The notes under the pieces: model-generated | Seen by the model: the letters and a program-made list of their open reading frames with translations, nothing else | The model's database searches: none | Told to the model about the DNA's origin: nothing | NCBI GenBank assembly: GCA_965214255.1 | Contig: OZ243948.1 | Coordinates: 516,916-580,915 of the forward strand | Length of the DNA stretch: 64,000 nt | Direction of reading: 5' to 3' | Source of the DNA: Alphaproteobacteria bacterium | Lineage (GTDB): Bacteria; Pseudomonadota; Alphaproteobacteria; SMXP01 | Translations under genes and position numbers: made by a program | In this document: piece after piece, positions 1 through 64,000 of the stretch | Layout of the letters: the number at the start of each line of letters is the position of its first letter | Numbering within the stretch: position 1 is the first letter of the stretch

Positions 1-602
1 CGCTGGTAAGTGTGTTTGCGATTGCCCTGTTGCAAATTGATCTGACGATACAAGCCGTTGCGGTCACGATCATTGGAGCCGTCTGTGTTTCGCTCCTCTC
101 TTTAGCGACGTCCGGCAGTGTTTTTTGGCCGCTTCTCGGAACCATGTACACGACATTGCCCTGCTTGGGGTTTGTCTGGATCCGCAGCCTCCCGGATTAT
201 GGACTTCAAATCGCAATTTCTCTCTTGTTTGTCATTTGGGCAACGGATACGGGCGCCTATCTGACCGGGCGAACGGTCGGCGGACCCAAGCTGTTCCCTC
301 GGCTGTCGCCATCGAAGACTTGGGCGGGGCTGGCCGGTGCTGTTTTCTCGGCATCCGTTTTTGCCGGCGGCGCCGCGTTTCTTTGGGGTGTCGCCCCTCT
401 TTTTCTTTACGCTGCCCTCGGAGCCTTTTTGGGTCTTTTTGGGCAGTTGGGAGATTTTGCCGAGTCCGCGGTTAAGCGTCATTTTCGTGCGAAAGATACC
501 AGCGGATTCATACCGGGCCATGGGGGGGTCCTGGATCGTCTGGACGGGCTCATGTTTGCAGTCCTGGCCGTAAGCCTGATAATGCTACTGAGCAGTCTAT
601 AA
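1..602 (+). CDS. cdsA: Phosphatidate cytidylyltransferase CdsA, C-terminal part (5' end outside window)
   Basis: Translation contains the CdsA signature 'TGAYLTGRTVGGPKLFPRLSPSKTWAG' and 'IPGHGGVLDRLDGLMFA'. It sits upstream of dxr-rseP-bamA, the usual order. The ORF reaches the window start with no evident start codon. Confidence 0.8.
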   Translation, partial: LVSVFAIALLQIDLTIQAVAVTIIGAVCVSLLSLATSGSVFWPLLGTMYTTLPCLGFVWIRSLPDYGLQIAISLLFVIWATDTGAYLTGRTVGGPKLFPRLSPSKTWAGLAGAVFSASVFAGGAAFLWGVAPLFLYAALGAFLGLFGQLGDFAESAVKRHFRAKDTSGFIPGHGGVLDRLDGLMFAVLAVSLIMLLSSL

Positions 603-637
603 ACACCGAATCGCAGCGTTTCTTCAGGCGGGTAATC

Positions 638-1897
638 ATGGACACACGGTCTTCAACCGCTTCGCCCATCGACCAATGGCTGGGCAAGGTTGTCGCAAGC
701 CGAACGATAACGGTCTTGGGTTCAACCGGTTCCGTGGGCCGCAATACGCTTGATTTGGTGATGAGAGCGAGGCAAGCCATCGGCAGTGAGGCATTTCCCG
801 TTCAAGCCCTTACCGCGCAAAAAAATGTCGATCTCCTGGTTCGGCAAGCTTGCACTATTCGTCCAAAATCTGCGGTCATTGGAGATCCGAGCCTGTTTGG
901 CAAATTGAAGGAAGGATTGGACGGGACGGGCGTTGAAGCGGCGGCGGGGGGAGCGGCGCTTGTCGAGGCTGCGGACCGGCCAGCCGAATGGGTTATGGCT
1001 GCGATAGTCGGCGCGGCGGGTTTACCTTCTGCGCTCAGGGCCGTAGAACGCGGAGCTTCGGTGGCTCTGGCGAATAAAGAGTGTCTCGTCTGCGCGGGAT
1101 CGCTTTTCATGCGGACGGTAGAAGAAACCGGAGCAACGCTGCTCCCGGTTGATTCGGAACATAACGCAATATTTCAGGTTTTCGATTATGACCGTCCTGA
1201 AACAGTGGAGGGTCTCATTTTAACGGCGTCCGGCGGGCCCTTTAGAACCTCGTCTCTCGAAGAGATGGCGGCGGCGACTCCGGAACAAGCGATGGCGCAT
1301 CCAAACTGGTCAATGGGTGCTAAAATTTCGGTCGACTCGGCAACAATGATGAACAAGGGTTTGGAGTTGATCGAGGCTTCGTATCTGTTTCCGGTCGATC
1401 CGGAACGGATTGAGATATTGTTTCATCCTCAATCCATTGTGCACAGTTTGGTGAGATATATTGACGGGTCGGTATTGGCCCAACTGGGAACACCGGACAT
1501 GCGTATTCCGATAGCGAGCGCTTTGGCATGGCCTGATCGGATCCCGACCCCATCTGATCGGTTGGACCTTGGAACCGTTGAGACCTTGAGCTTTGAATCG
1601 CCTGATTATCATCGCTTTCCGGCCTTGTCGCTCGCTCGTCAGAGCTTGCAAAGCGGTGGGGGTGCGCCTACTATTCTCAACGCCGCAAACGAAGTGGCTG
1701 TTCGAGGCTTTCTTGATCGACAAGTAGGTTTCTTGGACATTGCCGCAATTGTCGAGAAAACTTTGGAAGAACTTTCTCCAAGAGTGGAAGAGGCGCATCT
1801 CAATGACTTTGAAGATGTGACCAATTTGGACGCACGTGCACGAACTGAAGCGAAACGCCATGTCGATGACATTGCCGACACGACTCGGAGATTATGA
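638..1897 (+). CDS. dxr: 1-deoxy-D-xylulose 5-phosphate reductoisomerase
   Basis: N-terminal NADPH motif 'VLGSTGSVGRNTLDLV', 'LANKE', and typical length of about 400 aa. Conserved cdsA-dxr-rseP order. Confidence 0.9.
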   Translation: MDTRSSTASPIDQWLGKVVASRTITVLGSTGSVGRNTLDLVMRARQAIGSEAFPVQALTAQKNVDLLVRQACTIRPKSAVIGDPSLFGKLKEGLDGTGVEAAAGGAALVEAADRPAEWVMAAIVGAAGLPSALRAVERGASVALANKECLVCAGSLFMRTVEETGATLLPVDSEHNAIFQVFDYDRPETVEGLILTASGGPFRTSSLEEMAAATPEQAMAHPNWSMGAKISVDSATMMNKGLELIEASYLFPVDPERIEILFHPQSIVHSLVRYIDGSVLAQLGTPDMRIPIASALAWPDRIPTPSDRLDLGTVETLSFESPDYHRFPALSLARQSLQSGGGAPTILNAANEVAVRGFLDRQVGFLDIAAIVEKTLEELSPRVEEAHLNDFEDVTNLDARARTEAKRHVDDIADTTRRL

Positions 1898-1904
1898 ATA
1901 AATC

Positions 1905-3083
1905 ATGGATTTTCTGACGGATATATTGGGTTACGCCGGTTCCTTCCTCTCTTATCTCTTACCGTTTCTGTTTGTTTTGACGGTTGTGGTGTTTTTTCAC
2001 GAGTTGGGGCATTTCGGCGTAGCGAGATATTTCAAAACTCGTGTTGATGTATTTTCTATCGGGTTCGGTCGGGAAATCCTGGGATGGCAGGACCGTTCCG
2101 GAACGCGTTGGCGTATCAGTTGGCTTCCTCTTGGCGGTTACGTCAAATTTTTCGGTGACGAAAACGCCGCCAGCACTCCCGATCGGGAGTTTTTGGCGCA
2201 ACGGGAAATAGTCATGACCGAGAATGAGAGAGCGGCTTGCTTTCACTTCAAACCTCTGTACCAAAGAGTTCTAATCGTCGCGGCCGGACCGATCGCCAAC
2301 TTTATATTGGCGATTGTCATTTTTGCCTTTCTTTTTTCCGTTATCGGTGACCGCGTTCTGAATGCGCGGGTCGACGGGATCCAGCCCGGCAGCGCGGCGG
2401 AAGAAGCAGGGTTGCAAGTTGGGGACGTCATAATGGAAATTGACGGCACCACGATCGATTCGTTTTCGGATCTTCAGCGCATCGTAAGTCTGAGTGCGGA
2501 TACACCCATCAGAATCGCCGTTCAACGGGGGGAAGACCTGTTGGAATTTACGGTTACTCCGAAGCGGGCGGAAATTGAAGACCGCTTCGGCAACGTCCAT
2601 CGCGTGGGCTTGTTGGGAATAAATCGTCAGATAACGTCCGAGACGGTGCCCATCCGGCACAATCCCGTTGTGGCGCTTTGGATGGGTGTTCAGGAAACCT
2701 GGTTCGTCATAGATCGTACATTTGTTTATCTGATGCGAATCATTACAGGCAAAGAGGATGCGGATCAGCTCGGAGGGCCGTTGCGTATAGCGCAGGTGTC
2801 CGGCCAGGTCGCGACATTAGGTATTGTGCCTCTTATAAATCTCTGCGCCGTTTTGTCGGTCAGCATCGGTCTCATCAACTTGTTCCCGATTCCGATGTTG
2901 GATGGGGGGCATCTTCTCTATTACGGATATGAGGGCATTGCCGGGGAACCTCTCAGCAAACGTGCTCAAGAGTTTGGTTTCCGGGTGGGGCTGGCCCTCG
3001 TTCTTTGCTTAATGATTTTTGCAACTTGGAATGATCTTGTTCATCTTCCTATTTTTGACGGTTTTACTGGGTTGTTTCTTTAG
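1905..3083 (+). CDS. rseP: RIP (regulated intramembrane proteolysis) zinc metalloprotease RseP (site-2 protease)
   Basis: 'HELGHF' zinc-binding motif near the N-terminus, a PDZ-like central region, and C-terminal 'NLFPIPMLDGGH'. About 390 aa, upstream of bamA. Confidence 0.9.
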   Translation: MDFLTDILGYAGSFLSYLLPFLFVLTVVVFFHELGHFGVARYFKTRVDVFSIGFGREILGWQDRSGTRWRISWLPLGGYVKFFGDENAASTPDREFLAQREIVMTENERAACFHFKPLYQRVLIVAAGPIANFILAIVIFAFLFSVIGDRVLNARVDGIQPGSAAEEAGLQVGDVIMEIDGTTIDSFSDLQRIVSLSADTPIRIAVQRGEDLLEFTVTPKRAEIEDRFGNVHRVGLLGINRQITSETVPIRHNPVVALWMGVQETWFVIDRTFVYLMRIITGKEDADQLGGPLRIAQVSGQVATLGIVPLINLCAVLSVSIGLINLFPIPMLDGGHLLYYGYEGIAGEPLSKRAQEFGFRVGLALVLCLMIFATWNDLVHLPIFDGFTGLFL

Positions 3084-3125
3084 GCCCCAAGTAGAAATCC
3101 CTCGGGAGGGTGGACCCACTTATCC

Positions 3126-5444
3126 ATGAAAAGCGTTAGCAGATCCGTGCTTCACATAATCGTTGCCGGCTTGCTGGCGACGTTTTGCTCGTCCCCCATT
3201 TCGTGGGCTCAAACCGATATTTCAGAAAGTGGTAAAGTCGCTCGGATTCTGGTTGAGGGAAATCAGCGGATCGAATCTGCCACCGTCATTTCCTATTTGG
3301 TCATTGAACCCGGCGACGACTTTGATCCGGTAACTATCGACTTGTCATTGAAGACCTTGTTTGCAACCGGTCTGTTTGCCGATGTTGCCATCTTCCGCCG
3401 AGCAAGTGATCTTGTAGTTGCGGTTGTCGAGAATCCCATAATCAATCGCGTTGTATTCGAAAATAATAATGCTCTTGATGATGAAGATCTAGCTGAAGAA
3501 ATTCAGCTACAGCCGCGAATTGTCTACACTAGGGCCAAGGTTCAAGCCGATGTTCAAAAGATCATCGAAATGTATCGCCGAAAAGGGCGATTTGCGGCAA
3601 CCGTCAATCCCAAAGTCATTCAATTACCTCAAAACCGTGTCGATCTCGTGTTTGAGATCGGCGAAGGACCGGTGACAGGTGTCCGAAAAGTCAATTTCAT
3701 CGGCAATGAGCGATTTGATGACGGTGATCTGAAAGATATCATCGTTACTGCGGAGTCCAAATGGTGGAATATTCTTGAAACAAATGACAATTATGATCCG
3801 GATCGACTTGCTTTTGACCGGGAGCAACTCCGCCAGTTCTATTTATCCGAGGGTTATGCCGATTTCAGGATCATTTCGGCGGTCGCCGAACTCACGAGAG
3901 ACCGTGAGGATTTCATCATTACGATTACCCTCGATGAAGGTGAGCGCTACAAATTTGGTGCGGTGACAATCGAAACGGAACTGGAAGAGCTCAATGAAAA
4001 TCAGCTGCTGAATTTGGTTTCGTTCGAAGAAGGCGACACCTACAATGCTGATGAAATAGATGACATCGTTGAAGCTCTCACCTTTGCGGCCGGGGCAACG
4101 GGTTATGCATTTGTCGACGTCAGGCCCCGTCTTAGACGGGATCGGGAAAACCTCGTTATCGATATTCTGTTCCAGATTGTCGAAGGTCCGCGAGTGTATA
4201 TCGAGCGCATCAATATCAACGGAAACGTTCGCACGCTGGATGAAGTCATTCGCCGTGAATTCCGCCTCGTTGAGGGTGATGCATATAACAAGATCTTGAT
4301 CGAGCGGTCGCGCATCCGAATCCGGGGCTTGAACTATTTTAGAGAGGTTGAAGTAACGGAAGAACCTGGTACGGCCGCCGACAAGACGGTCATCAACGTA
4401 CAGGTGGCGGAGCAATCCACAGGTGAATTGTCGATCGGGGCGGGTTTTTCATCCACTGACAATTTCATTGCCGATTTCAGCATTGCCGAGCGAAACCTCT
4501 TGGGACGAGGGCAGTTCTTGCGTCTTCGATTTACCATTAGCGGTCGGCGGCAGCAGATTGATCTCCGTTTTACAGAACCCTATTTTTTGGATCGTCAACT
4601 GGCCGCAGGCTTTGACATCTTTCAGGTGAGAACGGACTTTGAAGATGAATCCGGGTTTAAAACGGAAAGTCGTGGTATCGGTCTCCGCACAGGTTTTCCG
4701 TTGACGGAATATTCAAGCGTGGGCATCCGCTATACTTTTCGACAGGACGATATTGAAGTCTCCGACTTTCTCTGTACGTCGGGGATTATCTCCATTCGTG
4801 TATGCGATCAACGCGGTAAAGGGACCACATCGGTCGTGGGCTACACATGGAGCATAGACAGACGTGATGATCCTATTGAGCCCACGCGCGGGTGGGAAGC
4901 GACGATATCACAAGACTTTGCCGGTGTAGGGGGGAGCGTTCGCTATATCCGCAGCGAAGCCGGCGGCGGCGTTTATTACCCCTTGTTTGCAGGCATCGTC
5001 GCAAGTCTCACGGTGACAGGCGGCTATATCAAAGGATGGGGGGGTGAGGATGTTCGGCTGAATGACCGCTTTTACAAGGGGGGAGGTAGTTTCAGGGGCT
5101 TTGAGATATCCGGTATAGGCCCTCGCGATTTGACGACAGATGATGCGCTTGGCGGCAATTTGTATGGAATAGGAACGGTTGAGTTGAGTTTTCCGTTGGG
5201 ACTGCCCGAGGAATTTGGTATGAATGCGGCGCTGTTTGCCGACTTTGGAACTTTGGGTAAACTGAATAAAAGTGATTTGGGTCCCGGCATTGTGGATGAT
5301 CTTTCACTTAGAGGATCGGGCGGTGTAAGCATCTTTTGGGATTCCCCATTTGGACCGGTGCGCTTCGACTTCGGTCATGCTTTTCTCAAGGAAAGCTACG
5401 ATAAAACAGAGAGTTTCCGATTTGGTGTCGGCACGAGGTTTTAA
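3126..5444 (+). CDS. bamA: Outer membrane protein assembly factor BamA
   Basis: 772 aa with a signal peptide, repeated POTRA-like segments and a C-terminal beta-barrel ending in '...FRFGVGTRF'. Conserved rseP-bamA-skp-lpxD order. Confidence 0.95.
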   Translation: MKSVSRSVLHIIVAGLLATFCSSPISWAQTDISESGKVARILVEGNQRIESATVISYLVIEPGDDFDPVTIDLSLKTLFATGLFADVAIFRRASDLVVAVVENPIINRVVFENNNALDDEDLAEEIQLQPRIVYTRAKVQADVQKIIEMYRRKGRFAATVNPKVIQLPQNRVDLVFEIGEGPVTGVRKVNFIGNERFDDGDLKDIIVTAESKWWNILETNDNYDPDRLAFDREQLRQFYLSEGYADFRIISAVAELTRDREDFIITITLDEGERYKFGAVTIETELEELNENQLLNLVSFEEGDTYNADEIDDIVEALTFAAGATGYAFVDVRPRLRRDRENLVIDILFQIVEGPRVYIERININGNVRTLDEVIRREFRLVEGDAYNKILIERSRIRIRGLNYFREVEVTEEPGTAADKTVINVQVAEQSTGELSIGAGFSSTDNFIADFSIAERNLLGRGQFLRLRFTISGRRQQIDLRFTEPYFLDRQLAAGFDIFQVRTDFEDESGFKTESRGIGLRTGFPLTEYSSVGIRYTFRQDDIEVSDFLCTSGIISIRVCDQRGKGTTSVVGYTWSIDRRDDPIEPTRGWEATISQDFAGVGGSVRYIRSEAGGGVYYPLFAGIVASLTVTGGYIKGWGGEDVRLNDRFYKGGGSFRGFEISGIGPRDLTTDDALGGNLYGIGTVELSFPLGLPEEFGMNAALFADFGTLGKLNKSDLGPGIVDDLSLRGSGGVSIFWDSPFGPVRFDFGHAFLKESYDKTESFRFGVGTRF

Positions 5445-5449
5445 TAAAA

Positions 5450-6082
5450 ATGACGAGTATTCGACATAACGGCACAGTGTGCATTACCGCGGCCCTGACG
5501 GGCCTTTTTTCCCTTATCGTGGTCGGTGCGGGCATCGGCTTTTTGATGCCGAAAGCTGACGCCCAAGTAACCATACCCATAATTTTGGTACTGGACCGAG
5601 CGCAGTTACTTGGTGAATCGGATGCGGGCAAGAATATAACCGAGCAGGCCAAAGAATTGCAGGAATTAATTGCCAAAGAGCTTCAGGAAGAATTCGACGC
5701 GCTGAAGAAAGAAGAAGAACAACTTATTTCCCAACAATCATTACTGGCGCCGGAAGTGCTTCAGGAACGGGCCCAAAAACTACAAATCAAACAGCGCGAT
5801 TTTGAGATCACCAGACAAGTGAAAAACCGAGAGTTTCAAGCTTCAATTGCGCGTGCGCAAAACGAGATTGGTAAAGTGCTTGAACCAATTCTCGGTGACA
5901 TCATTACGGAAAGGTCCGGTACGATTCTGATCGATCGATCAAATATCATGTTTGCCATTCCCGATATTGATGTGACGCCCGTGGCACTTAGACGCCTCAA
6001 CGAAAAACTTCAGACCGTCAAACTTGAACGCGTCAAACTTGAAGTGTCTGCAAACGGCGAATTCACCGAGACGGTAGAATAA
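5450..6082 (+). CDS. skp: OmpH/Skp-family periplasmic chaperone
   Basis: About 200 aa with a signal peptide and long coiled-coil-like K/E/Q-rich segments. Located between bamA and lpxD. Confidence 0.75.
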   Translation: MTSIRHNGTVCITAALTGLFSLIVVGAGIGFLMPKADAQVTIPIILVLDRAQLLGESDAGKNITEQAKELQELIAKELQEEFDALKKEEEQLISQQSLLAPEVLQERAQKLQIKQRDFEITRQVKNREFQASIARAQNEIGKVLEPILGDIITERSGTILIDRSNIMFAIPDIDVTPVALRRLNEKLQTVKLERVKLEVSANGEFTETVE

Positions 6083-6177
6083 GAATTCACGAATCTCTCC
6101 GTGGCTTCGAAGGGCCGCTTTGTCCATCCGAACTACCTTGACAAGTCCGAGTTCGATAGGAGAAGTCTGGCGGCGGC

Positions 6178-7212
6178 ATGTTGGATCAACGGTTTTACAA
6201 CCAAACAAATCCTCTTACGTTGAAGGCCATTGGCCGGTTGACAGGCGCTTGTCTTGCCGCAAATGCGGACCCTGAAAAGGTGATTGTCGGTGTTGCACCG
6301 CTCCATTTGGCAACCTGCGATGAGATCAGTTTCCTGATTGACGAAAAAGACCTGGAAAATCTTTTGTCTTCAAGGGCCGGAGCCTGCTTCTTATCCGAGC
6401 CGTTGGCCGACCATGCACCAAGTTCCATGTGCGTCATGATCACGCCCGACCCACAAGCCGCTTACGCGCGTGTTGCACATGAGATTCACGAAACCCTTCC
6501 ACTCCTCCCTCCAGCCGTGAGTCCCCATGCCAATGTGTCCTCGACAGCTCGGCTCGGCTCAAACTGTACAATCTGTACTGGAGCCACAATTCAGGACGAT
6601 GCCCGGTTGGGGGACGGTTGTTTTGTCAATTCCAATTCAGTGATCGGCTCTGGTGTGCGGATGGGTACGAACGTCTTCGTCGGGTCCAACGTTTCGATTA
6701 CCTACTGTTTGATAGGCGACAATGTGAGAATTCATAATGGTGCACAAGTCGGCCAGGATGGTTTTGGCTATACGTCAAGCACAAGCGAGCATTTGAAGAT
6801 TCCTCAACTGGGTCGAGTGATTATTCAGGATAATGTCGAAATCGGTGCGAATACGACAATTGATAGGGGAGCAGCAGACGATACTGTGATTGGAATCGGT
6901 ACAAAAATAGATAATTTGGTCCAGATTGGTCACAACTGCAAAATAGGAAGAAACTGCATTCTTGTGTCGCAGGTCGGCTTGTCGGGAAGCGTCACGGTAG
7001 GAGATTTTGTCGTGCTGGGTGGAAAAGTTGGTGTAGCTGACCACGTGTCGATCGGTAAAGGAGTGCGGGTGGCAGCCAAGTCCGGCGTGACAAACGATAT
7101 TCCTTCAGGCACCACTTATGGAGGTTTTCCGGCAAGGCCAATTGCCGAATGGCGCCGTGAAGTGTCAGCGATTAGGCGACTCGTCAAAAGACCTTACAGC
7201 GAAAAGAAATGA
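6178..7212 (+). CDS. lpxD: UDP-3-O-(3-hydroxyacyl)glucosamine N-acyltransferase
   Basis: Left-handed beta-helix hexapeptide repeats (a region rich in 'IG.N..I' motifs) and about 340 aa. Position after skp. Confidence 0.9.
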
Positions 7213-7297
7213 CGGGTCTCATCGCTTGGCGACATATGTAAAAACATATCAATCAACAAGCCGTATTTTCAAAAGCAACGTTTTCTAAGGTACGTGC

Positions 7298-8095
7298 ATG
7301 GCAGATATACATCCAACATCCATCATAGAGGACGGCGCAGAATTGGGAGAGGGGGTGGTTATTGGCCCCTATTGCGTGGTTGGTCCGCACGTGAAGTTAG
7401 AAGCAGGGGTGCGTCTAGTGTCCCATGTTGTCGTAACGGGGCATACATGGATGGGAAAGGATTGTGTCGTCTATCCATTTGCATCTCTTGGTCATCCCCC
7501 TCAGCATTTAAAATACAAAGGAGAGGAAACACGCCTGCGAATTGGCGCGAACAATGTTATCCGCGAGCATGTCACGATGAATCCGGGGACCGCTTTAGGG
7601 CGCAATGAAACTATCGTCGGCAACAACGGGTATTTTATGATTGGTAGCCATGTGGCGCACGACTGCATTGTCGGAGACGAAGTCATATTTGCCAACAACG
7701 TAACTTTGGGAGGACACGTTACCGTTGGCAAGTACGTTATGATGGGAGGTCTATCCGCTGTGCAACAATATATTCGAATTGGTAATTACGCTTTTGTGAG
7801 TGGAATGTCGGGGATCACGGCAGACGTGATTCCCTACGGATTGATTCAAAGAACGTCTTGGCTTGCGGGTTTGAACATCGTTGGGATGAAGCGGCGAGGA
7901 CTGTCACGGGAGAAAATCCACGAATTGCGAAACGCATATCGCTTGCTTTTTGCTCAAGAAGGCACTTTCCAAGAACGTCTTCAAGATGTAGAGCAGAAAT
8001 TCTTGACCAATTTCGAAGTCATGGAGATCGTCAACTTTATCCGAGGAGCTTCCGACAGATCCATTATTTTGCCGCAACAAAGAATAGGCAGTTAA
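7298..8095 (+). CDS. lpxA: Acyl-ACP--UDP-N-acetylglucosamine O-acyltransferase
   Basis: N-terminus 'IHPTSIIEDGAELGEGVVIGPYCVVG' with hexapeptide repeats, 265 aa. Followed by lpxI and lpxB. Confidence 0.9.
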   Translation: MADIHPTSIIEDGAELGEGVVIGPYCVVGPHVKLEAGVRLVSHVVVTGHTWMGKDCVVYPFASLGHPPQHLKYKGEETRLRIGANNVIREHVTMNPGTALGRNETIVGNNGYFMIGSHVAHDCIVGDEVIFANNVTLGGHVTVGKYVMMGGLSAVQQYIRIGNYAFVSGMSGITADVIPYGLIQRTSWLAGLNIVGMKRRGLSREKIHELRNAYRLLFAQEGTFQERLQDVEQKFLTNFEVMEIVNFIRGASDRSIILPQQRIGS

Positions 8096-8100
8096 AGGAA

Positions 8101-8979
8101 GTGACCGTAACCGTATCCGATGACTCGAGTAGTCCAAAGCTCGGCATAATTGCAGGCGAGGGCAAGTTGCCTTTGCTGATAGCGGAAGCCTATCGTTCAG
8201 CTCGGAAACCGTACTTCCTTTTGGGAATTGAGGGCTTTGCGGCAGAGGTGGATATGGTGCCGTTTGAGCATGCCTTGACACCGCTCGGAGCAGTAGGTGA
8301 AGCCATAGATCTGCTGAAAACTAAGAACTGTGGCGCGGTTGTTATGGCCGGTCGCGTCATCCGGCCTGATCTTCAGAATTTGCACGTCGACCGATTGGGT
8401 GAACAGTTGATCTCAAGAATCGTTACGGCGCCTCGGCGTGGAGATGACCGGATAATGAGGCTGGTGATTGAGGCCATTGAAAATGAAGGATTTAGAGTCC
8501 TTGAAATAGAGGATGTTTTGGATGGCCTTACACTGCAGGCAGGTGTTTTAGGTCATATTTCCCCCGGCGTTGATGATCATGGAGATATCGAAGTTGCCAT
8601 TGAAGTTGTCCGGGAAATGGGACATCTGGATATCGGCCAGGGGGTCGTCGTTAAACAAAGGCAGGTGTTGGCCGTTGAAGCAGTGGAAGGTACGGACGCC
8701 ATGCTTGACCGATGCGCCACATTTCAAAACACATCCGAGGACAAAGACCGAACGCCGTGTGGCGTATTGGTCAAAATGCCGAAACCGTATCAGGAACGGC
8801 GGGCCGACCTTCCCGTGATCGGTGTGACGACCATAAATAAAACGGCTGCTGCCGGGTTGGCCGGCATCGCAGTTGCCGCGGGAGAGGTTTTCGTGATTGA
8901 CAAGGACTCCGTTGCAAAGGCTGCCGATGACCATGGTATATTTGTTTTCGGATTGCCGCACGATAGAATTGACAGGTGA
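8101..8979 (+). CDS. lpxI: UDP-2,3-diacylglucosamine pyrophosphatase LpxI (DUF1009 family)
   Basis: 'LGIIAGEGKLPLLIAEA' N-terminus is typical of LpxI. It lies between lpxA and lpxB as in alphaproteobacteria. The track ORF (from 7858) overlaps the lpxA 3' end, so the start was placed at the in-frame GTG at 8101. Confidence 0.75.
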   Translation: MTVTVSDDSSSPKLGIIAGEGKLPLLIAEAYRSARKPYFLLGIEGFAAEVDMVPFEHALTPLGAVGEAIDLLKTKNCGAVVMAGRVIRPDLQNLHVDRLGEQLISRIVTAPRRGDDRIMRLVIEAIENEGFRVLEIEDVLDGLTLQAGVLGHISPGVDDHGDIEVAIEVVREMGHLDIGQGVVVKQRQVLAVEAVEGTDAMLDRCATFQNTSEDKDRTPCGVLVKMPKPYQERRADLPVIGVTTINKTAAAGLAGIAVAAGEVFVIDKDSVAKAADDHGIFVFGLPHDRIDR

Positions 8980-10196
8980 ACATTCCACCAAGATCTTCGG
9001 ACTCGTCAAACCTCGACCGTAAAAGCAAAGTCCACATCATGCTGGTGGCAGGGGAACCTTCAAGTGACGCACTTGGAGCGCAATTGATGTCTGCGCTTCG
9101 TTTGTTGCACAGCGGCAATCTGGAATTTTCAGGTGTTGGCGGTCCTGCCATGTCGAAACAGGGTCTCAAGAGCCTCTTCAATTTCGATCAATTTGCACTT
9201 GTTGGAATCACACAAATCGTCCAGCGCGCTCCAACCCTGCTCAAAAGAATTCGAGAAATTACCGACTATGCTCTCGCGGCTACACCTGACGCCATCGTCT
9301 TGATTGACAGCAACGAGTTGAATCAGAGGATAGCGCAAAGGCTCAAAAGCAGGGGTTTTTTGCGTCCCATTGTTAAATTCGTGTCGCCGCAAATCTGGGG
9401 AAGCCGCCCGAACCGTGTTTTCAAAATTGCGCAAGTCTACGATCATATTTTGACTTTGTTGCCGTTCGAGCCTGCCTGCTACCAAAATACTTCTTTACTC
9501 GCTACATATGTCGGTCATCCCGTCACTGAACGCCGTCCCCAGCCAGGCAGTGGCGTCAACTTCCGTAAAGCCCACAACATTCCACATGATGAACTTCTGC
9601 TTGCCGTATTACCCGGTAGCCGCAGGAGTGAAATCAGACTTTTGTTACCGCTTTTTATGAAAACGGTCGAACTGCTGGCGCAAACGGTCCCCCAATTTGC
9701 AGTCGTCGTTCCGACCTTACCTTCTGTTCATGACAGAATTGTTGAAGTCCTAAAGACTTGGCCGGTCCAAGCAATAGTCGTGGTAACTGAAGAAGACAAA
9801 TATGCAGCGTTCGATGCATCAAATATAGCCCTGGCCGCTTCAGGCACGGTTACTCTAGAGCTTGCAATTGCTCAAGTACCCATGGTCGTTGGATACAAGA
9901 TAGACCGGCTGGGAGCGATGATCTTCCGCCGTCTAATCATGGTTCGTCACATTACAATGGCAAACCTTATTCTGGGGCAAGAAATCATTCCCGAGTTTTT
10001 GCAAGAAAAGTGTAAACCTGAACTCATGGCCAGTGCCTTAGTCAAGTTGATAGAGGATGATACGGTCCGTAACGAGCAACTCGCTGCATTTGACTCCGTC
10101 ATTAATGAACTAACGGTGGAGGGTGAAAAGCCAAGCGTAAGAGCCGCGAGAGCCGTATTGGAAATCGCCGGTGTCTCTATTGTGCAAGCTAGTTGA
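8976..10196 (+). CDS. lpxB: Lipid-A-disaccharide synthase
   Basis: 'IMLVAGEPSSDALGAQLM' glycosyltransferase family 19 N-terminus. The ATG at 8976 overlaps the lpxI TGA (ATGA coupling); an alternative start is the ATG at 9039. Confidence 0.9.
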   Translation: MNIPPRSSDSSNLDRKSKVHIMLVAGEPSSDALGAQLMSALRLLHSGNLEFSGVGGPAMSKQGLKSLFNFDQFALVGITQIVQRAPTLLKRIREITDYALAATPDAIVLIDSNELNQRIAQRLKSRGFLRPIVKFVSPQIWGSRPNRVFKIAQVYDHILTLLPFEPACYQNTSLLATYVGHPVTERRPQPGSGVNFRKAHNIPHDELLLAVLPGSRRSEIRLLLPLFMKTVELLAQTVPQFAVVVPTLPSVHDRIVEVLKTWPVQAIVVVTEEDKYAAFDASNIALAASGTVTLELAIAQVPMVVGYKIDRLGAMIFRRLIMVRHITMANLILGQEIIPEFLQEKCKPELMASALVKLIEDDTVRNEQLAAFDSVINELTVEGEKPSVRAARAVLEIAGVSIVQAS

Positions 10197-10235
10197 GCAA
10201 AAGGGGGCTTCCTTCTGCCTCAATTGATTCAAGGC

Positions 10236-11543
10236 TCACCTTTTGGATAGAGGCACGTACGCCCGCTGCTTCTCCCCGGTGTATATTTGTCTCGGGCGTC
10301 CGATTCGCTGATTGGGATCCTCGATCATTTCCTCCCATTGCGCTATCCAACCGACGGTTCGTGACAGTGCAAAAACAACGGTAAACATAGTTGTGGGAAA
10401 ACCCAATGCCTTCAGAGTAATCCCGGAGTAGAAGTCGATATTGGGATAGAGCTTTTTCTCGATGAAATACTCGTCTTTGAGCGCAATTTTTTCCAATTCC
10501 ATGGCGACTTCCAAAAGTGGGTCATCCTTTATGCCCAATTCTTCGAGGACTTCGTGACATGTTTGCTGCATTACCCGTGCTCTCGGGTCATAGTTTTTAT
10601 AGACCCGGTGGCCGAATCCCATGAGTCGGAAGGGATCGTCTTTATCCTTGGCACGGTTCACGAATTCGGGAATTCGATCAATACTGCCGATTTCTTTGAG
10701 CATATTCAGTGCGGCCTCGTTGGCACCACCATGAGCAGGTCCCCATAAGCAGGCAATGCCGGCAGCAATGCAAGCAAACGGATTGGCGCCCGATGAACCG
10801 GCCAAACGGACTGTTGACGTCGAAGCGTTTTGTTCATGATCGGCATGCAAAATGAATATGCGGTCCATTGCACGGGCTAGAATGCGGCTAGTTCTATAAT
10901 TTTCCGCGGGTACACCGAAGCACATGTTCAAGAAGTTCTCTGCATAGTCCAGGTTGTTTCTCGGATAAATAAAGGGTTGGCCAATTGAATATTTGAATGC
11001 CATCGCGGCGATTGTTGGCATCTTGGCAATCATTCGTCTGCATGCAATCATGCGCTGGCGCGAGTCTGAAATATCCGTTGAGTCGTGATAGAAGGCTGAT
11101 AAGGCCCCAACTACGCCAACCATAATGGCCATCGGATGCGCGTCACGTCGAAAACCTTTAAAGAAATTCGTCAATTGTTCGTGGACCATCGTGTGATGCG
11201 TGATGGCCTTTTCAAATTCTTCCATTTGTTGTGCGTTGGGCAACTGTCCGTAAAGGAGCAAATAGCACGTCTCTAGAAAGCTTCCCTGTTCGGCCAGTTC
11301 ATCAATAGGATATCCTCGATAAAGCAACACGCCGGCTTCGCCGTCGATAAACGTAATTGTGGATTCGCAGCTTGCCGTTGAAGTGAAGCCAGGGTCATAG
11401 GTGAAAGCGCCTGTTTCAGAGTACAATTTACGCACGTCAACGACGTCCGGCCCGAGGTTTCCTTGGAGAACGGGAAGTTTGATCTCCCTATCATCCAAAG
11501 TCAGTTTTGCGTTGCCGTCAAACGTTTTAGCTTTAACTGCCAT
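10236..11543 (-). CDS. gltA: Citrate synthase
   Basis: 435 aa containing '[14 protein letters not shown]' and other citrate synthase signature regions. Confidence 0.95.
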
Positions 11544-11607
11544 GTGTCTTTAACTCCATCATAGTTATTTAGAATGGCAGACCGGAAAAGGTTGATGATC
11601 AAACTGC

Positions 11608-13026
11608 TCACGTCTCTGTCGAGGTTTGATCGCCAATCCGCCTCAGGGATTCATCCCTACCGAGTGCTGTCAAAACCTCAAATATGCCGGGAGACCGTTG
11701 ACCGCCAGTCAGCACAGCACGAAGGGGCTGCGCCACCTTGCCAAATTTGAGTTCTCGTTCGTCGGCAAATGCGCGAATCCGGGTTTCCAATGCCTCGACC
11801 GACCAAATATTCATTACCGCTAATTCTCGCTGGAGGTCTGTAAGCAAAATTTTTGTTTCGTTATCGAGAAGCTTTTTAGCGCTTTCTGTTAATTTGAGGG
11901 GCCTTTTACGAATTAGGAATTCGCTGTCCCTGATGATATCCTTCAGCGTTTTAGCACGCTCTTTCAGCTTTGGCATTAACCTGACCAAATGATCCCAAAC
12001 GGTTTTATCAATTTCATGACTTTGCTCCGTCAGGACTCTTGCGATGTGTGTCGCCAAATTCTCGTTCGGCGTTTTACGCAAATAGTGGCCGTTCAGATAA
12101 TTTAATTTGTCAATGTCGAATTTTGCCGGAGATTTTCCGATACCGTCTAGATCGAACCATCCAATGGCTTGGGCCGTGTCGATGATCTCATCATCACCAT
12201 GTGACCAGCCCAGACGTAAAAGATAATTTCTAATCGCTTCCGGCAGGTATCCCATATCGCGATAAGCCTCAATCGCGAGCGCCCCGTGACGCTTGGACAA
12301 CTTGGAGTTGTCGGGGCCATGTATGAGTGGAATATGAGCAAACGTTGGCGTGGTCCAGTGAAGTGCATCATAGATCTGTTTTTGTCGTATTGTATTAGTC
12401 AGGTGATCAACACCTCGGATGACATGAGTGATGCCCATATCATGATCGTCAACAATGACTGACAGCATATAGGTTGGCGACCCATTACTGCGCATGATGA
12501 TCAAATCATCCATTTGACGGTTATCGACTTTGATTCTGCCTTGAATCTCATCATGAATGATAGTTGTGCCTTCGTGGTTTGCCCGAAAGCGAATCGTTGG
12601 TTTGACATCGGGAGGTGCATCTGCAGGATCACGATCACGCCACGTACCATCATAGGTAATGGGTCGACCTGCCGCGCGCGCCTTTACCCTCATCTCTTCA
12701 AGTTCCTCAGGCGTGCAATAACAGGGATATGCTTTTCCTTGTTCAAGAAGTTGTTGTGCGATCTGGATATGACGGTCTAATCGTCGAGACTGATGGATTA
12801 CATCGCCATCCCAATTCAGTTCCAGCCAATTCAAGCCGTCCAAAATCGCCGCCTTCGCTTCGTCTGTTGATCGCTCGCGATCCGTATCCTCAATGCGAAG
12901 AAAAAATTGCCCCTCGAAATGTCGGGCATAGAGCCAGTTGAAAAGAGCTGTGCGCGCCGATCCAATATGTAGCATTCCGGTCGGCGAGGGGGCAAAACGC
13001 GTAATGGGCGCTAGTGCTGGCGACAT
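11608..13026 (-). CDS. gltX: Glutamyl-tRNA synthetase
   Basis: Class I HIGH motif 'RFAPSPTGMLHIGSARTALFNW' and KMSKS-like 'KLSKRHG', 472 aa. Confidence 0.95.
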   Translation of the reverse strand: MSPALAPITRFAPSPTGMLHIGSARTALFNWLYARHFEGQFFLRIEDTDRERSTDEAKAAILDGLNWLELNWDGDVIHQSRRLDRHIQIAQQLLEQGKAYPCYCTPEELEEMRVKARAAGRPITYDGTWRDRDPADAPPDVKPTIRFRANHEGTTIIHDEIQGRIKVDNRQMDDLIIMRSNGSPTYMLSVIVDDHDMGITHVIRGVDHLTNTIRQKQIYDALHWTTPTFAHIPLIHGPDNSKLSKRHGALAIEAYRDMGYLPEAIRNYLLRLGWSHGDDEIIDTAQAIGWFDLDGIGKSPAKFDIDKLNYLNGHYLRKTPNENLATHIARVLTEQSHEIDKTVWDHLVRLMPKLKERAKTLKDIIRDSEFLIRKRPLKLTESAKKLLDNETKILLTDLQRELAVMNIWSVEALETRIRAFADERELKFGKVAQPLRAVLTGGQRSPGIFEVLTALGRDESLRRIGDQTSTET

Positions 13027-13146
13027 GAACGGTGCTGAGAGTATGATGATGGCAAACTGTTAGGGCAAACCCAAAATATGGCGATCTTTTTAACATATAG
13101 AATTGCAGAACGCTAAGACGAGGGCTTCAAGTTTGGATCTGGGAAG

Positions 13147-15408
13147 GTGGCGACATTTCACGACGAGAGTTTTCGGTCGATCTGGACGCAGGCTCGCTTG
13201 ATCGGAGTTCATGCTCTCGTCATCGGAGTGCGATGTGCGAAGTGCATTGGCGTTTTTGTTCGGTCTTGCTTTTGGGGCGATCAAGATCGCTGGATTCTTT
13301 GGTTCCCTGTCGCGTTGGGTATCGGCATCGCATGCTACTTTGCACTCCCCTGGGAGCCTGAATTTCTCCACGGTGTTGTCGCTCTGTCAATTGTATCGAG
13401 TGCCCTGGGTTTAGTACTTGCTCAGCGGTCGAAGTGGGAACCGCGCCGACCTGAAATTGGTTTTGTTGGCGTCATCTTTGGTGTTTTGATCCTTGCAGTG
13501 GTGCTCGGCATGTTTGCCGGTCAAATTCGCACCCGGATCGTGAAGGCTCCGGTCATTGAGCGTGAGATCGGTCCCCTTGAACTTGAAGGTCTTATCGAAA
13601 AAGCCGCCCGACAGCCGCAGGGAAGCTGGCAACTGATCATAGCGCCGCAAGCAATTGGAAATAGTCAAGTCGAAGAGCTTCCGGCACTTGTGCGGGTTAC
13701 AGTTCGCCACTTACTTGATGGTGTGGCACCGGGCATGAATTATCGCTCGCGCGTCATGCTCATGCCACCTCCTGGTCCTGTTGCGCCAGGCGAATTTGAT
13801 TTTGCGAGACAAGCTTGGTTCAATCGAATTGGCGCGGTCGGGTATTCCCTTAGTCAACCTAACATCGAAATCGCTACGGACTCTTTGGGTTGGCGTCATA
13901 CTGTACAACTGGCTTTGCGAGGCTTCCGCCAAGCCCTCGCCGAACATATTCGATCGCAACTCCCCGGAGCTGAGGGTACTGTTGCAGCCGCTTTGCTAAC
14001 GGGAGATCGTGACGCGATACCTGACGATATAGTCGAGTCGTTACGGGCTTCAGGTTTAGCCCATTTGTTGGCGATCTCGGGCCTTCATATGGCGCTGGTC
14101 GGAGGTCTGGTATTTATCTCGTTCAGGGCTTTGTTGGCGTTGATCGAACCGGTCGCTCTTAAATTTTCAATCAAGAAGTGGGCTGCTGCGGCTGGCTTGG
14201 TTGGGGCCTTCGCCTATCTGTTGATATCGGGCTCATCAATTTCGACGCAGAGAGCCTTTATCATGATCTTGATCATGCTTATCGCCGTTATGTTGGATCG
14301 GCCGGCAATTTCAATGCGTAATGTTGCTGTCGCCGCCACGATCATTTTGTTGGTTACACCCGAAAGCCTTTTGCACGTGAGTTTTCAGATGTCGTTTGCG
14401 GCAGTCGTAGGTCTTGTGAGCGCTTATGAGTGGCAACGAGATCGGCCTAATAGCTCGTCTCGAACAAACTGGATGTGGCACGACGACCCTTCGCTCCTTC
14501 GTTTGTTCATCGGGTACCTATTGGGTCTTATTGCGACGACGGCGATTGCTGAACTTATGATTGGTCCGATCGCGGCTTTTCACTTCAATCGGTTTACGTC
14601 ATTTGGAATCGTTGCGAATCTCGCGGCAATACCTCTCGTCGGATTTTTGATCATGCCGATGGGTTTGTTGGCGCTGTTACTCATGCCCATAGGTCTCGAG
14701 CAACTCGCCTTGACGCCAATGTCATGGGGTATCGAGAGCGTTGTATGGATTGCAGCTGTCGTTTCGTCATGGTCGGTTGCTGAAGTAGCCACGCCCTCAT
14801 GGCCACAAGCTGCTCTTTTGTGGATCGTATGTGGCGTTCTTTGGCTGACTCTGTGGCGGCAGTCATGGAGATATGCCGGCTTAGCTCTCATTGTCATCGG
14901 TGTGGGCGTGGCTGTTTCGCACAAACGTCCAGACGTTCTCATAGATCGGCAGGGTGCCAATATCGCCGTGCGCTCATCAGATGGAACGCTGTTGGCATTG
15001 TCAGATCATGAAGCGCGTTTTGCCTTATCGAAATGGCTTGAAAGTGAAGGACGGCCAAATGTTGAGGATCACGCTCATGCAAGGTCCCGGTTGTACAAAT
15101 GCGATGAATTGGGGTGCGTCACGACGGATCCGGAACTGCCCCTTGTTGCTTTCGTTACTGATCCAAGAGCTTTTTATGACGATTGTGAACATTCCGACTT
15201 GATTATTGCAAAGGTACCCCTTCCTCGATCGCTCGAACATGTTTGCCGGCGACATGTTATCGTTGTCGACCGGTTTGATTTGTGGAGAGAGGGCTCTCAC
15301 GCAGTCTGGTTTGAAAAGGAGGGATTTCGGGTTGAAAGTGCGGCAATGAGACGAGGTCGGAGACCTTGGTCTGGGAACTCTGCCTACCGGAAACGTGAAA
15401 ATCCCTAA
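13147..15408 (+). CDS. comEC: ComEC/Rec2-family DNA internalization channel protein
   Basis: 753 aa polytopic membrane protein with a DUF4131-like N-terminus and the competence-domain motif 'LLTGDRDAIPDDIVESLRASGLAHLLAISGLHM'. Confidence 0.8.
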   Translation: MATFHDESFRSIWTQARLIGVHALVIGVRCAKCIGVFVRSCFWGDQDRWILWFPVALGIGIACYFALPWEPEFLHGVVALSIVSSALGLVLAQRSKWEPRRPEIGFVGVIFGVLILAVVLGMFAGQIRTRIVKAPVIEREIGPLELEGLIEKAARQPQGSWQLIIAPQAIGNSQVEELPALVRVTVRHLLDGVAPGMNYRSRVMLMPPPGPVAPGEFDFARQAWFNRIGAVGYSLSQPNIEIATDSLGWRHTVQLALRGFRQALAEHIRSQLPGAEGTVAAALLTGDRDAIPDDIVESLRASGLAHLLAISGLHMALVGGLVFISFRALLALIEPVALKFSIKKWAAAAGLVGAFAYLLISGSSISTQRAFIMILIMLIAVMLDRPAISMRNVAVAATIILLVTPESLLHVSFQMSFAAVVGLVSAYEWQRDRPNSSSRTNWMWHDDPSLLRLFIGYLLGLIATTAIAELMIGPIAAFHFNRFTSFGIVANLAAIPLVGFLIMPMGLLALLLMPIGLEQLALTPMSWGIESVVWIAAVVSSWSVAEVATPSWPQAALLWIVCGVLWLTLWRQSWRYAGLALIVIGVGVAVSHKRPDVLIDRQGANIAVRSSDGTLLALSDHEARFALSKWLESEGRPNVEDHAHARSRLYKCDELGCVTTDPELPLVAFVTDPRAFYDDCEHSDLIIAKVPLPRSLEHVCRRHVIVVDRFDLWREGSHAVWFEKEGFRVESAAMRRGRRPWSGNSAYRKRENP

Positions 15409-15464
15409 CCAACGAATGAATAAATTGTCTTGCGAAGACTACAACTCAATTTCGTGAAGTCACG

Positions 15465-16183
15465 CTAATAACGGCGCAGCAAGCCCACCAATCGTCCTTG
15501 AACCTGTATGCGGTCGGGGCCAAAGATGCGTGTTTCGTAAGTCGGATTTGCAGCTTCCAACGCAATCGTCTCGCCACGTTTACGTAGCCGCTTCAATGTC
15601 GCTTCGTTGTTATCAACGAGGGCAACGACAATATCGCCGTTGTTTGCTGTGTTTCTTCTCTGAATGACAACTATGTCGCCATCTAAAATTCCGGCCTGAA
15701 TCATTGAATCACCCTGGACCTCCAGAGCGAAATGATCACCTGTAGCCATCATTTCAATAGGTACACTCACATTCTGCGTGTCATTCTGAAGCGCTTCGAT
15801 GGGTGTGCCTGCGGCAATCCGGCCAAGTACGGGCACATCGACAGCTTGTTCGTCCGTTGTATTAGTCTCAGGAACTTCGATCTGACGATTGAGCGAACCT
15901 TCGATGACGCTAGGTGAAAAACCTCTCGGACGAGCATGCATGATTGAGCCGCGGCCCGCGGTAGTATTGTCAGGCATCCGCAAAATCTCAAGCGCCCGGG
16001 CCCGATGGGCTAGGCGTTTGATAAATCCGCGTTCTTCAAGAGCGGTAACAAGCCTGTGAATCCCCGACTTCGACTTGAGTTCAAGAGCATCCTTCATTTC
16101 ATCGAAAGATGGCGCCACACCGGATTCACGAATGCGTTCATGAATGAACGTCAATAACTCATGTTGTTTGCGAGTTAACATTC
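15465..16183 (-). CDS. lexA: LexA repressor
   Basis: Winged-helix N-terminus '[29 protein letters not shown]' and C-terminal S24 peptidase ('GDSM', 'GDIVVAL...KRL'). The start was set at the ATG at 16181-16183; the longer track ORF would overlap moeA. Confidence 0.9.
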
Positions 16184-16233
16184 CACGCCTCTCCCCACTC
16201 ATGGCTAGAACAAAATGACAACATTCATGAACT

Positions 16234-16248
16234 GTTCTAGTTTGGTTC
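16234..16248. promoter_or_regulatory. Alphaproteobacterial SOS (LexA) box GTTC-N7-GTTC upstream of lexA. A second imperfect box GAAC-N7-CAAC lies at 16208-16222.
   Basis: Exact match to the GTTC(N7)GTTC direct-repeat consensus used by alphaproteobacterial LexA, 50-65 bp upstream of the lexA start. Autoregulation of lexA is expected. Confidence 0.7.
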
Positions 16249-16321
16249 TCAGTTTCCGTCAAGGCCAAGTTTACTCTATTTATTTGTAATTCACTACGAA
16301 ATGATTCGTTTTCACAACAGT

Positions 16322-17524
16322 CTATAGACGAAGTATATTGACCGATTGACCCTGTTTGGCAGCTGGTGCGTGGGGCGGTCGAACGATCAAACATCCGGCC
16401 GCTGCAAGTAAAGACATGACAGAACTGTCCTGAAGTTTAAACGGCGTCGCAATGAGTTCACCACTTTCGCCATGTTCCAGAGTAGCGCGCATATAATCCT
16501 GCCGCTTGCCATTAGCGCCCACATTTTTGCCAAGTCGCGCCGTTTCGATTGGTGGAATTAGCATTGATTTATTTCGTCCTAACAGCGCTCCGAGTATGGG
16601 CTTCAAAAAAAGCAGTGCACAGACGAGACAGGATACGGGATTTCCCGGCAAGCCCAGTAGGGGAACGCCACCTATCTCACCAAACAGCATCGGTTTGCCT
16701 GGACGCATAGCCACCTTCCAGAATTCAAGGCTCATTCCTTTGTTACCTAAAACATCACGAACTAGATCGTGATTTCCCACGGACGCTCCGCCGATCGTTA
16801 CAAACAAGTCGGTTCCGCGTCCGTTTTCCAAGGCCTGCTTGAGGCTTTGTTCGTTGTCTTTGGCAATACCTAATTGAATGCTTTCGCCGCCCCATTGGCT
16901 TATAAAAGCGCCAAGTGCATAGGGACTTGACGATATGATCTGGTCTTCGGAAGACGGGTCGCCGGGAAAAGTCAATTCATCGCCTGTAGCCAGAACTGAA
17001 ATCCGCGGCTTACGTGTGACCTCCAACCAGGGTACATTCATGGCTGCCGCCAAGCCTATGTCACGTGCGGTGAGCATCTGACCTCTCTTCAAACCAATGT
17101 GACCTTTTAGAAAATCAGTTCCTTTGGAACGGATGTGACGGCCCAGTTCAGCGGCTTTATCGATTCGAACATAACGCCCCTCAAGAACTTCAACGTCCTC
17201 CTGAATAACGATGGCATCCGCCCCCTCCGGAACAGCCGCACCTGTGAAAATTCTGACGGTCTGTCCTTTGTCTACCTTGCCATCGAAATTTGAACCGGCA
17301 GCGGATTCCCCTACCTGCTTGAGAATGGCCGGAACCTTGCTGGCGTCTTTTGCGCGAACGGCATAGCCGTCCATTGCGGACGCATCGAAAGGGGGTTGAT
17401 TACGTTGCGCTACGACATCGGCGGCTAACACCCGTCCCGCACCTTGTGTCAGGCTAACCGTTTCCGGAGGCAGAGCCGTTATGGTCGTCAGTATACGGTC
17501 AAGTGCGTCATCGACGGAGATCAT
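16322..17524 (-). CDS. moeA: Molybdopterin molybdenumtransferase
   Basis: 400 aa MoeA N/C-domain organisation with 'TGDELTFPG' and 'GGASVG' motifs. Confidence 0.9.
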
Positions 17525-17536
17525 CGTATCTTCATG

Positions 17537-18022
17537 CTAAGTGTCGGCTGAAAAAACGCCCGATTTACCACCGCTCTTATAAACCAATCTAATATTTTTG
17601 ATCTCCATGTCCCGGTCCACAGCCTTTGCCATGTCATATACTGTAAGAGCAGCGACTGAAACGGCCGTTAGCGCCTCCATTTCAACACCCGTTTTGCCTG
17701 TTACTTTCACGACCGCCTTGATATTGACGCTATTTGAGTGCTGATCGGGAACCAAGTCGACATTGATTCCAGATATGGGAAGCGGGTGACATAAAGGGAT
17801 CAATTGCGACGTTTTCTTTGCCGCCATGATTCCGGCCAGTTTTGCTACGCCGAGAATATCGCCCTTTTTAAGCCCATCCTTGACAACAAGCCCAAGAGTA
17901 TCTGGCTTCATGTGGACCGAGCCTTCGGCGACGGCGACCCGCACAGTTTCATTCTTGTCTGTCACGTCGACCATACTCGCTCGTCCCGAAAGATCGATGT
18001 GACTCCATTCCGACATGATCAA
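17537..18022 (-). CDS. moaC: Cyclic pyranopterin monophosphate synthase accessory protein
   Basis: 161 aa, with 'HIDLSGRASMVDVTDK' and 'LIPLCHPL' typical of MoaC. Confidence 0.9.
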   Translation of the reverse strand: MIMSEWSHIDLSGRASMVDVTDKNETVRVAVAEGSVHMKPDTLGLVVKDGLKKGDILGVAKLAGIMAAKKTSQLIPLCHPLPISGINVDLVPDQHSNSVNIKAVVKVTGKTGVEMEALTAVSVAALTVYDMAKAVDRDMEIKNIRLVYKSGGKSGVFSADT

Positions 18023-18835
18023 TCAGCTTTCATTTACTGTTGTGAACGCTTTCAATAGCTCACGGGTCGCAGCCTCGACGTCGGTTTCCCGCATCAGTTT
18101 CTCACCGATCAGAAACGCACCGACCCCGAACGAAAGAAGTATCTCAGCCTCTTTAGCGTTGCTGATCCCACTTTCGGAAATCGTGAACCGATCACCAGGA
18201 ATTAGCGGTGCAAGTTGTTTCGATACATCGAGTTTAGTCTCAAACGTCCTGAGATTACGATTATTTATACCAATCAACGGGCTCGGCAAACGGAGCGCGC
18301 GTTCCAACTCCGTCTCATCATGGATTTCCAAAAGCACATCCATCTGCCACTCTCGGGCGCAACTGTCGAGCTCCGAGGCCTGAGAATCCGTGACCGCAGC
18401 CAGGATAACCAATATGCAGTCGGCTCCTAAATTTCTTGATTCCACAACTTGGTAGGGATCAAACATGAAGTCTTTTCTGAGTATGGGAAGCGACACAACT
18501 CGCCGGACTGCTGTCAAATGAGCGGCTTCTCCCCGAAAGCTTGGGGTATCGGTCAGGACGGAGATACATGTGGCGCCGCCAGTCTGATATCCTATAGCAA
18601 GTGCTTGCGGGTCAAAGTCGGGCCGGATAAGACCTTTGGACGGGCTTGCCCTTTTGATTTCACAAATGAGACCAAAACCACGCTCGTTTTTTGCCGATTT
18701 CAGGGCATCAAAAAAGCCACACGGAGGAGGTGCCTCGCGGGCCAGCGCTTCCATATCGCCGATTGGATGGACTGACTTTTTGGCTGCGATTTCCTTGAGC
18801 TTGTAGGCGGTAATATCGTCCAGAACAGTTGGCAT
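18023..18835 (-). CDS. trpC: Indole-3-glycerol phosphate synthase
   Basis: 270 aa, with 'ICEIKRASPSKG' and 'INNRNLRTFE' motifs. Lies in the trpG-trpD-trpC run. Confidence 0.9.
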   Translation of the reverse strand: MPTVLDDITAYKLKEIAAKKSVHPIGDMEALAREAPPPCGFFDALKSAKNERGFGLICEIKRASPSKGLIRPDFDPQALAIGYQTGGATCISVLTDTPSFRGEAAHLTAVRRVVSLPILRKDFMFDPYQVVESRNLGADCILVILAAVTDSQASELDSCAREWQMDVLLEIHDETELERALRLPSPLIGINNRNLRTFETKLDVSKQLAPLIPGDRFTISESGISNAKEAEILLSFGVGAFLIGEKLMRETDVEAATRELLKAFTTVNES

Positions 18836-18839
18836 ATGG

Positions 18840-19853
18840 TTAATTATTTGTAAGTTCGACCAAGTTGTTCAACACGCTACGTGCGTGGCCACCATCAATT
18901 GCCGCCGCTGCCACTTCCACACCTTCTTCAAGCGATTTCACTTTATCGGCGACAATCAGCGCTGCCGCACTATTGAGAAGTACGATATCGCGATACGGGC
19001 TTTGTTTGCCGTCTAAAAGTTCGTCAATTTTGTGTGCGTTGTAGTCCGCGTCTCCTCCCTTTAGATCATTGAGAGTCGCACGAGATAAACCCGCGTCTTC
19101 CGGACTGACCTCAAACAACTCGATTTTACCTTCCGATAAAGACGCGACATAAGATATCCCTGTTGTGGTAAGTTCGTCCAATCCGTCGGAGCCGTGAACG
19201 ACCCAGACACGCTCGGAGCCGAGTTTTTGCAAAACTTCCGCCATTGGCTTCAGCCACTGTTTGGCGAAGACACCGACGAGTTGTCGGCATGTGCCGGCGG
19301 GGTTTGCAAGCGGTCCGATCAAATTGAATATGGTGCGGGTACCCAGTTCGGCACGAACGGAGCTCACATGTCTCATTGCCGTGTGATGGAACGGCGCCAT
19401 CATGAAGCCCAATCCGGCTTCGGTAATACACTGAGAGATGCGTTCGGCACAAACGTCGAGTTTGACTCCCAATTTCGCCAATACGTCTGCTGATCCGGAT
19501 TTGGATGATTGAGCCTTGTTGCCGTGTTTTGCAACCGGAACACCGCATCCGGCGATGACAAATGCGGTTGCGGTTGAGATGTTCAGCGTCCCCGCCGCAT
19601 CGCCTCCGGTTCCACAAGTATCAATGGCGCCTTCTGGAGCCGATACAGCCACGGCCTTGTCTCTCATAACCCTTACACCGCCACTGATTTCGTCAACCGT
19701 TTCACCTTTAACTCTCAGCGCCATCAGGAATCCGCCCATCTGTCCCGGCGTCACTTTGCCCGACATCATGAGTTCAAATGCCTGTGCCGTTTGCTCATCA
19801 GAAAGGTCATGACCTTCAGCGGCAAGCGCGATCAGATCTTTGAAATCAGTCAT
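18840..19853 (-). CDS. trpD: Anthranilate phosphoribosyltransferase
   Basis: 337 aa, 'DTCGTGGDAAGTLNISTA' glycine-rich PRPP-binding motif. Confidence 0.9.
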   Translation of the reverse strand: MTDFKDLIALAAEGHDLSDEQTAQAFELMMSGKVTPGQMGGFLMALRVKGETVDEISGGVRVMRDKAVAVSAPEGAIDTCGTGGDAAGTLNISTATAFVIAGCGVPVAKHGNKAQSSKSGSADVLAKLGVKLDVCAERISQCITEAGLGFMMAPFHHTAMRHVSSVRAELGTRTIFNLIGPLANPAGTCRQLVGVFAKQWLKPMAEVLQKLGSERVWVVHGSDGLDELTTTGISYVASLSEGKIELFEVSPEDAGLSRATLNDLKGGDADYNAHKIDELLDGKQSPYRDIVLLNSAAALIVADKVKSLEEGVEVAAAAIDGGHARSVLNNLVELTNN

Positions 19854-19856
19854 GAG

Positions 19857-20438
19857 TTAATTTGGGATCACTTTGGCTCGTACTAAAAAATTCTTCAAAA
19901 TACGATGGCCATACTGAGTTGAGATACTCTCAGGGTGAAACTGTACACCATGGATTTCACGTCTCTCATGCTTGATGGCCATGATGGTTCCATCTTCGGT
20001 GCGTGCGCTGATGTCGAAACAAGCGGGCAGGCTTTTCGGCTCAAGAACGAGCGAATGATATCTTGTGGCCTCGAAGCGGTCCGGAATGCCGCTAAGGATA
20101 CCGGATCCGTCGTGAATGATCGGACTCAATTTTCCGTGCATGAGTTTATCTGCGCACACAACTTTCCCGCCAAAAGCTTGACCGATGGTTTCATGGCCTA
20201 GGCAAACGCCGAGAATGGGTGTTCCGGAGCTTGCTTTTCTCACCAGATCAAGAGAGATGCCTGCTTCGTTCGGCGTGCAAGGTCCGGGTGAGATAACAAT
20301 GGCCCGGAACTTTAGCGAGAGCGCGTCCGCGACTGTAATCTTGTCGTTTCGATAGACCGTACACTCAGCACCCAGCTCGCCCATGAAATGGACCAAATTG
20401 TATGTAAAACTGTCGTAATTATCGATCAATAAAATCAT
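19857..20438 (-). CDS. trpG: Anthranilate synthase component II (class I glutamine amidotransferase)
   Basis: 193 aa, 'GVCLGHE' catalytic Cys and 'GVQFHPES'. Its position between trpE and trpD argues for trpG rather than pabA. Confidence 0.8.
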   Translation of the reverse strand: MILLIDNYDSFTYNLVHFMGELGAECTVYRNDKITVADALSLKFRAIVISPGPCTPNEAGISLDLVRKASSGTPILGVCLGHETIGQAFGGKVVCADKLMHGKLSPIIHDGSGILSGIPDRFEATRYHSLVLEPKSLPACFDISARTEDGTIMAIKHERREIHGVQFHPESISTQYGHRILKNFLVRAKVIPN

Positions 20439-20610
20439 GGCGATGCTTGTAACTCAAGGCAGAGTGAACTTGAGCAATCAAGTTACTCATCCCTAGTCAA
20501 TTTATAATAACGAATCCGAGCGAACACGATAAATTTCGCCTTACAAGTAAGACAAATCACAATTGACTGTGAGGGCAGGTTCAATGTCAAAACCGGTCGC
20601 CACAGACCGG

Positions 20611-22128
20611 TCAGTCGTTTGACGGTTTGATTTTTGTTGCAAAACTAGACGCTTCCGCTGCTGCGTAAAGGAGCGCCTTGGCTTTGTTGACGGACTCTTG
20701 ATATTCAGATTTCGGATCGCTATCGGCAACAACGCCGCCGCCCGCTTGAACATACATTGTTCCGTCCTTGACAATCGCCGTGCGCAGCGCAATGCACGTA
20801 TCCATATTGCCGTTAGCCGAAAAGTAACCAACGCAACCGGCATATATGCCGCGCTTTTCTTTTTCGAGTTCGTCGATAATTTGCATGGCCCGCACCTTTG
20901 GTGCACCGGACACGGTGCCTGCCGGAAATCCGGCGATCAATGCCGAGACGACATCGCAATTCTCCTCAAGCTCACCTTCCACGTTTGAAACGATGTGCAT
21001 GACGTGACTGTAGTGCTCAAGTGCGAATTTCTCTGTAACTTCTACGGTGCCTATACGAGAAACACGCCCGACATCATTTCTGCCGAGATCCAGAAGCATC
21101 AGATGCTCAGCACGTTCTTTTGGGTCAGCCAAAAGCTCCTTGGCGAGCATCCGGTCTCTGTCGGGTGTGCTTCCCCTCGGACGCGTTCCGGCAATGGGCC
21201 GGATAATCACTCGTCGATCACGAACACGAACAAGAATTTCCGGGCTTGATCCGACAACCGCAAAATCACCAAAGTTTAAATAGTAAAGAAAGGGCGAGGG
21301 ATTGAGTCTGCGGAGAGATCTGTAAAGCGCGAAAGGCGGTAACTCAAACGGGACGCTGAATCTCTGACTGGGTACGACCTGGAATATGTCACCCGCAGCA
21401 ATGTAATTTTTGGCTTTTCTGACCATCTCGTGGTACTCGAATGGTGAGGTATTTGAGACAGGTGTTGGCAGTTCGTATTGTTTCTCAACAATCGGCCGGG
21501 CCAGAACCTTCTTTTCCAATATTTCCAGTACCCGAGCAATCCGCTCTCGCGCATCATGATATGCCTCATCTGCCGTGATATTTGGTTCAGGCCAAACCGG
21601 CGTTACGACGATCAACTCATCTTTTACGGAGTCAAAGATAGCCATAATGGTGGGCCGGATGAGTATGCCGTCCGGGAGTCCCAAAGGATCTGGATTGACA
21701 TCCGGCAAGTCTTCCATAAGGCGGACCATGTCATAGGATAAATAACCAAATACGCCAGAGGCCATTGGAGGCAATTCATGATCAAAATCGATGCGTGACT
21801 CGTCGAGAAGCGCACGTAATGAGGTGAGCGTGTCTTCTTCGCAGACCGTAAACGCGGTTTCGTCGACTAAAGCTGTTCTGTTTATCTCGGCCGAGGGTCC
21901 ATGCGCACGCCAAATCAGGTCGGGCCTTAAGCCGATCATGGAATATCGGCCGCGCACGGATCCGCCTTCGACAGATTCAAGCAAAAAACAATTATGTTCA
22001 CACCGAGTCAGCTTGAGCATTGCTGACACGGGTGTTTCCAAATCTGCAATCGCTTTGGTCCATACCACTTGAGCTTTGCTGCTTTCAAATTGCTCTGCAA
22101 ACGTCTCAAAGTGGGGACGAACAATCAT
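20611..22128 (-). CDS. trpE: Anthranilate synthase component I
   Basis: 505 aa chorismate-binding enzyme; the C-terminal region 'GYFSANGNMDTCIALRT' is typical of TrpE. Confidence 0.9.
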   Translation of the reverse strand: MIVRPHFETFAEQFESSKAQVVWTKAIADLETPVSAMLKLTRCEHNCFLLESVEGGSVRGRYSMIGLRPDLIWRAHGPSAEINRTALVDETAFTVCEEDTLTSLRALLDESRIDFDHELPPMASGVFGYLSYDMVRLMEDLPDVNPDPLGLPDGILIRPTIMAIFDSVKDELIVVTPVWPEPNITADEAYHDARERIARVLEILEKKVLARPIVEKQYELPTPVSNTSPFEYHEMVRKAKNYIAAGDIFQVVPSQRFSVPFELPPFALYRSLRRLNPSPFLYYLNFGDFAVVGSSPEILVRVRDRRVIIRPIAGTRPRGSTPDRDRMLAKELLADPKERAEHLMLLDLGRNDVGRVSRIGTVEVTEKFALEHYSHVMHIVSNVEGELEENCDVVSALIAGFPAGTVSGAPKVRAMQIIDELEKEKRGIYAGCVGYFSANGNMDTCIALRTAIVKDGTMYVQAGGGVVADSDPKSEYQESVNKAKALLYAAAEASSFATKIKPSND

Positions 22129-22141
22129 TACCGGCTTTGTC

Positions 22142-24052
22142 TCATTCGGCGACCACGCCCAACGTCATATCAATCACATCCTGATAGACTTCCACGCCGA
22201 GCTCGTCTTTAAGGGCCTCGTAAAACTGATCACCCAGATCTTGAACAATGGCTTGGCCCAACTGTTCCATAAGCGATTCAATCTCTGCTGCGTTTCCCGA
22301 AAGACTTTGCTTGATTGCTTCCCGCGGTGTTGCAACAACCCAGCTTTCGCCAAAACTAGCCGGCCCATAGACATAAGCTCCGACCTCAGCGGCAAAGGCA
22401 TCCGAAATAAGTTGTGTAGATAAAGATTCGTCATTGTCCTGCCGTCCTATGCCGGGTGATGTCGACAAGACCGCTCTTCCAATTTCGTTTGCCAGTGATT
22501 CGAAAGTGGGTCCACCTTTCGCCCGTTCCGCAATCGACTTTGCAAATTGCTCAAGTTTTTCACGCCGCTTTATTTTAAAATAGTCTTCTCTCACATCTGT
22601 TGTTACTTCATCAAACGGCTTGAGAGCAGGTGGCTTCACATCATCGACGCGTAAAACAAAATATCCATCTTGTTCAGTAGGCCGCAGTTCGCCTTCAAAT
22701 CCAACTTGGCTGCGAAAGGCCTCTGCCAAAACCGTCTCGGTTTTAACATCATCTTCGACTAACTGGGCAGAGCGTTTACCGCCGACATCAAGTCCAACGC
22801 GACTCACCAGTCTCACCGGAACGGCCCGGATACCCAGTGTACTTGCAATTTCTTCGAGTGTAGCGCCTCCTGCAAGTGCATCCTCGATCTCGGCTGAGGA
22901 TTCGAACAGGGCTGTAGTGGCAAGCTCTCCTGCCAGTTCATCGCGGATAATTTCGCGGGCTTCTTCGTAGGGTTGCTCCCGACCGGGAAATATATTCGTA
23001 ACTCTTACCAAGGCCCAACTGATAACGCCTTCGATCGCACCACTTGTTTGACCAAGCGGTAATTGAAAGGCCGTCTGTGCCACGGGCTCGTCGAGCATTT
23101 CAGACCGGGATACATTTTCTCGCGTAACTTCGTTAAAGCTCAGGTTGCGACTCTCAATGAGTTCATCAAAGGAAAGGCCGTCTGACATGTCTTTTTGCGC
23201 CTGGTCGACGGCTTCTTTGCTATCAAAATAAACGACTTGGACAGTACGCCGCTCAGGTAACTTAAAGCGTGAATTGTCAAAATCATATTGGGCCCTGATA
23301 TTTTCTTCTGATACTTCCACTTGATCGAGGAAATCACTTGCCTCAACAAGTATGTATGTAAAGCTGCGATATTCAGGGGCCGTGAAACGAGTAGAATTGT
23401 TTCTATAATACTGTTCAAGATCGCTCCGCGCCGGTTCTGTTAATTGGCCGGCAGCCTCGGGTGGGATTACAAGATAGTCAATCACGCGTCGCTCACTGCG
23501 ATAGGTGAAAATCGCTTCCGCCAGACGTCGAGATGCGACAGCACCGAAGGATATCACGTCCAAGAACTGATCACGTGCCAAGTCCCTGCGAAGTGAAGTT
23601 TCGTACGTCTGGGGCGTGAAGCCATTTTGAAGAAGTAATTCTCGATATGTTTCAGCCGAGAATCCACCAAAGGTGCCGTGAAAAACTTCATTGTTTCGGA
23701 TCGATTCCAGCAGGGCCTCGTCGGAAATAGTGAGTCCCAGGCGGCTGCTTGCCACATCAAAAGCCGTGGTTTGAATCATCGTAGTTAGGACCTGCTGATC
23801 GAGCCCCAAACGCCGGGCCTGAAGAGTGTCGAACACGCCGTCGGTCTGTGTAGACAACTGTTGCACTCGAGAGCGGAACTGTCGTTCAAAGTCGAAAGAC
23901 GAGATGGGGATGCTGCCTACTTTGGCAACGTCGGTGTTGGTGGTGCCCAAGAAGATGTCGCCGATACCCCAGACGGCAAAGCTCAAAACAAGCAATCCGA
24001 TAAAAATCCCTGCAACCCAAGATTTGGCTATTTCCTTCAATCTGCCGAGCAT
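22142..24052 (-). CDS. ppiD: Periplasmic chaperone / peptidyl-prolyl isomerase PpiD (SurA-N domain protein)
   Basis: 636 aa with an N-terminal membrane anchor 'WVAGIFIGLLVLSFAVWGIGDIF' followed by SurA-N-like and parvulin-like regions. Adjacent to trpE/tpiA as in many alphaproteobacteria. Confidence 0.75.
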   Translation of the reverse strand: MLGRLKEIAKSWVAGIFIGLLVLSFAVWGIGDIFLGTTNTDVAKVGSIPISSFDFERQFRSRVQQLSTQTDGVFDTLQARRLGLDQQVLTTMIQTTAFDVASSRLGLTISDEALLESIRNNEVFHGTFGGFSAETYRELLLQNGFTPQTYETSLRRDLARDQFLDVISFGAVASRRLAEAIFTYRSERRVIDYLVIPPEAAGQLTEPARSDLEQYYRNNSTRFTAPEYRSFTYILVEASDFLDQVEVSEENIRAQYDFDNSRFKLPERRTVQVVYFDSKEAVDQAQKDMSDGLSFDELIESRNLSFNEVTRENVSRSEMLDEPVAQTAFQLPLGQTSGAIEGVISWALVRVTNIFPGREQPYEEAREIIRDELAGELATTALFESSAEIEDALAGGATLEEIASTLGIRAVPVRLVSRVGLDVGGKRSAQLVEDDVKTETVLAEAFRSQVGFEGELRPTEQDGYFVLRVDDVKPPALKPFDEVTTDVREDYFKIKRREKLEQFAKSIAERAKGGPTFESLANEIGRAVLSTSPGIGRQDNDESLSTQLISDAFAAEVGAYVYGPASFGESWVVATPREAIKQSLSGNAAEIESLMEQLGQAIVQDLGDQFYEALKDELGVEVYQDVIDMTLGVVAE

Positions 24053-24200
24053 GTGATCAGACCCTTCAGCGTTAGCGGTACATGGCCCGCTTGGCGGCGG
24101 ATCATAGTGGTGCGGCCGGGGCCGGGCAAGGGTGGCGCGCCCTGGTCAAGGTCCGCTCAATTTGTTATGGCCAGCCCAAGCCGTTTTGGAGAACTTGCCG

Positions 24201-24977
24201 ATGCCAATATCGATTCCCGTCAAACGAAGACCGGTCATTGTCGGCAATTGGAAAATGAACGGTCTTGCACGCTCTGAGAAAGAGATAACAGCGTTGACAA
24301 CCCGTCTCATGCGAGCAAAGGGCGTACAAGCGGATGTTGTCATTTGTCCTCCTGCAACGCTGCTTCCCCTGTTCAGGCCACTTGTCAAGGGAACTCCTCT
24401 AAGCCTTGGTGCTCAGGACTGTCACGCGAAACCGGGTGGGGCCCACACGGGCGATCTGAGCGCTCCTATGCTCAAGGATGCAGGCGCAAAATGGATTATT
24501 GTGGGCCATTCGGAGCGCCGAACGAGTCACGGAGAGACGGATGACGACGTCAAGGCAAAGGCTCACGCTGCACTGATTGAAAAAATGCGTGTCATAATAT
24601 GTGTGGGGGAGACGGAAACCGAGCGCGGTGAGGGCAAGACGCTGGGAGTCATCGAGCGGCAGCTTGCGCGCTCTTTACCGGATTTTGTCGATTCAAAGAA
24701 CACGGTTATCGCTTATGAACCGGTCTGGGCGATTGGAACAGGTCGCACGCCAATGCTCAAGGACATAGACGATGTTCATCAGTTCATTCGACAAAAGTTG
24801 GTTGATAGGTTCGATGATGACGGCAACCACACACGGATTTTATATGGCGGGTCGGTCAAGCCTCGGAATGCGGCAGAAATTATGTCTATCGCCGATGTTG
24901 ACGGTACGCTTGTCGGAGGAGCCAGTCTGAGGGCGAATGAGTTTTGGCAAATCATTCAAGCTGGCCGGGGGGATTGA
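24201..24977 (+). CDS. tpiA: Triosephosphate isomerase
   Basis: '[10 protein letters not shown]' N-terminal motif, 'GHSERR' and '[11 protein letters not shown]'. The start was placed at the internal ATG at 24201. Confidence 0.9.
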
Positions 24978-25131
24978 AGTCAATTTCAATCAAATCCGTA
25001 AAACTTGGTTGCAACGGGTCATTTTCTGGTATGTGTTGCGCGGGCCTATGACGTGGCGGTGTTTAGCAAGCCTGCAACGGCAAGCGGCATTGTTGCTCGG
25101 CCTCATTCGAGACTAAATTTGAATCTCGAAT

Positions 25132-25153
25132 CGTGTCCGCGATCGTAAAGCGC
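25132..25153 (+). terminator. Stem-loop GTCCGCG-N7-CGCGGAC downstream of tpiA, preceded by a second hairpin TTCGAGA-N11-TCTCGAA at 25103-25127
   Basis: Perfect 7-bp stems read directly from the sequence. A weak U-tract follows ('ttcatgaagtttgtt'). Lies between tpiA and secG. Confidence 0.3.
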
Positions 25154-25257
25154 GGACTTCATGAAGTTTGTTAAAAGTTAAGAGAAAGCTTTCTTAACCG
25201 TTAGTATGGAACCTGTCTCTGGAATAAAATAACCCGTTGGGCTCCTATGGGGTTGGC

Positions 25258-25581
25258 ATGATAGCCTTTCTACTCGTCGTTCACTTGTTAATCGCGCTCG
25301 CGCTCGTGGGCAGTGTCTTGCTGCAGAGATCCGAAGGCGGCGCATTGGGTATCGGCGGCGGCGGTAGTATGGGCGGATTCATGTCCGGGCGGGGGGCGGC
25401 AAATGTTTTGACCCGCACTACGGCAGTCCTGGCCGTCTGTTTTTTCATCACAAGCGTTCTGTTGACAGTTACCGCTGGAACCGGCGGTGGAGACCGATCG
25501 GTGATTGACGATCTAGGATCCTCGGGCGGTGCACCGTCTTTGGTCGCACCGGAAGGGCCGGATGTGCCCCGGGAAGATTAA
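25258..25581 (+). CDS. secG: Preprotein translocase subunit SecG
   Basis: Two TM helices and a glycine-rich loop ('LLQRSEGGALGIGGGGSMGGFMSG'). Conserved tpiA-secG-pyrG order. Confidence 0.85.
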   Translation: MIAFLLVVHLLIALALVGSVLLQRSEGGALGIGGGGSMGGFMSGRGAANVLTRTTAVLAVCFFITSVLLTVTAGTGGGDRSVIDDLGSSGGAPSLVAPEGPDVPRED

Positions 25582-27319
<1,738 letters not shown>

Positions 27320-27481
27320 GTGTGTTGCGGGGCGCGGTTAAACGACTGGTTTATTGACCACTCGTTTTTTGATGAAGAAAGTTAAATATGACAAATATCC
27401 TTCTGATTTTAAATGAATTTAAATTATAACTTCAGTAGCTTTTTCGCTATCGGTAGCATCTAAGAGCTGCCTGGAAAAAAA

Positions 27482-28003
27482 ATGAATGAACGTCGCGAAG
27501 CTCTCCCCGATCTCTTAAAGCCCGGTCTCGATTTGGTTATCTGCGGCACAGCCGCCGGGAGTCGCTCCGCCAAGATCGGCGCGTATTACGCCCGTCCCAA
27601 CAACCGCTTCTGGGGGATTCTGGCGGATATCGAGTTGACGCCTCGGAAACTGGCTCCCCAGGAATACGAGAAGTTGACAAGCTTCGACATCGGTCTCACC
27701 GATCTTAACAAGTATAACAGCGGAACCGATGCCGAACTTGCCGAAGAGGGCTGGGACGTTGACGGACTTCGCAAGAAGATCGAAAAGATGCAACCTCGCG
27801 TTCTGGCGTTTAACGGCAAGAAAGCGGCATCGAAGTATTTCGGTACCAAAAAAGTCGACTACGGGCGTCAAAAGAAGCGAATCGGGGTAACGATTCCGTT
27901 CGTGCTGCCGTCCACCTCCGGCGCCAACGCTCATTGGGATGAAAAACATTGGCATGACTGTGCGGCGTTGGTCAGAAATCTACGCGGTGAGAAGAAGCCT
28001 TGA
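27482..28003 (+). CDS. mug: G/U mismatch-specific DNA glycosylase (UDG family 2, Mug/TDG-like)
   Basis: 'LVICGTAAGSRSAKIGAYYARPNNRFWGIL' matches the Mug active-site region (GINPG-like motif plus 'NRFW'). 173 aa. Preceded by an unusually AT-rich 160-bp spacer. Confidence 0.7.
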   Translation: MNERREALPDLLKPGLDLVICGTAAGSRSAKIGAYYARPNNRFWGILADIELTPRKLAPQEYEKLTSFDIGLTDLNKYNSGTDAELAEEGWDVDGLRKKIEKMQPRVLAFNGKKAASKYFGTKKVDYGRQKKRIGVTIPFVLPSTSGANAHWDEKHWHDCAALVRNLRGEKKP

Positions 28004-28833
28004 TGGAGCCTAATCCGGAAATTCAATTGGGCGCGGTAAAACTCGCCAATCATCTCCCTTTGACCCTGATCGCCGGTCCGTGCGCCATGGAAAGCCGCGA
28101 TCATGCGTTCGACATGGCGGGCGCTCTTCAGGAAATAACCGCAAAGCTGGGCATCGGTTTCATCTACAAGACCTCGTTTGACAAGGCCAACCGTACCAGC
28201 GCGACCGGCAAGCGGGGCATCGGCCTCGAGTCGGCGCTCCCCATCTTTGACTCCCTTAAAAAAGACCTCGGCGTGCCAATCCTGACCGATGTGCACAGCG
28301 AAGAGCAGTGTGCGGTGATTTCTGAAGTTGTGGATGTCATTCAAATTCCGGCGTTTCTTTGCCGCCAAACGGATCTGGTGTTGGCAGCCTCGGCTACCGG
28401 ATTGGTTGTAAATATCAAGAAGGGTCAGTTCCTTGCGCCTTGGGATATGAAAAACGTGGTCGACAAAGTCGTCGGTACCGGTAATCCAAACGTTATGGTT
28501 ACCGAGCGCGGCGCAAGTTTTGGCTACAATACGCTCGTATCTGACATGCGTTCGCTGCCCATCTTGGCCAATATCGGAGTGCCGGTTGTCTTCGATGCCT
28601 CTCATTCGGTTCAGCAGCCGGGAGGGCTGGGTGGTGCGAGTGGAGGTCAACGCGAGTTTATTCCGGTTCTGGCTCGCGCGGCCGTTGCCGTAGGCGTTGC
28701 GGCGGTCTTCATCGAGACCCATCAAGATCCGGACAACGCTCCGTCCGACGGCCCCAATATGCTGCGACTGAACGACATGGAACCCCTTTTGGAGTCTCTT
28801 GCGGCTTTGGACCGCGTGGTGAAGACCGGCTAA
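28000..28833 (+). CDS. kdsA: 3-deoxy-8-phosphooctulonate synthase
   Basis: 277 aa, with 'LIAGPCAMESRDHAFDMA' and 'FDASHS' motifs. Its start overlaps the mug stop (ATGA). Confidence 0.9.
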   Translation: MMEPNPEIQLGAVKLANHLPLTLIAGPCAMESRDHAFDMAGALQEITAKLGIGFIYKTSFDKANRTSATGKRGIGLESALPIFDSLKKDLGVPILTDVHSEEQCAVISEVVDVIQIPAFLCRQTDLVLAASATGLVVNIKKGQFLAPWDMKNVVDKVVGTGNPNVMVTERGASFGYNTLVSDMRSLPILANIGVPVVFDASHSVQQPGGLGGASGGQREFIPVLARAAVAVGVAAVFIETHQDPDNAPSDGPNMLRLNDMEPLLESLAALDRVVKTG

Positions 28834-28939
28834 CCATTAAGTTCACTTGAGTGCAGATCACAATTCCTGTATGACCTCCGTCGGCGTGGAGACCATACAT
28901 CCGGGGCCAAAAACCGAGTTCCGGCACTGAGGAAAAGTT

Positions 28940-29122
28940 ATGGCGGTCCCAAGAAGCAAAGTCACACGGTCGAAGCGCAACATGAGGCGTGCTCATTTGC
29001 GCTTGAAACGGGCAAGCTATATAGAGGATCCGGAGTCCGGGGAACTCCACAGGCCGCACCACATCGAGCCCAAGACCGGCATGTACCGAGGACGGCAGGT
29101 TCTACCGCCTCGGGAAGACTAA
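28940..29122 (+). CDS. rpmF: 50S ribosomal protein L32
   Basis: '[19 protein letters not shown]' is the canonical bL32 N-terminus. 60 aa. Confidence 0.9.
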
Positions 29123-29222
29123 AATCCGGATCGTATACTCACCGACGCCCTGTCACATTTGCCGTCCTCTTCAATTGCGTTAGTTTCCATTTTAGAAAGA
29201 GTTAAGGCAAATAGCGCAGTGA

Positions 29223-30515
<1,293 letters not shown>

Positions 30516-30667
30516 AAAATGAGTTAGAGCCTGTTCGCCGCCGAGTTGTAACCTTTTATTAACGGCTCAAGGTGTGGAATTCTTTCCACATTTGCGGCCG
30601 CTTGGCCTCTCTCTATTGTTTTGGCTTTGAGACGTTCATGCTTTTTATCCAACACTTGAGACGGAAT

Positions 30668-30961
30668 ATGGCGTTAAGCATCTTGCCCTTGGTGTCAGCG
30701 GGGTTTGTGCTGTATCTGGGTTATCACGGGCTTTACGGGAATCACGGCCTGATGACCATGATACAACTCGACAAGGAGATCGCAGGTCTGGAATTGGACC
30801 TTTCCGCAATGCGGGAAGAGAGTGCAATGATTGAACGCCGTATCAGATTGTTGAGACCGGAAAGTCTCGATATCGACTTGCTTGAAGAGCGTGCCCGCGC
30901 CCAATTGGGATTTGCAAGGTCCGAGGATTTGGTAATTTTTGATCGGTTGCCGCGTGAATAG
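30668..30961 (+). CDS. ftsB: Cell division protein FtsB/DivIC-like septum formation initiator
   Basis: Single TM helix followed by a coiled coil and 'LEERARAQLGFARSEDLVI'. The start was placed at the internal ATG at 30668. Confidence 0.7.
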   Translation: MALSILPLVSAGFVLYLGYHGLYGNHGLMTMIQLDKEIAGLELDLSAMREESAMIERRIRLLRPESLDIDLLEERARAQLGFARSEDLVIFDRLPRE

Positions 30962-31099
30962 CGCAAGATTTAATCGTTTGGCCTCCTTGGACGATCGTCA
31001 AGTTTCCGAAACCGAAATGGTTACCAACCTCTCAACATTTCGGTGAATCTATTCACCATTTAGCGTATAAAATGGGCCTGTTCGCAAAGGACATTCCAC

Positions 31100-32161
31100 A
31101 TGGGAGCACGTACAGGTAACAGTTCAAAAGGTGCCGTCGCGGCGACGAAATCAAGGCCGCGTAAGAGGTCGAAGCGCACCGCCAAAAAGAGACTCGACGG
31201 TCTTGCCAAAGACGGACTCCTGCAACTTTACAAAGACATGATTTTGATCCGTCGCTTTGAAGAGCGGGCGGGGCAGATGTACGGCATGGGGCTCATCGGC
31301 GGTTTTTGTCATTTGTATATCGGTCAGGAAGCCGTCGTGGTCGGTATGCAATCGGTGATAGAAGAGGGCGACCAGGTTGTCACCTCTTATCGCGACCACG
31401 GTCATATGCTGGCGTGCGGAATGGAACCGAAAGGCGTGATGGCCGAGTTGACGGGCCGCATTAGCGGCTATTCCAAAGGTAAGGGCGGTTCCATGCATAT
31501 GTTCAGCAAAGAAAAAAATTTCTATGGCGGGCATGGCATCGTCGGCGCACAGGTGCCGATTGGAACAGGGCTCGCCTTTTCAAATCGCTATCGCGGCAAT
31601 GATCGTGTTGCACTTTGCTACTTCGGTGACGGCGCGGCCAACCAGGGACAAGTTTACGAAAGCTTCAATATGGCCGAGCTATGGTGTCTGCCCGTGGTCT
31701 ACATCATCGAGAACAACCAATATGCCATGGGCACAAGCGTCAAACGCTCGTCTTCGGAGACCCATTTATACCGACGCGGCGCGAGCTTCAGAATACCGGG
31801 AGAAGAAGTTGACGGGATGGATGTTTTGGCGGTCCGCGAAGCCGGCGCCAAAGCCGTTCAAGGTTGCCGCGACGGCAAAGGTCCTACCATCCTCGAAATG
31901 AAAACCTACCGCTATCGTGGTCATTCCATGTCCGATCCGGCAAAATACAGGTCGCGGGAAGAGGTGGAAGATGTGCGGTCTCAGCAAGACCCGATCAATA
32001 CGTACAAGGAAAAACTGCTCGCCGACGGCATGGCAAGTGAAGATGAAATCAAAGACATCGATCGAAAGATCAAGGGTGTCATTGCCGAAGCCGCCGAGTT
32101 TGCCCAAACCAGCCCGGAGCCGGATCCTGGTGAGTTGTATACGGATGTATTGGTTTCTTAG
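31100..32161 (+). CDS. pdhA: Pyruvate dehydrogenase E1 component alpha subunit
   Basis: TPP-binding motifs 'GDGAANQG' and '[11 protein letters not shown]'. 353 aa. First gene of the pdhA-pdhB-pdhC-lpd cluster. Confidence 0.9.
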
Positions 32162-32181
32162 GGCATACCGCTGGAACCCTC

Positions 32182-33564
32182 ATGTCGATTGACATTCTCA
32201 TGCCTGCACTGTCGCCCACTATGGAAGAGGGCACGCTCGCCAAATGGTTTGTCAAAGAAGGCGACCGCGTATCGGCCGGTGACGTTATTGCGGAAATCGA
32301 GACGGATAAGGCAACAATGGAAATGGAAGCCGTCGATGAAGGTGTGATCGGCAGGATTTTAGTGCCGGAAGGCAGCGAAGATGTTCAGGTCAATATTCCC
32401 ATCGCCATCATTTTGGAGGAAGGCGAAGGTGAGTCCGCCGTCAACGGCGCTGACGTCACGTTGAGATCGAGCCTGGATATGCCTGCCGAAACCGCCTCTC
32501 CGGCAGCAGCGCCTCGCCGCAGGTCTGCGACGGTCCAGGCGACGGCGGCGGCTGTTTCATCGCAACGGGACATGCCTGAAATGCAGGTCATGACCGTGCG
32601 CGAAGCGCTGCGCGATGCCATGGCCGAAGAAATGCGCCGTGATGAGAATGTTTTTCTCATGGGCGAAGAGGTCGCTGAATATCAAGGGGCGTACAAGGTG
32701 AGTCAGGGTCTTCTCGACGAATTCGGCGCGCGTCGCGTTATCGACATGCCGATCACCGAACACGGGTTCACGGGACTTGGCATCGGCGCGGCCTTCAGCG
32801 GTCTCAAACCCATTGTCGAATTCATGACCTTCAACTTCGCCATGCAGGCAATGGATCAATTGATCAACTCGGCGGCCAAGACGCATTACATGTCCGGCGG
32901 ACAAATGAAAGTTCCCGTCGTGTTTCGGGGTCCGAACGGCGCCGCCTCGCGTGTTGCCGCCCAGCACAGTCAGGATTACTCCTCATGGTACTCAAGCGTG
33001 CCGGGCTTGAAAGTGGTTGCCCCTTATAGCGCGTCGGATGCCAAGGGGCTTTTGAAATCCGCGATTCGCGATCCAAACCCCGTGATTTTCCTTGAAAATG
33101 AAATCCTTTACGGCCACAAGTTCGAAGTCCCCGTTCTCGATGATTATCTTGTGCCTATCGGCAAAGCCGACATCGTCCGTACCGGGACGGATGTGACCAT
33201 TTCCGCTCACAGTCGTGCGGTTGAATGGGCTCTTGAGGCAGCGGAACGTCTGGAAGGCGAGGGGATTGATGCTGAAGTAATCGATTTGCGCACGCTTCGA
33301 CCGCTTGACAGCGAAACCGTTGTCTCGTCCGTGCGCAAGACAAATCGCCTCGTGACGGTCGAAGAAGGCTGGCGGCAAAGCGGTGTAGGCGCCGAAGTGG
33401 CCGCGCGCGTCACGCTCGAGGCTTTCGACGATTTGGACGCCCCCGTCATGCGCGTTTCCCAAGAAGATGTGCCCATGCCTTATGCGGCAAATTTGGAAGC
33501 GCTCAGCTTGCCTGACGCGGAAAAAGTGATCGCCGCCGTCAAATCTGTTTGCAACGCGGATTAA
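32182..33564 (+). CDS. pdhB: Pyruvate dehydrogenase E1 component beta subunit with N-terminal lipoyl domain
   Basis: N-terminal lipoyl domain ('[16 protein letters not shown]...ETDKATME') fused to a transketolase-like beta subunit, as in many alphaproteobacteria. Confidence 0.9.
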
Positions 33565-33570
33565 AACACC

Positions 33571-34830
33571 ATGCCGATACCCATTCTGATGCCCGCTCTC
33601 TCGCCCACCATGGAAGAGGGCACTCTCGTCAAATGGCTGGTCAAAGAAGGCGACCATGTTTCATCGGGTGATCTCATCGCCGAGATCGAAACGGACAAGG
33701 CCACCATGGAGTTGGAATGCAGCGACGAAGGAAAGATCGGCAAATTTCTGGTTTCCGAAGGGACGGAAGGAGTCGAAGTCAACAAAACCATCGCGTTGAT
33801 TTTGGAGGAGGGCGAGAACGAGGACGCACTGAAAGACGCCCCGGCAGCGGCGGCCCCGAAGGCCCCGAAGGTTGCTCCTCAGCCGACCGTATCCGACAGC
33901 GTCGCTTCCGCAGACCGCATAAAGGTGAGCCCGCTTGCAAAACGACTTGCGGCGCAAGCCGGACTGGACTTGGCCGCGATCAAAGGGTCCGGTCCGCACG
34001 GCCGAATCGTCAAACGCGATATCGAGGCGGCAAGCGGGGGCGCCGTGGGCTTCCCCGGAGCGGCCGCGGCGACTGCTCAGGTCGTTCCGTTCCAGACAAT
34101 GCCGTCCTCTCCTCAAGAGTCGGGTGTTCCCCAAGGCAGTTACGATGAAGTACCGATGAGCGCCATGCGTAAAGTCGTAGCTCGCCGGATGACCGAATCC
34201 AAACAGACGGTCCCGCACTTCCGGCTCACGATCGATTGTGAAATCGACAAGCTGCTGGCCTTGCAAGAAGAACTCAATAGCCGCTCGCCCGCAGGCGAGG
34301 GCGCATTCAAGATCGGAATCAATGATTTCATAGTTCGCGCTTCGGCCTTGGCCCTCAAAAAAATACCCGGGGTCAACGCCAGCTTTGCCGGCGACAAAAT
34401 TCTCTTGCATCACCACGCCGACATCGCCTTAGCTGTAGCGCTCGACGATGGTCTGATGACGCCGATTGTTTGGAAGGCCGAAACCAAAGGTCTGCAAGAG
34501 ATTTCCGCAGACATGAAAGACAAGATTGCACGAGCGCGGAATAAAAGGCTCCTGCCGGAAGAATATCAAGGCGGGACGTTTTCCATTTCCAATTTGGGCA
34601 TGTTCGGCGTAGATGAATTCAGCGCCGTGATCAATCCGCCCCACGGAGCGATCCTCGCTGTGGGACAGGGCAAAAAGCGTCCGATTGTCAAGAACGATGC
34701 GCTGAGCGTCGCAACCGTCATGTCGTGCACGATGTCGTGCGACCACCGCGTGGTCGACGGCGCCCTCGGCGCTCAATGGCTCCGGGTCTTCAAAGGCTAT
34801 ATCGAAGATCCCGTCACCATGCTGCTTTGA
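33571..34830 (+). CDS. pdhC: Dihydrolipoamide acetyltransferase (PDH E2)
   Basis: Lipoyl domain, Ala/Pro-rich linker, subunit-binding domain and catalytic domain carrying 'DHR' ('CDHRVVDGA'). Confidence 0.9.
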
Positions 34831-34908
34831 TGCACGGCGGGCGTGACGGCCCGCGCAAGTACCGAACATTTTTTGCGAACCCATCGTTTGATCGGCTGAA
34901 AACACACA

Positions 34909-36309
34909 ATGACGGAGACAAAATTCGATCTGGTCATTATCGGCTCCGGGCCGGGTGGTTATGTAGCCGCAATCCGTGCGGCGCAGCTCGGCATGAAAGT
35001 AGCGGTAGTCGAGCGCGAGCGTCTGGGCGGTGTCTGCCTCAATTGGGGTTGCATTCCGACAAAAGCACTTCTTCGTGCGTCCGAGATCTTCGACACGCTC
35101 AAACATCTCGACGAATTCGGCTTGTCAGCAAGCAACATCGGCTACGACATCGAAAAAGTCGTGAAACGGTCGCGCGATGTTGCCGATCAATTGTCGAACG
35201 GCGTCAAGTTTTTGTTCAAGAAAAACAAGATCGCTTTGTTCGACGGTGAGGGCAGTCTCGCAGGTTCGGAAAAAGTGAACGTCATCAAAGACGGTAAAAC
35301 CCGAAAAATCCGTACCAGGAATATCATTTTGGCGACGGGCGCCCGCGCCCGCACGTTGCCGAACATCGAACCCGACGGCAAATTCGTTTGGACCTACAAA
35401 GAGGCGCTCGTCCCTTCAGCCATACCGAAGTCGCTCCTGGTGATCGGGTCCGGCGCGATCGGCATGGAGTTCGCAAGCTTCTTCCACACGCTCGGCGCCA
35501 AAACCACCGTCATCGAAATGCTCGACCGTATTTTACCGCTCGAAGACGAGGAAATATCCGCCTTCGCGGAAAAGGCGTTCAAAAAGCAGGGCATGACCCT
35601 CGAAACGAAGGCCAAGGTCGAGAAACTTCGATTCAACAAGAACACGGTCACCGCAACCGTCAGGAATGGTGCGGGCAAAACCGAAACGATCAATGCGGAG
35701 CGCGTGATTCTGGCGGTCGGCATCGTCGGCAATACGGAAACCCTGGGTCTTGAAGAAGCGGGCGTTAAAGTCGACAAGACCCACGTCGTGACAAACGAAT
35801 GGGGCGAAACGGACGTGCGCGGCGTTTATGCTATCGGCGACTTGGTCGGCCCGCCGTGGTTGGCTCATAAAGCGATGCACGAAGGCGTGGTCTGTGTCGA
35901 AAAAATTGCCGGCCTTGACGGTGTGCATCCGGTGAACATGAAGAATGTCCCCGGCTGCACTTATTGCCGGCCGCAAGTGGCGAGTGTGGGTCTGACGGAA
36001 GCGGCCGCCAAAGAGACCGGCCGTGACGTAAGGGTGGGTCGTTTCCCCTTTATCGGCAACGGCAAGGCCATCGCGCTCGGCGAGCCCGAAGGCCTCGTCA
36101 AAACCGTGTTCGACGCCAAGAGCGGCGAACTTCTCGGCGCGCACATGATCGGCGCCGAAGTGACCGAGCTTATCCAGGGCTACACCATTGCCAAAACGAT
36201 GGAGACGACGGAAGCGGAACTGATGGCAACCGTCTTCCCCCATCCCACGATTAGCGAAGCCATGCACGAAGCCGTTCTTGACGCTTACGGCCGCGTACTT
36301 CACATATGA
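34909..36309 (+). CDS. lpd: Dihydrolipoyl dehydrogenase (E3)
   Basis: FAD motif 'IIGSGPGGYVAA', redox-active 'CLNWGCIPTK', 466 aa. Confidence 0.9.
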   Translation: MTETKFDLVIIGSGPGGYVAAIRAAQLGMKVAVVERERLGGVCLNWGCIPTKALLRASEIFDTLKHLDEFGLSASNIGYDIEKVVKRSRDVADQLSNGVKFLFKKNKIALFDGEGSLAGSEKVNVIKDGKTRKIRTRNIILATGARARTLPNIEPDGKFVWTYKEALVPSAIPKSLLVIGSGAIGMEFASFFHTLGAKTTVIEMLDRILPLEDEEISAFAEKAFKKQGMTLETKAKVEKLRFNKNTVTATVRNGAGKTETINAERVILAVGIVGNTETLGLEEAGVKVDKTHVVTNEWGETDVRGVYAIGDLVGPPWLAHKAMHEGVVCVEKIAGLDGVHPVNMKNVPGCTYCRPQVASVGLTEAAAKETGRDVRVGRFPFIGNGKAIALGEPEGLVKTVFDAKSGELLGAHMIGAEVTELIQGYTIAKTMETTEAELMATVFPHPTISEAMHEAVLDAYGRVLHI

Positions 36310-36335
36310 GTCGAAGCAGGTTTTGAAAGATCGCC

Positions 36336-37325
36336 ATGGCGACGGTACTGGACAGGGTGAGAGGCAAACGCGCGGGCGACGTATCCGCGGCCGCTTTGCG
36401 TCATCCCGAAAAACAAAAGAATCCGGACCGGCGGATCCTGAAAAAACCCGACTGGCTGCGCGTCAAAGCGCCGGGCTCACCGGCCTACAACGAGACCAGG
36501 CGGATCGTGCGCGATAACGATCTCGTCACCGTATGCGAGGAGGCGGCGTGCCCCAATATCGGGACGTGCTGGTCCAGGAAGCACGCCACCATGATGATCA
36601 TGGGCGACACCTGCACGCGGGCCTGCGCCTTTTGTTATGTCAAAACCGGTCTGCCCGATGCGCTCGACAGCCGGGAGCCCGCCAATGTGGCTAACGCCGT
36701 GGCGATGTTGTCGCTTGAACATGTCGTCATTACCAGCGTCGACCGCGACGACCTGAGCGACGGCGGCGCCGCACATTTCGCAAAGGTCATCAAAGCCGTT
36801 CGCGCGCGCGCCCCTGAAACCACGATCGAAGTCCTGACGCCCGACTTTTTACGTCGAGAGGGCGCGGCTGAAGTGGTCATCGACGCCAAACCCGACGTGT
36901 TCAATCACAATTTGGAAACCGTACCGCGGCTTTATCGCTCCATCCGCCCCGGCGCGCGCTATTACAATTCGTTGCGGCTTCTCGAACGAGTCAAAGAACG
37001 CGACCCGGAACAGTTCACCAAGTCGGGCCTTATGGTGGGTTTGGGAGAAAGCCGCGACGAACTCTTTCAAGTCATGGACGACCTGCGCGCCGCGGACATC
37101 GATTTCCTGACCGTTGGCCAATATCTCCAACCGACACCCAAACATGCGCCTATCGACCGTTTCGTCACGCCGGACGAGTTCAAGACTTATGAAAAGACGG
37201 CCTACGCCAAGGGCTTTTTGATGGTATCGGCGACGCCGTTGACGCGCTCGTCCTATTTGGCGGGCGATGACTTCGCCAAGCTGCGCGCGGCGCGGCGGAA
37301 ACAACTTGAACTCGCGGGCGGATAG
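36336..37325 (+). CDS. lipA: Lipoyl synthase
   Basis: Radical-SAM 'CTRACAFC' cluster and the '[12 protein letters not shown]' auxiliary cluster, 329 aa. Confidence 0.9.
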
Positions 37326-37330
37326 ACCTC

Positions 37331-37783
37331 ATGCCCAGCTACAAGGAACGCAAACGGGTGAGCCACACGGCCGATCAAATGCTTGATTTGGTGGCTTCCG
37401 TCGATCGGTATCCGGAGTTTCTACCGTGGTGCGCAGGCGTGAACATAAAATCGAAGACAACGACCGGCCACAGGGAAACCATGACGGCGGACCTCAGCGT
37501 GGCGTTCAAACCCTTCCGCGAAACCTTTACCAGCCGGGCGAATACGGACCGCGCCCAACGGCGCATCGACATCGACTATCTCGACGGGCCGTTTCGCCAT
37601 CTCACCAACCGCTGGATTTTCGAACAAAACGAAGACGGCACGTGCGTCATCGACTTTTTCATCGATTTCGAATTCCGAAGCGTCGTGCTGCAAATGCTGA
37701 CAAGCGCCGTTTTTCACGAAGCGGCGCGGCGCATGGTCAACGCTTTTGTCGACCGCGCCAACGCCGTTTACGGCGCGGCTTGA
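37331..37783 (+). CDS. SRPBCC-family protein (RatA/Coq10-like polyketide-cyclase fold)
   Basis: 150 aa. The lipA-adjacent position and size are typical of the alphaproteobacterial RatA/Coq10-like START-domain gene; the motif-level match is weak. Confidence 0.65.
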   Translation: MPSYKERKRVSHTADQMLDLVASVDRYPEFLPWCAGVNIKSKTTTGHRETMTADLSVAFKPFRETFTSRANTDRAQRRIDIDYLDGPFRHLTNRWIFEQNEDGTCVIDFFIDFEFRSVVLQMLTSAVFHEAARRMVNAFVDRANAVYGAA

Positions 37784-37848
37784 GCCCTCGAAGACGCCCC
37801 CGTTCCTATATGAAGAGGCCGCAAGAAAAACAGGGAGATACTTAGAAA

Positions 37849-38046
37849 ATGCCATCAAAAGAATACAAAAAGAGGGCTTCGAATGGGACGCCAGTCTACA
37901 TGCCAATCGACCATCCGAACCCTTACGAGCCAGACCTGAAGGAATGGGAAGCATATTTGAAAGAGGTGGAGGCATCAGGGATGATCGACAGCGCGGAGGA
38001 AGCCAGAATGATGATCTCTCGGATCAAGAAGGAACAGAAGACGTAA
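37849..38046 (+). CDS. Small hypothetical protein (65 aa), lower GC than its surroundings
   Basis: ORF with a good SD ('AGGGAGA' 10 nt upstream of the ATG). The lysine/glutamate-rich product is charged. Local GC is about 50% in a region of about 65%. Confidence 0.4.
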   Translation: MPSKEYKKRASNGTPVYMPIDHPNPYEPDLKEWEAYLKEVEASGMIDSAEEARMMISRIKKEQKT

Positions 38047-38088
38047 CCAGATACTCCCGCCCGATGCCCGACGAGAAACCTCTATCGT

Positions 38089-38577
38089 CTACAGTCGTCT
38101 GCGCAACAGGTCCAAACCGACTTCGACGCTTTTTACCCGTATCCGGTCACGCCCGATGTCGCCGAAGAAATGCCGCTCGTGAAACACGTCTTGCATGCGC
38201 CGGGCGCTTGCGAAATGGACCAGACCCACGGGCTTCGTCTCCGCCCCGCCGTCCGGTCCGGCGATACCGGTCACGGAGACGGCGATATCCGCGCGGGAGT
38301 TCCCGAGCGCGCCGTCCGCCATGGCCCGCGCCACGGGTTCGCTGACCGCGCCGTATTCCGTCAGCAGCGGTTCGGGTACGCCTAAAAGTTCCCGTTTGGC
38401 CTCGTTCGAATAGGTTATGAACCCGCGGTCGACAACGTCGGACGACCCGGCGATTTCGGTCAGGCATGCGGTGACGAGACCGCCGGTGCAGGATTCCGCG
38501 ACGGCGATTTTGAGCCCCGCCCGGCGCATGTCGTCCAGAAGCGATTTTGCCTTTTGCAATAAGGTCTTGGGAAACAT
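38089..38577 (-). CDS. CinA C-terminal domain protein / nicotinamide-nucleotide amidohydrolase PncC-like
   Basis: 'LKIAVAESCTGGLVTACLT' and 'VSVTGIAGPDGG' are CinA-C signatures. 162 aa. Confidence 0.8.
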   Translation of the reverse strand: MFPKTLLQKAKSLLDDMRRAGLKIAVAESCTGGLVTACLTEIAGSSDVVDRGFITYSNEAKRELLGVPEPLLTEYGAVSEPVARAMADGALGNSRADIAVSVTGIAGPDGGAETKPVGLVHFASARRMQDVFHERHFFGDIGRDRIRVKSVEVGLDLLRRRL

Positions 38578-38580
38578 TGT

Positions 38581-39075
38581 TCAGATCCCAAGCCAACGAT
38601 CGACGAGAAAGACCGCGACCAGGGCGTAGAGGCCGGCCACCACGTCATCGAGCATGATCCCCAGGCCGTTTTTCAATGTCCGATCGGCCCAGTTTGCCGG
38701 CCACGGCTTCAAGATGTCACAGATCCGAAACACGAGAAACGCGGCGGCGAAACCGGTCACGGTCAAGGGCGCGGCGATGAGAGCGATCCACTGGCCGACC
38801 ACTTCGTCGATGACGACCGACGGAGGATCGCCGCCGCTTTCGTGGGCCGTGAAAATCTTCGCGGCCCAAACGCCTAAGACGAATGCGGTCACCGCGGCGG
38901 CCAACAACGCCGCCCGCCCGCCGTAACCGAGCAGCACCCAGGCAAAAGGAAGCGCCGCCAACGAGCCCCAGGTCCCGGGCGCAGGGCGCAACCGCCCGAC
39001 CCAAAACCAGGTGCCGATGACAACGGCCGGGTTATGAAAAGCAAGCCGCGGGGGCAGGGGGGAGATGAACGCCAT
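38581..39075 (-). CDS. pgpA: Phosphatidylglycerophosphatase A
   Basis: 'GTWFWVGRLRPAPGTWGSLAALP' PgpA signature, 164 aa membrane protein. Confidence 0.85.
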   Translation of the reverse strand: MAFISPLPPRLAFHNPAVVIGTWFWVGRLRPAPGTWGSLAALPFAWVLLGYGGRAALLAAAVTAFVLGVWAAKIFTAHESGGDPPSVVIDEVVGQWIALIAAPLTVTGFAAAFLVFRICDILKPWPANWADRTLKNGLGIMLDDVVAGLYALVAVFLVDRWLGI

Positions 39076-39078
39076 CGC

Positions 39079-40281
39079 TCAGGCGCTCCCGGTCTTGACG
39101 CGAATGCTCGCGACAGCTTGGGCCGCAATGCCTTCTCCGCGGCCGGCGAATCCCAGCTTCTCCGTAGTCGTGGCTTTGACGCTCACGCGCGAGGGATCGA
39201 GTTCGAGAATATCCGCAACGCGCGCGCGCATGGCGTCCCGGTAAGGTTTGATCACGGGCCGTTCGCAAATGAGCGTGAGATCGAGATTGAGTATCGTGCC
39301 GCCGGCGCGGGCCGCAAGATCACGCGCATGTTTCAAGAACAGGTCGGACGGCGAATCGCGCCACCGTTCATCTGTGGGCGGAAAATGGTCGCCGATGTCA
39401 CCGAGGCCCATCGCCCCCAACAGAGCGTCGGTCAACGCATGGAGGCCGGCGTCCGCGTCGGAATGTCCGACGAGTCCTCGATCATGAGGGACGGTCACGC
39501 CGCACAAGACGACATGGTCGCCCGGGCCGAACCGGTGCACGTCGAAGCCGGTGCCGACGCGAATCTCGCTGCGTGACGCCGCCGCACCGGCGGCGTCGAA
39601 ATCTTCCCGGGTTGTGAACTTGATGTTGTCCGGGTCGCCCGCCACGATCGCGACGGCGAGTCCCGCAAGTTCGGCGACCGCCGCGTCGTCGGTCAGGGTT
39701 TGCCCCTTTGCGGCGAGGTGCGCCGCCAATATCTCGCGGTAGCGGAAGGCTTGCGGCGTTTGCGCGCGCCACAGGTCCGTACGGTCGACCGTCTCGTCGA
39801 TCCGCCCGTCGTTCCCCCTCTTGAGCGTGTCGACGACGGGCAGAGCCGGAATAGCGCCCGCCGCGTCGGGTTTCGAGGCCGCGTCGATGACGTCGGCGAC
39901 GAGACGGGGCGTCACGAAAGGGCGCACTGCGTCGTGGATGAGAACGATCTCCGGATCGGTCTCGCGCAGGCTTTCCAGCCCCAGACGCACGGAGTCCTGC
40001 CGCGAAGCGCCGCCTGATACGGGCGGCAGCAACCGCGGGTCCGACAACAGTTCGCCGAGCGCGCGGTCATAGAGAGACCGGTGTTCGTCGTTGAAAACGA
40101 CCCGCAGACCGGTAATCCCGGGGCACTCGAAAAACCGCTCCACGGTGTGCCGGATCACGGCTTGATCGCCCAGGACCCGGTATTGTTTGGGCGCACCGCG
40201 TCCCGCTCGAACGCCCTCGCCGGCGGCGACCACAAGGGCCGCGACGGGGCGGGGCGGGGCGTCAAACCGGGTCACAGCCAA
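39079..40281 (-). CDS. ispDF: Bifunctional 2-C-methyl-D-erythritol 4-phosphate cytidylyltransferase / 2-C-methyl-D-erythritol 2,4-cyclodiphosphate synthase
   Basis: 400 aa. N-terminal IspD ('VVAAGEGVRAG') fused to C-terminal IspF ('GFDVHRF...HSDADAGLHAL'). The fusion is typical of alphaproteobacteria. Confidence 0.9.
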   Translation of the reverse strand: MAVTRFDAPPRPVAALVVAAGEGVRAGRGAPKQYRVLGDQAVIRHTVERFFECPGITGLRVVFNDEHRSLYDRALGELLSDPRLLPPVSGGASRQDSVRLGLESLRETDPEIVLIHDAVRPFVTPRLVADVIDAASKPDAAGAIPALPVVDTLKRGNDGRIDETVDRTDLWRAQTPQAFRYREILAAHLAAKGQTLTDDAAVAELAGLAVAIVAGDPDNIKFTTREDFDAAGAAASRSEIRVGTGFDVHRFGPGDHVVLCGVTVPHDRGLVGHSDADAGLHALTDALLGAMGLGDIGDHFPPTDERWRDSPSDLFLKHARDLAARAGGTILNLDLTLICERPVIKPYRDAMRARVADILELDPSRVSVKATTTEKLGFAGRGEGIAAQAVASIRVKTGSA

Positions 40282-40611
40282 AAAAATCCGTCAAAAGTCA
40301 TCGAATATTTCTTCTTGAAAATATGCTTATATCCGTTTGAAGTATAAAAATAAAAATTCCAGTCATGGGGCGCCTGTTCCGGCGTCATTGATCTATAGCG
40401 TATGTGACGGCACCCCCGATCGACGGCGGTCGAAGTTGCACACAGGCTCAAGTGATGTAAAAGTGCAACATTAGTGTTGATTTGGCGCCGCATTCCGCGC
40501 ACTCTATATCCGAGGTTCGCGCAGTCTCGCGGGCCGGGAGTCCTTCGAAGCGGGCACGAGTTCGTTCGGACCGGACGCGGTAACGGCGGTCGGTCTTTGC
40601 GAAAGCGCCGC

Positions 40612-42981
40612 ATGACAACGGTCGCCATGACCACGACGCTCAACGAATTCGAATCCTCAGCGCCCGGCGCCTTTCAACGCGCGAGAGGGCGGAGCCGGCC
40701 GCGCCGCTCCCCGTTCCGCCGTTTCGGTCATTTCGTGCGTCACGCGCTGGGGCCGGTCACCCCGCTCAGCCGCGTTGCCTGGATCTCGCTCGCCATCGCA
40801 GGGGTCGGCGTCTCGACGCTGGCGTTCACTTATTTTGCGCTCAGCCGGTCCGAGCCGTTCGATATCACGCGCACCGACCTGCTGGTCCTCATCGCCGTCG
40901 ATCTGGCGATCATATTTTCCATCGCGCCGGTCATCGCCTGGCGGTTGATACGTCTGTTCGCGTCCCGGAAGGAGAGCGGCCCCGCGTCCACGCTGCATGT
41001 TCGCATGGTCGCGTTGTTGAGCGTCATGACCCTCGCGCCGGCCATCGTGATAGCGAGTTTTTCCGCCGTGACGTTGACGACGAGCCTCAACTCGCTCCTC
41101 GGCGGACCCGTCGAGACGGCCGTTCAAAACTCGGCGGCGATGACGCGTCTTTACGTCGACGATCAGACGCGCGTTCTGGGTCAGGATCTGGTTTTCATGG
41201 CCAACGACGTGAACAACAATTCCCTCCTGTTCAGGGAAAGCCCCCTCCGTTTCGAGCAATTCCTCGCCTTCCAGATTCGCGCGCGGCGGCTCTCGTCCGC
41301 CCACCTGATTTCCGACGACGGTACGCTGCTGGCCCGTGCGGAGACGGAAGATGTTCCCGATTTCACGGTCCCGCGGCCGGAAGTCATGGACGTGGCGGGC
41401 GATCAGCCGGCCGTCTTTTCCGAGGCGGCCAACAACCAGTTGCGCGGCGTGGTCGGCTTGCCCGATTACGATAACGGCTATCTGGTGGTCGGCCGCATAC
41501 TGGACCCGAGCGTCTACCAGCATTTCGGTGAAATGAAGGATTTTCTGTCGGGCTATGAAGCGATGGAGGACAACCGTTCGTTGATCGAGCTTGTCTTTGT
41601 ACTGACGTTCGTGATGATCGCGCTGATTATCCTCCTCGGCGCCATCTGGCTGGGCCTGAGAGTCGCGAACAATCTGGTGTCTCCGATCGGGCGTCTCATG
41701 ACGACGGCAGAAAAGGTCAGCGACGGCGATCTTACCGCAAGGGTTCCTCTCAACGACTCCAACGATGAAATCAACGAACTGAGCCGCACTTTCAACCGGA
41801 TGACCGGACAACTCCAAAGCCAGCGCGCGGAACTCGTGGAAACCAACGAACGGTTGGACGACCGCCGGCGGTTTACGGAAGCCGTTCTTACCGGCGTCAG
41901 CGCCGGCGTTCTGGGGATCGACGCGAACGGCAAGGTGTCGATGGCCAATCAATCCGCGGCGACGCTGCTCTCCGTTCCCCGCGATTCACTCATCGGCAAG
42001 GATATCGTCGAACTTCTTCCCGCCGCGGCCGAGCTCATCGGACAGGACCGACAGCCCAAGGGAAACGGTTTTTTGCAGGCCCACATCGACCACCGCGTGA
42101 ACGGTCAAACTCGTCATTTCAACGTCCAGATGACGGAGACTCGCGGAAACGGAGAGGATCATGGGCTGGTCGTCACCTTCGATGACATCAGCAAACTCGT
42201 TTCGGCGCAGCGAACGGCGGCCTGGGCGGACGTGGCCCGGCGCATCGCGCATGAGATCAGGAATCCCCTGACGCCTATTCAATTATCGGCGGAACGCCTG
42301 CGGCGGAAGTACGGGCGTGAAATCGTCAGCGATCCGGACGTATTCGAACAATGCACCGGCACCATCGTCAGACAGGTCAAGGACATCGGGAGGATGGTCG
42401 ACGAATTCTCCTCCTTCGCCCGGATGCCGGCCCCCGTCATGCGGGACCGGGAGTTGATCGATCTGGTCAAACGGTCCGTGTTTTCGCAGCGTATCGCCAA
42501 CCCTGAAATCGACTATGAAATCGCGCTTCCCGACAAGCCGGTCGTCAACAGATGCGACGGACGGCTTATCGAGCAGGCCCTGACCAATCTTTTGAAAAAT
42601 GCCGCCGAAGCGATAACCGCAAAAGCGGAGACGCTCGAAGGAGAACCGGAGCGGGATGCGTTCGTCGGCAGGATAAAGGTCACGCTCGGCGTCGAGGCGG
42701 AGCGCATTTCCATCGCCGTCGACGACAACGGATGCGGACTGCCGGAAAACGACCGCCACCGTCTTGCCGAGCCCTATGTAACGAAACGCTCGAAGGGCAC
42801 GGGGCTCGGCCTCGCGATCGTCAAAAAGATCATGGAAGACCACGGCGGTGAATTGTCTCTGAACGATTCGCGCGAGACGGGCGGGGCGAGTGTCGCCCTC
42901 ATATTGCCGAGACTCGAGTCTCTCGACCGACCGGCGCCGGCCGAAGAAGAGACGGACGATCGATCCAGCAGGGTGCAGTGA
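40612..42981 (+). CDS. ntrY: Nitrogen-regulation sensor histidine kinase NtrY
   Basis: N-terminal TM segments, HAMP, PAS, H-box 'AHEIRNPLTPIQLSAERL' and HATPase ('GTGLGLAIVKKIMEDHGG'). Followed by ntrX. Start is uncertain; the track ORF begins at 40474. Confidence 0.8.
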   Translation: MTTVAMTTTLNEFESSAPGAFQRARGRSRPRRSPFRRFGHFVRHALGPVTPLSRVAWISLAIAGVGVSTLAFTYFALSRSEPFDITRTDLLVLIAVDLAIIFSIAPVIAWRLIRLFASRKESGPASTLHVRMVALLSVMTLAPAIVIASFSAVTLTTSLNSLLGGPVETAVQNSAAMTRLYVDDQTRVLGQDLVFMANDVNNNSLLFRESPLRFEQFLAFQIRARRLSSAHLISDDGTLLARAETEDVPDFTVPRPEVMDVAGDQPAVFSEAANNQLRGVVGLPDYDNGYLVVGRILDPSVYQHFGEMKDFLSGYEAMEDNRSLIELVFVLTFVMIALIILLGAIWLGLRVANNLVSPIGRLMTTAEKVSDGDLTARVPLNDSNDEINELSRTFNRMTGQLQSQRAELVETNERLDDRRRFTEAVLTGVSAGVLGIDANGKVSMANQSAATLLSVPRDSLIGKDIVELLPAAAELIGQDRQPKGNGFLQAHIDHRVNGQTRHFNVQMTETRGNGEDHGLVVTFDDISKLVSAQRTAAWADVARRIAHEIRNPLTPIQLSAERLRRKYGREIVSDPDVFEQCTGTIVRQVKDIGRMVDEFSSFARMPAPVMRDRELIDLVKRSVFSQRIANPEIDYEIALPDKPVVNRCDGRLIEQALTNLLKNAAEAITAKAETLEGEPERDAFVGRIKVTLGVEAERISIAVDDNGCGLPENDRHRLAEPYVTKRSKGTGLGLAIVKKIMEDHGGELSLNDSRETGGASVALILPRLESLDRPAPAEEETDDRSSRVQ

Positions 42982-42983
42982 AA

Positions 42984-44597
42984 ATGAGGAAACGGAACGG
43001 ATTGCGGACGGGCCACGATATTCTCATCGTTGACGACGAAGAAGACATCCGGGAACTGATTGCGGGGATATTGCAGGACGAGAATTATCAGACCCGCGTC
43101 GCCGGGGACAGCACGAGCGCCTTGCAGGCGATCGATCGCCGCCGCCCGTCATTGTTGATTTTGGACATCTGGTTGCAGGGAAGCCCCATGGACGGTCTTG
43201 AGATGCTGGACAAGATCAACCGCGAGCATCCCGGCCTGCCCACCGTTATCATCAGCGGACACGGCAACATCGAGACCGCCGTGTCGGCGATCAAAAAAGG
43301 CGCTTACGATTTCATCGAAAAGCCCTTCAAGGCCGATCACCTGATCTTGACGGTAGAGCGCGCGCTCGAAGCTTTCCGTCTCAAGCACGAAATCGCGGAC
43401 CTGAAGCGGCGCTACGGCGGCAAAACCGAGCTTGTGGGGTCTTCGCCCGCGGTCTCCCGGTTGCGCCAAGTCATCGAACGCGTGGCGCCCACCGGCAGCC
43501 GGGTTTTGATTACCGGGCCGGCGGGGTCGGGAAAGGAAATCGTCGCCAAGCTCCTGCACGAGCGGTCCGGCCGCGCCGACAATCGTTTCGTCGCCGTCAA
43601 CGCTGCCGCCATGGCGCCGGAGCGGATGGAAGTCGAGCTTTTCGGCATCGAATCGGGATCCGACGGCCAGAGAAAAACGGGGCTTTTCGAACAGGCCCAC
43701 GGCGGCACGTTATATCTGGATGAAATCTCCGAAATGCCTTTGGAGACCCAAAGCAAGATCCTCAGAGTCCTCGTTGAACAGCGGTTTGAACGGGTCGGGG
43801 GCGGGTCCACGGTCCAGGCGGACGTGCGCATCGTCTCTTCGTCCGCCAGGAATTTGAACGACGAAATCAAGGCCGGCCGCCTGCGGGAGGATCTTTATCA
43901 CCGTCTCAACGTCGTGCCCATCCGCACGCCGCCGCTCGCCGAGCGTCGGGAAGACATACCGGAGCTCGTCGGGTATTTCATGCAAAACTTGGCAAGGGCG
44001 GCGGGCTTGCCCGTTCGCCAGGTCGGCGACGACGCCGTTGCGGCTTTACAGGCGTATGACTGGCCGGGAAACGTTCGCGAACTTCGAAACAACGTCGAAC
44101 GGCTGCTCATTCTTTCGAACGACGGTGAAAGGGAAACGATTACGGCCGACATGCTGCCCCCCGATATCGGCGCCTCGGTGTCGTTCATTTCCTACGTGAA
44201 CTCCGGTGAGCGCATCATTTCCATGCCGCTGCGCGCGGCGAGAGAAATATTCGAGCGCGAATATCTCACCGCGCAAATCAATCGTTTCAGCGGCAACATT
44301 TCGCGCACGGCCGGATTCATCGGTATGGAACGGTCCGCTCTTCACCGCAAATTGAAGTCGCTCGGCGTGAGCGCCCGCACCCGTTCACCGGAAGGGCCGA
44401 GGCACATGCCGAAATCGATGAAAACCGTCGACGCGCTTTCCGAAACATCCCGCCGGACCGTGGAAGACGTCGGCGAAAACGGAAGAGGGGCCCGGACGGA
44501 AAATCCCGACCCGTTCGATCGAGCCCCCGCCGGGAAGCAATCCGGACAGGCCGATCAGGCAGGCGAGGGGCGGGACACCCTCAAGCCGGGCATGTAA
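42984..44597 (+). CDS. ntrX: Sigma-54-dependent-type response regulator NtrX (with about 80 aa C-terminal low-complexity extension)
   Basis: Receiver domain ('ILIVDDEEDIRELI', 'DIWL'), AAA+ domain ('ITGPAGSGKE') lacking the GAFTGA motif as in NtrX, and a Fis-type HTH. The tail after the HTH is rich in R/G/E/D. Confidence 0.8.
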   Translation: MRKRNGLRTGHDILIVDDEEDIRELIAGILQDENYQTRVAGDSTSALQAIDRRRPSLLILDIWLQGSPMDGLEMLDKINREHPGLPTVIISGHGNIETAVSAIKKGAYDFIEKPFKADHLILTVERALEAFRLKHEIADLKRRYGGKTELVGSSPAVSRLRQVIERVAPTGSRVLITGPAGSGKEIVAKLLHERSGRADNRFVAVNAAAMAPERMEVELFGIESGSDGQRKTGLFEQAHGGTLYLDEISEMPLETQSKILRVLVEQRFERVGGGSTVQADVRIVSSSARNLNDEIKAGRLREDLYHRLNVVPIRTPPLAERREDIPELVGYFMQNLARAAGLPVRQVGDDAVAALQAYDWPGNVRELRNNVERLLILSNDGERETITADMLPPDIGASVSFISYVNSGERIISMPLRAAREIFEREYLTAQINRFSGNISRTAGFIGMERSALHRKLKSLGVSARTRSPEGPRHMPKSMKTVDALSETSRRTVEDVGENGRGARTENPDPFDRAPAGKQSGQADQAGEGRDTLKPGM

Positions 44598-44711
44598 CCG
44601 CCCCTTGACCACGGCCTGACAGTACATACGTATCGTGCCCCATATTGTGTGCTCGTTCGATTCCCGGTAGAGCTTTCCGACCATGACCGTTCTCCCCTTA
44701 GAGTAAAACTC

Positions 44712-46088
44712 ATGAAAGTCATCATATGCGGCGCGGGCCAGGTCGGTTTCAGCATTGCCCAGCAACTGTCTCAAGAACAAAACTCGGTCACCGTCATCGA
44801 TCAGTCTACGGAACTGATCGCCCATATCGAGCAGGCGCTTGACGTCAAGTCGATCGTCGGCCACGCCTCGCATCCCGATTTGCTCGACCGGGCGGGCGCC
44901 GGCGATGCGGACATGCTCATCGCCGTCACTTTTTCCGACGAAGTCAACATGGTGGCGGCTCAAATCGCGCACTCCGTGTTCAGCGTTCCGTTGAAAATCG
45001 CGCGGGTGCGCACGCGAAGTTATCTGGACCCGGTTTGGCAGGGTCTGTTCAGCCGCAACCACATGCCCATCGACGTGATCATTTCACCTGAAGTCGGAGT
45101 CGGTACGAAAGTCCTTCAGACCTTGTCGAATCCGGGGGCGTTCGAAACGGTGAGCTTCGCGGACGAAGCCGTCAAACTCGTCGGCGTTCACCTCGCGAAA
45201 GACTGCCCCATCGTCAACACGCCGCTTAGCCAATTGACGGAACTGTTTCCGGATCTGAACGCCTTCGTGGTGGGTATCGCCAGAGGCAACGACGTGTTCG
45301 TCCCCAAGCGCTCGGACCAGATGCTCTACGGAGACGACGTTTATTTCATCGCCCATGCGAAACACGTTCGCCGCACGCTCGACATTTTCGGACGGGAAGA
45401 ACGCGAAGCCCACCGCATCATTCTGATAGGCGGCGGCAATATCGGTCTTCACGTCGCTCAACAACTGGAAAAGGAGTCGGACGTCAAGGTCAGGATGATA
45501 GAGCGCGATAAGCTGCGCGCCGAGATAGCGGCCGATGAATTGAAGCGCACGGTGGTGTTTCACGGCGACGGTCTGGATCAGGATCTGCTGCAGGAAGCGG
45601 GGATCAAGGACACCGAAGCGGTGGTCGCGCTGACGGACGACGACGAGACGAATGTCCTGGCGTCCGTGCTGGCCAAGCGGGCAGGGGCGCTGCGCGGCAT
45701 GTGCCTCATCAACAGTCAAAAATACGGCCCTCTGCTGGAGCCTCTGGGAATCGATACTTTCATCGATCCGCGCGCGACCACGGTTTCCACGATCTTGCAG
45801 CATGTGCGCCGCGGACGCATCAAGGGCCTCCATTCCATTCGACAAGGGGCCGCTGAAGTCATCGAGGCGGAAGCTCTGGCCACGTCGCCTCTTGTCGGCA
45901 AACCGTTGCGCGAGTCTCATCTCCCTGACGAAGGCATGATCGTAGGCGCGGTCGTGCGCAAAGGAAAATTCATCCGCCCCGGCGGCGACACCAAAATCGA
46001 AATCGGCGACCGCGTCGTTATTTTCGTGCTGCGCGACATGGTCCGCAAAGTCGAACAACTGTTCCGAGTCAGTCTCGATTACTTTTAG
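44712..46088 (+). CDS. trkA: Trk potassium uptake system protein TrkA
   Basis: Two NAD-binding Rossmann domains ('MKVIICGAGQVGFSIA', 'IILIGGGNIGLHVA') plus TrkA-C domains. Confidence 0.9.
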   Translation: MKVIICGAGQVGFSIAQQLSQEQNSVTVIDQSTELIAHIEQALDVKSIVGHASHPDLLDRAGAGDADMLIAVTFSDEVNMVAAQIAHSVFSVPLKIARVRTRSYLDPVWQGLFSRNHMPIDVIISPEVGVGTKVLQTLSNPGAFETVSFADEAVKLVGVHLAKDCPIVNTPLSQLTELFPDLNAFVVGIARGNDVFVPKRSDQMLYGDDVYFIAHAKHVRRTLDIFGREEREAHRIILIGGGNIGLHVAQQLEKESDVKVRMIERDKLRAEIAADELKRTVVFHGDGLDQDLLQEAGIKDTEAVVALTDDDETNVLASVLAKRAGALRGMCLINSQKYGPLLEPLGIDTFIDPRATTVSTILQHVRRGRIKGLHSIRQGAAEVIEAEALATSPLVGKPLRESHLPDEGMIVGAVVRKGKFIRPGGDTKIEIGDRVVIFVLRDMVRKVEQLFRVSLDYF

Positions 46089-46130
46089 GCCGCTTGCGCC
46101 GGGTCGTCCCTCTCACTCTCGCCATATTTC

Positions 46131-47567
46131 ATGCCCCACACAAACGCACTCTACATATTCGGGAACGTGCTCGGCGCCGTGGCGTTGCTGATGTCGATCC
46201 CGACGCTGGTCGCGCTCTCGAACGGCGAAACGGCTCAAATATCGGCCTTTGTCGCTTCGCTGTGTATCACCGGGTTTTTCGCGGGCGCGCTCATTTTCGG
46301 CTTGCACAGTTCGTCACGAAACGCGGGCCTGCGCGAGGCGGTTTTCGTCGTCTTGCTCGTTTGGTTTCTGTTGCCCGCTTTCGGCGCCTTGCCGTACCGG
46401 TTGGGAGACACCCTTGGCACGTCGTCCGATGCGTATTTCGAAGCCGTTTCAGGGCTGACGACGACCGGCGCGACGCTCATTCAGTCGGTCGAAACGCTTT
46501 CGAAGTCGATGTTGCTGTGGCGCGCGCTCCTGCAGTGGTTAGGGGGGTTCATGTCCATTCTCATGGCCGTGGCGGTCCTGTCGACGGTCGGTTTCGGAGG
46601 GCTGCCCGTGTTCCGGCCCGTCGTCGCGGCCGCCGACACGGGCACCCTCTTGCATCGCCTCGTGCCCGTCGCGCGCGCGCTGCTCATGACATATGCCGTT
46701 CTGACTCTTCTTTGTTTCATGGCCCTCGCGGCGACGGTGCCTCTTTTCGACGCTTTTTGCCTGTCGTTGTCGACCATTGCCACCGGCGGGTACGTCACCC
46801 GCGATGGAACGGTCGGCATGTTCGGAAATTGGGCCTCCCTGATCGTCGCCCTGTTCATGATCGTCGGCGCGCTGAACTTCGCCCTCCATGCGGAACTGGG
46901 CAGGGGGAGCTTCAGGCAATACCGCCGGGAACCGGAGGTCCGCTATGTCTTGGGACTGGGGTTTCTGGTCTTTGCCCTGTTCGCCGCCCTTGACTGGCGC
47001 GGCGGCGCGGCGCCCGACGTCTTTGCCGCCTTCTTTTACACCGTCTCGTTCATGTCGACATCGGGTTTCTCGATCGGTGACGGGACTTTTCTCGACGATA
47101 TTCCCCCCCTGTTGCTTTTGACCGTCGCTTTGCTGGGCGGCTCGGCATTATCGACCGCCGGCGGCTTCAAGATCGTCCGCGCCGTATTGCTCGTCCGTCA
47201 CAGCATGACCGAACTCACGCAACTGGCCCATCCCCACAATGTCGCCCGCGTGCATTACGGCGAAAGTCCCGTGACCGAAGATCAGTTCAAAGGGATTTGG
47301 ATCTATTTCATCTCCCTCACTTTCGTGCTGGCGCTGACCGCGCTTTTCTTATCCTGGCACGACCTCGACTATTTGACGTCCGTCTCGGCGGCCGCCGCGG
47401 CGCTCAGCAACATGGGCCCGCTGCTCGGTTTCGCGACCGAGGGGGCGGCATCTTACGGGGACATGCCGGGGGCGGTAAAACTCGCCCTTTCCGTCGCGAT
47501 GATCGTCGGCCGCGTTGAAATTCTCATTTTGCTGCCTCTTCTTGACAGCGCCTATTGGCGAAACTGA
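46131..47567 (+). CDS. trkH: Trk system potassium transporter TrkH
   Basis: 478 aa polytopic membrane protein with TrkH-type selectivity-filter-like glycine-containing segments ('TGATL', 'TGGY', 'TSGFS', 'TAGGF'). Confidence 0.85.
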   Translation: MPHTNALYIFGNVLGAVALLMSIPTLVALSNGETAQISAFVASLCITGFFAGALIFGLHSSSRNAGLREAVFVVLLVWFLLPAFGALPYRLGDTLGTSSDAYFEAVSGLTTTGATLIQSVETLSKSMLLWRALLQWLGGFMSILMAVAVLSTVGFGGLPVFRPVVAAADTGTLLHRLVPVARALLMTYAVLTLLCFMALAATVPLFDAFCLSLSTIATGGYVTRDGTVGMFGNWASLIVALFMIVGALNFALHAELGRGSFRQYRREPEVRYVLGLGFLVFALFAALDWRGGAAPDVFAAFFYTVSFMSTSGFSIGDGTFLDDIPPLLLLTVALLGGSALSTAGGFKIVRAVLLVRHSMTELTQLAHPHNVARVHYGESPVTEDQFKGIWIYFISLTFVLALTALFLSWHDLDYLTSVSAAAAALSNMGPLLGFATEGAASYGDMPGAVKLALSVAMIVGRVEILILLPLLDSAYWRN

Positions 47568-47601
47568 AAGTGGCCTCTCCGCACGATGAAAGATCTCGTC
47601 C

Positions 47602-48489
47602 ATGTCTCGTATCGCGTATGTGAACGGCCGATATGTTCCCCAAGGGGAGGCCGCGGTCCACGTTGAAGACCGCGGCTACCAGTTCGCCGACGGGGTTTAC
47701 GAAGTTTGCGCCGTGTTTGAAGGCATGCTGCTCGACGAATCGAGCCATCTCGACCGCCTGGCGCGCTCCCTGTCCGAACTGAACATCGCCCCGCCGGTGA
47801 CGCGAAAAGCGCTGCGGCTGATTCTGCGCGAAGTCGTCGCGCGCAACCGGTTGGAGCACGGAATACTGTATTTTCAAATCACAAGAGGCGTCGCGCGCCG
47901 GGACCACGCCTTTCCCCCGGCCGACGTTCCGTCAAGCCTCGTCGTAACCGCAAAATCTCACGACATCGACGAGATCGAGGCGCGCGCGCGCGCCGGCGTC
48001 GCGGTGGTCACCGTGCCGGACAACAGATGGACGCGCTGCGACATCAAGTCGATTGCCTTGCTGCCCAACGTTTTGGCGAAGCAGCAGGCCCGCGGGGCGG
48101 GGGCTTATGAAGCCTGGTTCGTCGATGACCGGGGAAGGGTGACCGAGGGAAGTTCGACCAATGCCTGGATCGTGAACGGCCGCGGCGACCTGATCACCCG
48201 CGGCCTCGACCGTCGCATTCTAAGCGGCATAACGCGCGCGGCGGTGATGGGTTTTGCCGCCAGGCACGGTCTGAAGGTCATCGAGCGGGCTTTCAGCGTC
48301 GATGAGGCCGAACGGGCCGACGAAGCCTTCATCACATCGGCGACGGCGTTCGTGACGCCGGTGGTCAAACTCGACGATCGCCCGATCGGAAACGGACATC
48401 CGGGCCGGCTGGCTTTGTCTTTGAGGGCCTGGTATTTCCAGGAGGCCCGCCGAACGGCCGCCGAAACCGTCCACAAAGCGCCGGAATAA
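47602..48489 (+). CDS. dat: Class IV PLP-dependent aminotransferase (D-amino-acid transaminase-like)
   Basis: 'VEDRGYQFADGVYEV' N-terminus and 'ITRG' and 'GEAWFV' (ExGxxNLF-type) motifs typical of D-alanine/BCAT fold-type IV enzymes. 295 aa. Confidence 0.75.
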   Translation: MSRIAYVNGRYVPQGEAAVHVEDRGYQFADGVYEVCAVFEGMLLDESSHLDRLARSLSELNIAPPVTRKALRLILREVVARNRLEHGILYFQITRGVARRDHAFPPADVPSSLVVTAKSHDIDEIEARARAGVAVVTVPDNRWTRCDIKSIALLPNVLAKQQARGAGAYEAWFVDDRGRVTEGSSTNAWIVNGRGDLITRGLDRRILSGITRAAVMGFAARHGLKVIERAFSVDEAERADEAFITSATAFVTPVVKLDDRPIGNGHPGRLALSLRAWYFQEARRTAAETVHKAPE

Positions 48490-48646
48490 ACGGATTCACG
48501 AGAAAAATCGTCTCCCGGCCCTTGAAGGGCGCGCCTTCCATGTCATCTAATGGACAAATATGGGATGATAAGCTGTTTACCGCACGCGAGGCTCAAGCGA
48601 GCGGCAGGGTCTCAAGCAGCCACATAACGAAAAACGGGATAAGGGC

Positions 48647-48907
48647 GTGTCAAACGAAAAAAAACAAAGTCTTCAGGACACTTTCCTCAATGCGGTGCGA
48701 AAGGGAAAGATTCCGGTAACCATATTCCTGGTCAACGGCGTAAAACTTCAAGGCGCAATCACGTGGTTTGACAACTTTTGCGTGTTGCTGCGCCGAGAGG
48801 GTCAATCACAGTTGGTCTACAAGCACGCCATTTCCACGGTCATGCCGTCCCAACCGGTCCGGTTGTTCGAGCCGGAAGGAGAAGAAACGGACGCGCAGGA
48901 AAGCTGA
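48647..48907 (+). CDS. hfq: RNA chaperone Hfq
   Basis: Sm1/Sm2 motifs '[27 protein letters not shown]' and '[13 protein letters not shown]'. GTG start. hfq-hflX pairing. Confidence 0.95.
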
Positions 48908-48934
48908 TCCGGTTTTGAGTTTTCGGGTTCGAAT

Positions 48935-50305
48935 GTGATGGAAGGTACGACGTCCGGCGGCGGCCGCGTCAAGGCGATTGTCCTGCACCCGGTATTTCCG
49001 GAACCGGAGAGGGTTGCACGCAATAATAACGGGCGGACCGGACATCGTCCGCCCGAACGCACTCTCGAGGAAGCCTGCAAGCTGGCCGCCGCCATCGACC
49101 TGGACGTCGTCAGCGCCGGTCTGGTGCGCGTCGCGTCGCCGCGTCCGGCGACCTTGTTCGGGCGCGGCAAAGTGGCGGAGTTGAAGTCGTCCGCCGCCGT
49201 GCTGGACGCCGAACTGGTGATTGTCGACGGGCCGTTGACCCCCATTCAACAGCGCAATTTGGAGCGCGCCTGGAACGCCAAGGTCCTGGACCGCACCGGG
49301 CTTATTCTGGAGATCTTCGGCGACCGGGCGCAGACGCGGGAAGGGCGTCTGCAGGCGGACCTGGCCCATCTTACCTATCAGCGGACCCGTCTGGTCCGGT
49401 CGTGGACCCACTTGGAGCGGCAACGGGGCGGCGTCGGCTTTCTCGGCGGTCCTGGTGAGACCCAGATCGAAGCCGACCGGCGTGTTTTGGCCGAAAAAAT
49501 CACCAACCTCAAACGTCAACTGGAATCCGTCAAAAAAACGCGGGCGCTTCAGCGGCGGGCGCGAAAACGGGTGCCTTATCCGGTCGTCGCGCTTGTGGGC
49601 TATACCAATGCGGGAAAATCGACCTTGTTCAACAAAGTCACGCAAGCCCATGTTTTCACTGACGATTTACTGTTCGCCACTCTGGATCCCACCATGAGGC
49701 TGGTCGAATTGCCGGGGGGCATGAAAATCATTCTGTCCGATACGGTGGGCTTTATTTCCGACCTCCCGACGCAGTTGGTCGCCGCCTTTCGCGCGACCTT
49801 GGAGGAAGTGTCCGAGGCCGATGTCATCGTCCATGTGCGCGACACGTCGGACCCGGACAGCGACGCCCAGCGCCGGGACGTCCAAGACGTCCTGAAGGAA
49901 CTGGGCGTCGACGAACACGACCCGCGGCCCGTCGTCGAAGTGCTGAACAAGGCGGACCTGCTGGACGAAGCGTCGCGCTTGCGCCGTGTCAACGGTCTGA
50001 AGCGCGCCGGGCGCAACGGTCATGATCCGGGCGCGCGCGCGCTGTTGGTCTCGGCCCGGACCGGCGAGGGGATCGACGCGTTCGTTTCCTGTTTGACGGG
50101 CGTTTTCAACAGGCTGCGGCAGGTGGTCGAATTCGAGTTGTCTCCGGAGGACGGCGCCTCCCTTGCCTGGCTCTACCGGCACGGCGAAGTGCTGGCGCGG
50201 AAGACCCAAGACAACGGTCGGCTCAATTTGACGTTACGCATGACCCCGCCCGACATCGGCCGCTTCTCCAAGCAATTCAAGACATGGCCCGTTGCCGCGA
50301 ATTGA
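48935..50305 (+). CDS. hflX: GTPase HflX
   Basis: 'ALVGYTNAGKSTLFN' G1 and 'DTVGF' G3 motifs, 456 aa. Located after hfq. Confidence 0.9.
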   Translation: MMEGTTSGGGRVKAIVLHPVFPEPERVARNNNGRTGHRPPERTLEEACKLAAAIDLDVVSAGLVRVASPRPATLFGRGKVAELKSSAAVLDAELVIVDGPLTPIQQRNLERAWNAKVLDRTGLILEIFGDRAQTREGRLQADLAHLTYQRTRLVRSWTHLERQRGGVGFLGGPGETQIEADRRVLAEKITNLKRQLESVKKTRALQRRARKRVPYPVVALVGYTNAGKSTLFNKVTQAHVFTDDLLFATLDPTMRLVELPGGMKIILSDTVGFISDLPTQLVAAFRATLEEVSEADVIVHVRDTSDPDSDAQRRDVQDVLKELGVDEHDPRPVVEVLNKADLLDEASRLRRVNGLKRAGRNGHDPGARALLVSARTGEGIDAFVSCLTGVFNRLRQVVEFELSPEDGASLAWLYRHGEVLARKTQDNGRLNLTLRMTPPDIGRFSKQFKTWPVAAN

Positions 50306-50339
50306 CGGCGCGGCGCGTCGTCGGACCCGGTCGGATCCC

Positions 50340-51152
50340 TCAATCCTTTTCTTGCCCCTTGGCCTCGTTCCAGAGGGCGTCCATTTCTTCGAGCGTCGCC
50401 TCCTTGGGTCTTTTACCCCGAGCGTCAAGACATGTCTCTATATGCTTGAAACGACGGACGAATTTATCGTTGGCGGACCGCAAGGCCGCTTCAGGGTCCA
50501 CATCCAGGTGCCGGGCCAGGTTGGCGTAAACGAAAAGCAGATCGCCGAACTCCTCGGAAATCCGCTCCACATCGCGGCCGGCGGCGATTTCTTCCGACAA
50601 TTCAACGGTTTCCTCTCCGATTTTCTCCAGCACCGAAGCGGTTTCGGGCCAGTCGAAACCGACGCGGGCCGCCCGTTTTTGCAGTTTCACGGCGCGGCTG
50701 AGCGCGGGCAGGGAGAGCGGTACGTCGTCGAGAACGCCGGCCTCGCCGCCGTTCTTTTCCCGTCTTTCTTCCTCCTTGACGGCCTCCCAGCGGCTTTTGA
50801 CGGCGCGCGCCGTATCGCCCTTGGCGCCGGCGAAGATGTGGGGATGGCGGCGCATCATCTTGGCGCAAATCGCTTCGACCACGTCATCGAACGTGAAACG
50901 CCCGGATTCCTTGGCTATTTCCGCGTGGAACACCACTTGCAGCAGAAGGTCGCCCAACTCGTCGCGCAAGTCCTCCGTATCGCCGCGGGCGACCGCGTCC
51001 GCCACCTCGTAAGCCTCTTCAAGCGTATAAGGGGAGATCGTCTCGAACGTCTGCGCGCTGTCCCATGGACAACCGTCTTCCGGATCTCTCAGACGAGCCA
51101 TGATGCCGCGCAATGTGTCGATGGAACGCAGGTTCCGTTTGTCGTCTTTCAT
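50340..51152 (-). CDS. mazG: Nucleoside triphosphate pyrophosphohydrolase MazG
   Basis: 'CPWDSAQTFETISPYTLEEAYEVADA' MazG tandem NTP-PPase signature, 270 aa. Confidence 0.9.
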   Translation of the reverse strand: MKDDKRNLRSIDTLRGIMARLRDPEDGCPWDSAQTFETISPYTLEEAYEVADAVARGDTEDLRDELGDLLLQVVFHAEIAKESGRFTFDDVVEAICAKMMRRHPHIFAGAKGDTARAVKSRWEAVKEEERREKNGGEAGVLDDVPLSLPALSRAVKLQKRAARVGFDWPETASVLEKIGEETVELSEEIAAGRDVERISEEFGDLLFVYANLARHLDVDPEAALRSANDKFVRRFKHIETCLDARGKRPKEATLEEMDALWNEAKGQEKD

Positions 51153-51379
51153 CTCATGTTACCCGTCCGTCCGAGGTTCCGCACCGCAAGAGGTTGGAAT
51201 TTATCGATATTTTCAGCCAAGTCCATGCCGTAAACCCGGATGACGAGCCGTCGAATCCGGGGAAGGGAACGCCGAATCCGCTTGCCGCAACCCCCGTCTG
51301 CGTTGTGCCATTTGTCGCATAATATATATTATGGAAAGTAATGAAGGCATTGGGAAAGCCCGAAAAGCCCGGAAAAGGT

Positions 51380-52171
51380 CTAAAATTCGATCACCATCCC
51401 GTCATAGGCCGGTTCGACGCCCGGCGGCAGGTTCCGTTTGAGAGTTCGGTAGTCCATCGGGGTATGAAGATTGGTCAATATGCTCCGCTCGGGCTTGACC
51501 CTCTCGATCCACTGGAGCGTCAAATCCAGGTGCGCATGAGTCGGATGAGGCCGATATTCCAGCGCGTCGACGATCCAGCATTTGACGCCGTCCAGAACCG
51601 CAAAGCTCTCCTCGGGCAGACCCACCGCGTCGGCGGTATAGGCGAGCGGCCCGAAGCGGTAGCCCAGCGAGTGGATATGGCCGTGGTCCTGCAGGAACGG
51701 CACCGCCCTGACCGGCCCGCCCGGCCCGTGGATGACGAGAGTCTCCCCCGGCGGCGTCATGTCATGCAGGTCCAGGATGGCCCTGTACGGGCTGCCCGCC
51801 GGTTGCTCGAAACAATAGGCAAACCGCTCGCGCATGACCTTTGCCGTCGCCGCGTCGGCGTAAACGTCCACTCGTTTCCGCATGTTGATGGCGACCATGC
51901 GCAGGTCGTCGATGCCGTGGAGCTGGTCCGCATGTTCATGGGTGTAGAGCACGCCGTGAAGTTCGCCGCAGTCCGCGTCAAGGAGTTGCGCCCGCAAGTC
52001 GGGCGACGTATCGACCAGGACGTTCGTCGAACCGGCTTGCCTCTCTTTTTCCACAAGAATCGAGCAGCGCCGCCGCCGGTTTTTGGGCTCGTCCGGGTCC
52101 GCCGCGCCCCAGATATTGCCGATCCGCGGCACGCCGCCGGACGAACCGCACCCCAGAATCGTCGCCTTCAT
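51380..52171 (-). CDS. MBL-fold metallo-hydrolase (PhnP/YhfI-like)
   Basis: 'YTHEHADQLHGIDDL' HxHxDH motif. 263 aa. Overlaps the tatD start by 4 nt. Confidence 0.75.
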   Translation of the reverse strand: MKATILGCGSSGGVPRIGNIWGAADPDEPKNRRRRCSILVEKERQAGSTNVLVDTSPDLRAQLLDADCGELHGVLYTHEHADQLHGIDDLRMVAINMRKRVDVYADAATAKVMRERFAYCFEQPAGSPYRAILDLHDMTPPGETLVIHGPGGPVRAVPFLQDHGHIHSLGYRFGPLAYTADAVGLPEESFAVLDGVKCWIVDALEYRPHPTHAHLDLTLQWIERVKPERSILTNLHTPMDYRTLKRNLPPGVEPAYDGMVIEF

Positions 52172-52965
52172 GAGGCGGGGTCTTTCCGCAGCGGTTCGAC
52201 CTTCGAAAACAGGCGGTAGAAATTGGCGCTGGTCGTTGCGGCGAGCTCGTCCAGACCCGTCCGCCTGATTTCCGCCACCGCCCGCGCCGTATGGACGACG
52301 AACGAGGGTTCGTTGCGGCGGCCCCGCTTCGGCGCCGGCGCCAGATAAGGCGCGTCGGTTTCGACGAGCAGGCGCGCGTCGGGAATGCGCGGCACGATGT
52401 CGCGCAAGTCCCTAGCGTTCTTGAACGTCACGATGCCCGACAGCGAGATATAGAGGCCGAGACCCATCGCCGCGTGCGCCAGTTCCTCCCCGGAACTGAA
52501 GCAGTGCATCACGCCGGTGTAGGCCCCCTTCCCCATCTCTTCGGTCAATATCTCCGCCGTATCGCGCTCCGCGTTCCGGCTGTGCACGATCAGCGGCAGC
52601 CCGGTCTCTCTTGCCGCCCGGATATGCGTACGAAAGTTCGCCCGCTGACGCTCGCGGGGGCTCTTGTCGTAATGATAATCGAGGCCCGTCTCGCCGATCC
52701 CGACCACTTTCGGATGGTCCGCCATTTTCACGAGGTGGCGGCTTTGGATGTCCGGCTCCGAGGCCGCGTTGTGAGGATGAATCCCCACCGAACAATAGAT
52801 GTCGTCGTAACGCTCCGCGACGGCCCGCACCCCATCGAAGTTGGTAACGCCGGTGCAGATCGTGAGCATCGTTTCGACGCCCGCCGCCCGCGCCCGCGCG
52901 ACCACATCGTCGAGGTCTTCGGAGAAATCCGGAAAGTCCAAATGGCAATGACTGTCGACCAGCAT
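52168..52965 (-). CDS. tatD: TatD-family metal-dependent DNase/hydrolase
   Basis: 'MLVDSHCHLDFPDF' N-terminus, 265 aa. Confidence 0.9.
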   Translation of the reverse strand: MLVDSHCHLDFPDFSEDLDDVVARARAAGVETMLTICTGVTNFDGVRAVAERYDDIYCSVGIHPHNAASEPDIQSRHLVKMADHPKVVGIGETGLDYHYDKSPRERQRANFRTHIRAARETGLPLIVHSRNAERDTAEILTEEMGKGAYTGVMHCFSSGEELAHAAMGLGLYISLSGIVTFKNARDLRDIVPRIPDARLLVETDAPYLAPAPKRGRRNEPSFVVHTARAVAEIRRTGLDELAATTSANFYRLFSKVEPLRKDPAS

Positions 52966-52984
52966 GGATCAGATCGTTCCGACT

Positions 52985-54081
52985 CTACGGACGCTCCTTG
53001 GAACAAGCGTCCCTGATATGGAAGAAAGCCTGCATAAGCGTTTGTTTTCGATCAAGATTGAGCGCGTCGGCCGTCTTCCGCAGCCGCAGCAGATTTTCCC
53101 AGACGCCGACCCAGCGGTCAAACGAGTCCGGCGTGATATGGCGGTCCAGACCGCCGGTTTCCCGTTGGGCCGCCGTCTCACGGGCGGCGTCACGGATATG
53201 GCGTTTGACGTGGTCCGCGAGGAACTCCATCGCAAAATTGTAGACCTGTTCCATGCCGCGCCGCACCATGGAATTGCCGAGTGCGATCAGCGCGCGGTCG
53301 TCCAGGTCGGGCAGCGTTTCCAGCACGTTCAAAATATCGTCACGGGCTTCGAGACCGCCGCTCCGCGCGAGAGTGAGCGCGTAACCGACGCTTCCCTGGG
53401 ACAATTCCGCCAGTTTTTCAAGATCCGCGGGGCCGAGTTCCGGCACATGGGCCGCAAGGAGCGTTTTGATGCTCTCGTCCTCCAACGGGGAAAGGGCCAG
53501 CTTGCGGCAGCGCGAGCGGATCGTCGGCAGAACCGTGCCCGGCGCGTTCGCCAACACTAAAAGCAGTGATTTTTCAGGAGGTTCCTCCAATGTCTTCAGA
53601 AATGCGTTGGCGGCGGCCGCGTTCATGTCGTCGGCGGTATCGACGATGCAGATGCGCCATCCGTCTTCCCCCGCCGCCATGCCGAAGAACGGCGCGATGC
53701 GTCGAACTTCGTCGACGGTGAGCACGGTCTTCGGTTTCTTTCGCGTCCGGTCGTAGGGCCGTTTCAAGACCAAAAGGTTGGAATGGCTTTGCCGTTTGAT
53801 CCGGCGCGCCGCCGACGCCTCCGGGTCGACAACGAGCGGCGCGCCCTGTTTCGGCGCTTCGCCGCCGTGGTGAAGCAGCGCCCGCGCTACGCGATAGGCG
53901 AATGTCGCCTTGCCGATGCCGTAAGGGCCGGTGATCAGCCAGGCGTGAGGCAGGCGGCCGGACCGCCAAGCCGCGACGAACGCGGCTTCCGCCCTTTCAT
54001 GACCGACAAGCCGGTAGGTCTGGCGGGGATGAGGAAAATCGCCCAGGCGGTCGCTCTCGATGACCTCCGCCGAAGTCATGG
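52985..54081 (-). CDS. holB: DNA polymerase III subunit delta'
   Basis: AAA+ clamp-loader fold with 'HAWLITGPYGIGKATFAYRVARALL' and zinc-module-like cysteines. tmk-holB-tatD order. Start set at the internal ATG (54079-54081). Confidence 0.75.
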
Positions 54082-54756
54082 CCTCGCCTCGCCAAGCTCG
54101 CCGGGCCACCTCGACCGCGCGATGTCCCAGATCCGGGAGCTTACCTTGTCCGCCGGCGGGCCGCCGTCGATGACCGCGCATCGCCCAGGGGCGCGCTTCG
54201 CGATCGCGGAAAAGGACCGTCGAATACGCTCGTGGAACGCGGCGCCCATATTTTCGTAACGGTTTTCACCCGTTCCCCGGCTTTCGGCGCGCTTGAGACC
54301 GTCCTCGACGGTCAGATCGAGAATGAAGGTCAAGTCGGGAGAGGTGTTTCCGACGACCAGATCGTGAAGAATGTCAATGGCTTTCACGATGTCCGGCCCC
54401 GCGCCCGCGGCGCTCCCTTGATACGCTAGCGTCGAATCCGCGAAGCGGTCGCTGACGACCCATTTGCCCTGCTTCAAGGCCGGTCGGATGAGGGTTTCGA
54501 GATGGGTGTGGCGGGCCGCATAATTGAGCAGAGCTTCGCTGAGCGGCGTCCACCTGTCCGCCGGCCCCGTCACCAGCAGCTCGCGGATCGACTCCGCTTC
54601 CGGGGTGCCGCCCGGCTCCCTGGTCTCGACCACGTCGATACCGCGCTCTCGAAGCCGCGCGCTCAGGATTTTTATTTGCGTACTCTTTCCGCTCCCCTCC
54701 CCGCCTTCGAAGGTTATGAATTTACCGACAGTTCCCGGACTCGGATCGGACGCCAT
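54076..54756 (-). CDS. tmk: Thymidylate kinase
   Basis: P-loop 'ITFEGGEGSGKSTQ' and 'REPGGT' motifs. Confidence 0.9.
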   Translation of the reverse strand: MASDPSPGTVGKFITFEGGEGSGKSTQIKILSARLRERGIDVVETREPGGTPEAESIRELLVTGPADRWTPLSEALLNYAARHTHLETLIRPALKQGKWVVSDRFADSTLAYQGSAAGAGPDIVKAIDILHDLVVGNTSPDLTFILDLTVEDGLKRAESRGTGENRYENMGAAFHERIRRSFSAIAKRAPGRCAVIDGGPPADKVSSRIWDIARSRWPGELGEARP

Positions 54757-54777
54757 GCGTCTTTGTAGCCGGGAACG

Positions 54778-55947
54778 TCAGGGAGAATCAACGGAACCGC
54801 CGGACGACAACCGGCCGCGCGTGAGATAAATGACCGCGGACAGCAATTTTCCGAACACGCCCATGGAGTCGACGTCTTCGGCTGCGTACAGCGTCCGCGT
54901 AACGTCGTCCGAGTCGGGAACCGAGACCCGCAGTTCGGCCAGTTCCTGACCGCGCCGGATCGGCGCCGGAACGGGGCCTTCATATTCGATCGTGACTCTC
55001 ATGTTCCGCCGCTCTCGAGGTCGTAAAATCACGGTCAAGGGCTCTCGAATCTGAAGTCCGACCGTGCCGCGCGCGCCTTGCCAAACGTCCGCCGCGCCGA
55101 CGACGGCGCCGTCTTCGAACAGGGGATAGATTTTGAAATCGCGGAAGCCGGCGCGAAACAGCCGCCGCGCTTCGTTTGCCCGTTCGTTTTCCGAACCGAG
55201 ACCGTTCACCACCAGGATGAGCCGCCGTCCGTCTTGGACCGCCGACGCGGTCAGTCCGAACCCCGATTCGTCCGTGTACCCGGTTTTCAGACCGTCGACG
55301 CCCAACCCCGTATAGAGAAGCGGGTTGCGGTTGAGTTGAGTGATCTCGCTCCAGGTGAAGTCCTTTTCCGCGAAATAGGCGTAATACTCAGGGTGGGTTT
55401 GAATCAGATAGCGCGACAGGATGGCCAGGTCCCGCGCGCTCATCTTGTGCTCGGGGTCCGGCCAACCCGTCGAATTCGCGAACGTCGAGTTTTGCAGCCC
55501 GATGTCCTCTCCGAAGCGGGTCATTTCCCGGGCGAACGCCTCTTCCGTTCCGCTGATCCCTTCGGCGACCACGATGCAGGCGTCGTTGCCGGAATGCACG
55601 ACGATGCCGCGGATCAAATCCTCGACCCGGATTTCCGTATCGACCTCGACGAACATTTTACTGCCGCCCATGAGCCAGGCTTTTTCGCTGACGAAAAACG
55701 TGTCGTCGAGGCTGAGGCTGCCCGAATCGAGGCGGTCGAACAGCACGGCCAGCGTCATGAGCTTCGACATCGACGCGGGCGTCATGGGCTTATCGGCCTG
55801 TTTCTCGAAGAAAACGATGCCCGTTTCGACATCCATGAGCACCGCATGGTCGGCCCGGGTATCCATGACCGCGGACCGGGCGGCGGAGCCGACGATCAAA
55901 AAACATAACGCCGTAATCAGTTCGACGGAACGTCGCATTCTTGTCAC
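54778..55947 (-). CDS. dacC: D-alanyl-D-alanine carboxypeptidase (PBP5/6-like, peptidase S11)
   Basis: Signal peptide, 'SMSKLMT' (SxxK), 'SGN' and 'KTG' motifs. 389 aa. Confidence 0.85.
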   Translation of the reverse strand: MTRMRRSVELITALCFLIVGSAARSAVMDTRADHAVLMDVETGIVFFEKQADKPMTPASMSKLMTLAVLFDRLDSGSLSLDDTFFVSEKAWLMGGSKMFVEVDTEIRVEDLIRGIVVHSGNDACIVVAEGISGTEEAFAREMTRFGEDIGLQNSTFANSTGWPDPEHKMSARDLAILSRYLIQTHPEYYAYFAEKDFTWSEITQLNRNPLLYTGLGVDGLKTGYTDESGFGLTASAVQDGRRLILVVNGLGSENERANEARRLFRAGFRDFKIYPLFEDGAVVGAADVWQGARGTVGLQIREPLTVILRPRERRNMRVTIEYEGPVPAPIRRGQELAELRVSVPDSDDVTRTLYAAEDVDSMGVFGKLLSAVIYLTRGRLSSGGSVDSP

Positions 55948-55984
55948 CTCATGCAGATTGAGACCACCGCGCCGGACAAGGCGC

Positions 55985-56971
55985 TTATTCGATCATGATA
56001 CGCGCCTGGGTGTGACCCATGACGATCAATCGAGCCAATTTCACACCGGCGTCCTTGACGCTGTTCATGGGGCCCAGACGGACAAGGTAGTACCGCTTGC
56101 CTCCGATCGTATCGGCCTGAACCTTGACGGGGCCCAAAGACGACAGCGTTGTCCGCATGCGGGCGGCCTTCGCCGGATCCCGAAACGCGCCGGCCTGTAT
56201 AAAAATATCCGTTGTCGCGGTCCCGGTCGCGGCTTTGGCGGCCGGCTTCATGACCGGCACGACCAGGGACGCGGCCGCGCGCGGCGGCGTCAAGGCGGCC
56301 ACCTTGACCTTGCCTTGAGGAGCGGCGGCCGCGGCCGTGCGGGCTTTTACGGGCGTTACCGGCTTCTGCGCCACGAACGTTTCGACCGGCGCGCGCGACA
56401 CATATTCCACGCGGACCCTGGCGATCCCCTTCCGCTCGAACCCCAAAAGCCGCGCGGCCCGTCTCGACACGTCGATGATCCGGCCGTTGGCGAACGGCCC
56501 GCGGTCGTTCACCCGAAGGACGAGTTGTCTGCCGTTTTCGAGATTGGTGACGCGGACCCTGGTCGGCATTGGCAGCGTCGGATGGGCCGCGGTCAGGGCG
56601 TTCATGTCGTAGATTTCGCCGTTCGCCGTCCGCCGCCCGTGGAACCTTTTGCCGTACCAGGAGGCGATTCCGATCTTGTCGTATGACGTATCTTGACGGG
56701 GCACGTAACGCACCCCTCGGATGACATAGGGCGCGCCGACTTTGTAGGAGCCGACCGCCGTGGTCCGCGTCGGCGCCGTATAAGGCGCGCACGAAGCGGC
56801 AACCAGATGCACGCACAAGGGGAAAACGAGCGCGGCGGGAGAGACGCGCGAAGCCGCCCTTCGAACGCCCCGCCCGAACTCGCAGGACGCGTCGAAAAAC
56901 TTCTTGAACAAGAACCGGGGCATTTCAAAAGACGGCATGAGTGTCATGATGCTTTCATGAAGGCTTCGCAA
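55985..56971 (-). CDS. rlpA: Septal ring lytic transglycosylase RlpA-family protein with C-terminal SPOR domain
   Basis: Double-psi beta-barrel signature 'GIASWYGKRFHGRRTANGEIYDMNALTAAHPTLPMPTRVRVTNLENGRQLVLRVNDRGP' and a C-terminal SPOR-like domain. Confidence 0.85.
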   Translation of the reverse strand: MRSLHESIMTLMPSFEMPRFLFKKFFDASCEFGRGVRRAASRVSPAALVFPLCVHLVAASCAPYTAPTRTTAVGSYKVGAPYVIRGVRYVPRQDTSYDKIGIASWYGKRFHGRRTANGEIYDMNALTAAHPTLPMPTRVRVTNLENGRQLVLRVNDRGPFANGRIIDVSRRAARLLGFERKGIARVRVEYVSRAPVETFVAQKPVTPVKARTAAAAAPQGKVKVAALTPPRAAASLVVPVMKPAAKAATGTATTDIFIQAGAFRDPAKAARMRTTLSSLGPVKVQADTIGGKRYYLVRLGPMNSVKDAGVKLARLIVMGHTQARIMIE

Positions 56972-57007
56972 ACGGTTAACGGAAACTGATTAACGGAATC
57001 CAAACGG

Positions 57008-57673
57008 TCATCCAGTACGCGTCGTCTGACCGTCGCCGTCCGCCGCGTCCGTCGGGTCCTTAAGCGACGGCCAATCGCTGAACGGGAAGGGTTTGTCCTC
57101 CCTGTTGTAGGTCAGATACATAAGAATTTCATAAACGAAGGCGCTCAGGTTCCGCCCGAATGTGAGCAGGCGTCCGTTCGTCTTTCCCGACAGCGCCATC
57201 GAAATGAATTGAAAGACGATAACGGTGAAGACCAGCAACTCCGCGAGCCCCCAAACGATCATGAACAGCAGCATGTAAAGTCCGCGCAGCCACGTGCTGC
57301 GCTTCTTGATGCTGTCCTTGAGATTGGATCGAGTCTCTTCGTTGGTCATGGCCGCCTCCTCTGACTCCGGCACCGGTTCCGCTTCCAAGGCCGCTTGAGG
57401 CGCGGTCAATGGGCCTTCGGCTTCCGGGCCGCCTGCTTGTATTGATCCTTGGTGAAAATGTTTTGAAATCTGCCGGATCACTTCCTCATATCGAGCCTTT
57501 GTGAAAATGTGGCGGGATCCGCTTCCGCAGCGGATCCCCTCCTTACGCATCGCCCGCCGCGCTGTTTTGGGCGTCACCCCGAAATGCGCCGCGACGTCCT
57601 TGGGCGTGTAGAAATCTTTCATCGGGTCGTTCGTCATGGTCACCTCTGCTTCGGTCTCCGGAGCGGACGTCAT
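57008..57673 (-). CDS. Fusion protein: N-terminal excisionase/MerR-type HTH (HTH_17-like) plus C-terminal two-TM small membrane domain (DUF4389-like)
   Basis: 'FYTPKDVAAHFGVTPKTARRAMRKEGI' resembles excisionase-family HTH. The C-terminus has two hydrophobic helices ('LYMLLFMIVWGLAELLVFTVIVFQFI', 'LSAFVYEILMYL'). The start overlaps the stop of the upstream gene (ATGA). Confidence 0.55.
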   Translation of the reverse strand: MTSAPETEAEVTMTNDPMKDFYTPKDVAAHFGVTPKTARRAMRKEGIRCGSGSRHIFTKARYEEVIRQISKHFHQGSIQAGGPEAEGPLTAPQAALEAEPVPESEEAAMTNEETRSNLKDSIKKRSTWLRGLYMLLFMIVWGLAELLVFTVIVFQFISMALSGKTNGRLLTFGRNLSAFVYEILMYLTYNREDKPFPFSDWPSLKDPTDAADGDGQTTRTG

Positions 57674-58356
57674 GTCGCGACTTCATAGAATATGCGTTTC
57701 GACTTGTCTTTGCCGATAAATTTCGCGGTCATCTTTCGGGCGGTGTCCTTGGTCCGGATGTTGTCGCGAAAGTGGGCGTGAAACGCCGAGAGCGCCGCCA
57801 GCCTCTCGGGGTCCGACTCCGGCGCGCATCGAACGAGCCGGGAGAAATAGGCGTCGAGATAGTCCAGTCCGCAGCGGGTCAAATCGTCCAGACGGGCGCG
57901 CGGATTGACGCCGAACACCGTCGCCTCGTGCCGGTACTCTTCCATCCAGTCGGGATATTTCGTCTGCACCGCGAACGGCTCGTAACCCTCAAGTATGGGT
58001 TCGAGCGGCGCGACCCATCGCGCCCGATAGGCGTCGTCCCGGAACGGCGTGCACACGTTCAAATGACAGATGACCCGGCGCGGTATCATCAGATAGAACA
58101 GAAGAAAAATCGGCGCGGCGACGGTTTCCGGCGGATAGAAAATCATGTTGAGCGCGTCGAGCGGCGGGACTTTGAGGTCGAAGTGAAGCGCCGTCATTTT
58201 GGCCAGATGCTCGGACTTCCAGTTGCGCGCCGAGATCTTCACCATCCTCAGGAACGCGGAATTGTCCGATATGTCCGGGTCCAGCGCCACTTCGGTGAGC
58301 GGCGTGTACCGGTCCGCCTTGTCGATGATTTCCCGCATCCGGGCGGTCTGGTCCAT
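57670..58356 (-). CDS. Hypothetical protein with a divergent ferredoxin-dependent bilin reductase (PcyA/PebA/HY2, Fe_bilin_red)-like fold. The catalytic Asp position appears substituted.
   Basis: Three regions align to FDBR signatures as recalled from memory. 'KSEHLAKMTALHFDL...LDALNMIFYPPE..APIF' aligns with 'FRKMHLELAKV..LDILHCVMFPEP..LPLF'. 'ICHLNVCTP' aligns with 'SAAIADLSP'. C-terminal 'RDNIRTKDTARKMTAKFIG...RIFYEV' aligns with 'QKNDKTRRVLEKAFG...QVLFDV'. The start is uncertain; an alternative is the ATG at 58387-58389 or the track start at 58452. Confidence 0.4.
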   Translation of the reverse strand: MDQTARMREIIDKADRYTPLTEVALDPDISDNSAFLRMVKISARNWKSEHLAKMTALHFDLKVPPLDALNMIFYPPETVAAPIFLLFYLMIPRRVICHLNVCTPFRDDAYRARWVAPLEPILEGYEPFAVQTKYPDWMEEYRHEATVFGVNPRARLDDLTRCGLDYLDAYFSRLVRCAPESDPERLAALSAFHAHFRDNIRTKDTARKMTAKFIGKDKSKRIFYEVAT

Positions 58357-58375
58357 GGCGGCGCCTCTCGCGTGT

Positions 58376-58600
58376 TCAAACCTCTTCATACAGGCCGCCG
58401 AGCAGTTGGCGATAATTATTCGTGTACGGACAATTCGCCGCCAGCGTCTCAAGCCGCGCTTCTATGTCGCGGTAGACGGTGCTTCGATCCACCTTGAGCG
58501 CCTCGGCGATCTGCCACACGCGCCAGCCCTTCAGCACGTGTTCCATGATCGCGTCGCGGCGTATCTCTCGAACTTGGCGGGCCGATACGGTTTGGGTCAT
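58376..58600 (-). CDS. Small stand-alone HTH protein (resolvase/HTH_7/HTH_23-type DNA-binding domain)
   Basis: 74 aa. 'GWRVWQIAEALKVDRSTVYRDIE' matches the resolvase-type HTH consensus (G...IA..L.VSRSTVYR). Located immediately downstream of the tandem repeat array. Confidence 0.55.
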   Translation of the reverse strand: MTQTVSARQVREIRRDAIMEHVLKGWRVWQIAEALKVDRSTVYRDIEARLETLAANCPYTNNYRQLLGGLYEEV

Positions 58601-58664
58601 GCGCGACAGTGTTGAGCGTCATGCGTCCGCGCGTCAAGGGGGAAGTGTCGCGGTTATTGCGGGG

Positions 58665-59200
58665 GTGTTTTGTCGCAGCCCTGGTCGCAAATCTGAACGG
58701 CGCTCGTCATGGCTAAACGCGCGCGATTCCGCCATGTTCAGGGGCAAACCGACTTTGCGACAGGGTTGCGCGTTGTCGCAGCCTATAGTCGCAAATCCGG
58801 ACGGCGCGCGACATCGCGAAAACGGCGCGATTCCGCCATGTTCGAGGGCAATTCGACTTTGCGACAGGGTTGCGCGTTGTCGCAGCCCATAGTCGCAAAT
58901 CCGGACAGCGCGCGACATCGCGAAAACGGCTCGAGTCCGCCATGTTCAGGGGCAAACCGACCTTGCGACAGGGTTGCGTGTTGTCGCAGCCCATAGTCGC
59001 AAATCCGGACGGCGCGAGTCATCGCGAAAACGGCGCGATTCCGCCCTGTTCAAGGGCAATCCGACCTTGCGACAGGGTTGCGCATTGTCGCAGTCAATAG
59101 TCGCAAGACCGGACCGCGCGCGGCATGGCTAAACGCGCGCGATTCCGCCCTGTTTGAGGGCAAACCGACTTTGCGACAGGGTCGCGCGTTGTCGCAGGTT
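58665..59200. repeat. Tandem array of about 5 copies of a 104-bp non-coding repeat, each carrying a TGCGACA-N11-TGTCGCA hairpin
   Basis: The motif 'TTGCGACAGGGTTGCG(C/T)' recurs at 58755, 58859, 58963, 59067 and 59171, an exact 104-bp period. Units 2-4 are near-identical. Units 1 and 5 share the variant 'CATGGCTAAACGCGCGCGATTCCGCC'. A period of 104 is not divisible by 3. Confidence 0.85.
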
Positions 59201-59344
59201 ATTTTCCGGACCGGCCACGCATTAGCGCGTCATCACATTCAAGGCTTGTGCGCGGATATCCTCGTTGGTATGCCAAGCACTGAAAGCCGCCGACCTGCCG
59301 CGCGGCCATGATGGGACGCAAGACTGGAGAAGAGACGACCGGCC

Positions 59345-61523
59345 GTGAACGTTCAAACGCACGAAAAACTGAAAGCCGGGATCTGGGACATCGCGAACCT
59401 GCTGCGCGGGCCGTACCGGCCTCCCCAGTACCGCCTGGTGATGCTTCCGATGGTCGTGCTCCGCCGGCTCGACTGCGTCCTGGAGTCGACCAAAGACGCG
59501 GTGCTGAAGCGCCGCGACGAACTCGAAGCGCAGTGCGTGCCCGAAGCCGCGATGGACAAACTGCTCGGCCAAGCCGCCGACCCGAAGCGCAAGCATCCGC
59601 TCTACAATATCAGCCCCTACACCTTCGCCCGCCTGCTCGGCGACGCCGAGAACATCGCGCCCAACCTCGCGGCCTACATCAACGGCTTCTCGCCGACCGC
59701 CCATTCCATCTTCGAGCGCTTCAAGTTCACCGATCAGATCGAGAAACTCGACGCGCACAACCGTCTCTTCACCGTGGTCAAGGCCATGGCCGGCGTCGAC
59801 CTTCACCCCGACCGGATCGACAACCTTCAGATGGGCTACCTGTTCGAGCATCTGGTGATGCGTTTCAACGAACAGGCCAACGAGGAAGCGGGAGACCACT
59901 TCACCCCGCGCGAGGTCATCCGCCTCATGGCCAACCTCATCTACACCGGCGAACCGGACGTCTACAAGCCCGGCATTTTCCGCAAAATCTACGATCCCGC
60001 GTGCGGGACCGGCGGCATGCTCTCGGAGTCCGAAAAACTGATCCGCGACCAGAACAAACATGCGAACCTCGCGCTCTACGGCCAGGAGTACAACGACGAG
60101 GCGTGGGCGATCTGCTGCGCGGACATGCTCATCAAGGACCAGGACACCGGCAACATCGTTCTCGGCGACACTCTGGGCGACGGCAAGACCGGAGACGACT
60201 TTGAGGGCTTCCATTATATGATGGCCAATCCGCCCTTCGGCGTCGAATGGAAGGCGCAGAAAGACACGGTCCGACGCGAGCACGAGACCTTGGGGCTCTC
60301 GGGCCGCTTCGGCGCCGGGCTGCCCGCCGTCGACGACGGCTCGCTGCTTTTCCTCCAGCACATGATCTCCAAGATGCACCCGTACAGGTGCGGGGGGGGG
60401 GCGTAGAGAGCAGCCCGGATCGAAGATCGCTATCGTCTTCAACGGCTCGCCTTTGTTTTCCGGCGACGCCGGATCGGGGCCGTCCGACATCCGCCGCTGG
60501 ATCGTAGAGAACGACTGGCTCGACGCCGTCGTCGCGCTGCCTGACCAGCTTTTCTACAACACCGGCATCTTCACCTATGTCTGGCTGGTGACCAACCGCA
60601 AGGCGCCGGAGCGGCGCGGCAAGGTGCAGCTTGTCGACGGCGCGCGCTTCTTCCGCAAGATGAAGAAGAGCCTCAACAACAAGCGCAACGAGATCGCCGA
60701 AGACCAGATCCGCCGCCTGACCCGCGTCTACGCCAACTTCGAAGACGGCGAGACCGCCGAAGTCCAGGTCGACGGCGAAACCGAGACCCGAGTCGTTTCC
60801 CGCGTCTTCGAGAACCGCGAGTTCGGGTTTCTCAAAATAACCGTCGAACGCCCCTTGCGCATGAACTTCGAGGCGTCGCCTGAGCGCATCGCCGGGCTCG
60901 ATGAGCTGACGGCCTTCGCCAACCTGGCGGCGTCGAAGAAACGCAAGGACGAGTCCGCCGCCGCGCGCGAAATCGCTGCGGGGCGAAAGCTGCAGGACGC
61001 CGTCCGCGCCCTGCTCTCGACGCTCGCCGAAAACGGACGATATATGGACCGGACGGCCTTCGACGCCGATCTGACGACGGCCGCCGAGCGCGCCGGCCTC
61101 AAGCTTCCCGCCCCGATCAGGAAAGCGGTCTTCGCGGCGCTTGGGCAGCGCGACCCGGACGCGGAGATCTGCCGCGACGGCGAAGGACGGCCGGAACCCG
61201 ACGGCGACCTCCGCGACAGCGAAAACATTCCCTTGCCGCCGGGAACGGAACTGCCCCTGCCCATGGACTTCGGGCCAGACCAGCCCAACGACCTGCTCGT
61301 CGAAGCGTTCCGGGACCATATCGACGCCTACATGGCGCGCGAGGTGCTGCCCCATATTCCCGACGCCTGGGTGGACTACGCCAAGACCAAAGTCGGTTAC
61401 GAAATCCCCATCAACCGGCATTTCCATGTCTACGAGCCGCCGCGCCCTATCGACGAGATCGAGACGGACATCGCCAAGCTCGAAGACGAGATCGCCGGGC
61501 TGTTGAAAGGGCTGAGGGCGTGA
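59345..61523 (+). CDS. hsdM: Type I restriction-modification system methyltransferase subunit HsdM, split into two frames at a G10 homopolymer (putative phase-variable gene)
   Basis: The N-terminal part (59345-60406) has the HsdM_N motif 'IWDIANLLRGPYRPPQYRLVMLPMVVLRRLD' and the 'NPPFG' catalytic motif. The C-terminal part (60453-61523 in the track, in frame from about 60402) has 'IVFNGSPLFSGDAGSGPSDIRRWIVENDWLDAVVALPDQLFYNTGI'. Removing one G from the tract fuses the parts. GTG start, SD 'GGAGAAGAG'. Confidence 0.85.
60392..60401 (+). repeat. Poly-G tract (G10) inside hsdM coding sequence; simple-sequence contingency locus
   Basis: The sequence reads 'gtgc' followed by ten G and then 'cgtag'. 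In the current frame it encodes 'CGGGA*'. With G9 it encodes 'CGGGRREQPGSKIAIVFNG...', which continues into the C-terminal HsdM domain. Confidence 0.8.
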
Positions 61524-62836
61524 CAGCCGAGTTCGAGCAGCGCTGGTTGAGCGATCTACAGCCCGACTGGACCGAGAGGCGGGCCGACTTTCTGTGCAAC
61601 CCTTACCGAGTGACAGTCGATCCCGAGATTTTTGGCGACGATCTAGTCGCGCACTACTCGATCCCGCAGGTTCAAAAGACCGGCGGACCGTTCATCGAAC
61701 CCGCAAGCGACATCGGCAGTACGAAATTACTTGTAACGGCACCCACCCTTCTGGTCTCGAAACTCAATCCAAGAAAGAAGACTATCTGCATCGCCGAACC
61801 CCACCCGGAGTATCCGACTCTTGCTTCGGGCGAGTTCGTCGCGATCATTTCCGACCAGATGGACCGTCGCTATGCTTACTATCTTTGGTGCAGCGAGAAG
61901 GTCACGGACCGGTTGTCCGCCATTGTTCAATCTGCCACCCGCTCGCACCAACGAGTGAACCCTGCCGACATCCAAAAGCTGCCGTGGAAATGGCCCCCGC
62001 TCGATATGCAGCGGCGCATCGCCGACTTTCTCGACGAAAAAACCTCGCGGATCGACGGACTGATCGAGAAGAAACGCGACCTTCTCGACCGGCTCGCCGA
62101 GAAACGCCAAGCCCTCATCACCCGCGCCGTCACCAGGGGCCTCGACCCCGACGCGCCGATGAAACCCTCCGGCATCGACTGGCTTGGCGACATCCCCGCG
62201 CATTGGAAGCGCATTCGTCTTCGCTGGCTATCCAGACGCTATGCCGGCGGAACCCCAAACACGAAGAACCCCGAATACTGGGACGGCGGCACCATACCTT
62301 GGCTCAAATCAGGGGCGGTGAACCAAGGCACCATTACCGAGCCTTCCGATCACATAACCGAACTGGCCTTGAAGGAATCCAGCGCGAAATGGATTCCTAA
62401 AGGCGCACTGGTGATGGCACTAGCCGGGCAAGGGAAGACCAAAGCAACTGTTGGTTTTCTTGGGATTCGGACAACGGGCAATCAATCGCTCGCCGCGATA
62501 GTCCCCGAGAAGATCGACGGCAAATACCTCTATTGGTGGCTGAGCAGTCAGTACCTCACGCTTCGCAATCTTTCGAGCCAAGATGGGCGCGACGGTTTGA
62601 ACCTGGATATGATTGGCAGCGTAGTTTGTCCGGTGCCCCCGCTCGATACGCAACGGCGCATCGCCGACTTTCTCGACGAAAAAACCGCACGGATCGACGA
62701 GACCGCAAAGCAGGTGCTCCGCTCGATCGAATATCTCTCGGAATACCGCTCGGCGCTGATCACGGCCGCCGTCACCGGCCAACTCGCGGCGGCGCAGACC
62801 GCCGACCTCGGCAACCTTTCCCCGCAGGGAGATTGA
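61520..62836 (+). CDS. hsdS: Type I restriction-modification system specificity subunit HsdS (two target-recognition domains)
   Basis: The conserved spacer repeats 'QRRIADFLDEKTSRIDGLIEKKRDLLDRLAEKRQALITRAVTRGLDP' and 'QRRIADFLDEKTARIDETAKQVLRSIEYLSEYRSALITAAVTGQL' flank two variable TRDs. The GTG start overlaps the hsdM stop (GTGA). Confidence 0.85.
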   Translation: MTAEFEQRWLSDLQPDWTERRADFLCNPYRVTVDPEIFGDDLVAHYSIPQVQKTGGPFIEPASDIGSTKLLVTAPTLLVSKLNPRKKTICIAEPHPEYPTLASGEFVAIISDQMDRRYAYYLWCSEKVTDRLSAIVQSATRSHQRVNPADIQKLPWKWPPLDMQRRIADFLDEKTSRIDGLIEKKRDLLDRLAEKRQALITRAVTRGLDPDAPMKPSGIDWLGDIPAHWKRIRLRWLSRRYAGGTPNTKNPEYWDGGTIPWLKSGAVNQGTITEPSDHITELALKESSAKWIPKGALVMALAGQGKTKATVGFLGIRTTGNQSLAAIVPEKIDGKYLYWWLSSQYLTLRNLSSQDGRDGLNLDMIGSVVCPVPPLDTQRRIADFLDEKTARIDETAKQVLRSIEYLSEYRSALITAAVTGQLAAAQTADLGNLSPQGD

Positions 62837-62840
62837 CCCC

Positions 62841-64000
62841 ATGCCCGGCCATACCGAACGCGATTTCGAAGCGGCGATCGAAGCCGAACTGACCGGCTCC
62901 GGCGGTTACGAAAAGCGCAATCCGGACGCCTTCGACGAGTCCCTCGCCCTCTTTCCCGACGACGTTTGCGGCTTCCTCGAAGACAGCCAACCGGCCAAAT
63001 GGCACGCGCTTGAGGCGCTGCTGGGGGCGAAGACCGCCGCCGCGGTTTTGGACGACCTGTCCAAGGAACTCGAGATCAAGGGCGCGCTGCACGTCCTGCG
63101 CCACGGTTTCAAGTGTTACGGCAAGACGCTCCGCATGGCGTATTTCCGTCCCAACACGAGCATGAATCCGCAAGCCGCCGAGAATTACGCCGCCAACCGG
63201 CTGACGATCACGCGGCAAGTGGCCTTCGCTTCGGTCATGAAGACGGCGGAGGGCAAGCCCCGCCGCTGCGTCATCGACGTGACCCTTGCCGTCAACGGCA
63301 TCCCGGTCGTCACCGCCGAACTCAAAAATCCGCTGACCGGGCAGCGCGCCGCCGACGCGATACGCCAGTACCAGGACGACCGCGACGGGCGCGACCTGTT
63401 GTTCGCGTTCAAGAAGCGCGCCCTGGTTCACTTCGCGGTGGACCCGGACGAGGTGTGGATGACGACCCGGTTGAGAGGACGGGAGACCGACTTCCTGCCC
63501 TTCAACCGCGGCAACGACCATGGGAGCGGCAATCCGCCGGTCGAGGGCAATTGGAAGACCCATTACCTTTGGGACGAGGTTCTGCAGGCGGACAGCCTCA
63601 TCGAAATACTGCAGCGCTTCATGCACCTCGAAAAGAAGGAAAAGCGGGTCGAGACCGGCAACGGCGCGCGCGCCGCAAGCAAGGAGACGATGATCTTCCC
63701 GCGCTATCACCAACTCGACGCAGTCCGCAAGCTCGTCGCCCACACCAAAGCCAACGGCGCGGGACGGAACTACCTGATCCAGCACTCCGCCGGTTCCGGC
63801 AAATCGAACTCGATCGCCTGGCTCGCCCACCGTCTGGCCGGCCTGCACGACGAGGGCGACGAGAAGGTGTTTCACTCGGTCGTTGTCGTCACCGACCGGC
63901 GCGTGCTCGACCGGCAGTTGCAGAACACGATCTACCAGTTCGAGCACAAGACCGGCGTGGTCGAGAAGATCGACGAGGACACGAAGCAGCTCGCCGCGGC
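62841..64000 (+). CDS. hsdR: Type I restriction enzyme R subunit HsdR, N-terminal part (3' end outside window)
   Basis: Own translation from the ATG at 62841 reads 'MPGHTERDFEAAIEAELTGSGGYEKRN...'. It later contains the helicase motif I 'LIQHSAGSGKSNSIAWLAHRL'. No stop before the window end. The ORF is absent from the track because it is open-ended. Confidence 0.8.
   Translation, partial: MPGHTERDFEAAIEAELTGSGGYEKRNPDAFDESLALFPDDVCGFLEDSQPAKWHALEALLGAKTAAAVLDDLSKELEIKGALHVLRHGFKCYGKTLRMAYFRPNTSMNPQAAENYAANRLTITRQVAFASVMKTAEGKPRRCVIDVTLAVNGIPVVTAELKNPLTGQRAADAIRQYQDDRDGRDLLFAFKKRALVHFAVDPDEVWMTTRLRGRETDFLPFNRGNDHGSGNPPVEGNWKTHYLWDEVLQADSLIEILQRFMHLEKKEKRVETGNGARAASKETMIFPRYHQLDAVRKLVAHTKANGAGRNYLIQHSAGSGKSNSIAWLAHRLAGLHDEGDEKVFHSVVVVTDRRVLDRQLQNTIYQFEHKTGVVEKIDEDTKQLAA

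Follow-up and report, generated by a model that had tools for sequence, protein, structure and literature searches.

Our analysis indicates that positions 57008-64000 of the sequence studied here, a stretch of 64,000 nt from contig OZ243948.1 of Alphaproteobacteria bacterium (hereafter the window), hold two unrelated things side by side, namely a vertically inherited gene pair (57008-58356) and a variably present segment that begins at 58376 and continues beyond position 64000. We put the probability of this reading at roughly 60%. Three co-oriented genes lie on the minus strand, encoding a 221-aa protein with a wHTH-linker-DUF4389 arrangement (HTH-DUF4389; 57008-57673), a 228-aa protein resembling ferredoxin-dependent bilin reductases (FDBR-like; 57670-58356), and an orphan 74-aa HTH protein (58376-58600). 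Their Pfam families (DUF4389 with a weak HTH_17, Fe_bilin_red, and HTH_23, respectively) bear out the domain calls made in the initial annotation of this DNA. Beyond them are a 104-bp tandem array (58670-59197) and, on the plus strand, the type I restriction-modification (R-M) genes hsdM (59345-61523), hsdS (61520-62836), and the 5' part of hsdR (62841-64000; 386 codons), which extends past the end of the window. A G10 tract at 60392-60401 throws hsdM out of frame, leaving two reading frames (59345-60406 and 60453-61523), and hsdS encodes two target-recognition domains (TRDs), with Methylase_S matched in two stretches. Every sequence feature listed in the initial annotation was therefore found, and the components overall are known kinds of element.

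A conserved gene pair beside a variable segment

In a different, sister species (L049), the gene order is TonB-dependent receptor, FDBR-like, HTH/DUF4389, rlpA, dacC, and tmk, and this locus has no R-M system, 104-bp repeats, or 74-aa HTH gene. Between the window and L049, the FDBR-like gene (dS 0.55, dN/dS 0.12) and the DUF4389 gene (dS 0.56, dN/dS 0.25) can be set beside dacC as a reference (dS 0.54, dN/dS 0.16). Because both genes adjoin rlpA without an R-M system, show dacC-like dS, and are under strong purifying selection, we consider them part of the lineage core rather than cargo. There is also no clear shift in GC content, which is 0.56-0.62 over 57000-59500 and 0.59-0.67 in the flank. 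An accessory-island boundary had been proposed at 57008, but this placement fails, as two of the three genes assigned to the island (FDBR-like and DUF4389) are kept beside rlpA regardless of R-M, the very pattern by which the initial annotation proposed that core genes could be recognized.

From 58376 onward, the comparison of the rlpA locus among relatives does reveal variable presence. At the site where strain L053 of the window species carries 7.6 kb, L049 holds only about 180 bp. The layout of the segment is common to the window, L058, and L053, which have 5.1, 4.1, and 3.1 repeat copies, respectively, and it gathers cargo as predicted, with a PIN/RHH toxin-antitoxin pair in L058, an RHH gene alone in L053, and neither in the window. 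L049 retains short remnants of the 3' ends of hsdR and the 74-aa HTH gene, and for this reason the R-M segment may be an ancestral feature that L049 has lost by deletion, not an insertion in the window. No integrase, tRNA, or target-site duplication marking the variable segment was found. The 74-aa HTH gene is present in all five loci of the window species (the window, L053, L056, L057, and L058) and absent from L049 save for its last 17 nt, so that its presence and absence follow the R-M segment and not the FDBR-like gene.

These results bear on the possibility that 57008-64000 is a single accessory defense or mobile island, in which a translationally coupled trio works with the neighboring R-M system. 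The trio genes are indeed co-oriented and tightly spaced in the window species, the same layout recurs in four further contigs of that species, the locus accumulates both a toxin-antitoxin pair and R-M, and there is a weak PADLOC match to mad1 (E = 6e-4). Against this stand the L049 arrangement and the core-like dS and dN/dS of the pair, and the PADLOC neighborhood check yielded nothing meaningful for the trio. Elsewhere, the FDBR-like family occurs alone: tblastn at 126 other loci found no homolog of DUF4389 or of the window HTH beside it, such homologs are missing from 48 genome loci and 80 metagenome loci, and the immediate neighbors of the family in the 46 genome loci scanned with Pfam are housekeeping genes. 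Neither were relatives found in viral contigs, nor matches to the small HTH in plasmids or phages, nor mobility genes at the segment. The ATGA stop/start overlap on which coupling was proposed is real (57670-57673), but it is not conserved: L053 has a 46-nt gap in its place, and in L057 and L058 the gene calls begin at an ATG farther downstream. We therefore regard a single island as very improbable and already largely refuted, and the trio does not stand as one accessory defense, signaling, or mobile module, since the pair is core-like and the small HTH tracks the R-M segment.

The type I R-M operon and its G10 tract

The operon is a type I hsdMSR system with an interrupted hsdM, as had been proposed. 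The hsdM product carries the Pfam domains HsdM_N and N6_Mtase, and its two halves match residues 2-344 and 356-659 of the 661 positions of the PADLOC model MTase_I PDLC03029. The specificity subunit scores 299 bits against PADLOC Specificity_I, and its TRD1 differs between strains, with the window region 61524-62015 failing to align with L053. For hsdR, we found the Pfam domains HSDR_N, ResIII, and SWI2_SNF2 as well as TIGR00348, and a complete 1027-aa ortholog is present in L058.

The G10 tract is the longest homopolymer in the window, and changing it to G9 or G12 restores a single hsdM open reading frame of 725-726 codons. It is out of frame in all three strains compared (the window, L058, and L053) and in two registers, the in-frame lengths being G9 or G12 for the window and L058 and G8 or G11 for L053. 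Once repaired, hsdM has no other lesion and shows a dN/dS of 0.14-0.34. That hsdM remains under purifying selection despite the out-of-frame tract fits reversible switching or slippage rather than decay. In the proposed mechanism, tract length would set hsdM expression, with G10 corresponding to an OFF state and G9 or G12 to an ON state in the window strain, and either slipped-strand mutation would switch the gene or slippage at the expression stage would rescue it. It is surprising, for a hypermutable tract, that all three strains share a length of 10.

The frameshift might instead be an error in sequencing the homopolymer, or a mutation that inactivates an R-M system already in decay. Consistent with this, all three assemblies have the same length and an OFF state, at least one of them (L053) has long-read-style contig names, and by our estimate from an independent-base model about 0.7 runs of ten G or C would be expected in 64 kb at 62% GC. 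However, the same break occurs across independent samples and assemblers, including the L058 contig from a public NCBI assembly, and the ON registers differ between strains. No strain has another stop or frameshift in the 725 codons, the portion of hsdM downstream of the tract (dN/dS 0.22-0.28) and hsdR (0.19) are under purifying selection, and GGG makes up only 21% of glycine codons. Error or decay thus seems to us doubtful, though still worth weighing, and we favor a switchable or slippage-rescued hsdM. In potentially phase-variable hsdM genes such as those of H. influenzae and M. haemolytica, an in-gene repeat tract likewise sets the reading frame by its length. A survey of SSR-containing type I hsdM genes used a threshold of at least 9 mononucleotides (Atack et al. 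2019, PMC7383803), and the G10 tract qualifies by its length as that of a phase-variable hsd gene. Most surveyed tracts lie in the 5' region (PMC7383803), whereas the tract described here is mid-gene, near codon 350 of 725. The host also differs in being an uncultured environmental bacterium, and its tract has a length of 10 in three strains, all of them OFF.

The tandem array and the orphan HTH gene

The product of the 74-aa HTH gene matches HTH_23 with 28.3 bits, and a search of 5.8 billion proteins returned only matches from the same species. The gene ends 19 nt before the ATG of the FDBR-like gene, and the two are probably co-transcribed in the window species. On its other side, between the divergent operons, lies the array, for which Tandem Repeats Finder gave a period of 104 bp with 87% matches. 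Copy number could be compared among the window, L058, and L053, because the short-read contigs L056 and L057 stop inside the array. An alignment of 14 copies revealed three invariant GTCGCA-containing blocks per unit, two direct and one inverted, such that the conserved parts of the unit are three copies of one heptamer, with an inverted pair (TGCGACA-N11-TGTCGCA) at each unit junction. Spaced about ten helical turns apart, these blocks are candidate protein-binding sites, and the neighboring 74-aa HTH is their predicted binder. The invariance could instead come from recent duplication or gene conversion.

The array had been described as hairpin repeats. The five tandem 104-bp units are real, and each is an imperfect palindrome (-41 to -44 kcal/mol; z of -1.5 to -2.4, or about -2). 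The hairpin itself fares less well. Either a structured RNA or a generic palindromic element, dispersed in the manner of REP, RIME, or MITE sequences, would have no link to the neighboring genes, and the long hairpin in every unit and the 83% of cells that pair in the hairpin model speak for such an element. Yet the units contain no compensatory changes or RNA covariation, and the variation that does exist breaks inner-stem pairs. There is no Rfam match, no further copy was found in the 64-kb window, fetched loci totaling about 0.9 Mb, or metagenome or viral contigs, and conservation falls on the heptamers. We consider such an element quite unlikely and favor a set of binding sites. Operator and iteron arrays beside a gene for a small DNA-binding protein are known from plasmid iterons and centromere-like sites. 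The array resembles these in its tandem direct repeats, short conserved motifs, and adjacent small HTH gene, but its unit is unusually long, its surroundings lack replication or partition genes, and its binding by the HTH is a prediction.

The HTH-DUF4389 protein

The product of 57008-57673 matches DUF4389 (PF14333) with 90.9 bits and shares the STWLR...LTYN.E..PFPF motifs conserved among these small membrane proteins. Members of this family are usually 120-135 aa long and stand alone without an HTH, whereas the window protein is fused in frame to an N-terminal excisionase-type wHTH and an acidic linker, a fusion seen only in the window species. The N-terminal part scores 23.3 bits against HTH_17, which is sub-threshold, and matches the excisionase PHROG 66 (E = 4.6e-7). 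An AF2 model places the wHTH at residues 21-74 (pLDDT of about 90), after which come a disordered linker and, at 125-162, a long hydrophobic helix. A two-TM domain had been proposed; membrane association is supported, but the protein has one 35-residue hydrophobic stretch (129-163) and an amphipathic helix, a pattern that does not confirm two spans. The open reading frame has an alternative start at an ATG at 57637 (MTNDP...); further in, an internal ATG at 57352 and a separate GAGGAGG Shine-Dalgarno sequence belong to the DUF4389 part. The HTH part evolves quickly (dN/dS of about 0.6); L053 has a swapped version and the sister species, L049, a broken one. The N-terminal HTH is dispensable, given this break, and we would describe the protein as a DUF4389 membrane protein that carries an additional, fast-evolving excisionase-type HTH in the window species.

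A rare clade of FDBR-like proteins

The bilin-reductase fold proposed for the 57670-58356 product is confirmed. It matches Fe_bilin_red (PF05996) with 52.2 bits (gathering threshold 31), and its AF2 model (pLDDT 93.8) finds PebB, PebA, HY2, and PcyA as the best Foldseek matches, with TM-scores of 0.83-0.88 to PebB, PebA, and HY2 and 0.75-0.81 to PcyA. In profile comparisons, Guillardia theta PEBB scores best among the solved FDBRs (59.5 bits) and PcyA lowest (about 23 bits), so by sequence the protein is closest to the PebB/HY2 lineage. With this lineage (G. theta PEBB, PDB 6qwq/6qx6; tomato HY2, 6kme), it shares the alpha/beta/alpha sandwich and a C-terminal Asp at the position used for A-ring reduction according to Table 2 of PMC13446030. 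Identity is only 13-18%, however, and the active site differs. Full-length homologs are all about 228 aa and conserve N70, H98, N100, and D204, the last three being invariant in 37 sequences. In HMM alignments, of which that to PcyA is off by one residue, D204 corresponds to the C-terminal Asp, and N100 to the central Asp, of PebB, PebA, and HY2, so that the central proton-donating Asp is missing and His98 and Asn100 stand there instead.

The clade is rare, with 39 clusters among 5.8 billion proteins and, at E < 1e-30, about 30 representative clusters in a set of 1.84 billion, and its hosts are heterotrophic, non-photosynthetic Proteobacteria. As the initial annotation had remarked, no heme oxygenase partner is visible in the sequence around the locus. 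Nor is heme oxygenase among the commonest neighbor Pfam families of the 46 genome loci, and none of the neighborhoods examined showed a heme oxygenase, a ferredoxin, or a bilin acceptor, which, together with the lack of a PebA or phycobiliprotein context, further separates the clade from PebB/HY2. A molybdopterin oxidoreductase gene adjoins the FDBR-like gene in 15 of the 46 loci. There is also a thin link to TonB-dependent uptake, made up of the neighboring receptor gene of the window lineage, the TonB_C of the L050 lineage, and 3 of 46 gammaproteobacterial loci. The pre-PcyA proteins are similar in being FDBR-family members of non-photosynthetic bacteria with non-canonical active-site residues, including a His88 position occupied by Asn or Thr. 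Their gene clusters contain heme oxygenase, an Fe-S protein, V4R proteins, and BBAG globins, or a B12-binding protein and a globin; in contrast, none of these partners was seen in the FDBR-like neighborhoods examined.

One alternative is that the FDBR-like protein is a non-enzymatic tetrapyrrole-binding sensor or carrier, which in the window lineage signals to the membrane-tethered HTH-DUF4389 regulator. The Asn in place of the central catalytic Asp and the membrane-anchored DNA-binding protein encoded directly downstream would suit this role, and PMC13446030 describes pre-3 FDBR variants that acquired binding of cyclic tetrapyrroles. But the partner is missing at every other locus of the family, its HTH part is the fast-evolving and dispensable portion, and its DUF4389 part keeps a ribosome-binding site and start codon separate from those of the HTH. 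The invariant H98, N100, and D204 and a dN/dS of 0.12 resemble an active site, and Arabidopsis HY2, as listed in Table 2 of PMC13446030, is active even though Asn likewise occupies its Asp105 position. We find this role unlikely and favor an enzyme-like protein that keeps its catalytic Asp (D204) and is under purifying selection (dN/dS 0.12-0.15), a function predicted from sequence and the structural model. Such a protein would bind a linear tetrapyrrole in the cytosol, and it would probably carry out a two-electron reduction that is A-ring in type. The point of interest at this locus is an uncharacterized FDBR clade, which may be one of the two uncharacterized clades mentioned in PMC13193486.

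A conserved gene pair beside a variable restriction-modification segment

Three open reading frames (ORFs) lie on the minus strand at this locus, encoding a 221-aa HTH-DUF4389 protein (57673-57008; Pfam DUF4389 at 90.9 bits and a sub-threshold HTH_17 match), a 228-aa protein resembling ferredoxin-dependent bilin reductases (FDBR-like; 58356-57670; Pfam Fe_bilin_red, PF05996), and a 74-aa HTH protein (58600-58376; HTH_23, 28.3 bits). They are followed by an array of 104-bp units (58670-59197, 5.1 copies by Tandem Repeats Finder) and a type I R-M operon, in which hsdM is in two pieces (59345-60406 and 60453-61523) split by a G10 tract at 60392-60401, hsdS carries two TRDs (61520-62836), and the 5' part of hsdR begins at 62841 and continues past the end of the window. 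This anatomy is as the initial annotation described it. No tRNA gene or Rfam family was detected at threshold in the whole 64-kb window, and a scan for promoter and terminator consensus sequences gave nothing above shuffled background. The window proteins that were looked up occur in MAG records only, and the alphaproteobacterial assignment is based on gene order. Two long antisense ORFs on the minus strand, of 422 aa over hsdM (59222-60490) and 391 aa over hsdR (62772-63947), were rejected as genes and taken to be shadow ORFs of high-GC DNA; on L053, a contig of the same species, the gene caller had put such shadow ORFs where hsdR belongs.

The three minus-strand genes had been read as one coupled group, possibly of defence function, within an accessory island beginning at 57008. 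Comparison with related genomes argues against this grouping. Four further contigs of the same species (L053, L056, L057, and L058; 94-97% DNA identity) have the same layout as the window. The corresponding locus in a different species (L049, 79-86% DNA identity) carries, in order, a TonB-dependent receptor, a spacer of about 0.6 kb, the FDBR-like gene, the HTH/DUF4389 gene, rlpA, dacC, and tmk, and it lacks the small HTH, the repeats, and the R-M genes. Between the window and this locus, dS is 0.55 for the FDBR-like gene (dN/dS 0.12), 0.56 for the DUF4389 part (dN/dS 0.25), and 0.54 for dacC (dN/dS 0.16). The FDBR-like and DUF4389 genes have thus been passed down vertically together with the core flank, under purifying selection, and the island boundary at 57008 cannot stand because 57008-58356 is present in the other species with core-like dS. 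The expectation of variable presence holds for the segment from 58376 onward, which is missing in L049, and fails for 57008-58356. A PADLOC check of the three genes returned weak HTH-level matches only (E 6e-4 to 8e-3), which does not bear out a defence role, and the ATGA overlap of the 228-aa and 221-aa ORFs in the window, once taken as a sign of coupling, is not conserved. Adjacency to the R-M system did not turn the neighbouring genes into island cargo.

The extent of the variable segment can be seen by aligning L049 with L053, as L049 7899-9271 matches L053 1-1355 and L049 9485-10207 matches L053 9233-9955. About 180-210 bp in L049 stands in place of about 7.6 kb in L053, which holds hsdR, hsdS, hsdM, an RHH gene, the repeats, and the 74-aa HTH; L053 and L058 are the only strains that show the far boundary of this segment. 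We found no tRNA, no integrase among the called genes, and no target-site duplication as mobility signatures, and the junctions share only a 9-nt chance repeat. GC content is 0.56-0.66 throughout, without a clear compositional boundary. The L049 locus retains a SnoaL-like gene with an internal deletion, together with a stretch of about 20 nt that matches the region of the hsdR 3' end and, in addition, the final 17 nt of the 74-aa HTH ORF. With these remnants, deletion in L049 is as likely as insertion in the lineage of the window. The strains also differ between hsdM and the repeats, where L058 encodes a PIN and FitA-like RHH toxin-antitoxin pair (8436-9113), L053 has the RHH gene alone (8246-8488), and the window has neither (59265-59334). 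The R-M system, the toxin-antitoxin pair, and the poly-G tract are all of known kinds. As a side observation, the TonB-dependent receptor of L053 was called at 604 aa with an N-terminus unlike those of the 795-aa L049 and 784-aa L058 proteins, despite the alignment of the receptor DNA over L053 1-1355 and L049 7899-9271; a pseudogene or an error of assembly in L053 may explain this.

The type I operon and the hsdM poly-G tract

The type I operon encodes HsdM (HsdM_N and N6_Mtase domains), HsdS with its two TRDs, and HsdR (HSDR_N and helicase domains), the last of which is present at its full 1027 aa in L058. No other homopolymer in the 64 kb reaches the length of the G10 tract, which does switch hsdM off as proposed, with a frameshift at the tract and no intact ORF. 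In the window and L058, where the context is AGGTGC-G10, a tract of G9 or G12 restores the frame and gives 725-726 codons, while in L053, where the context is ACA-G10, G8 or G11 does so. The tract is G10 in three of three strains, in two frame registers, and OFF in all of them. When repaired, hsdM shows no further lesion in 725 codons in any of the three strains, and its dN/dS is 0.14-0.34 overall and 0.22-0.28 downstream of the tract (0.19 for hsdR). This purifying selection past the tract indicates that hsdM is still read in the correct frame often enough for selection to act.

Potentially phase-variable hsd genes have been defined by an intragenic tract of 9 or more mononucleotides whose unit length is not divisible by 3, a definition that takes in this G10; such tracts occur in 2% of hsdM genes in REBASE and lie mostly toward the 5' end (PMC7383803). 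The reading frame could be rescued by slipped-strand mutation, or by slippage during transcription or translation. Because three strains share the same out-of-frame tract while selection maintains the frame downstream, the tract may be read by programmed slippage instead of being switched through mutation. Within hsdS, TRD1 (61524-62015) does not align to either L053 or L058, although identity is 94-96% over the remainder of the operon, and the strains should therefore differ in predicted specificity. The R-M part of the locus is ordinary defence biology, but its three strains, with the same G10 and a frame that has been maintained, are well suited to asking whether environmental bacteria use homopolymer switching or slippage in hsdM.

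The 104-bp repeats and the 74-aa HTH protein

The array numbers 5.1, 4.1, and 3.1 copies in three strains, and two short-read contigs terminate within it. Across 14 aligned copies the mean identity is 90%, and the longest stretches without variation are three blocks sharing one heptamer: TGTCGCAG, GTCGCAA, and, inverted, TTGCGACAGG. At every unit junction the heptamers give TGCGACA-N11-TGTCGCA. Each 104-bp unit folds as a long imperfect palindrome (z about -2), but the description of the repeats as hairpins was not confirmed, since no compensatory pair accompanies the fold. An RNA-structure reading was rejected on this ground, as neither RNAalifold nor explicit counting gave a compensatory pair and the variation in the inner stem disrupts pairs. 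Rfam gave no match to the intergenic region at a permissive E-value or to the whole window, and no other copy of the repeat was found in the window, the fetched loci, or, searching with the junction pattern, metagenome and viral contigs, leaving it specific to this locus. Taken together, the lack of compensatory pairs, Rfam matches, and other copies favours a role at the DNA level. The repeats may be putative binding sites spaced 104 bp, or about ten helical turns, apart, and the adjoining 74-aa HTH protein would be a candidate for the protein that binds them.

The 74-aa protein is an orphan, with matches only in the same species among 5.8 billion proteins and none in plasmids or phages. We considered whether it could be the controller (C) protein of the R-M system, which is expected to be small, to be of the Xre/HTH_3 type, and to have a C-box operator upstream of the gene that encodes it. 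This was rejected, as the protein matches HTH_23 and homeodomain- or resolvase-type models instead of HTH_3, and it is transcribed away from the R-M genes.

The HTH-DUF4389 protein

The DUF4389 domain (PF14333) of the 221-aa protein covers residues 125-199 and scores 90.9 bits against a gathering score of 25. Ordinary DUF4389 proteins, as aligned here, are 120-135 aa long and have no HTH, whereas in the 221-aa protein an excisionase-type winged HTH (PHROG 66, E = 4.6e-7; AF2 residues 21-74 at pLDDT about 90) is fused to the domain in frame through a disordered acidic linker. A hydrophobic stretch at residues 129-163 supports the membrane insertion suggested by the initial annotation; its two membrane spans were not upheld, the number of spans being uncertain.

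The two parts of the protein have different histories. Between the window (57386-57640) and L053 (9985-10300) the HTH-linker part shows 46-49% protein identity with a dS of 0.95, while the DUF4389 part is 100% identical, the flanks have a dS of 0.06, and the DNA is otherwise 97% identical. The allele of the window is nearer to that of L049 (73% over 52 residues), and from these sequence comparisons the divergence looks like allele replacement by recombination. In L049 the HTH-linker is broken by a stop and frame changes, and DUF4389 retains its own AAGGAGG site and ATG; in the window, GAGGAGG precedes the corresponding internal ATG at 57352. With the HTH broken and the DUF4389 start kept in L049, the HTH is a lineage-specific, dispensable addition. 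A wider association of DUF4389 homologues with FDBR-like genes was rejected, as the two are not adjacent in two other loci, L054 and L055.

Fold and active site of the FDBR-like protein

The FDBR-like protein scores 52.2 bits on PF05996, for which the gathering score is 31 (E = 8e-14, residues 41-256 of a 260-aa version of the ORF), and the same domain is present in all of its homologues. We fixed the start at the MDQ at 58356 because full-length homologues are all about 228 aa long; a GAGAGG Shine-Dalgarno sequence lies 7 nt upstream. An AlphaFold (AF2) model built from an alignment of 37 family members has a pLDDT of 93.8 and a pTM of 0.91, and in a Foldseek search against the PDB it ranks GtPEBB, PebA, tomato HY2, and PcyA first. 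The PebB, PebA, and HY2 structures match with E-values of 1e-13 to 1e-11 and TM scores of 0.83-0.88, PcyA with an E-value of about 1e-10 and TM scores of 0.75-0.81, and RCCR and coproporphyrinogen oxidase (CPO) rank lower. The FDBR fold, an alpha/beta/alpha sandwich, that had been proposed from the sequence is thus confirmed by the model and its superposition on solved FDBRs. The family profile scores GtPEBB at 59.5 bits, PebA at 32, HY2 at 31, and PcyA at about 23, with no match to PcyX, and PebB models rank top in NCBIfam. These scores favour a position of the family nearer the PebB/HY2 side than the pre-PcyA/PcyA side of the FDBRs, the latter of which has been described previously (PMC10151467, PMC13446030).

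Active-site residues were mapped by HMM alignments, of which that to PcyA is off by one residue. An Asp in the C-terminal helix (Asp206 in PebS, Asp256 in HY2) has been tied to A-ring reduction (PMC10151467, PMC13446030), and in these alignments its counterpart is D204, which is invariant in the 37 sequences and lines up with the Asp in the motifs EKDPARG, ERDPAHG, and EKDPGHG. The central proton-donating Asp (Asp105 in PcyA and PebS) is absent; in the PebB, PebA, and HY2 alignments an invariant Asn100 aligns there, as in Arabidopsis HY2, which also has Asn at this position. An invariant His98 lies 2 residues upstream of Asn100, and the His88 position is occupied by Asn or Thr.

Distribution and genomic context of the FDBR-like family

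The family comprises 39 clusters among 5.8 billion proteins and about 30 representative clusters at E < 1e-30 among 1.84 billion. Its carriers are mainly uncultured Gammaproteobacteria, with two species of Oceanicoccus (O. sagamiensis, WP_085757498, and Oceanicoccus sp., WP_101759046) as cultured members; neither accession number is mentioned in the searchable literature. No relatives were found on viral contigs. The pairing seen at our locus did not recur, as tblastn found no homologue of the DUF4389 or HTH proteins of the window in 48 genome and 80 metagenome FDBR-like loci. In 46 genome loci the immediate neighbours are housekeeping genes, most commonly a molybdopterin oxidoreductase (15 of 46), then MFS transporters and decarboxylases, and neither heme oxygenase nor defence genes are among the commonest Pfam families. 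In those 15 gammaproteobacterial loci (L005, L011, L018-L020, L028-L030, L043, L045, and others) the FDBR-like gene lies directly downstream, on the same strand, of a Tat-signal molybdopterin oxidoreductase of 920-930 aa.

The pre-PcyA enzymes (pre-1, pre-2, pre-3) have their genes in clusters with heme oxygenase, an Fe-S protein, V4R, and a BBAG globin, or alternatively with a B12-binding protein and a globin (PMC10151467). In contrast, no such neighbours were found around the FDBR-like genes of the window lineage or of L050 and L052, or among the commonest Pfam families immediately beside those of the 46 genome loci. A heme oxygenase, phycobiliprotein, phytochrome, or BBAG was likewise missing from these three sets, with 10-kb flanks covered for the window-lineage loci. 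L050 and L052 belong, with L060 and L061, to a more distant lineage whose FDBR-like proteins are 58-61% identical and lie in a conserved cluster (L050 9696-13794; L052 8820-13120). This cluster encodes a 66-aa lipoprotein, a PvdO-like FGE-sulfatase protein, a TonB protein, a secreted, signal-peptide-bearing CPO-like protein (sub-threshold match), and a Tat-signal protein with two paralogues; a ChuX/HutX gene is found about 10 kb away. In the window lineage, the cluster at this locus adjoins a TonB-dependent receptor, siderophore-type by NCBIfam at a score below the cut-off. As pointers to function, these two contexts are weak. A SnoaL-like partner common to the two lineages was rejected, as the proteins have no detectable similarity.

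Possible function of the FDBR-like family

We consider the FDBR-like protein to be a putative tetrapyrrole-binding enzyme of the cytosol, and probably a bilin reductase of the two-electron type, and give this reading a probability of about 0.4. The more specific proposal, of an ancient FDBR lineage in non-photosynthetic marine Proteobacteria that is nearer PebB/HY2 than PcyA and functions with no heme oxygenase dedicated to it, we regard as doubtful; on this proposal its substrate might be tetrapyrrole breakdown products imported via the neighbouring TonB-dependent receptor. FDBR ancestors have so far been described for PcyA only, and the protein could be a candidate for the “pre-PebB/HY2”-type enzyme that the field has said it would like found (PMC13446030, discussion). 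Two further uncharacterised FDBR clades have been mentioned elsewhere (PMC13193486), and the present family may be one of them.

The part of this locus that deserves follow-up is the FDBR-like clade, an as yet uncharacterised variant within a known enzyme family. Should it be an active bilin reductase, bilin metabolism would reach into marine heterotrophs of the Alpha- and Gammaproteobacteria in which a photoreceptor or antenna context is lacking, and the PebB/HY2 side of the FDBR tree would gain a branch. Should it be no reductase, the FDBR fold would have been recruited to another tetrapyrrole-related job.

Follow-up and report, generated by a model that had tools for sequence, protein, structure and literature searches.

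To our knowledge, ferredoxin-dependent bilin reductases (FDBRs) are the sole known route to phytobilins. In the described enzymes a catalytic Asp lies centrally on the sheet (Asp105 in both PcyA and PebS, Asp84 in PebA, and Asp99 in GtPEBB), and a distal Asp is found in the loop between two distal helices. The central Asp has been termed critical in all FDBRs; GtPEBB requires both Asp99 and Asp219, the latter being positioned by Arg215, and in land-plant HY2 an Asn occupies the central position, the Asp in use, Asp116, being a relocated one (PMC6755814). The origin of FDBRs in heterotrophic bacteria is a current question, and work from 2023-2026 on the pre-PcyA proteins, FDBR homologues of non-photosynthetic bacteria (Pre-1, Pre-2, Pre-3; Rockwell 2023, Frascogna 2026), notes lineages without a characterized member. 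Among these proteins, Pre-1 has Glu at the central position, and Pre-2 stays active as the D91N variant (PMC13446030).

The gene described here encodes an uncharacterized variant of this known family. It lies in a window of 64,000 nucleotides, by which we mean the whole stretch of DNA analyzed, from an uncultured, non-photosynthetic, heterotrophic alphaproteobacterium. A mechanical list of open reading frames (ORFs) gives a minus-strand frame at 57670..58452 that starts with TTG and encodes 260 aa. Because the alignments of all 17 full-length homologues (223-240 aa) begin at an internal ATG and public gene calls hold an identical 228-aa product, we place the gene at 57670..58356. The first 32 codons of the listed frame are outside the gene, and this extension is absent from every homologue; in the related locus L001, homology begins ~40 nt upstream of the ATG at 58356. 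The arrangement is as follows.

57008..57673, minus strand: downstream ORF, with an HTH_17-like N-terminal part (residues 21-60) and DUF4389 (residues 125-199).
57670..58356, minus strand: FDBR-like gene, 228 aa, with its ATG at 58356..58354 and its stop at 57672..57670.
58357..58452, minus strand: 5' extension of the mechanical TTG ORF, outside the gene and overlapping the 3' end of the HTH_23 gene.
58376..58600, minus strand: HTH_23 gene, 74 aa (matching Pfam HTH_23 at 28.3 bits, cut-off 24.6).

An Rfam search of 56.5-59.5 kb returned no match, and a promoter and terminator scan gave no signal above chance. The surroundings of the gene include rlpA-dacC-tmk, and pyrG and hsdM in the window are apparently frameshifted.

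Sequence and fold both place the protein within the FDBR family, as a divergent member. A preliminary description, made from the sequence alone, had lined up three stretches with FDBR signature blocks and had proposed a profile-HMM search and a structural comparison as checks. The blocks reflect true homology and not chance, since Pfam Fe_bilin_red (PF05996) matches the protein (E 8.3e-14; 52.2 bits, gathering cut-off 31) over nearly the full model, positions 3-223 of 228, and the family profile matches solved FDBRs. Among the latter, GtPEBB is the best match (2e-15), with tomato HY2, PebA and PcyA at 1e-5 to 1e-7; PebB scores 60 bits, and PcyA and others score about half of that, 26-32 bits. 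The AF2 model (pLDDT 93, pTM 0.91) is an alpha/beta/alpha sandwich with a central antiparallel sheet and distal helices, as in the FDBR family, and Foldseek matches it to PebB and HY2 at TM 0.85-0.88. A search of a viral fold library matched phage FDBRs only. Scores to the NCBIfam models were 34 bits for the PebB equivalog NF009723 (cut-off 327), 15 bits for NF009722 (cut-off 283) and 12 bits for the PcyA model NF002760 (cut-off 206). In a rough neighbor-joining tree, which holds no authentic pre-PcyA sequence, the clade and a sister clade stand apart from the PcyA anchors.

The active site of the protein is altered relative to described FDBRs. Residues were counted over 62 non-redundant relatives, and the codons concerned are these.

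58147..58149, minus strand: Asn70, aligned with PcyA His88; 59 of 62 relatives have Asn here.
58096..58098, minus strand: Phe87, aligned with the central catalytic Asp (PcyA Asp105, GtPEBB Asp99).
58057..58065, minus strand: His98-Leu99-Asn100; the hairpin strand bearing His98 is paired with that of Phe87.
57745..57756, minus strand: Arg201-Thr202-Lys203-Asp204, where the HMM alignment sets rtkdkaqgm against AEKDPARGM of GtPEBB.

Where PcyA reads P-L-F-G-C-D105-I-V, the sequence and its alignments to FDBRs in the PDB give P82-I-F-L-L-F87-Y-L. Position 87 is Phe in 58 relatives, His in two and Leu in two, and an acid is found there in none of the 62, so the preliminary description was right that the catalytic Asp is missing at LLFYLMIP and that the active site is altered at this point. 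The PcyA triad Glu76/His88/Asp105 is absent, its positions being taken by Leu57, Asn70 and Phe87. His98 is found in 60 relatives, and Asn100, which stands in for the Asp of the FDBR block a-I-a-D-l-s-P, in 61. DSSP assigns strands 83-91 and 94-102 in the predicted model, and the strand register of that model would put His98 cross-strand from position 87. On the distal side, Asp204 (61 of 62) aligns with the distal Asp of other FDBRs (GtPEBB Asp219, PebS Asp206, HY2 Asp256), preceded by Arg201 and Thr202 (60 each). As Arg201 is three residues before Asp204, and GtPEBB Arg215 and HY2 Arg252, an Arg strictly conserved in A-ring-reducing FDBRs, are four before theirs, we only infer that Arg201 is the equivalent of Arg215.

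Taken together, Asn70, Phe87, His98 and Asn100, on three adjacent strands, and Arg201-Thr202-x-Asp204 form a near-invariant signature of the clade. Across the 62 relatives, 36 positions are conserved in at least 95%, and conservation peaks in the pocket-lining strands and the distal helices. A dN/dS of 0.12, calculated against L001, indicates purifying selection. From these patterns the active site looks re-wired rather than dead. The expectation in the preliminary description that the protein is likely non-catalytic does not follow, in view of this ratio and of the retention of Asp204, Arg201 and His98, and the literature offers precedents for a central Asp that is dispensable, as in Pre-2 D91N, or relocated, as in HY2.

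Where a source is named, the relative comes from a metagenome-assembled gamma- or alphaproteobacterium, and those that are annotated, MBT8441985, NND37837 and MEO8224828 among them, all carry the label 'hypothetical protein'. The clade is small, coherent and uncharacterized, seen only in metagenome-assembled Proteobacteria. Family accessions (these three and others) were not found in the searched supplements of the three pre-PcyA papers; Frascogna 2026 speaks of 'two uncharacterised clades', and the present clade may correspond to either. One of these papers gives D6734_12105 as an 'Unknown' FDBR query. The nearest relatives are a sister clade of FDBR-like proteins of ~225 aa (P0027, P0030, P0032-P0042 and P0048), which score 145-190 bits to the family profile. 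Like the window protein, they have this length, Asn100 in place of the D-l-s-P Asp and the distal Asp, and they are encoded by stand-alone genes with no heme oxygenase nearby. They depart from it in retaining the central Asp (P-x-F-x-x-D), in carrying Tyr for His98 and in the absence of Arg201, which argues that the changes at Phe87, His98 and Arg201 came as a set.

FDBR genes are commonly, though not universally, linked in the genome to heme oxygenase, a bilin-binding acceptor or both. In the window (Pfam, every plausible gene over 37.3-64 kb), no gene for heme oxygenase, phytochrome, phycobiliprotein, BBAG/globin, V4R or ferredoxin lies beside the FDBR-like gene, in keeping with the divergent FDBR in a non-phycobilin, non-photosynthetic setting first reported for this locus. 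Related loci with precomputed Pfam calls likewise contain no heme oxygenase, phytochrome, globin, BBAG, V4R or ferredoxin next to it, and heme oxygenase, phytochrome and globin are absent from its vicinity throughout ~55 related loci. Across 51 loci there is no universal neighbor, and none of the heme oxygenase or bilin-acceptor kind is conserved; tblastn with two approximate canonical HO-1 queries over 942 kb gave no match, which is weak evidence. Pre-1 and Pre-3 cluster with heme oxygenase, BBAG globin, V4R and FeS genes and Pre-2 with genes for B12/bilin photoreceptor-like proteins, whereas the window gene is found with none of these, and a pre-PcyA-type cluster is absent from the window and from the related loci inspected. 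Because the defining clusters are absent and PebB is the closest solved FDBR by similarity, membership in the pre-PcyA group was considered but is not adopted. Heme uptake through neighboring TonB-dependent receptors was also considered and set aside, the receptors of L001, L004, L007 and L052 being far below heme-receptor cut-offs and generic in appearance.

The immediate neighbors are two HTH genes. The HTH_23 gene ends 19 nt before the start of the FDBR-like gene and is present in locus L059 and absent from L001. In the downstream ORF, DUF4389 (PF14333), a two-helix membrane domain, is matched at E 4.7e-26 (90.9 bits against a cut-off of 25), and HTH_17 reaches 23.3 bits, below its cut-off of 27. 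This ORF overlaps the FDBR-like gene by 4 nt (ATGA); since a conserved Shine-Dalgarno sequence and ATG lie 36 nt past the overlapping ATG and a 209-aa form is called in another assembly, the overlap is probably not the real start, and the likely start is the ATG at 57637 (209 aa). Translational coupling through the overlap was judged unlikely on the same grounds. A further internal Shine-Dalgarno sequence with ATG, at 57349, precedes the DUF4389 part. Out of ~55 loci, tblastn and synteny place HTH and DUF4389 beside the gene in just three, namely the window, L059 and L001, and in L001 they are separate ORFs. The HTH-DUF4389 and HTH_23 neighbors are a feature of one lineage and not of the family; a family-wide partnership was rejected for this reason, and the proposed coupling to a DNA-binding membrane protein does not extend beyond these three loci.

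Because the protein is a conserved FDBR relative in which the central Asp has become Phe with a His beside it, it probably still handles a tetrapyrrole, through chemistry that may differ from that of known FDBRs. Our best reading is that of a protein with a tetrapyrrole pocket and a re-wired active site, which would act either as a bilin reductase of the His/Asp type or as a binder of heme or porphyrin. We tentatively favor a re-wired A-ring-type bilin reductase carrying out a two-electron reduction with His98 and Asp204, a proposal to which we give somewhat less than an even chance. The canonical pocket would still bind a tetrapyrrole, and the protein would most likely reduce biliverdin or a related bilin by two electrons, in a reaction of the A-ring type. 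On the distal side the acting groups would be, as in PebB/HY2, a bound water and Asp204, kept in place by Arg201, and the duties of the missing central Asp as proton donor and hydrogen-bonding partner would pass to His98. Ferredoxin would be the electron source, and genes elsewhere in the genome would provide the bilin and the acceptor of the product. The full-length Pfam match, PebB as best profile match, the AF2 and Foldseek results, the retained distal Asp204 with Arg201 before it and the near-invariant His98 all argue for this reading. Against it stand the absence of bilin-pathway genes beside the gene and of a universal neighbor, and the position of Arg201 at -3; moreover, no FDBR with a central Phe is known to be active. 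GtPEBB D99N is inactive (PMC6755814).

Loss of the same Asp points in another direction in Pre-3 D96N, which copurifies with heme and protoporphyrin IX and has lost FDBR activity (PMC13446030). The window protein might bind cyclic tetrapyrroles, heme or porphyrin, without reducing them, the loss of the Asp and the gain of His98, as axial ligand, having turned the bilin pocket into a heme or protoporphyrin site. Its task would then be to carry, store or sense the ligand or to transfer electrons, a possibility that we find doubtful on the whole. A porphyrinogen enzyme, CPO, belongs to the same fold group, although its active site is on the opposite face of the sheet (PMC13446030). Structural scores to the non-FDBR families of this group are lower than those to the FDBRs, and Pfam and NCBIfam give the window protein no match to them. 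Clade-wide there is a His at the former Asp or next to it, namely at position 98 in 60 of the 62 relatives and, in a few basal members, at 87 or 88, and a HemF-like gene is directly upstream in L005. In 15 gammaproteobacterial loci the gene follows that for a Tat-signal type II DMSO-reductase alpha subunit, with a gap of 3-9 nt in the two loci measured, and operon maps of the DMSO-reductase loci showed no beta or gamma subunit gene. In known type II DMSO-reductase enzymes, the gamma subunit carries heme b. The 15 genomes would then have the FDBR-like protein instead of the FeS (beta) and heme b (gamma) subunits. That the pocket has switched from linear to cyclic tetrapyrroles, with His98 ligating heme iron and the protein acting as redox partner of the alpha subunit, is rather unlikely in our estimation; the outcome would be a heme protein of a new class, cytoplasmic or Tat-hitchhiking, and the milder alternative would be the first bilin reductase with a His/Asp pair instead of Asp/Asp. 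The near-invariant Arg201-x-x-Asp204 weighs against heme binding, being typical of A-ring FDBRs and not obviously needed by a heme carrier, as do the neighboring TonB-dependent receptors, which fall below heme-receptor family cut-offs, and the lack of a signal peptide on the FDBR-like protein, whereas the Mo enzyme is exported.

Three further explanations were weighed. Catabolic neighbors in ~18 of 51 loci, both Gamma- and Alphaproteobacteria-like, raise the idea of a non-tetrapyrrole enzyme or accessory protein recruited into aromatic-acid catabolic clusters; they comprise a DUF4437 cupin, Amidohydro_2, an acyl-CoA ligase or CoA-transferase, a DsbA-like isomerase, FAD monooxygenase, CN_hydrolase, UbiD decarboxylase, and MFS or TonB-dependent transporters. 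We regard this as unlikely, as about two-thirds of the loci have unrelated neighbors (his operon, glyoxalase with an ECF sigma factor, carbamoyltransferase, rlpA-dacC-tmk), all characterized members of the fold group bind a tetrapyrrole, and conservation is highest in the pocket-lining strands and distal helices. The gene order HTH_23, FDBR-like, HTH-DUF4389, with short gaps, is common to the window and L059, and the HTH-DUF4389 frame is open in both with the HTH half at only ~40% identity, as might be expected of a tetrapyrrole sensor partnering one or both HTH proteins. Such a sensor is very improbable: the arrangement occurs in three assemblies only, whose FDBR-like proteins are 87-98% identical and so too close for synteny to be informative, HTH_23 is missing and the HTH and DUF4389 parts are split in L001, HTH_17 is below its Pfam cut-off, and DUF4389 is usually stand-alone at 115-180 aa. 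Finally, the missing central Asp, the absence of pathway partners nearby and the other apparently frameshifted genes of the window (pyrG and hsdM) might suggest a decaying, non-functional relic of a bilin reductase, to which we attach hardly any credence. This reading is already contradicted by the conservation data: the ORF is intact, the fold is predicted with high confidence, the same substitutions and near-invariant positions are fixed across 62 relatives from two proteobacterial classes, and the low dN/dS together with the clade signature argues that the gene is not a decayed copy.

The clade presents a fixed, coordinated replacement of a residue described as critical in FDBRs, with no visible bilin pathway beside the gene. 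Should the protein be active, it would represent a catalytic solution for bilin reduction not seen before and would hint that non-photosynthetic Proteobacteria put bilins to unknown uses. Should it bind heme or porphyrin instead, it would be a natural counterpart of Pre-3 D96N, linking bilin reductases to porphyrin enzymes of the same fold.

Set beside known systems, the window protein is closest to PebB and HY2 (GtPEBB, 6QWQ and 6QX6; tomato HY2, 6KME), with which it shares the alpha/beta/alpha sandwich and the distal Asp with an Arg one helical turn before it. It differs in its low identity (13-15%), in having Phe for the central Asp and Arg at -3 rather than -4, and in its heterotrophic host, where the context includes neither PebA nor a phycobiliprotein or phytochrome. 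For a center other than Asp, the precedent is land-plant HY2 (Arabidopsis, tomato), whose Asp116 sits at the PcyA His88 position; in the window protein that position is Asn70, and the candidate replacement, His98, is on the other neighboring strand. The pre-PcyA proteins resemble it as FDBR homologues of non-photosynthetic bacteria, many known from metagenome-assembled genomes, with Asn or Thr at the His88 position and, in Pre-1, no Asp at the center. Pre-3 D96N has lost the same central Asp from an FDBR pocket, but it is an engineered single mutant that gains heme and protoporphyrin and loses activity, whereas the window protein is natural and carries several changes that have long been fixed.

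The ORF at 57670-58452, proposed in the preliminary description as a divergent ferredoxin-dependent bilin reductase (FDBR) on the basis of three motif blocks, does hold such a gene, with a later start. Homologues align from an internal ATG of the 260-aa ORF, and the exact 228-aa product is recorded in public gene calls on a 2.79-Mb contig, so the gene is assigned to 57670..58356. Codons 1-32 of the longer ORF fall outside the FDBR-like gene and share sequence with the HTH_23 gene upstream.

57670..58452, minus strand: mechanical ORF call, 260 aa, TTG start
57670..58356, minus strand: FDBR-like gene, 228 aa, internal ATG start
57008..57673, downstream of the FDBR-like gene: HTH-DUF4389 ORF (Pfam DUF4389, 90.9 bits)

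The three blocks reflect true homology. In the profile search that had been proposed, the protein scored 52.2 bits with PF05996 (Fe_bilin_red), whose curated cut-off is 31 bits (E 8.3e-14; model positions 3-223 of 228), and the NCBIfam equivalogs for PebB, PebA and PcyA scored 34, 21 and 12 bits, all far under their cut-offs, making the protein a family member but none of the named enzymes. An AlphaFold2 model from a 17-sequence family alignment (mean pLDDT 93, pTM 0.91) matched solved FDBRs in a Foldseek search of the PDB, namely the PebB GtPEBB (TM 0.85), tomato HY2 (TM 0.88), PebA and PcyA, then RCCR; the family profile found GtPEBB among PDB sequences at 2e-15 and other FDBRs at 1e-5 to 1e-7. 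Comparison with the 87% identical protein of another locus, L001, gave dS 0.55, dN 0.064 and dN/dS 0.12. Membership of the FDBR fold family is firmly shown, and the protein is under selection. Searching 5.8 billion proteins returned 18 homologues of 223-240 aa, except for two apparently partial entries (158 and 161 aa).

Active-site equivalences were taken from HMM alignments to solved FDBRs, with codons read directly.

PcyA Glu76: Leu57 in the window protein
PcyA His88: Asn70
PcyA Asp105 / GtPEBB Asp99 (central Asp): Phe87
Asp of the 'a-I-a-D-l-s-P' block: Asn100
distal Asp (GtPEBB Asp219, PebS Asp206, HY2 Asp256): Asp204, within I-R-T-K-D

The central catalytic Asp is missing, as first suspected, and its absence extends to all 62 non-redundant clade members, drawn from protein searches and 46 genome loci: position 87 is Phe in 58, His in two and Leu in two, and an acid (Asp or Glu) in none. 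Of these proteins, 59 have Asn70, 60 each have His98, Arg201 and Thr202, 61 have Asn100, and 61 have Asp204, with Glu in the one other. All 46 genome loci come from MAGs, and those members that carry an annotation are all called 'hypothetical protein'. In the model, strands 83-91 and 94-102 are joined by a two-residue turn (92-93), and residue 87 therefore pairs with residue 98; the same register pairs residue 87 with residue 70 on strand 66-74, which agrees with PcyA, where His88 and Asp105 are known neighbors. By this register, Asn70, Phe87 and His98 should form a single cross-strand row on the pocket face. A few basal members carry His at 87 or 88, not 98.

The family profile, run against 1.84 billion cluster representatives, gave 31 matches at E <=1e-30 and 177 at E <=1e-3. 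The second tier is a sister clade of ~225-aa proteins, also encoded by stand-alone genes, which shares Asn100 and the distal Asp with the window clade but keeps the central Asp (P-x-F-x-x-D), has Tyr at position 98 and lacks Arg201. A rough neighbor-joining tree, indicative only because it has no bootstrap support and includes no authentic pre-PcyA sequence, places the two clades together, apart from PcyA, PebA and PebB/HY2 anchors (PDB-derived fragments). The window protein's group is firmly a distinct clade, and equally firm are the clade-wide replacement of the central Asp, the retention of the distal Asp and the gain of His and Arg. Asp87 to Phe, Tyr98 to His and the appearance of Arg201 look like a coordinated rewiring. 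The description 'catalytically altered' accordingly holds, since the central Asp is replaced throughout the clade; 'non-catalytic' is unsupported as a general statement, given the dN/dS value, the retained distal Asp and 36 positions at least 95% conserved across the 62 members of a clade that spans Gamma- and Alphaproteobacteria.

In the window, housekeeping genes of an uncultured alphaproteobacterium surround the gene, with rlpA, dacC, tmk, holB and tatD in minus-strand order and hflX, hfq, trkAH and ntrYX further along; HflX is at most ~61% identical to any homologue with an organism name. As had been observed, no heme oxygenase (HO), phytochrome or phycobiliprotein lies nearby: between 37 and 64 kb, no gene matched a Pfam family of these, nor one of globins, V4R or ferredoxin. 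The upstream side holds an HTH_23 gene of 74 aa, then a tandem repeat and then a type I restriction-modification system.

58670-59197: tandem array, 104-bp unit, 5.1 copies, 87% match, between the HTH_23 gene and hsdM
59345-60406 and 60453-61523: hsdM methylase in two ORFs (N6_Mtase positions 6-175, then 194-279)
61520-62836: hsdS, after hsdM
62841-: start of hsdR, after hsdS

The 104-bp unit occurs nowhere else in the window, gave no Rfam match, and is present in three copies at the equivalent place in locus L059, a close relative (8644-8955); short ORFs across the array are mechanical. The split hsdM is either a frameshift or a pseudogene. pyrG (CTP synthase) is also split, into overlapping ORFs in different frames (25690-26541 and 26441-27319; CTP_synth_N, then GATase), an apparent frameshift in an essential gene that may be an assembly indel error and that calls for caution over ORF boundaries window-wide. 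G+C climbs across ordinary housekeeping genes from ~50% (1-24 kb; GC3 ~0.50) to ~61-64% (38-64 kb; GC3 0.75-0.85), which is unusual for one chromosome segment and could reflect recombination between lineages of differing G+C or a chimeric assembly. The FDBR-like gene has a lower G+C in L001 (0.51) than in the window (0.60).

Coupling to a DNA-binding membrane protein, also suggested initially, is unsupported as a general statement. The HTH_17 match in the HTH-DUF4389 ORF scores 23.3 bits, under the cut-off of 27, and among 55 loci searched by tblastn, the HTH and DUF4389 parts lie beside the FDBR-like gene in just two, the window and L001; a separate look-up gave L059 as a third case, and its FDBR-like protein is 98% identical to the window's. 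In L059 the fusion is in frame, 45 nt past the FDBR-like stop, its DUF4389 half 100% identical to that of the window and its HTH half only ~40%. The near-identical genomes are mosaic here (window 57350-57637 versus L059 10001-10330, the HTH-like segment), with the frame open in both. In L001, a 77-nt insert follows the FDBR-like stop, a 49-nt deletion disrupts the frame, and HTH (99 aa) and DUF4389 (107 aa) are separate ORFs. Translation of the downstream ORF probably does not begin at the ATGA overlap (57670-57673), as a Shine-Dalgarno sequence (GAGGTG) with an ATG at 57637 is common to the window and L001 and a 209-aa form is called in another assembly. DUF4389 proteins elsewhere are mostly stand-alone (115-180 aa). 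The pairing is real in this narrow lineage, is not a family property and carries little functional information.

ORFs were called in 51 loci and the neighbors clustered, and no neighbor is universal. The largest group comprises 15 gammaproteobacterial MAG loci (L052 3208-10684, L020 3174-10657 and 13 more) with the operon order DUF4437 cupin, Amidohydro_2, acyl-CoA ligase, DsbA-like, Tat-signal type II DMSO-reductase-family alpha subunit (TIGR03479, 855 bits) and FDBR-like, the last two 3-9 nt apart in L052 and L020, where the gap was measured. No beta or gamma subunit gene appears in the operon maps, and the FDBR-like gene ends the operon; beyond it come either TonB-dependent receptors or genes for MFS, CN_hydrolase and UbiD. 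Neighboring TonB-dependent receptors are generic, none near heme-receptor cut-offs. Three loci (L002, L003 and the related L005; L003 truncated), whose proteins are 58-61% identical to the window's, among them share Amidohydro_2, CN_hydrolase, UbiD and SnoaL-like genes, with a PvdO-like protein and TonB also in this group. In L002 and L005, the FDBR-like gene is followed by the PvdO-like protein, three SnoaL-like proteins and a TonB C-terminal-domain protein; the PvdO-like FGE-sulfatase protein of L002 (9399-10205) scores 234 bits to the dihydropyoverdine dehydrogenase model, under its cut-off. Directly upstream of the gene in L005 is a divergent HemF-like protein (7037-7963; Coprogen_oxidas 26.9 bits, cut-off 31.8) of the same fold group as FDBRs, absent at the equivalent place in closely related L002. 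Other groups have glyoxalase and an ECF sigma factor, a carbamoyltransferase set or the his operon. A tblastn search of 942 kb with two HO-1 queries, which covers canonical HOs, found none; this is weak evidence.

We infer that tetrapyrrole binding has been retained by the pocket. Among the possible mechanisms, we tentatively favor a His/Asp-type two-electron bilin reduction as the likeliest one, because a distal Arg-x-x-Asp, presumably equivalent to the apparatus of A-ring reducers, is most strictly conserved in the clade and because variants in the literature can in some cases do without the central Asp. In GtPEBB, Asp99 and Asp219 are both essential, and Arg215, conserved in A-ring reducers, positions Asp219; land-plant HY2 has Asn for the central Asp and uses a relocated Asp116 instead (Sommerkamp et al. 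2019, PMC6755814). Pre-1 and Pre-2 make 3E-phytochromobilin, and D91N leaves Pre-2 unaffected (Frascogna et al. 2026, PMC13446030). The main rival, in which the pocket would have turned to binding heme or porphyrin and His98 would be the ligand, we judge rather doubtful; it draws on the Mo-enzyme operon and on Pre-3 D96N, a variant that is no longer active but binds heme and protoporphyrin (Frascogna et al. 2026, PMC13446030). We give less weight to action on a substrate other than a tetrapyrrole, to sensing together with the HTH neighbors, and to a decayed gene.

The window protein is a good biochemical target, but its genomic context so far points to no new system. Rockwell et al. (2023, PMC10151467) defined pre-PcyA lineages in heterotrophs, and every one of these has its gene in a cluster with HO and BBAG globins or with other proteins that bind bilins. 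Frascogna et al. (2026, PMC13193486) mention two more clades in which no member has been characterised. The group described here is an FDBR clade, itself uncharacterised, whose signature is a fixed Asp-to-Phe replacement together with a gain of His.

Follow-up and report, generated by a model that had tools for sequence, protein, structure and literature searches.

An in-frame fusion of an HTH domain and a DUF4389 membrane module in one narrow bacterial lineage

Does a single reading frame that joins an HTH of DNA-binding type to a DUF4389 membrane module encode one genuine protein, and what would such a protein do at the membrane? We addressed this question for an open reading frame (ORF) in a window of 64,000 nucleotides, this being the whole stretch of DNA that was analysed. 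The features of the locus are collected in Table 1. The comparisons reported here show that the fusion is real and conserved, with both domains under purifying selection. The reading that we prefer, to which we give a probability of roughly 0.5, is that the product is a membrane-tethered protein with a DNA-binding-type head, that it arose by in-frame fusion, and that it acts as a regulator of the transmembrane transcription regulator (TTR) type.

Table 1. Features of the HTH-DUF4389 locus (positions in the window; aa, residues of the 221-aa frame)
Feature	Position	Strand	Basis or details
HTH-linker-DUF4389 ORF	57008..57673	(-)	221 aa, ATG to stop; ATG overlaps upstream stop codon
Likely start, Met13	57635..57646	(-)	ATG 57637-57635; Shine-Dalgarno-like GAGGTGA 57646-57640; spacer 5 nt
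Predicted winged HTH, excisionase/MerR (HTH_17-like) type, aa 21-74	57452..57613	(-)	Profiles, AlphaFold2, Foldseek
Acidic, disordered, length-variable linker, aa 75-111	57341..57451	(-)	pLDDT, charge, indels
Putative embedded ancestral DUF4389 start, Met109	57347..57361	(-)	ATG 57349-57347; GAGGAGG 57361-57355; spacer 5 nt
DUF4389 (PF14333), aa 125-199	57077..57301	(-)	Pfam, 90.9 bits
Long hydrophobic helix, aa 125-162	57188-57301	(-)	AlphaFold2, hydropathy
Second helix, amphipathic or weakly hydrophobic, aa 167-188	57110-57175	(-)	AlphaFold2, hydropathy
HTH-plus-linker cassette, divergent allele in L001	57387..57639	(-)	Exact blastn gap; rest of L001 locus 95-97% identical
FDBR-like gene, 228 aa (MDQTAR...)	57670..58356	(-)	PF05996 match
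Small HTH_23 gene, 74 aa	58376..58600	(-)	19 nt upstream of FDBR-like gene

The HTH-DUF4389 gene was found next to an FDBR-like gene on only six contigs, all of one clade (the window, L001, L053, L059, L060, and L061). Besides the window, five independent contigs or assemblies (NCBI, ENA, and Logan) have the uninterrupted frame, and three alleles are included among them. The fusion is in frame, and identical or with one substitution, in the window, L059, L060, and the protein record P0210; it also is in frame in L001, which carries a divergent HTH allele and a longer linker, and in L061, where the linker is 16 codons shorter. In L053, the HTH and DUF4389 halves are separate ORFs. L053 differs from its fused sister L061 only by two 1-bp deletions; it is a single-contig assembly of public reads with possible errors, and it may be a re-split form of the fusion. 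A homologue search of 1.84 billion representative proteins gave 1,910 matches, the 150 best of which were all DUF4389-only, so that no HTH-DUF4389 protein from outside the clade was among these 150. A whole-protein metagenome scan returned just two distant DUF4389 genes, and a word-indexed protein search for relatives of the N-terminal 108 aa gave zero candidates. Judged by these searches, the fusion is very rare. It is restricted to one narrow lineage, which is probably alphaproteobacterial.

Pfam analysis of the C-terminal part returned a DUF4389 match (E = 4.7e-26) that covers profile positions 2-76 of 76 and, at 90.9 bits, is far above the gathering score (25). An alignment of 20 sequences revealed that the family-invariant residues T127, R130, L187, T188, P195, P197, and F198 are present, as is the conserved motif YLTYNxExxPFPFxDWP. 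The hydrophobic stretch at approximately aa 128-162 has a Kyte-Doolittle 19-residue peak of 2.56 and forms one helix (aa 125-162) in the AlphaFold2 model, and the peak for the helix at aa 167-188 is 1.11. Averaged over 168 homologues, the Kyte-Doolittle values were 2.20 for the first core and 0.49 for the second. These profiles indicate a secure first transmembrane helix, with a predicted hydrophobic core of about 30 residues, and a second transmembrane helix that is probable but not certain. The first-pass annotation had described two hydrophobic helices resembling DUF4389; the first is indeed strongly hydrophobic, but the second is only weakly so and cannot be taken as a certain transmembrane helix, so that the C terminus may lie on either side of the membrane. 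The mean number of Lys and Arg residues in the same 168 homologues was 3.5 ahead of helix 1, against 1.4 in the loop between the helices and 1.1 beyond helix 2. Because the flank that precedes helix 1 is the most positively charged segment, the N terminus is predicted to be cytoplasmic (N-in). The DUF4389 part is under strict purifying selection: dN/dS was 0.25 in the comparison with L061, and the comparison with L001 gave 0 nonsynonymous and 10 synonymous changes. No function of DUF4389 was described in the literature searched, where the family is mentioned as a gene-table entry.

The N-terminal domain gave lower profile scores. HTH_17 (PF12728) matched aa 21-60 at 23.3 bits, under the gathering score of 27, and the divergent allele of L001 scored 20.2 bits with HTH_17 and 19.3 bits with MerR_1. 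The Pfam search suggested in the first-pass annotation thus recovered DUF4389 well above threshold and HTH_17 below it. PHROG 66 ("excisionase and transcriptional regulator") matched aa 5-70 with an E value of 4.6e-7. AlphaFold2 modelled aa 21-74 as strand-helix-helix-strand-helix with a pLDDT of 86-94 (the domain modelled alone averages 78); the last helix spans aa 59-74 and is followed by disorder up to aa 112. The top Foldseek neighbours all were MerR/excisionase-type DNA-binding domains (RacA, pSK1 Par, BldC, GlnR, and CarH), and further neighbours were Pukovnik Xis, RdfS, and phage AlpA/excisionase models. The Foldseek probability reached 0.99, but the E values (0.06-0.6) and TM-scores (0.4-0.6) were weak, and a phmmer search for sequence relatives in the PDB gave noise only. 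No MerR C-terminal domain, dimerisation coiled coil, or effector-binding region was found after the HTH by Pfam or AlphaFold2. Several independent lines, each of them not decisive alone, support an HTH of the excisionase/MerR type, and here PHROG 66, the predicted fold, and the structural neighbours agree with what had been proposed for the N terminus. The HTH would be expected to bind DNA. Its dN/dS was 0.37 in the comparison with L061. Searching for it by tblastn in plasmids and phages gave nothing, and an HMM of the three HTH alleles detected no further copy in the window or at any FDBR-like locus.

The two domains are joined by a linker that is rich in Pro, Ala, Glu, and Gly, carries a net charge of -7 (aa 76-107), and has a pLDDT of 47-57 in the AlphaFold2 model. 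Its acidic character had been recognized correctly, but its length had been put at about 60 aa and was measured here at about 37 residues (about aa 75-111). The linker has a dN/dS of about 1; its length differs between alleles by whole codons, L061 having 16 fewer and L001 a net gain of about 11. All alleles retain the internal sequence GAGGAGG-N5-ATG, including those in which the part upstream of it cannot be aligned. In L053, a stand-alone DUF4389 gene of 107 aa is called from the equivalent of Met109, and among the 150 best of the 1,910 matches most stand-alone homologues start within about 10 residues of this point. Met109 may be an internal initiation site, for which a product of about 12 kDa would be expected beside a full-length form of about 23 kDa. 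Comparison of the window with L001 gave a dS of 1.18 in the HTH codons, whereas the DUF4389 codons of this ORF had a dS of 0.137; the raised dS of the swapped segment argues for recombination and not for positive selection. The swapped cassette is bounded by the two ribosome-binding-site regions. Because the internal ribosome-binding site and ATG are kept, stand-alone homologues start there, the ORFs are separate in L053, and the cassette of L001 has these bounds, an origin from two genes is suggested, in which a small HTH gene would have fused in frame to a preexisting stand-alone DUF4389 gene.

The identical protein is on record with 221 aa (P0001) and with 209 aa, called from Met13 (P0209). 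In the window, the ATG at 57673-57671 and the TGA of the FDBR-like gene at 57672-57670 form an ATGA overlap, from which stoichiometric coexpression of the two genes had been deduced. The overlap exists, yet it is not conserved. The codon at this position is GTG in L059 and L001; in L001 it is, moreover, out of frame with the gene through a 13-nt insertion, and L053 and L061 carry an insertion of about 110 nt 3' of the FDBR stop codon. The Met13 ATG, in contrast, is kept in the window, L059, L001, L053, and L061. In four of the five loci that were compared, GAGGTGA lies upstream of it with 5 nt between the two; in L001, the 13-nt insertion widens this spacing. Met13 probably is the true start, which would give a product of 209 aa, and stop-start coupling to the FDBR-like gene is not supported by these alignments. 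Cotranscription with the FDBR-like gene is likely, since the gap is just 32 nt. Scans for sigma-70 promoters and terminators gave no result above shuffled expectation and no promoter-like site, and the terminator scan found no terminator-like site 3' of the HTH-DUF4389 gene on its own strand.

The product of the upstream gene scored 52.2 bits with PF05996 (Fe_bilin_red), whose gathering score is 31. Members of this FDBR-like family mostly have 228-229 aa, and the exact 228-aa product is on record. The protein is at least 87% identical across the six contigs on which it adjoins the fusion; the small HTH_23 gene is limited to the subgroup of the window, L001, L059, and L060, with no call in L053 or L061. 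Co-occurrence of the fusion with FDBR-like genes across genomes, an expectation of the first-pass annotation, was not borne out: DUF4389 was found within 5 kb at 0 of the 48 genome loci detected with an FDBR-family profile (L005-L052), and the association is local to one clade. DUF4389 also was absent from the contigs of FDBR-like relatives at 61% and 58% identity, and no FDBR gene was present at the stand-alone DUF4389 loci examined. Neighbour clustering of 53 loci revealed no conserved partner of the FDBR-like family, antisense shadow ORFs aside, and a scan with the FDBR-like profile found no viral contigs with such a gene. Support for a functional link with bilin reduction does not extend past the clade. 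A tblastn search of the window for heme oxygenase gave nothing, although this is a weak test, made with a Synechocystis HO1 query. Two further candidates were rejected: the 222-aa gene that follows the FDBR-like gene in L054 encodes an unrelated protein with a Tat-type signal and is no analogue of the HTH-DUF4389 protein, and the 242-aa gene upstream of DUF4389 in L002, considered as a hidden FDBR, had weak TPR matches only.

On its other side, the HTH-DUF4389 gene is followed directly by rlpA and a gene for a PBP5-type D,D-carboxypeptidase, and the order HTH-DUF4389, rlpA (DPBB_1 + SPOR), Peptidase_S11, tmk, holB is kept in all six clade loci. The locus adjoins a type I restriction-modification system, and L059 also has a PIN/FitA-like toxin-antitoxin pair. 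In L053, the FDBR-like/HTH-DUF4389/rlpA block persists and a TonB-dependent receptor replaces the restriction system. Insertion of a mobile element at a tRNA site was considered and rejected, there being no tRNA in the window, no Rfam match, and no sharp GC break. Upstream of the operon, at 58670-59197, is an array of five 104-bp units with TGCGACA-N11-TGTCGCA palindromes; it is absent from two fusion-carrying loci.

Among known systems, the closest class by architecture is that of the TTRs, one-component proteins that combine a DNA-binding domain with one or more transmembrane regions (Demey et al. 2023, PMC10269533). The census in that paper counts 50,302 TTRs in 9,673 of 11,337 genomes, so that a bacterial genome has about 5; HTH_17 is present in 151 of them, and in about 57% the DNA-binding domain is not accompanied by any recognisable domain of known function (PMC10269533). 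Membrane-anchored transcription factors thus are not unusual in bacteria, contrary to what had been assumed. The HTH-DUF4389 protein shares with TTRs the joining of a predicted N-terminal domain of DNA-binding type to a membrane segment, for which the Kyte-Doolittle peak and family mean given above indicate at least one transmembrane region. It differs in that its membrane part is DUF4389, which was not found in the part of that paper's tables that was searched (PMC10269533). The HTH would fail a strict census by Pfam threshold, but it is supported by PHROG 66 and AlphaFold2. We therefore class HTH-DUF4389 as a TTR by predicted architecture and as a lineage-specific addition to a known, common class.

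ToxR, CadC, and TcpP resemble the predicted protein in layout: a DNA-binding head in the cytoplasm is connected by a flexible juxtamembrane linker to a membrane anchor, and in both cases a signal presumably is read at the membrane. They have, however, a winged helix of the OmpR type (Trans_reg_C), cross the membrane with one helix, and carry a folded sensor domain in the periplasm, whereas the protein studied here has an excisionase/MerR-type head and no periplasmic domain: a turn of 4 residues joins its helices, and beyond them there is only a short conserved motif with an acidic tail. Trans_reg_C gave no match at E values up to 1, and no folded domain was found beyond the helices. The best structural neighbours of aa 13-80 are BldC, the RacA N-terminal domain, pSK1 Par, and phage Xis/AlpA. 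Like BldC and Xis, the HTH is without the long MerR dimerisation coiled coil and without an effector pocket. These neighbours are soluble and without an integral membrane domain, unlike the HTH-DUF4389 protein, which is membrane anchored and has an HTH under the Pfam threshold. RacA brings DNA to the cell envelope through DivIVA.

The domain calls and the conserved fusion agree with the earlier proposal that the protein is anchored in the membrane and has a head of DNA-binding type. In the preferred reading, translation most likely would begin at Met13, and the cytoplasmic HTH would bind DNA while held at the inner membrane, the most plausible place for its target being the vicinity of its own FDBR-like/HTH-DUF4389 operon. 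DUF4389 would serve as the anchor and possibly as a membrane-side input. We infer the regulatory function and the targets from the arrangement of domains and genes.

A membrane-anchored HTH need not bind DNA, because the HTH of RodZ binds MreB. An adaptor of this kind, in which the HTH would be a protein-protein module that connects a partner in the cytoplasm with a function of the membrane or envelope, is improbable here, even though both proteins have a small HTH tethered at the inner membrane and genes of the cell envelope as neighbours, the gene order with rlpA is kept throughout the clade, and no terminator-like site separates the gene from what follows. RodZ has an XRE-type HTH (HTH_25), one transmembrane helix, and DUF4115 in the periplasm, and neither HTH_25 nor DUF4115 was detected in the HTH-DUF4389 protein (E up to 1), whose head is of the excisionase/MerR type with DNA-bound domains as its nearest structures; the stand-alone DUF4389 genes seen at other loci, moreover, are not beside rlpA. 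According to the TTR census, RodZ (an HTH, a transmembrane segment, and a DUF) is itself counted among TTRs, and its HTH_25 + DUF4115 architecture makes up 11% of them (PMC10269533). The abortive-infection-type module that had been envisaged at first, in which the HTH would sense foreign DNA and the membrane module would damage the membrane, is very unlikely. A restriction-modification system does adjoin the gene, the PIN/FitA-like pair is present in L059, and the swapping of the HTH cassette between near-identical genomes is a pattern frequent in defence loci. In PADLOC, however, only a weak mad1 match on the HTH (18.1 bits) was obtained and no PADLOC-DB 2.0 model scored above noise, the FDBR-like and HTH_23 neighbours being at noise level. 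The block stays in L053 without the restriction system, DUF4389 is under strict purifying selection here and at the other loci examined has varied, largely housekeeping neighbours, the dS of the swapped segment points to recombination, and no phage or plasmid homologue was found by tblastn of the HTH or with the FDBR-like profile on viral contigs.

The fusion could also be incidental, with the functional DUF4389 made from Met109 and the HTH frame running into it after loss of a stop codon; the full-length protein then would be minor or dispensable, or long and short isoforms would be made deliberately. We consider this rather unlikely, but it accounts for the internal ribosome-binding site and ATG that all alleles conserve in their DNA next to unalignable sequence, for the 150 best of 1,910 homologues that are without an HTH and mostly start near the Met109 point, for the separate ORFs of L053, and for the neutral evolution of the linker. 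Against it, three diverged alleles hold the frame open despite whole-codon indels in the linker, which would be unexpected without selection for read-through; the two 1-bp deletions of L053 may be assembly errors; and the conserved SEEAAM/SKEAAM stretch could equally reflect constraint on the peptide. The separate ORFs of L053, together with the disagreement of gene callers on the start (221 versus 209 aa), likewise would fit two adjacent genes wrongly joined by annotation or assembly. Such an artefact is hardly credible, given the intact frame in five other independent contigs or assemblies with three alleles. Finally, in a quite speculative variant of the preferred reading, the protein would be a BldC/Xis-like multimerising DNA binder at the inner membrane with two isoforms (full length from Met13 and anchor only from Met109), which would tie a chromosomal site to the membrane or couple a presumed tetrapyrrole product of the orphan FDBR-like enzyme to gene expression via DUF4389. 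The palindrome array is a candidate for the tethered site in this variant; it cannot be the general target, because two loci that carry the fusion are without it.

If the preferred reading is true, an excisionase-type HTH on a DUF4389 anchor would be one more architecture within the TTRs, a large and for the most part uncharacterised class, and were the tetrapyrrole coupling true, DUF4389 would gain its first function. Neither bears on any long-standing open question. The locus is a clean natural case of recent gene fusion, with what appear to be the old ribosome-binding site and start codon still inside the ORF. It also offers a way into DUF4389, a family of small membrane proteins that is widespread and comprises at least 1,910 representative clusters, as a DNA-binding head fused to DUF4389 would mean that the DUF4389 N terminus faces the cytoplasm. 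The C-terminal 113 residues are a typical member of this family, as a comparison with stand-alone proteins, such as that of the P. aeruginosa gene between gpsA and sixA, revealed. Common to both are a basic STWLR entry, the long hydrophobic helix, a TGxTN turn, the second helix, and the YLTYNxExxPFPFxDWP motif. A folded N-terminal domain, present in the fusion, was seen in none of the stand-alone proteins inspected; these have about 100-150 aa and a short acidic N-terminal tail, and a few are tandem duplications (P0060 and P0077).

Pfam domain analysis of the HTH-DUF4389 product assigned residues 125 to 199 to DUF4389 (PF14333) with 90.9 bits, against a gathering score of 25, and matched residues 21 to 60 to HTH_17 with 23.3 bits, slightly below the gathering score of 27. 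The protein also matched PHROG 66 ("excisionase and transcriptional regulator"; E = 4.6e-7). In an AlphaFold2 model, residues 21 to 74 fold as strand, helix, helix, strand, helix (pLDDT, 86 to 94), and Foldseek searches with the whole model and the isolated domain returned MerR/excisionase-type DNA-binding domains throughout, including RacA, pSK1 Par, BldC, GlnR, CarH, Pukovnik Xis, RdfS, and phage AlpA/excisionase models, with weak statistics (E-values of 0.06 to 0.6; TM-scores of 0.4 to 0.6). The N-terminal domain as modeled is best described as an excisionase/MerR-type HTH, an assignment that is well supported rather than proven. The linker (residues 75 to 111, or about 37 residues) is shorter than the approximately 60 residues first estimated; it is acidic and Pro/Ala-rich as described, with abundant Glu and Gly and a net charge of -7, and is disordered in the AlphaFold2 model. 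The original observation, an HTH-type domain fused to a membrane domain, was correct, as was its interpretation in terms of domains.

The DUF4389 region contains a strongly hydrophobic stretch (approximately residues 128 to 162; Kyte-Doolittle peak, 2.56) that the AlphaFold2 model places in a single helix (residues 125 to 162), followed by a four-residue turn (GKTN) and a second helix (residues 167 to 188; peak, 1.11). Among 168 DUF4389 family members, mean hydropathy was 2.20 for the first core and 0.49 for the second. Helix 1 is securely predicted to be transmembrane. Because helix 2 is weakly hydrophobic, the earlier description of two hydrophobic, membrane-spanning helices is secure in part only, with helix 2 a probable transmembrane segment. 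Lys plus Arg residues in the 168 members are most numerous before helix 1 (mean, 3.5; loop, 1.4; after helix 2, 1.1), a pattern consistent with a cytoplasmic N terminus, which a DNA-binding head would need. We also noted that two other DUF4389 proteins, P0060 and P0077, both hits of the phmmer search described below, carry a tandem duplication of the whole domain. If the DUF4389 unit is a hairpin, its two ends share one side of the membrane, and these proteins would place a small constraint on the topology of the family.

The fusion is real: an unbroken frame is shared by several independent contigs. It is identical or differs by one residue in the related contigs L059 (MAG GCA_964347375.1) and L060 and in the recorded protein P0210, and it is open in L001 (225 aa) and L061 (188 aa, counted from the Met13 equivalent). 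Three alleles are represented, and their linker indels are whole codons (16 fewer in L061; a net of about 11 more in L001). Relative to L061, dN/dS was lowest for DUF4389 (0.25), 0.37 for the HTH, and about 1.0 in the linker. Although it is drifting neutrally, the linker keeps the frame and has no stop codon in any of the three alleles, which is an argument for ribosomal read-through. The sole exception is L053, a single Logan contig built from public reads, where the HTH and a 107-aa DUF4389 ORF are separate and overlap. Compared with its sister L061, L053 has lost two single bases immediately past the HTH (ACAAAGG to ACAAGG and GGTGATCC to GGTATCC); the split is either a recent re-fission or an assembly error.

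The internal Met109 corresponds to the starting point of stand-alone DUF4389 proteins and to the start assigned to the 107-aa gene of L053. The stretch from GAGGAGG to Met109 is conserved in the DNA of all alleles, even where the part upstream of it is unalignable. The simplest history would be that a small HTH gene, situated directly before a DUF4389 gene, lost its stop codon. As the internal site has been retained, a putative short, anchor-only isoform may still be made from it. The window and L001 are 95 to 97% identical over about 16 kb except in the HTH-plus-linker cassette, where blastn gave no alignment and the encoded proteins are 46% identical. dS was 1.18 in the cassette, compared with 0.137 over the DUF4389 portion of the gene, where 10 synonymous and 0 nonsynonymous changes were counted. 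Because dS is raised as well as dN, these comparisons indicate that the cassette was replaced through recombination with a distant allele; positive selection on it is not indicated. The breakpoints, at the HTH ribosome-binding site and about 36 nt before Met109, are the edges of the formerly separate gene, making the swap a clean allelic replacement within a single ORF.

A phmmer search with the full-length protein against 1.84 billion cluster representatives returned 1,910 matches. Among the best 150, alignments were confined to query residues 86 to 219, the DUF4389 region; most began at residues 1 to 10 of proteins of about 100 to 150 aa, and the longer proteins had low-complexity tails or tandem DUF4389 duplications. 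In a word-indexed search of 5.8 billion proteins, full-length matches were limited to the window's own cluster and the L001 protein. With no full-length match outside the clade among the best 150 phmmer hits or in the word-indexed search, the architecture appears to be limited to one clade.

The first-pass annotation also took an ATGA overlap with the stop codon of the upstream FDBR-like (bilin-reductase-like) gene to imply stoichiometric coexpression. The overlap is present in the window (ATG, 57673-57671; TGA, 57672-57670) but is not conserved, leaving stop-start coupling unsupported: L059 and L001 have GTGA instead, a 13-nt insertion in L001 shifts the overlap codon out of the gene's reading frame, and L053 and L061 have about 110 extra nt past the FDBR stop codon. 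The spacing from GAGGTGA to the Met13 ATG is 5 nt in four of five loci and is widened in L001 by the 13-nt insertion. Met13 was used by one gene caller for an identical sequence (P0209, 209 aa). Because Met13 is conserved everywhere and ATGA is not, the product is likely 209 aa long, starting 32 nt past the FDBR-like stop. Cotranscription of the two genes is plausible.

Features of the HTH-DUF4389 locus and its surroundings (window coordinates unless a contig is named)
Feature	Position	Strand	Remarks
HTH-DUF4389 ORF	57008-57673	minus	221 codons, uninterrupted; three parts
Internal start Met109	57361-57347	minus	GAGGAGG, 5 nt, ATG; inside the ORF
HTH-plus-linker cassette	57387-57639; L001 9986-10299	minus (window)	unalignable between window and L001
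Met13 ATG	57637-57635	minus	conserved in all five loci compared
GAGGTGA	57646-57640	minus	5 nt before Met13 ATG; close to consensus anti-SD complement
Two single-base deletions	L053 5925-5960		split the gene; reference L061
FDBR-like gene	57670-58356	minus	PF05996, 52 bits; orphan
HTH_23 gene	58376-58600	minus	74 aa; 19 nt upstream of FDBR-like gene
Tandem array	58670-59197		104-bp unit, 5.1 copies, 87% matches; between divergent hsdM and HTH_23 gene
Type I restriction-modification locus	59345-62836	plus	hsdM, unannotated ORF, hsdS

FDBR-like family members are mostly 228 to 229 aa. A profile-based scan, run on a single genome for each species, recovered 48 FDBR-family loci, mostly from gammaproteobacterial (Chromatiales-like) MAGs. 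The co-occurrence check suggested in the first-pass annotation was negative, and a general partnership with the fusion was not borne out: no DUF4389 gene lay within 5 kb at any of the 48 loci, none of the loci has a window-type HTH, and neighbor clustering of 53 loci (the 48 plus the relatives' contigs) revealed no conserved partner. FDBR relatives with 61% and 58% identity lie in another context (FGE-sulfatase, TonB_C, and a coproporphyrinogen-oxidase-like gene), and the stand-alone DUF4389 genes examined have unrelated neighbors. The context of the window gene also differs from that of the published pre-PcyA and AX-clade gene clusters; crude tblastn detected no heme oxygenase in the 64-kb window, and a profile scan of viral contigs found no viral copy. 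The pairing is limited to one clade of six contigs, in which the FDBR-like proteins are at least 87% identical and the genes run FDBR-like, HTH-DUF4389, rlpA, D,D-carboxypeptidase, and, where the contig extends far enough, tmk; within this clade, it may be functional.

Gene content upstream of the FDBR-like gene varies. In the window, the position of the HTH_23 gene puts a small HTH module on either side of the FDBR-like gene. The hsdM orthologues in L001 and L059 comprise HsdM_N and N6_Mtase, and the ORF between hsdM and hsdS is 356 aa in the window (mechanical ORF list) and was called as 311 aa in both contigs. A FitA-like RHH/PIN toxin-antitoxin pair adjoins the restriction locus in L059, the RHH gene only is present in L001, and in L053 a TonB-dependent receptor takes the place of the restriction system.

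Membrane-anchored transcription factors, initially described as unusual in bacteria, are common. Transmembrane transcription regulators (TTRs), as defined by Demey et al. (PMC10269533), combine a DNA-binding domain with one or more transmembrane regions; their census counted 50,302 TTRs, distributed over 9,673 of the 11,337 genomes, or about five for each bacterial genome. In about 57%, the DNA-binding domain is accompanied by no other domain of known function, the heads include HTH_17 (151), MerR (386), and MerR_1 (350), and DUF4389 is absent from the census tables covered. By its predicted architecture, the HTH-DUF4389 protein fits this operational definition, and we read it as a lineage-specific new TTR; the fusion is new and very narrowly distributed, and its kind is known and populous. 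An excisionase/BldC-like head would be tethered to the inner membrane through DUF4389 and would probably act on DNA near its own operon.

Of the four rival explanations, we rank highest the one in which the locus yields two products, or read-through is incidental, and DUF4389 is the real functional unit. It is followed by a protein-binding adaptor of the RodZ kind, with a role linked to the neighboring envelope genes; the RodZ architecture accounts for 11% of the TTR census (PMC10269533), so the combination of an HTH with a transmembrane segment does not by itself make a regulator. The defense or abortive-infection module raised in the first-pass annotation is less probable: the type I restriction system and PIN/RHH pair nearby are a hint in that direction, but no PADLOC model supports it, the gene block is retained in L053, which lacks the restriction system, and a search for phage or plasmid relatives found none. 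Ranked last is an assembly artifact that wrongly joined two neighboring genes, which is excluded by the open frame in six independent occurrences (the window and five other contigs). The importance of this putative TTR would be greater if DUF4389 senses something or if the head organizes DNA at the membrane.

Each unit of the 104-bp array contains the palindrome TGCGACA-N11-TGTCGCA and a further GTCGCAA, and the array holds 11 of the 16 TGTCGCA heptamers in the window. It matched no Rfam family and was not found in L053, L061, or the rest of the window. The array is present in L059 (4.1 copies) and L001, and the HTH_23 gene is limited to the subgroup that carries it. It is a possible operator array for either of the operon's two HTH proteins.

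Follow-up and report, generated by a model that had tools for sequence, protein, structure and literature searches.

The locus examined here raises a simple question: why does a tandem array of non-coding 104-bp repeats stand between a short gene for a helix-turn-helix (HTH) protein and a type I restriction-modification (R-M) operon? The array lies in a 64-kb stretch of alphaproteobacterial DNA, referred to below as the window. The reading that we tentatively prefer, at a probability of roughly 0.45, is that it may be a cis-acting region upstream of a phage-derived gene, offering multiple recognition sites (in a pac-like or operator-like manner) to the small-terminase-like HTH protein which that gene encodes.

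Anatomy of the repeat array

Tandem Repeats Finder identified 5.1 copies of a 104-bp unit at positions 58670-59197 of the window (87% matches; score 765). A 29-nt core, TTGCGACAGGGTTGCGCGTTGTCGCAGCC, recurs at positions 58755, 58859, 58963, 59067, and 59171 with 0-3 mismatches, while 0.00 matches were expected in shuffled sequence. Since the spacing of these cores is exactly 104 bp, the strict periodicity over five units described in the first-pass annotation is borne out, and so is the perfect 7-bp stem, which was found in all five cases. The array consists of the following parts:

58645..59199, no strand: tandem array (Tandem Repeats Finder, core pattern at exact 104-bp spacing, unit alignment)
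58645-58748: first array unit, its left third degenerate
58749-58852, 58853-58956, 58957-59060, 59061-59164: four full 104-bp units
59165-59199: terminal partial unit, ending in box1-N11-box2
58756-58780, 58860-58884, 58964-58988, 59068-59092, 59172-59196, no strand: five perfect 7-bp inverted repeats TGCGACA-N11-TGTCGCA
59172..59207, plus strand: last hairpin of the array followed by GGTTATTTTCC, terminator-like on this strand and at this array end only (from sequence)

Each internal inverted repeat is accompanied by a third box, GTCGCAA (GTCGCAAAT), located 7 nt past the second one. Read along the orientation of the HTH gene, the unit has the form TTTGCGAC-N5-CTGCGACAA-N10-TGTCGCAA, with three copies of a 7-8-bp TTGCGAC box, of which two are direct and one is inverted. 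Each unit also has a 13-nt inverted repeat, CCGACTTTGCGAC / GTCGCAAATCCGG, which competes with the 7-bp inverted repeat and is preferred by energy minimisation. The open reading frames that overlap the array are artefacts, as had been proposed: the period is not a multiple of 3, and their candidate ATG is replaced in several units.

The interior units had been taken for near-identical, but pairwise identity of the unit cores is only 82-92%. A variant segment shared by the outer units was correctly recognised: GGCTAAACGCGCGCG is common to the first (58645-58748) and fifth (59061-59164) units, and the three units between them carry CGCGAAAACGGCGCG. These two unit subtypes are old; they are also present, in other orders, in other strains, and again in the second locus described below.

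The GGTTATTTTCC end of the array is conserved in two related contigs, L002 and L005; the 11-nt loop of the last hairpin exceeds the rule of the terminator scanner. In the A/T periodicity of the array, the 10.4-bp band was not significant, and the top harmonic, at 9.45 bp, was spotted post hoc. A CRISPR array was considered and rejected: the whole 104-bp unit is conserved at 82-92%, with no unit-specific segment.

A truncated gene of a small-terminase-like family

The gene next to the array is the following:

58376..58600, minus strand: 74-aa ORF (Pfam HTH_23, phmmer, PHROGs, alignment, blastn/tblastn)

Pfam recognised the encoded protein as a generic HTH only (HTH_23, E 1.5e-6). An exhaustive phmmer search among 1.84 billion representatives revealed 25 relatives. 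The closest are P0052 (130 aa; 94% identical) and P0053 (222 aa; 75% identical), the others have about 130-210 aa, and the family as a whole spans about 130-240 aa. These relatives match phrog_645 of the PHROGs collection with E values of 2e-9 to 1e-27. The label 'Rnase E' of phrog_645 derives from a small number of phage records and is at odds with an HTH protein.

Codons 1-66 of the ORF (58402-58600) are homologous to the N-terminal HTH domain of this small-terminase-like family. The last 8 codons are flanking ancestral sequence; blastn and tblastn homology ends at 58402/58403. The window protein aligns to the HTH part only and is devoid of the conserved helical region QRQRI..L...WW.RA...A.D.V..L..REAKLLGLD.P. 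Thus, the protein described in the first-pass annotation as a resolvase-type HTH is instead the truncated N-terminal domain of a phage small-terminase-like family.

The AF2 model of one family member, P0061 (pLDDT 87.5), shows an HTH followed by a helical hairpin, with helices at residues 2-23, 28-35, and 39-56 and the hairpin at 58-82 and 86-103. The hallmarks of the small-terminase fold, namely an N-terminal HTH and an oligomerisation hairpin in a protein of about 100-250 aa, are present in the family, and the hairpin is missing from the window protein. Foldseek searches against viral models (BFVD) gave matches with E values of 5e-5 to 1e-3, several of which are named terminase small subunit (E 3e-4 to 9e-4). 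Foldseek revealed nothing significant in the PDB, where the best terminase was the G20C small terminase (4xvn_D, E 0.66), and a PDB profile search and NCBIfam returned generic HTH matches only.

On contigs L132 and L133, P0061 is encoded two genes upstream of the large terminase, with a ParB_N/methyltransferase gene between them and portal and Mu-F genes after them. The gene for P0065 (L134) lies directly upstream of the large terminase, with a 320-bp gap. In about 300 mycobacteriophages, the homologue does not adjoin the terminase and sits in the non-structural arm, and no large terminase gene is located next to the gene at either chromosomal locus. The assignment by gene position comes from two metagenomic contigs, and we regard the family as small-terminase-like with moderate confidence. 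No array comparable to that of the window was found near the terS-like genes of the distant phage contigs. The independent phage contigs L132 (1-231) and L133 (1-256) each reach only about 230-255 bp upstream from the terS-like gene; the shared stop may be a genome end or an assembly break.

A second locus with a related array

A full-length paralogue of the HTH gene was found with a related array directly upstream, displaying the same TTGCGAC boxes and the same promoter-like junction between array and gene. We refer to this arrangement as locus B and to that of the window, L002, L005, and L003/L004 as locus A. Locus B is present in three assemblies:

L131: period 140, 2.9 copies at 9472-9880; locus 9472-10853
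L135: period 138, 2.9 copies at 9484-9880; locus 9484-10678
L136: contig begins inside the array; locus 1-1030

The paralogue has 222-225 aa as called and about 240 aa if translated from an upstream ATG. The product of the longer frame starts with MTQSVSAKQL, parallel to MTQTVSARQV in the window protein. Both paralogues have exactly the same predicted recognition helix, RSTVYRDI. A search of IMG/VR for proteins close to the paralogue found none, the single marginal match having a different architecture.

The neighbours of the two loci are otherwise different. Locus A is accompanied by vapBC and hsdMSR. In locus B, the neighbours are an Imm_superinfect gene, tRNA-Arg(CCG), and a different type I R-M system; the array is followed by the terS-like gene, the tRNA gene, and then, on the opposite strand, the R-M genes encoding a fused M+S protein (830 aa) and R (821 aa). 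Both loci are thus located beside type I R-M systems. Because array, gene, and junction are shared by two loci that differ in their surroundings, array and gene constitute one module. L005 (locus A) and L135 (locus B) originate from the same MAG, and the 2,787,154-bp contig that contains the window has a full-length paralogue on record as well, P0077 (202 aa), which lies beyond the window; accordingly, both loci occur in one genome.

The junction in the window comprises these elements:

58601..58653, minus strand: array-gene junction (sequence; comparison with L131, L135, and L136)
58632-58637: -35-like TTGACG
58610-58615: TCAACA, 16 nt downstream
58601-58607: box variant GTCGCGC, abutting the ATG
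58646-58653: box variant CCGCGACA, upstream of the -35-like element

From TTGACGCGC through to the ATG, the second locus has almost the same sequence, and the part common to both can be written as TTGACGCGC-N-CATGACGCTCAACACTGTCGCGCATG. A consensus promoter scan made no call in any locus, the junction included; the motifs listed above suggest that the junction may act as a promoter.

Between the loci, the 93-nt unit core shows about 84% identity, compared with 82% for the first 198 nt of the gene. Box3 (TTGCGAC), which was not used as an alignment anchor, shows no change in any of the 20 distinct units from the two loci, whereas the spacers are variable and the units otherwise differ by 8-24%. 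The fact that the spacers are as conserved as the gene could mean either that more than the short boxes is constrained or that the loci are simply young.

The extra length of the locus B units, about 36 nt, lies between box2 and box1 and widens the gap between the inverted-repeat arms from 11 nt to 46-47 nt. The 7-bp hairpin with an 11-nt loop, noted earlier in each unit, is therefore not conserved. The additional segment consists of a 7-8-bp GC hairpin followed by GATATTTGTC on the strand opposite the gene (L135, 9610-9629 and 9748-9767). These hairpins are terminator-like, but their count is within the shuffle range. In locus B, a perfect TATAAT precedes the first unit by about 25 nt.

Copy number among relatives and the border of the island

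The 74-aa protein, exact or 97% identical, is encoded with the same neighbours on four other assemblies, across which the HTH domain is 97-100% conserved. The check for length polymorphism suggested in the first-pass annotation revealed the following numbers of 104-bp units in locus A, of which those from short-read MAGs may be collapsed:

Window: 5.1 copies
L005 (NCBI MAG GCA_964347375.1): 4.1 copies
L002 (ENA metagenome contig): 3.1 copies
L003 and L004 (short-read contigs): at least 2.3 copies; both contigs stop inside the array

The array is therefore length-polymorphic between strains, and the occurrence of the unit subtypes in different orders in different strains fits unequal recombination. 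The repeats break assemblies, as seen in the three short-read contigs that end inside arrays (L003, L004, and L136).

Between the array and hsdM, the content of vapB and vapC genes (FitA-like RHH and PIN, respectively) also varies: both are present in L005 (8436-9113), vapB alone in L002 (9222-9464), and neither in the window (59200-59344). In L002 and L005, vapB has its own promoter-like sequence and a palindrome, downstream of the array. The comparison of these sequences suggests that vapBC of locus A is undergoing stepwise loss. The C-terminal tail of the HTH protein differs between strains as well (LLGGLYEEV versus LLGGPV), being altered by a 1-nt indel in L005.

A more distant relative, L127, carries a bilin-reductase-like neighbour that is 87% identical to that of the window. 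This contig contains no HTH gene, array, vapBC, hsdMSR, or SnoaL gene, and a TonB-dependent receptor gene directly adjoins the bilin-reductase-like gene; the missing island amounts to about 9 kb. The border and cargo of the island in the window are as follows:

58395..58402, no strand: island junction (homology to L127 stops near 58395; that to the full-length terS-like gene starts at 58402)
59345..62836, plus strand: type I R-M cargo, on the far side of the array from the HTH gene (Pfam; gene tables of L002 and L005)
59345-60406 and 60453-61523, plus strand: hsdM in two ORFs (N6_Mtase profile positions 6-175 and 194-279)
61520-62836, plus strand: hsdS; hsdR extends beyond 62836

The location of the array at an island border, considered in the first-pass annotation, is thus supported by the position at which homology to the island-free relative stops. 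From the two homology edges, it follows that the 74-aa ORF is composed of 66 codons of a longer gene and 8 flanking codons.

Some further features of the neighbourhood were recorded. L002 and L005 have hsdM in the same two-ORF arrangement, which is either a pseudogene common to these loci or a genuine split methylase. The bilin-reductase-like gene (PF05996, E 8e-14) and a DUF4389 gene (57008-58356, minus strand) form a conserved pair adjoining rlpA, and the DUF4389 gene has a weak, sub-threshold match to HTH_17. Homologues of the pair, 40-60% identical and including Oceanicoccus and Chromatiales proteins, are found in quite different contexts together with FGE-sulfatase and TonB_C genes. The G+C content of the window steps from about 0.50 (1-37000) to about 0.61 (38000-64000), which could reflect a chimeric assembly join or unusual heterogeneity. 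Housekeeping genes are present in both parts: dxr, bamA, lpxB, gltX, comEC, trpE, ppiD, eno, pdhB/C, and lpdA in the first; and hfq, hflX, holB, tmk, dacC, and rlpA in the second.

Distribution of the repeat unit

Within the 64-kb window, no copies of the unit occur outside the array, and all seven TTTGCGAC octamers fall inside it. Blastn searches with two units against 72,556 plasmids and with locus B against 50,697 phage records gave no match. A 20-base box pattern produced 0 matches in viral contigs (IMG/VR) and no true match in 185,579 genomes (one per species), where the single chance match is located in a coding sequence of Gemmatimonadaceae. With a looser box pattern, at least 120 single matches were obtained in JGI metagenomes, and the loci fetched were all unrelated by blastn.

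The array is real, lineage-restricted, and length-polymorphic. Dispersal at hundreds of sites, which would have marked the unit as the REP/RIME-like element considered in the first-pass annotation, was not found; the array is local. Like REP, BIME, and RIME elements, its units are GC-rich, hairpin-forming, and non-coding, and they include an imperfect palindrome capable of forming a hairpin. However, those elements are dispersed at tens to hundreds of sites, whereas the unit described here occurs, within the sequences covered, only in two arrays per genome, both linked to a gene, and is absent from the representative genomes. A dispersed element of this type was rejected on these grounds.

The loose pattern also gave 35-nt matches on many contigs of one sample series, Ga0056108 and Ga0056133-5 (L007, L015, L023, L032, L036, L046, L047, L055, L059, L075, L076, L081, and L084). 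These may represent an unrelated dispersed repeat of another organism.

What the array may be

Several explanations have to be weighed. The array could be a functionless relic, i.e., tandemly duplicated promoter-upstream DNA of a dead phage gene whose copy number drifts by unequal crossing-over. The state of locus A agrees well with this: the island border leaves only 66 codons of the gene, its C-terminal tail is frameshifted between strains, the adjacent vapBC is disappearing stepwise, copy number drifts among strains, and no phage genes are left nearby. Namely, neither a large terminase nor portal or other phage structural genes were detected in the window (52-64 kb), L002, L005, L131, L135, or L136. 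Pure relic status is a serious alternative for the window copy, but as an account of the array in general we consider it unlikely, given that an array also precedes the intact paralogue in three assemblies (with 2.9 copies in the two that span it), that the boxes are invariant in 20 distinct units otherwise 8-24% different, and that the HTH domain is 97-100% conserved. A somewhat smaller chance is given to structured RNA modules, either tandem small RNAs or a long repetitive leader made from one strand, in which the stem between box1 and box3 would be functional. Each unit folds into a 13-bp stem with further hairpins (z-scores between -1.1 and -3.9). When this stem is read on the HTH-gene strand, the positions that depart from Watson-Crick pairing are G-U, except for three sporadic end mismatches and an A-G at position 5, which recurs in 13 of 14 junctions; single C-G and U-A replacements occur. 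The additional 36 nt of locus B lie inside the loop and themselves form a GC hairpin, followed on the opposite strand by a terminator-like T-run, and the TATAAT before the first unit of locus B could likewise be fitted to transcription. The stem pair counts are, however, no better than in shuffled sequences, 243 to 370 of 500 of which reach the observed values, and in most units the third hairpin is disrupted by changes that are not compensated. No Rfam match was obtained for the region at E up to 10 or for the whole window at gathering scores. Consensus scans revealed no promoter-like site and no per-unit terminator in the window, the terminator-like sites of locus B do not exceed shuffle counts, and the evidence from G-U pairs and that from terminators favour opposite strands. 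The multi-copy small RNA locus listed among the roles in the first-pass annotation thus finds neither a family match, nor per-unit signals in the window, nor covariation above shuffles. In type III toxin-antitoxin systems, toxI-type repeat RNAs are encoded by a tandem non-coding repeat directly upstream of a protein gene. The array shares this layout with toxI and other tandem small RNAs, but its unit is three times longer, no terminator separates it from the gene, the protein is an HTH DNA binder rather than an endoribonuclease, and RNA structure is unsupported.

Control of the type I R-M and vapBC operon, with the 74-aa HTH protein as controller and copy number tuning expression, would suit the placement of the array between the HTH gene and the divergent vapBC-hsdMSR genes, the presence of type I R-M genes beside both arrays, and a weak PADLOC match of the paralogues to mad1 (E 1e-4). 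This explanation is possible for locus A but does not suit the layout of locus B, where the R-M genes are convergent with the HTH gene and lie past the tRNA gene, on the side away from the array. Moreover, vapB in L002 and L005 possesses a promoter-like sequence and palindrome of its own, and it is the start of the HTH gene, not hsd, to which the array is attached; we regard such a regulatory role as improbable. Still further down the scale, and in our opinion hardly credible, is a plasmid-type centromere, an iteron origin, or a locally amplified REP/RIME-type element. The hairpin-bearing, GC-rich units resemble REP elements, and tandem direct repeats that each contain an inverted repeat are reminiscent of sopC of plasmid F, which consists of 12 repeats, each 43 bp long and containing an inverted repeat to which SopB binds (PMC3177203). 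The repeats of sopC are bound by an HTH protein encoded next door (PMC3177203). In contrast to sopC, the array is accompanied by neither a partition ATPase nor a ParB-family protein, its unit measures 104-140 bp instead of 43 bp, and the spacing of its inverted-repeat arms is not conserved (11 nt in one locus and 46-47 nt in the other). According to Pfam and gene tables, neither the 52-64-kb part of the window nor the related loci contain a ParA, ParB, or Rep gene. Plasmid records gave no match, and no copy of the unit was found elsewhere in the window, in the 185,579 representative genomes, or in viral contigs.

A putative recognition region for the HTH protein

Among the roles listed in the first-pass annotation, binding sites for the adjacent HTH protein fit best, given that the paralogue gene is also preceded by a related array, placed in the same way with respect to the gene start. 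The layout suggests a tandem array of binding sites beside the gene for the protein that would bind them. Most likely, the HTH protein recognises the TTGCGAC boxes, and many copies of it would load along 300-550 bp of DNA, in the manner of a phage pac/cosB region or an autoregulatory operator cluster. Units would be gained and lost by unequal recombination. The event that created the island border has cut the window gene down to its HTH domain. Repeated short motifs at the 5' end of a small-terminase gene, as expected of a pac or cosB region, are found in both loci, provided that the gene is taken to be terS-like.

Among documented systems, the pac region of the Bacillus phages SPP1 and SF6 comes closest: sets of short direct repeats, three of them in SPP1, span the promoters and reach from upstream into the 5' end of the gene for an HTH-bearing small terminase (PMC4737164). 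About 100 bp of DNA have been proposed to wrap one terminase ring at SPP1 pac (PMC4737164). In the window, similarly, box-like sequences flank a promoter-like sequence and abut the start codon, and the unit measures 104 bp; there is no sequence similarity to SPP1. Unlike the SPP1/SF6 region, the array has its boxes in units of 104-140 bp that are repeated 3-5 times in tandem, and it is located in a chromosome, without a large terminase or phage structural genes and, in the window, next to a truncated gene. A simple box model is opposed by the conservation of the spacers, by the variation of about 36 bp in spacing, and by the absence of significant 10.4-bp phasing. The difference of about 36 bp in the box2-box1 distance between the loci argues specifically against a rigid dimer site.

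As the window gene is truncated to its HTH domain, the window array would be either decaying or still bound in trans, the candidate binders being the 74-aa fragment and the full-length paralogue P0077. Since the oligomerisation part is lost and no packaging genes are located nearby, the window copy is probably decaying or a mere binding sink for these two proteins.

One extension of the recognition-region reading, to which we attach little weight, is that protein and array together form a chromosomal packaging-initiation pad for a helper phage or gene transfer agent. Headful packaging would then start by the islands carrying type I R-M and toxin-antitoxin genes and spread them, with copy number setting the efficiency. 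Such a role would be comparable to lateral transduction and to the pac sites of phage satellites, and the location of both array loci beside type I R-M genes fits it without demonstrating it.

If the array is only a relic, it is ordinary decaying phage DNA, the main practical effect of which is broken short-read assemblies, as in three contigs examined here. If the boxes are bound, the locus would offer a natural case of a long, tandemly amplified recognition region for a terminase-like protein, kept in the chromosome as two paralogous copies beside defence islands. It would then also provide a simple system for studying how HTH proteins assembled into rings recognise repetitive DNA, and whether pac-like sites in a chromosome can mobilise the defence genes beside them.
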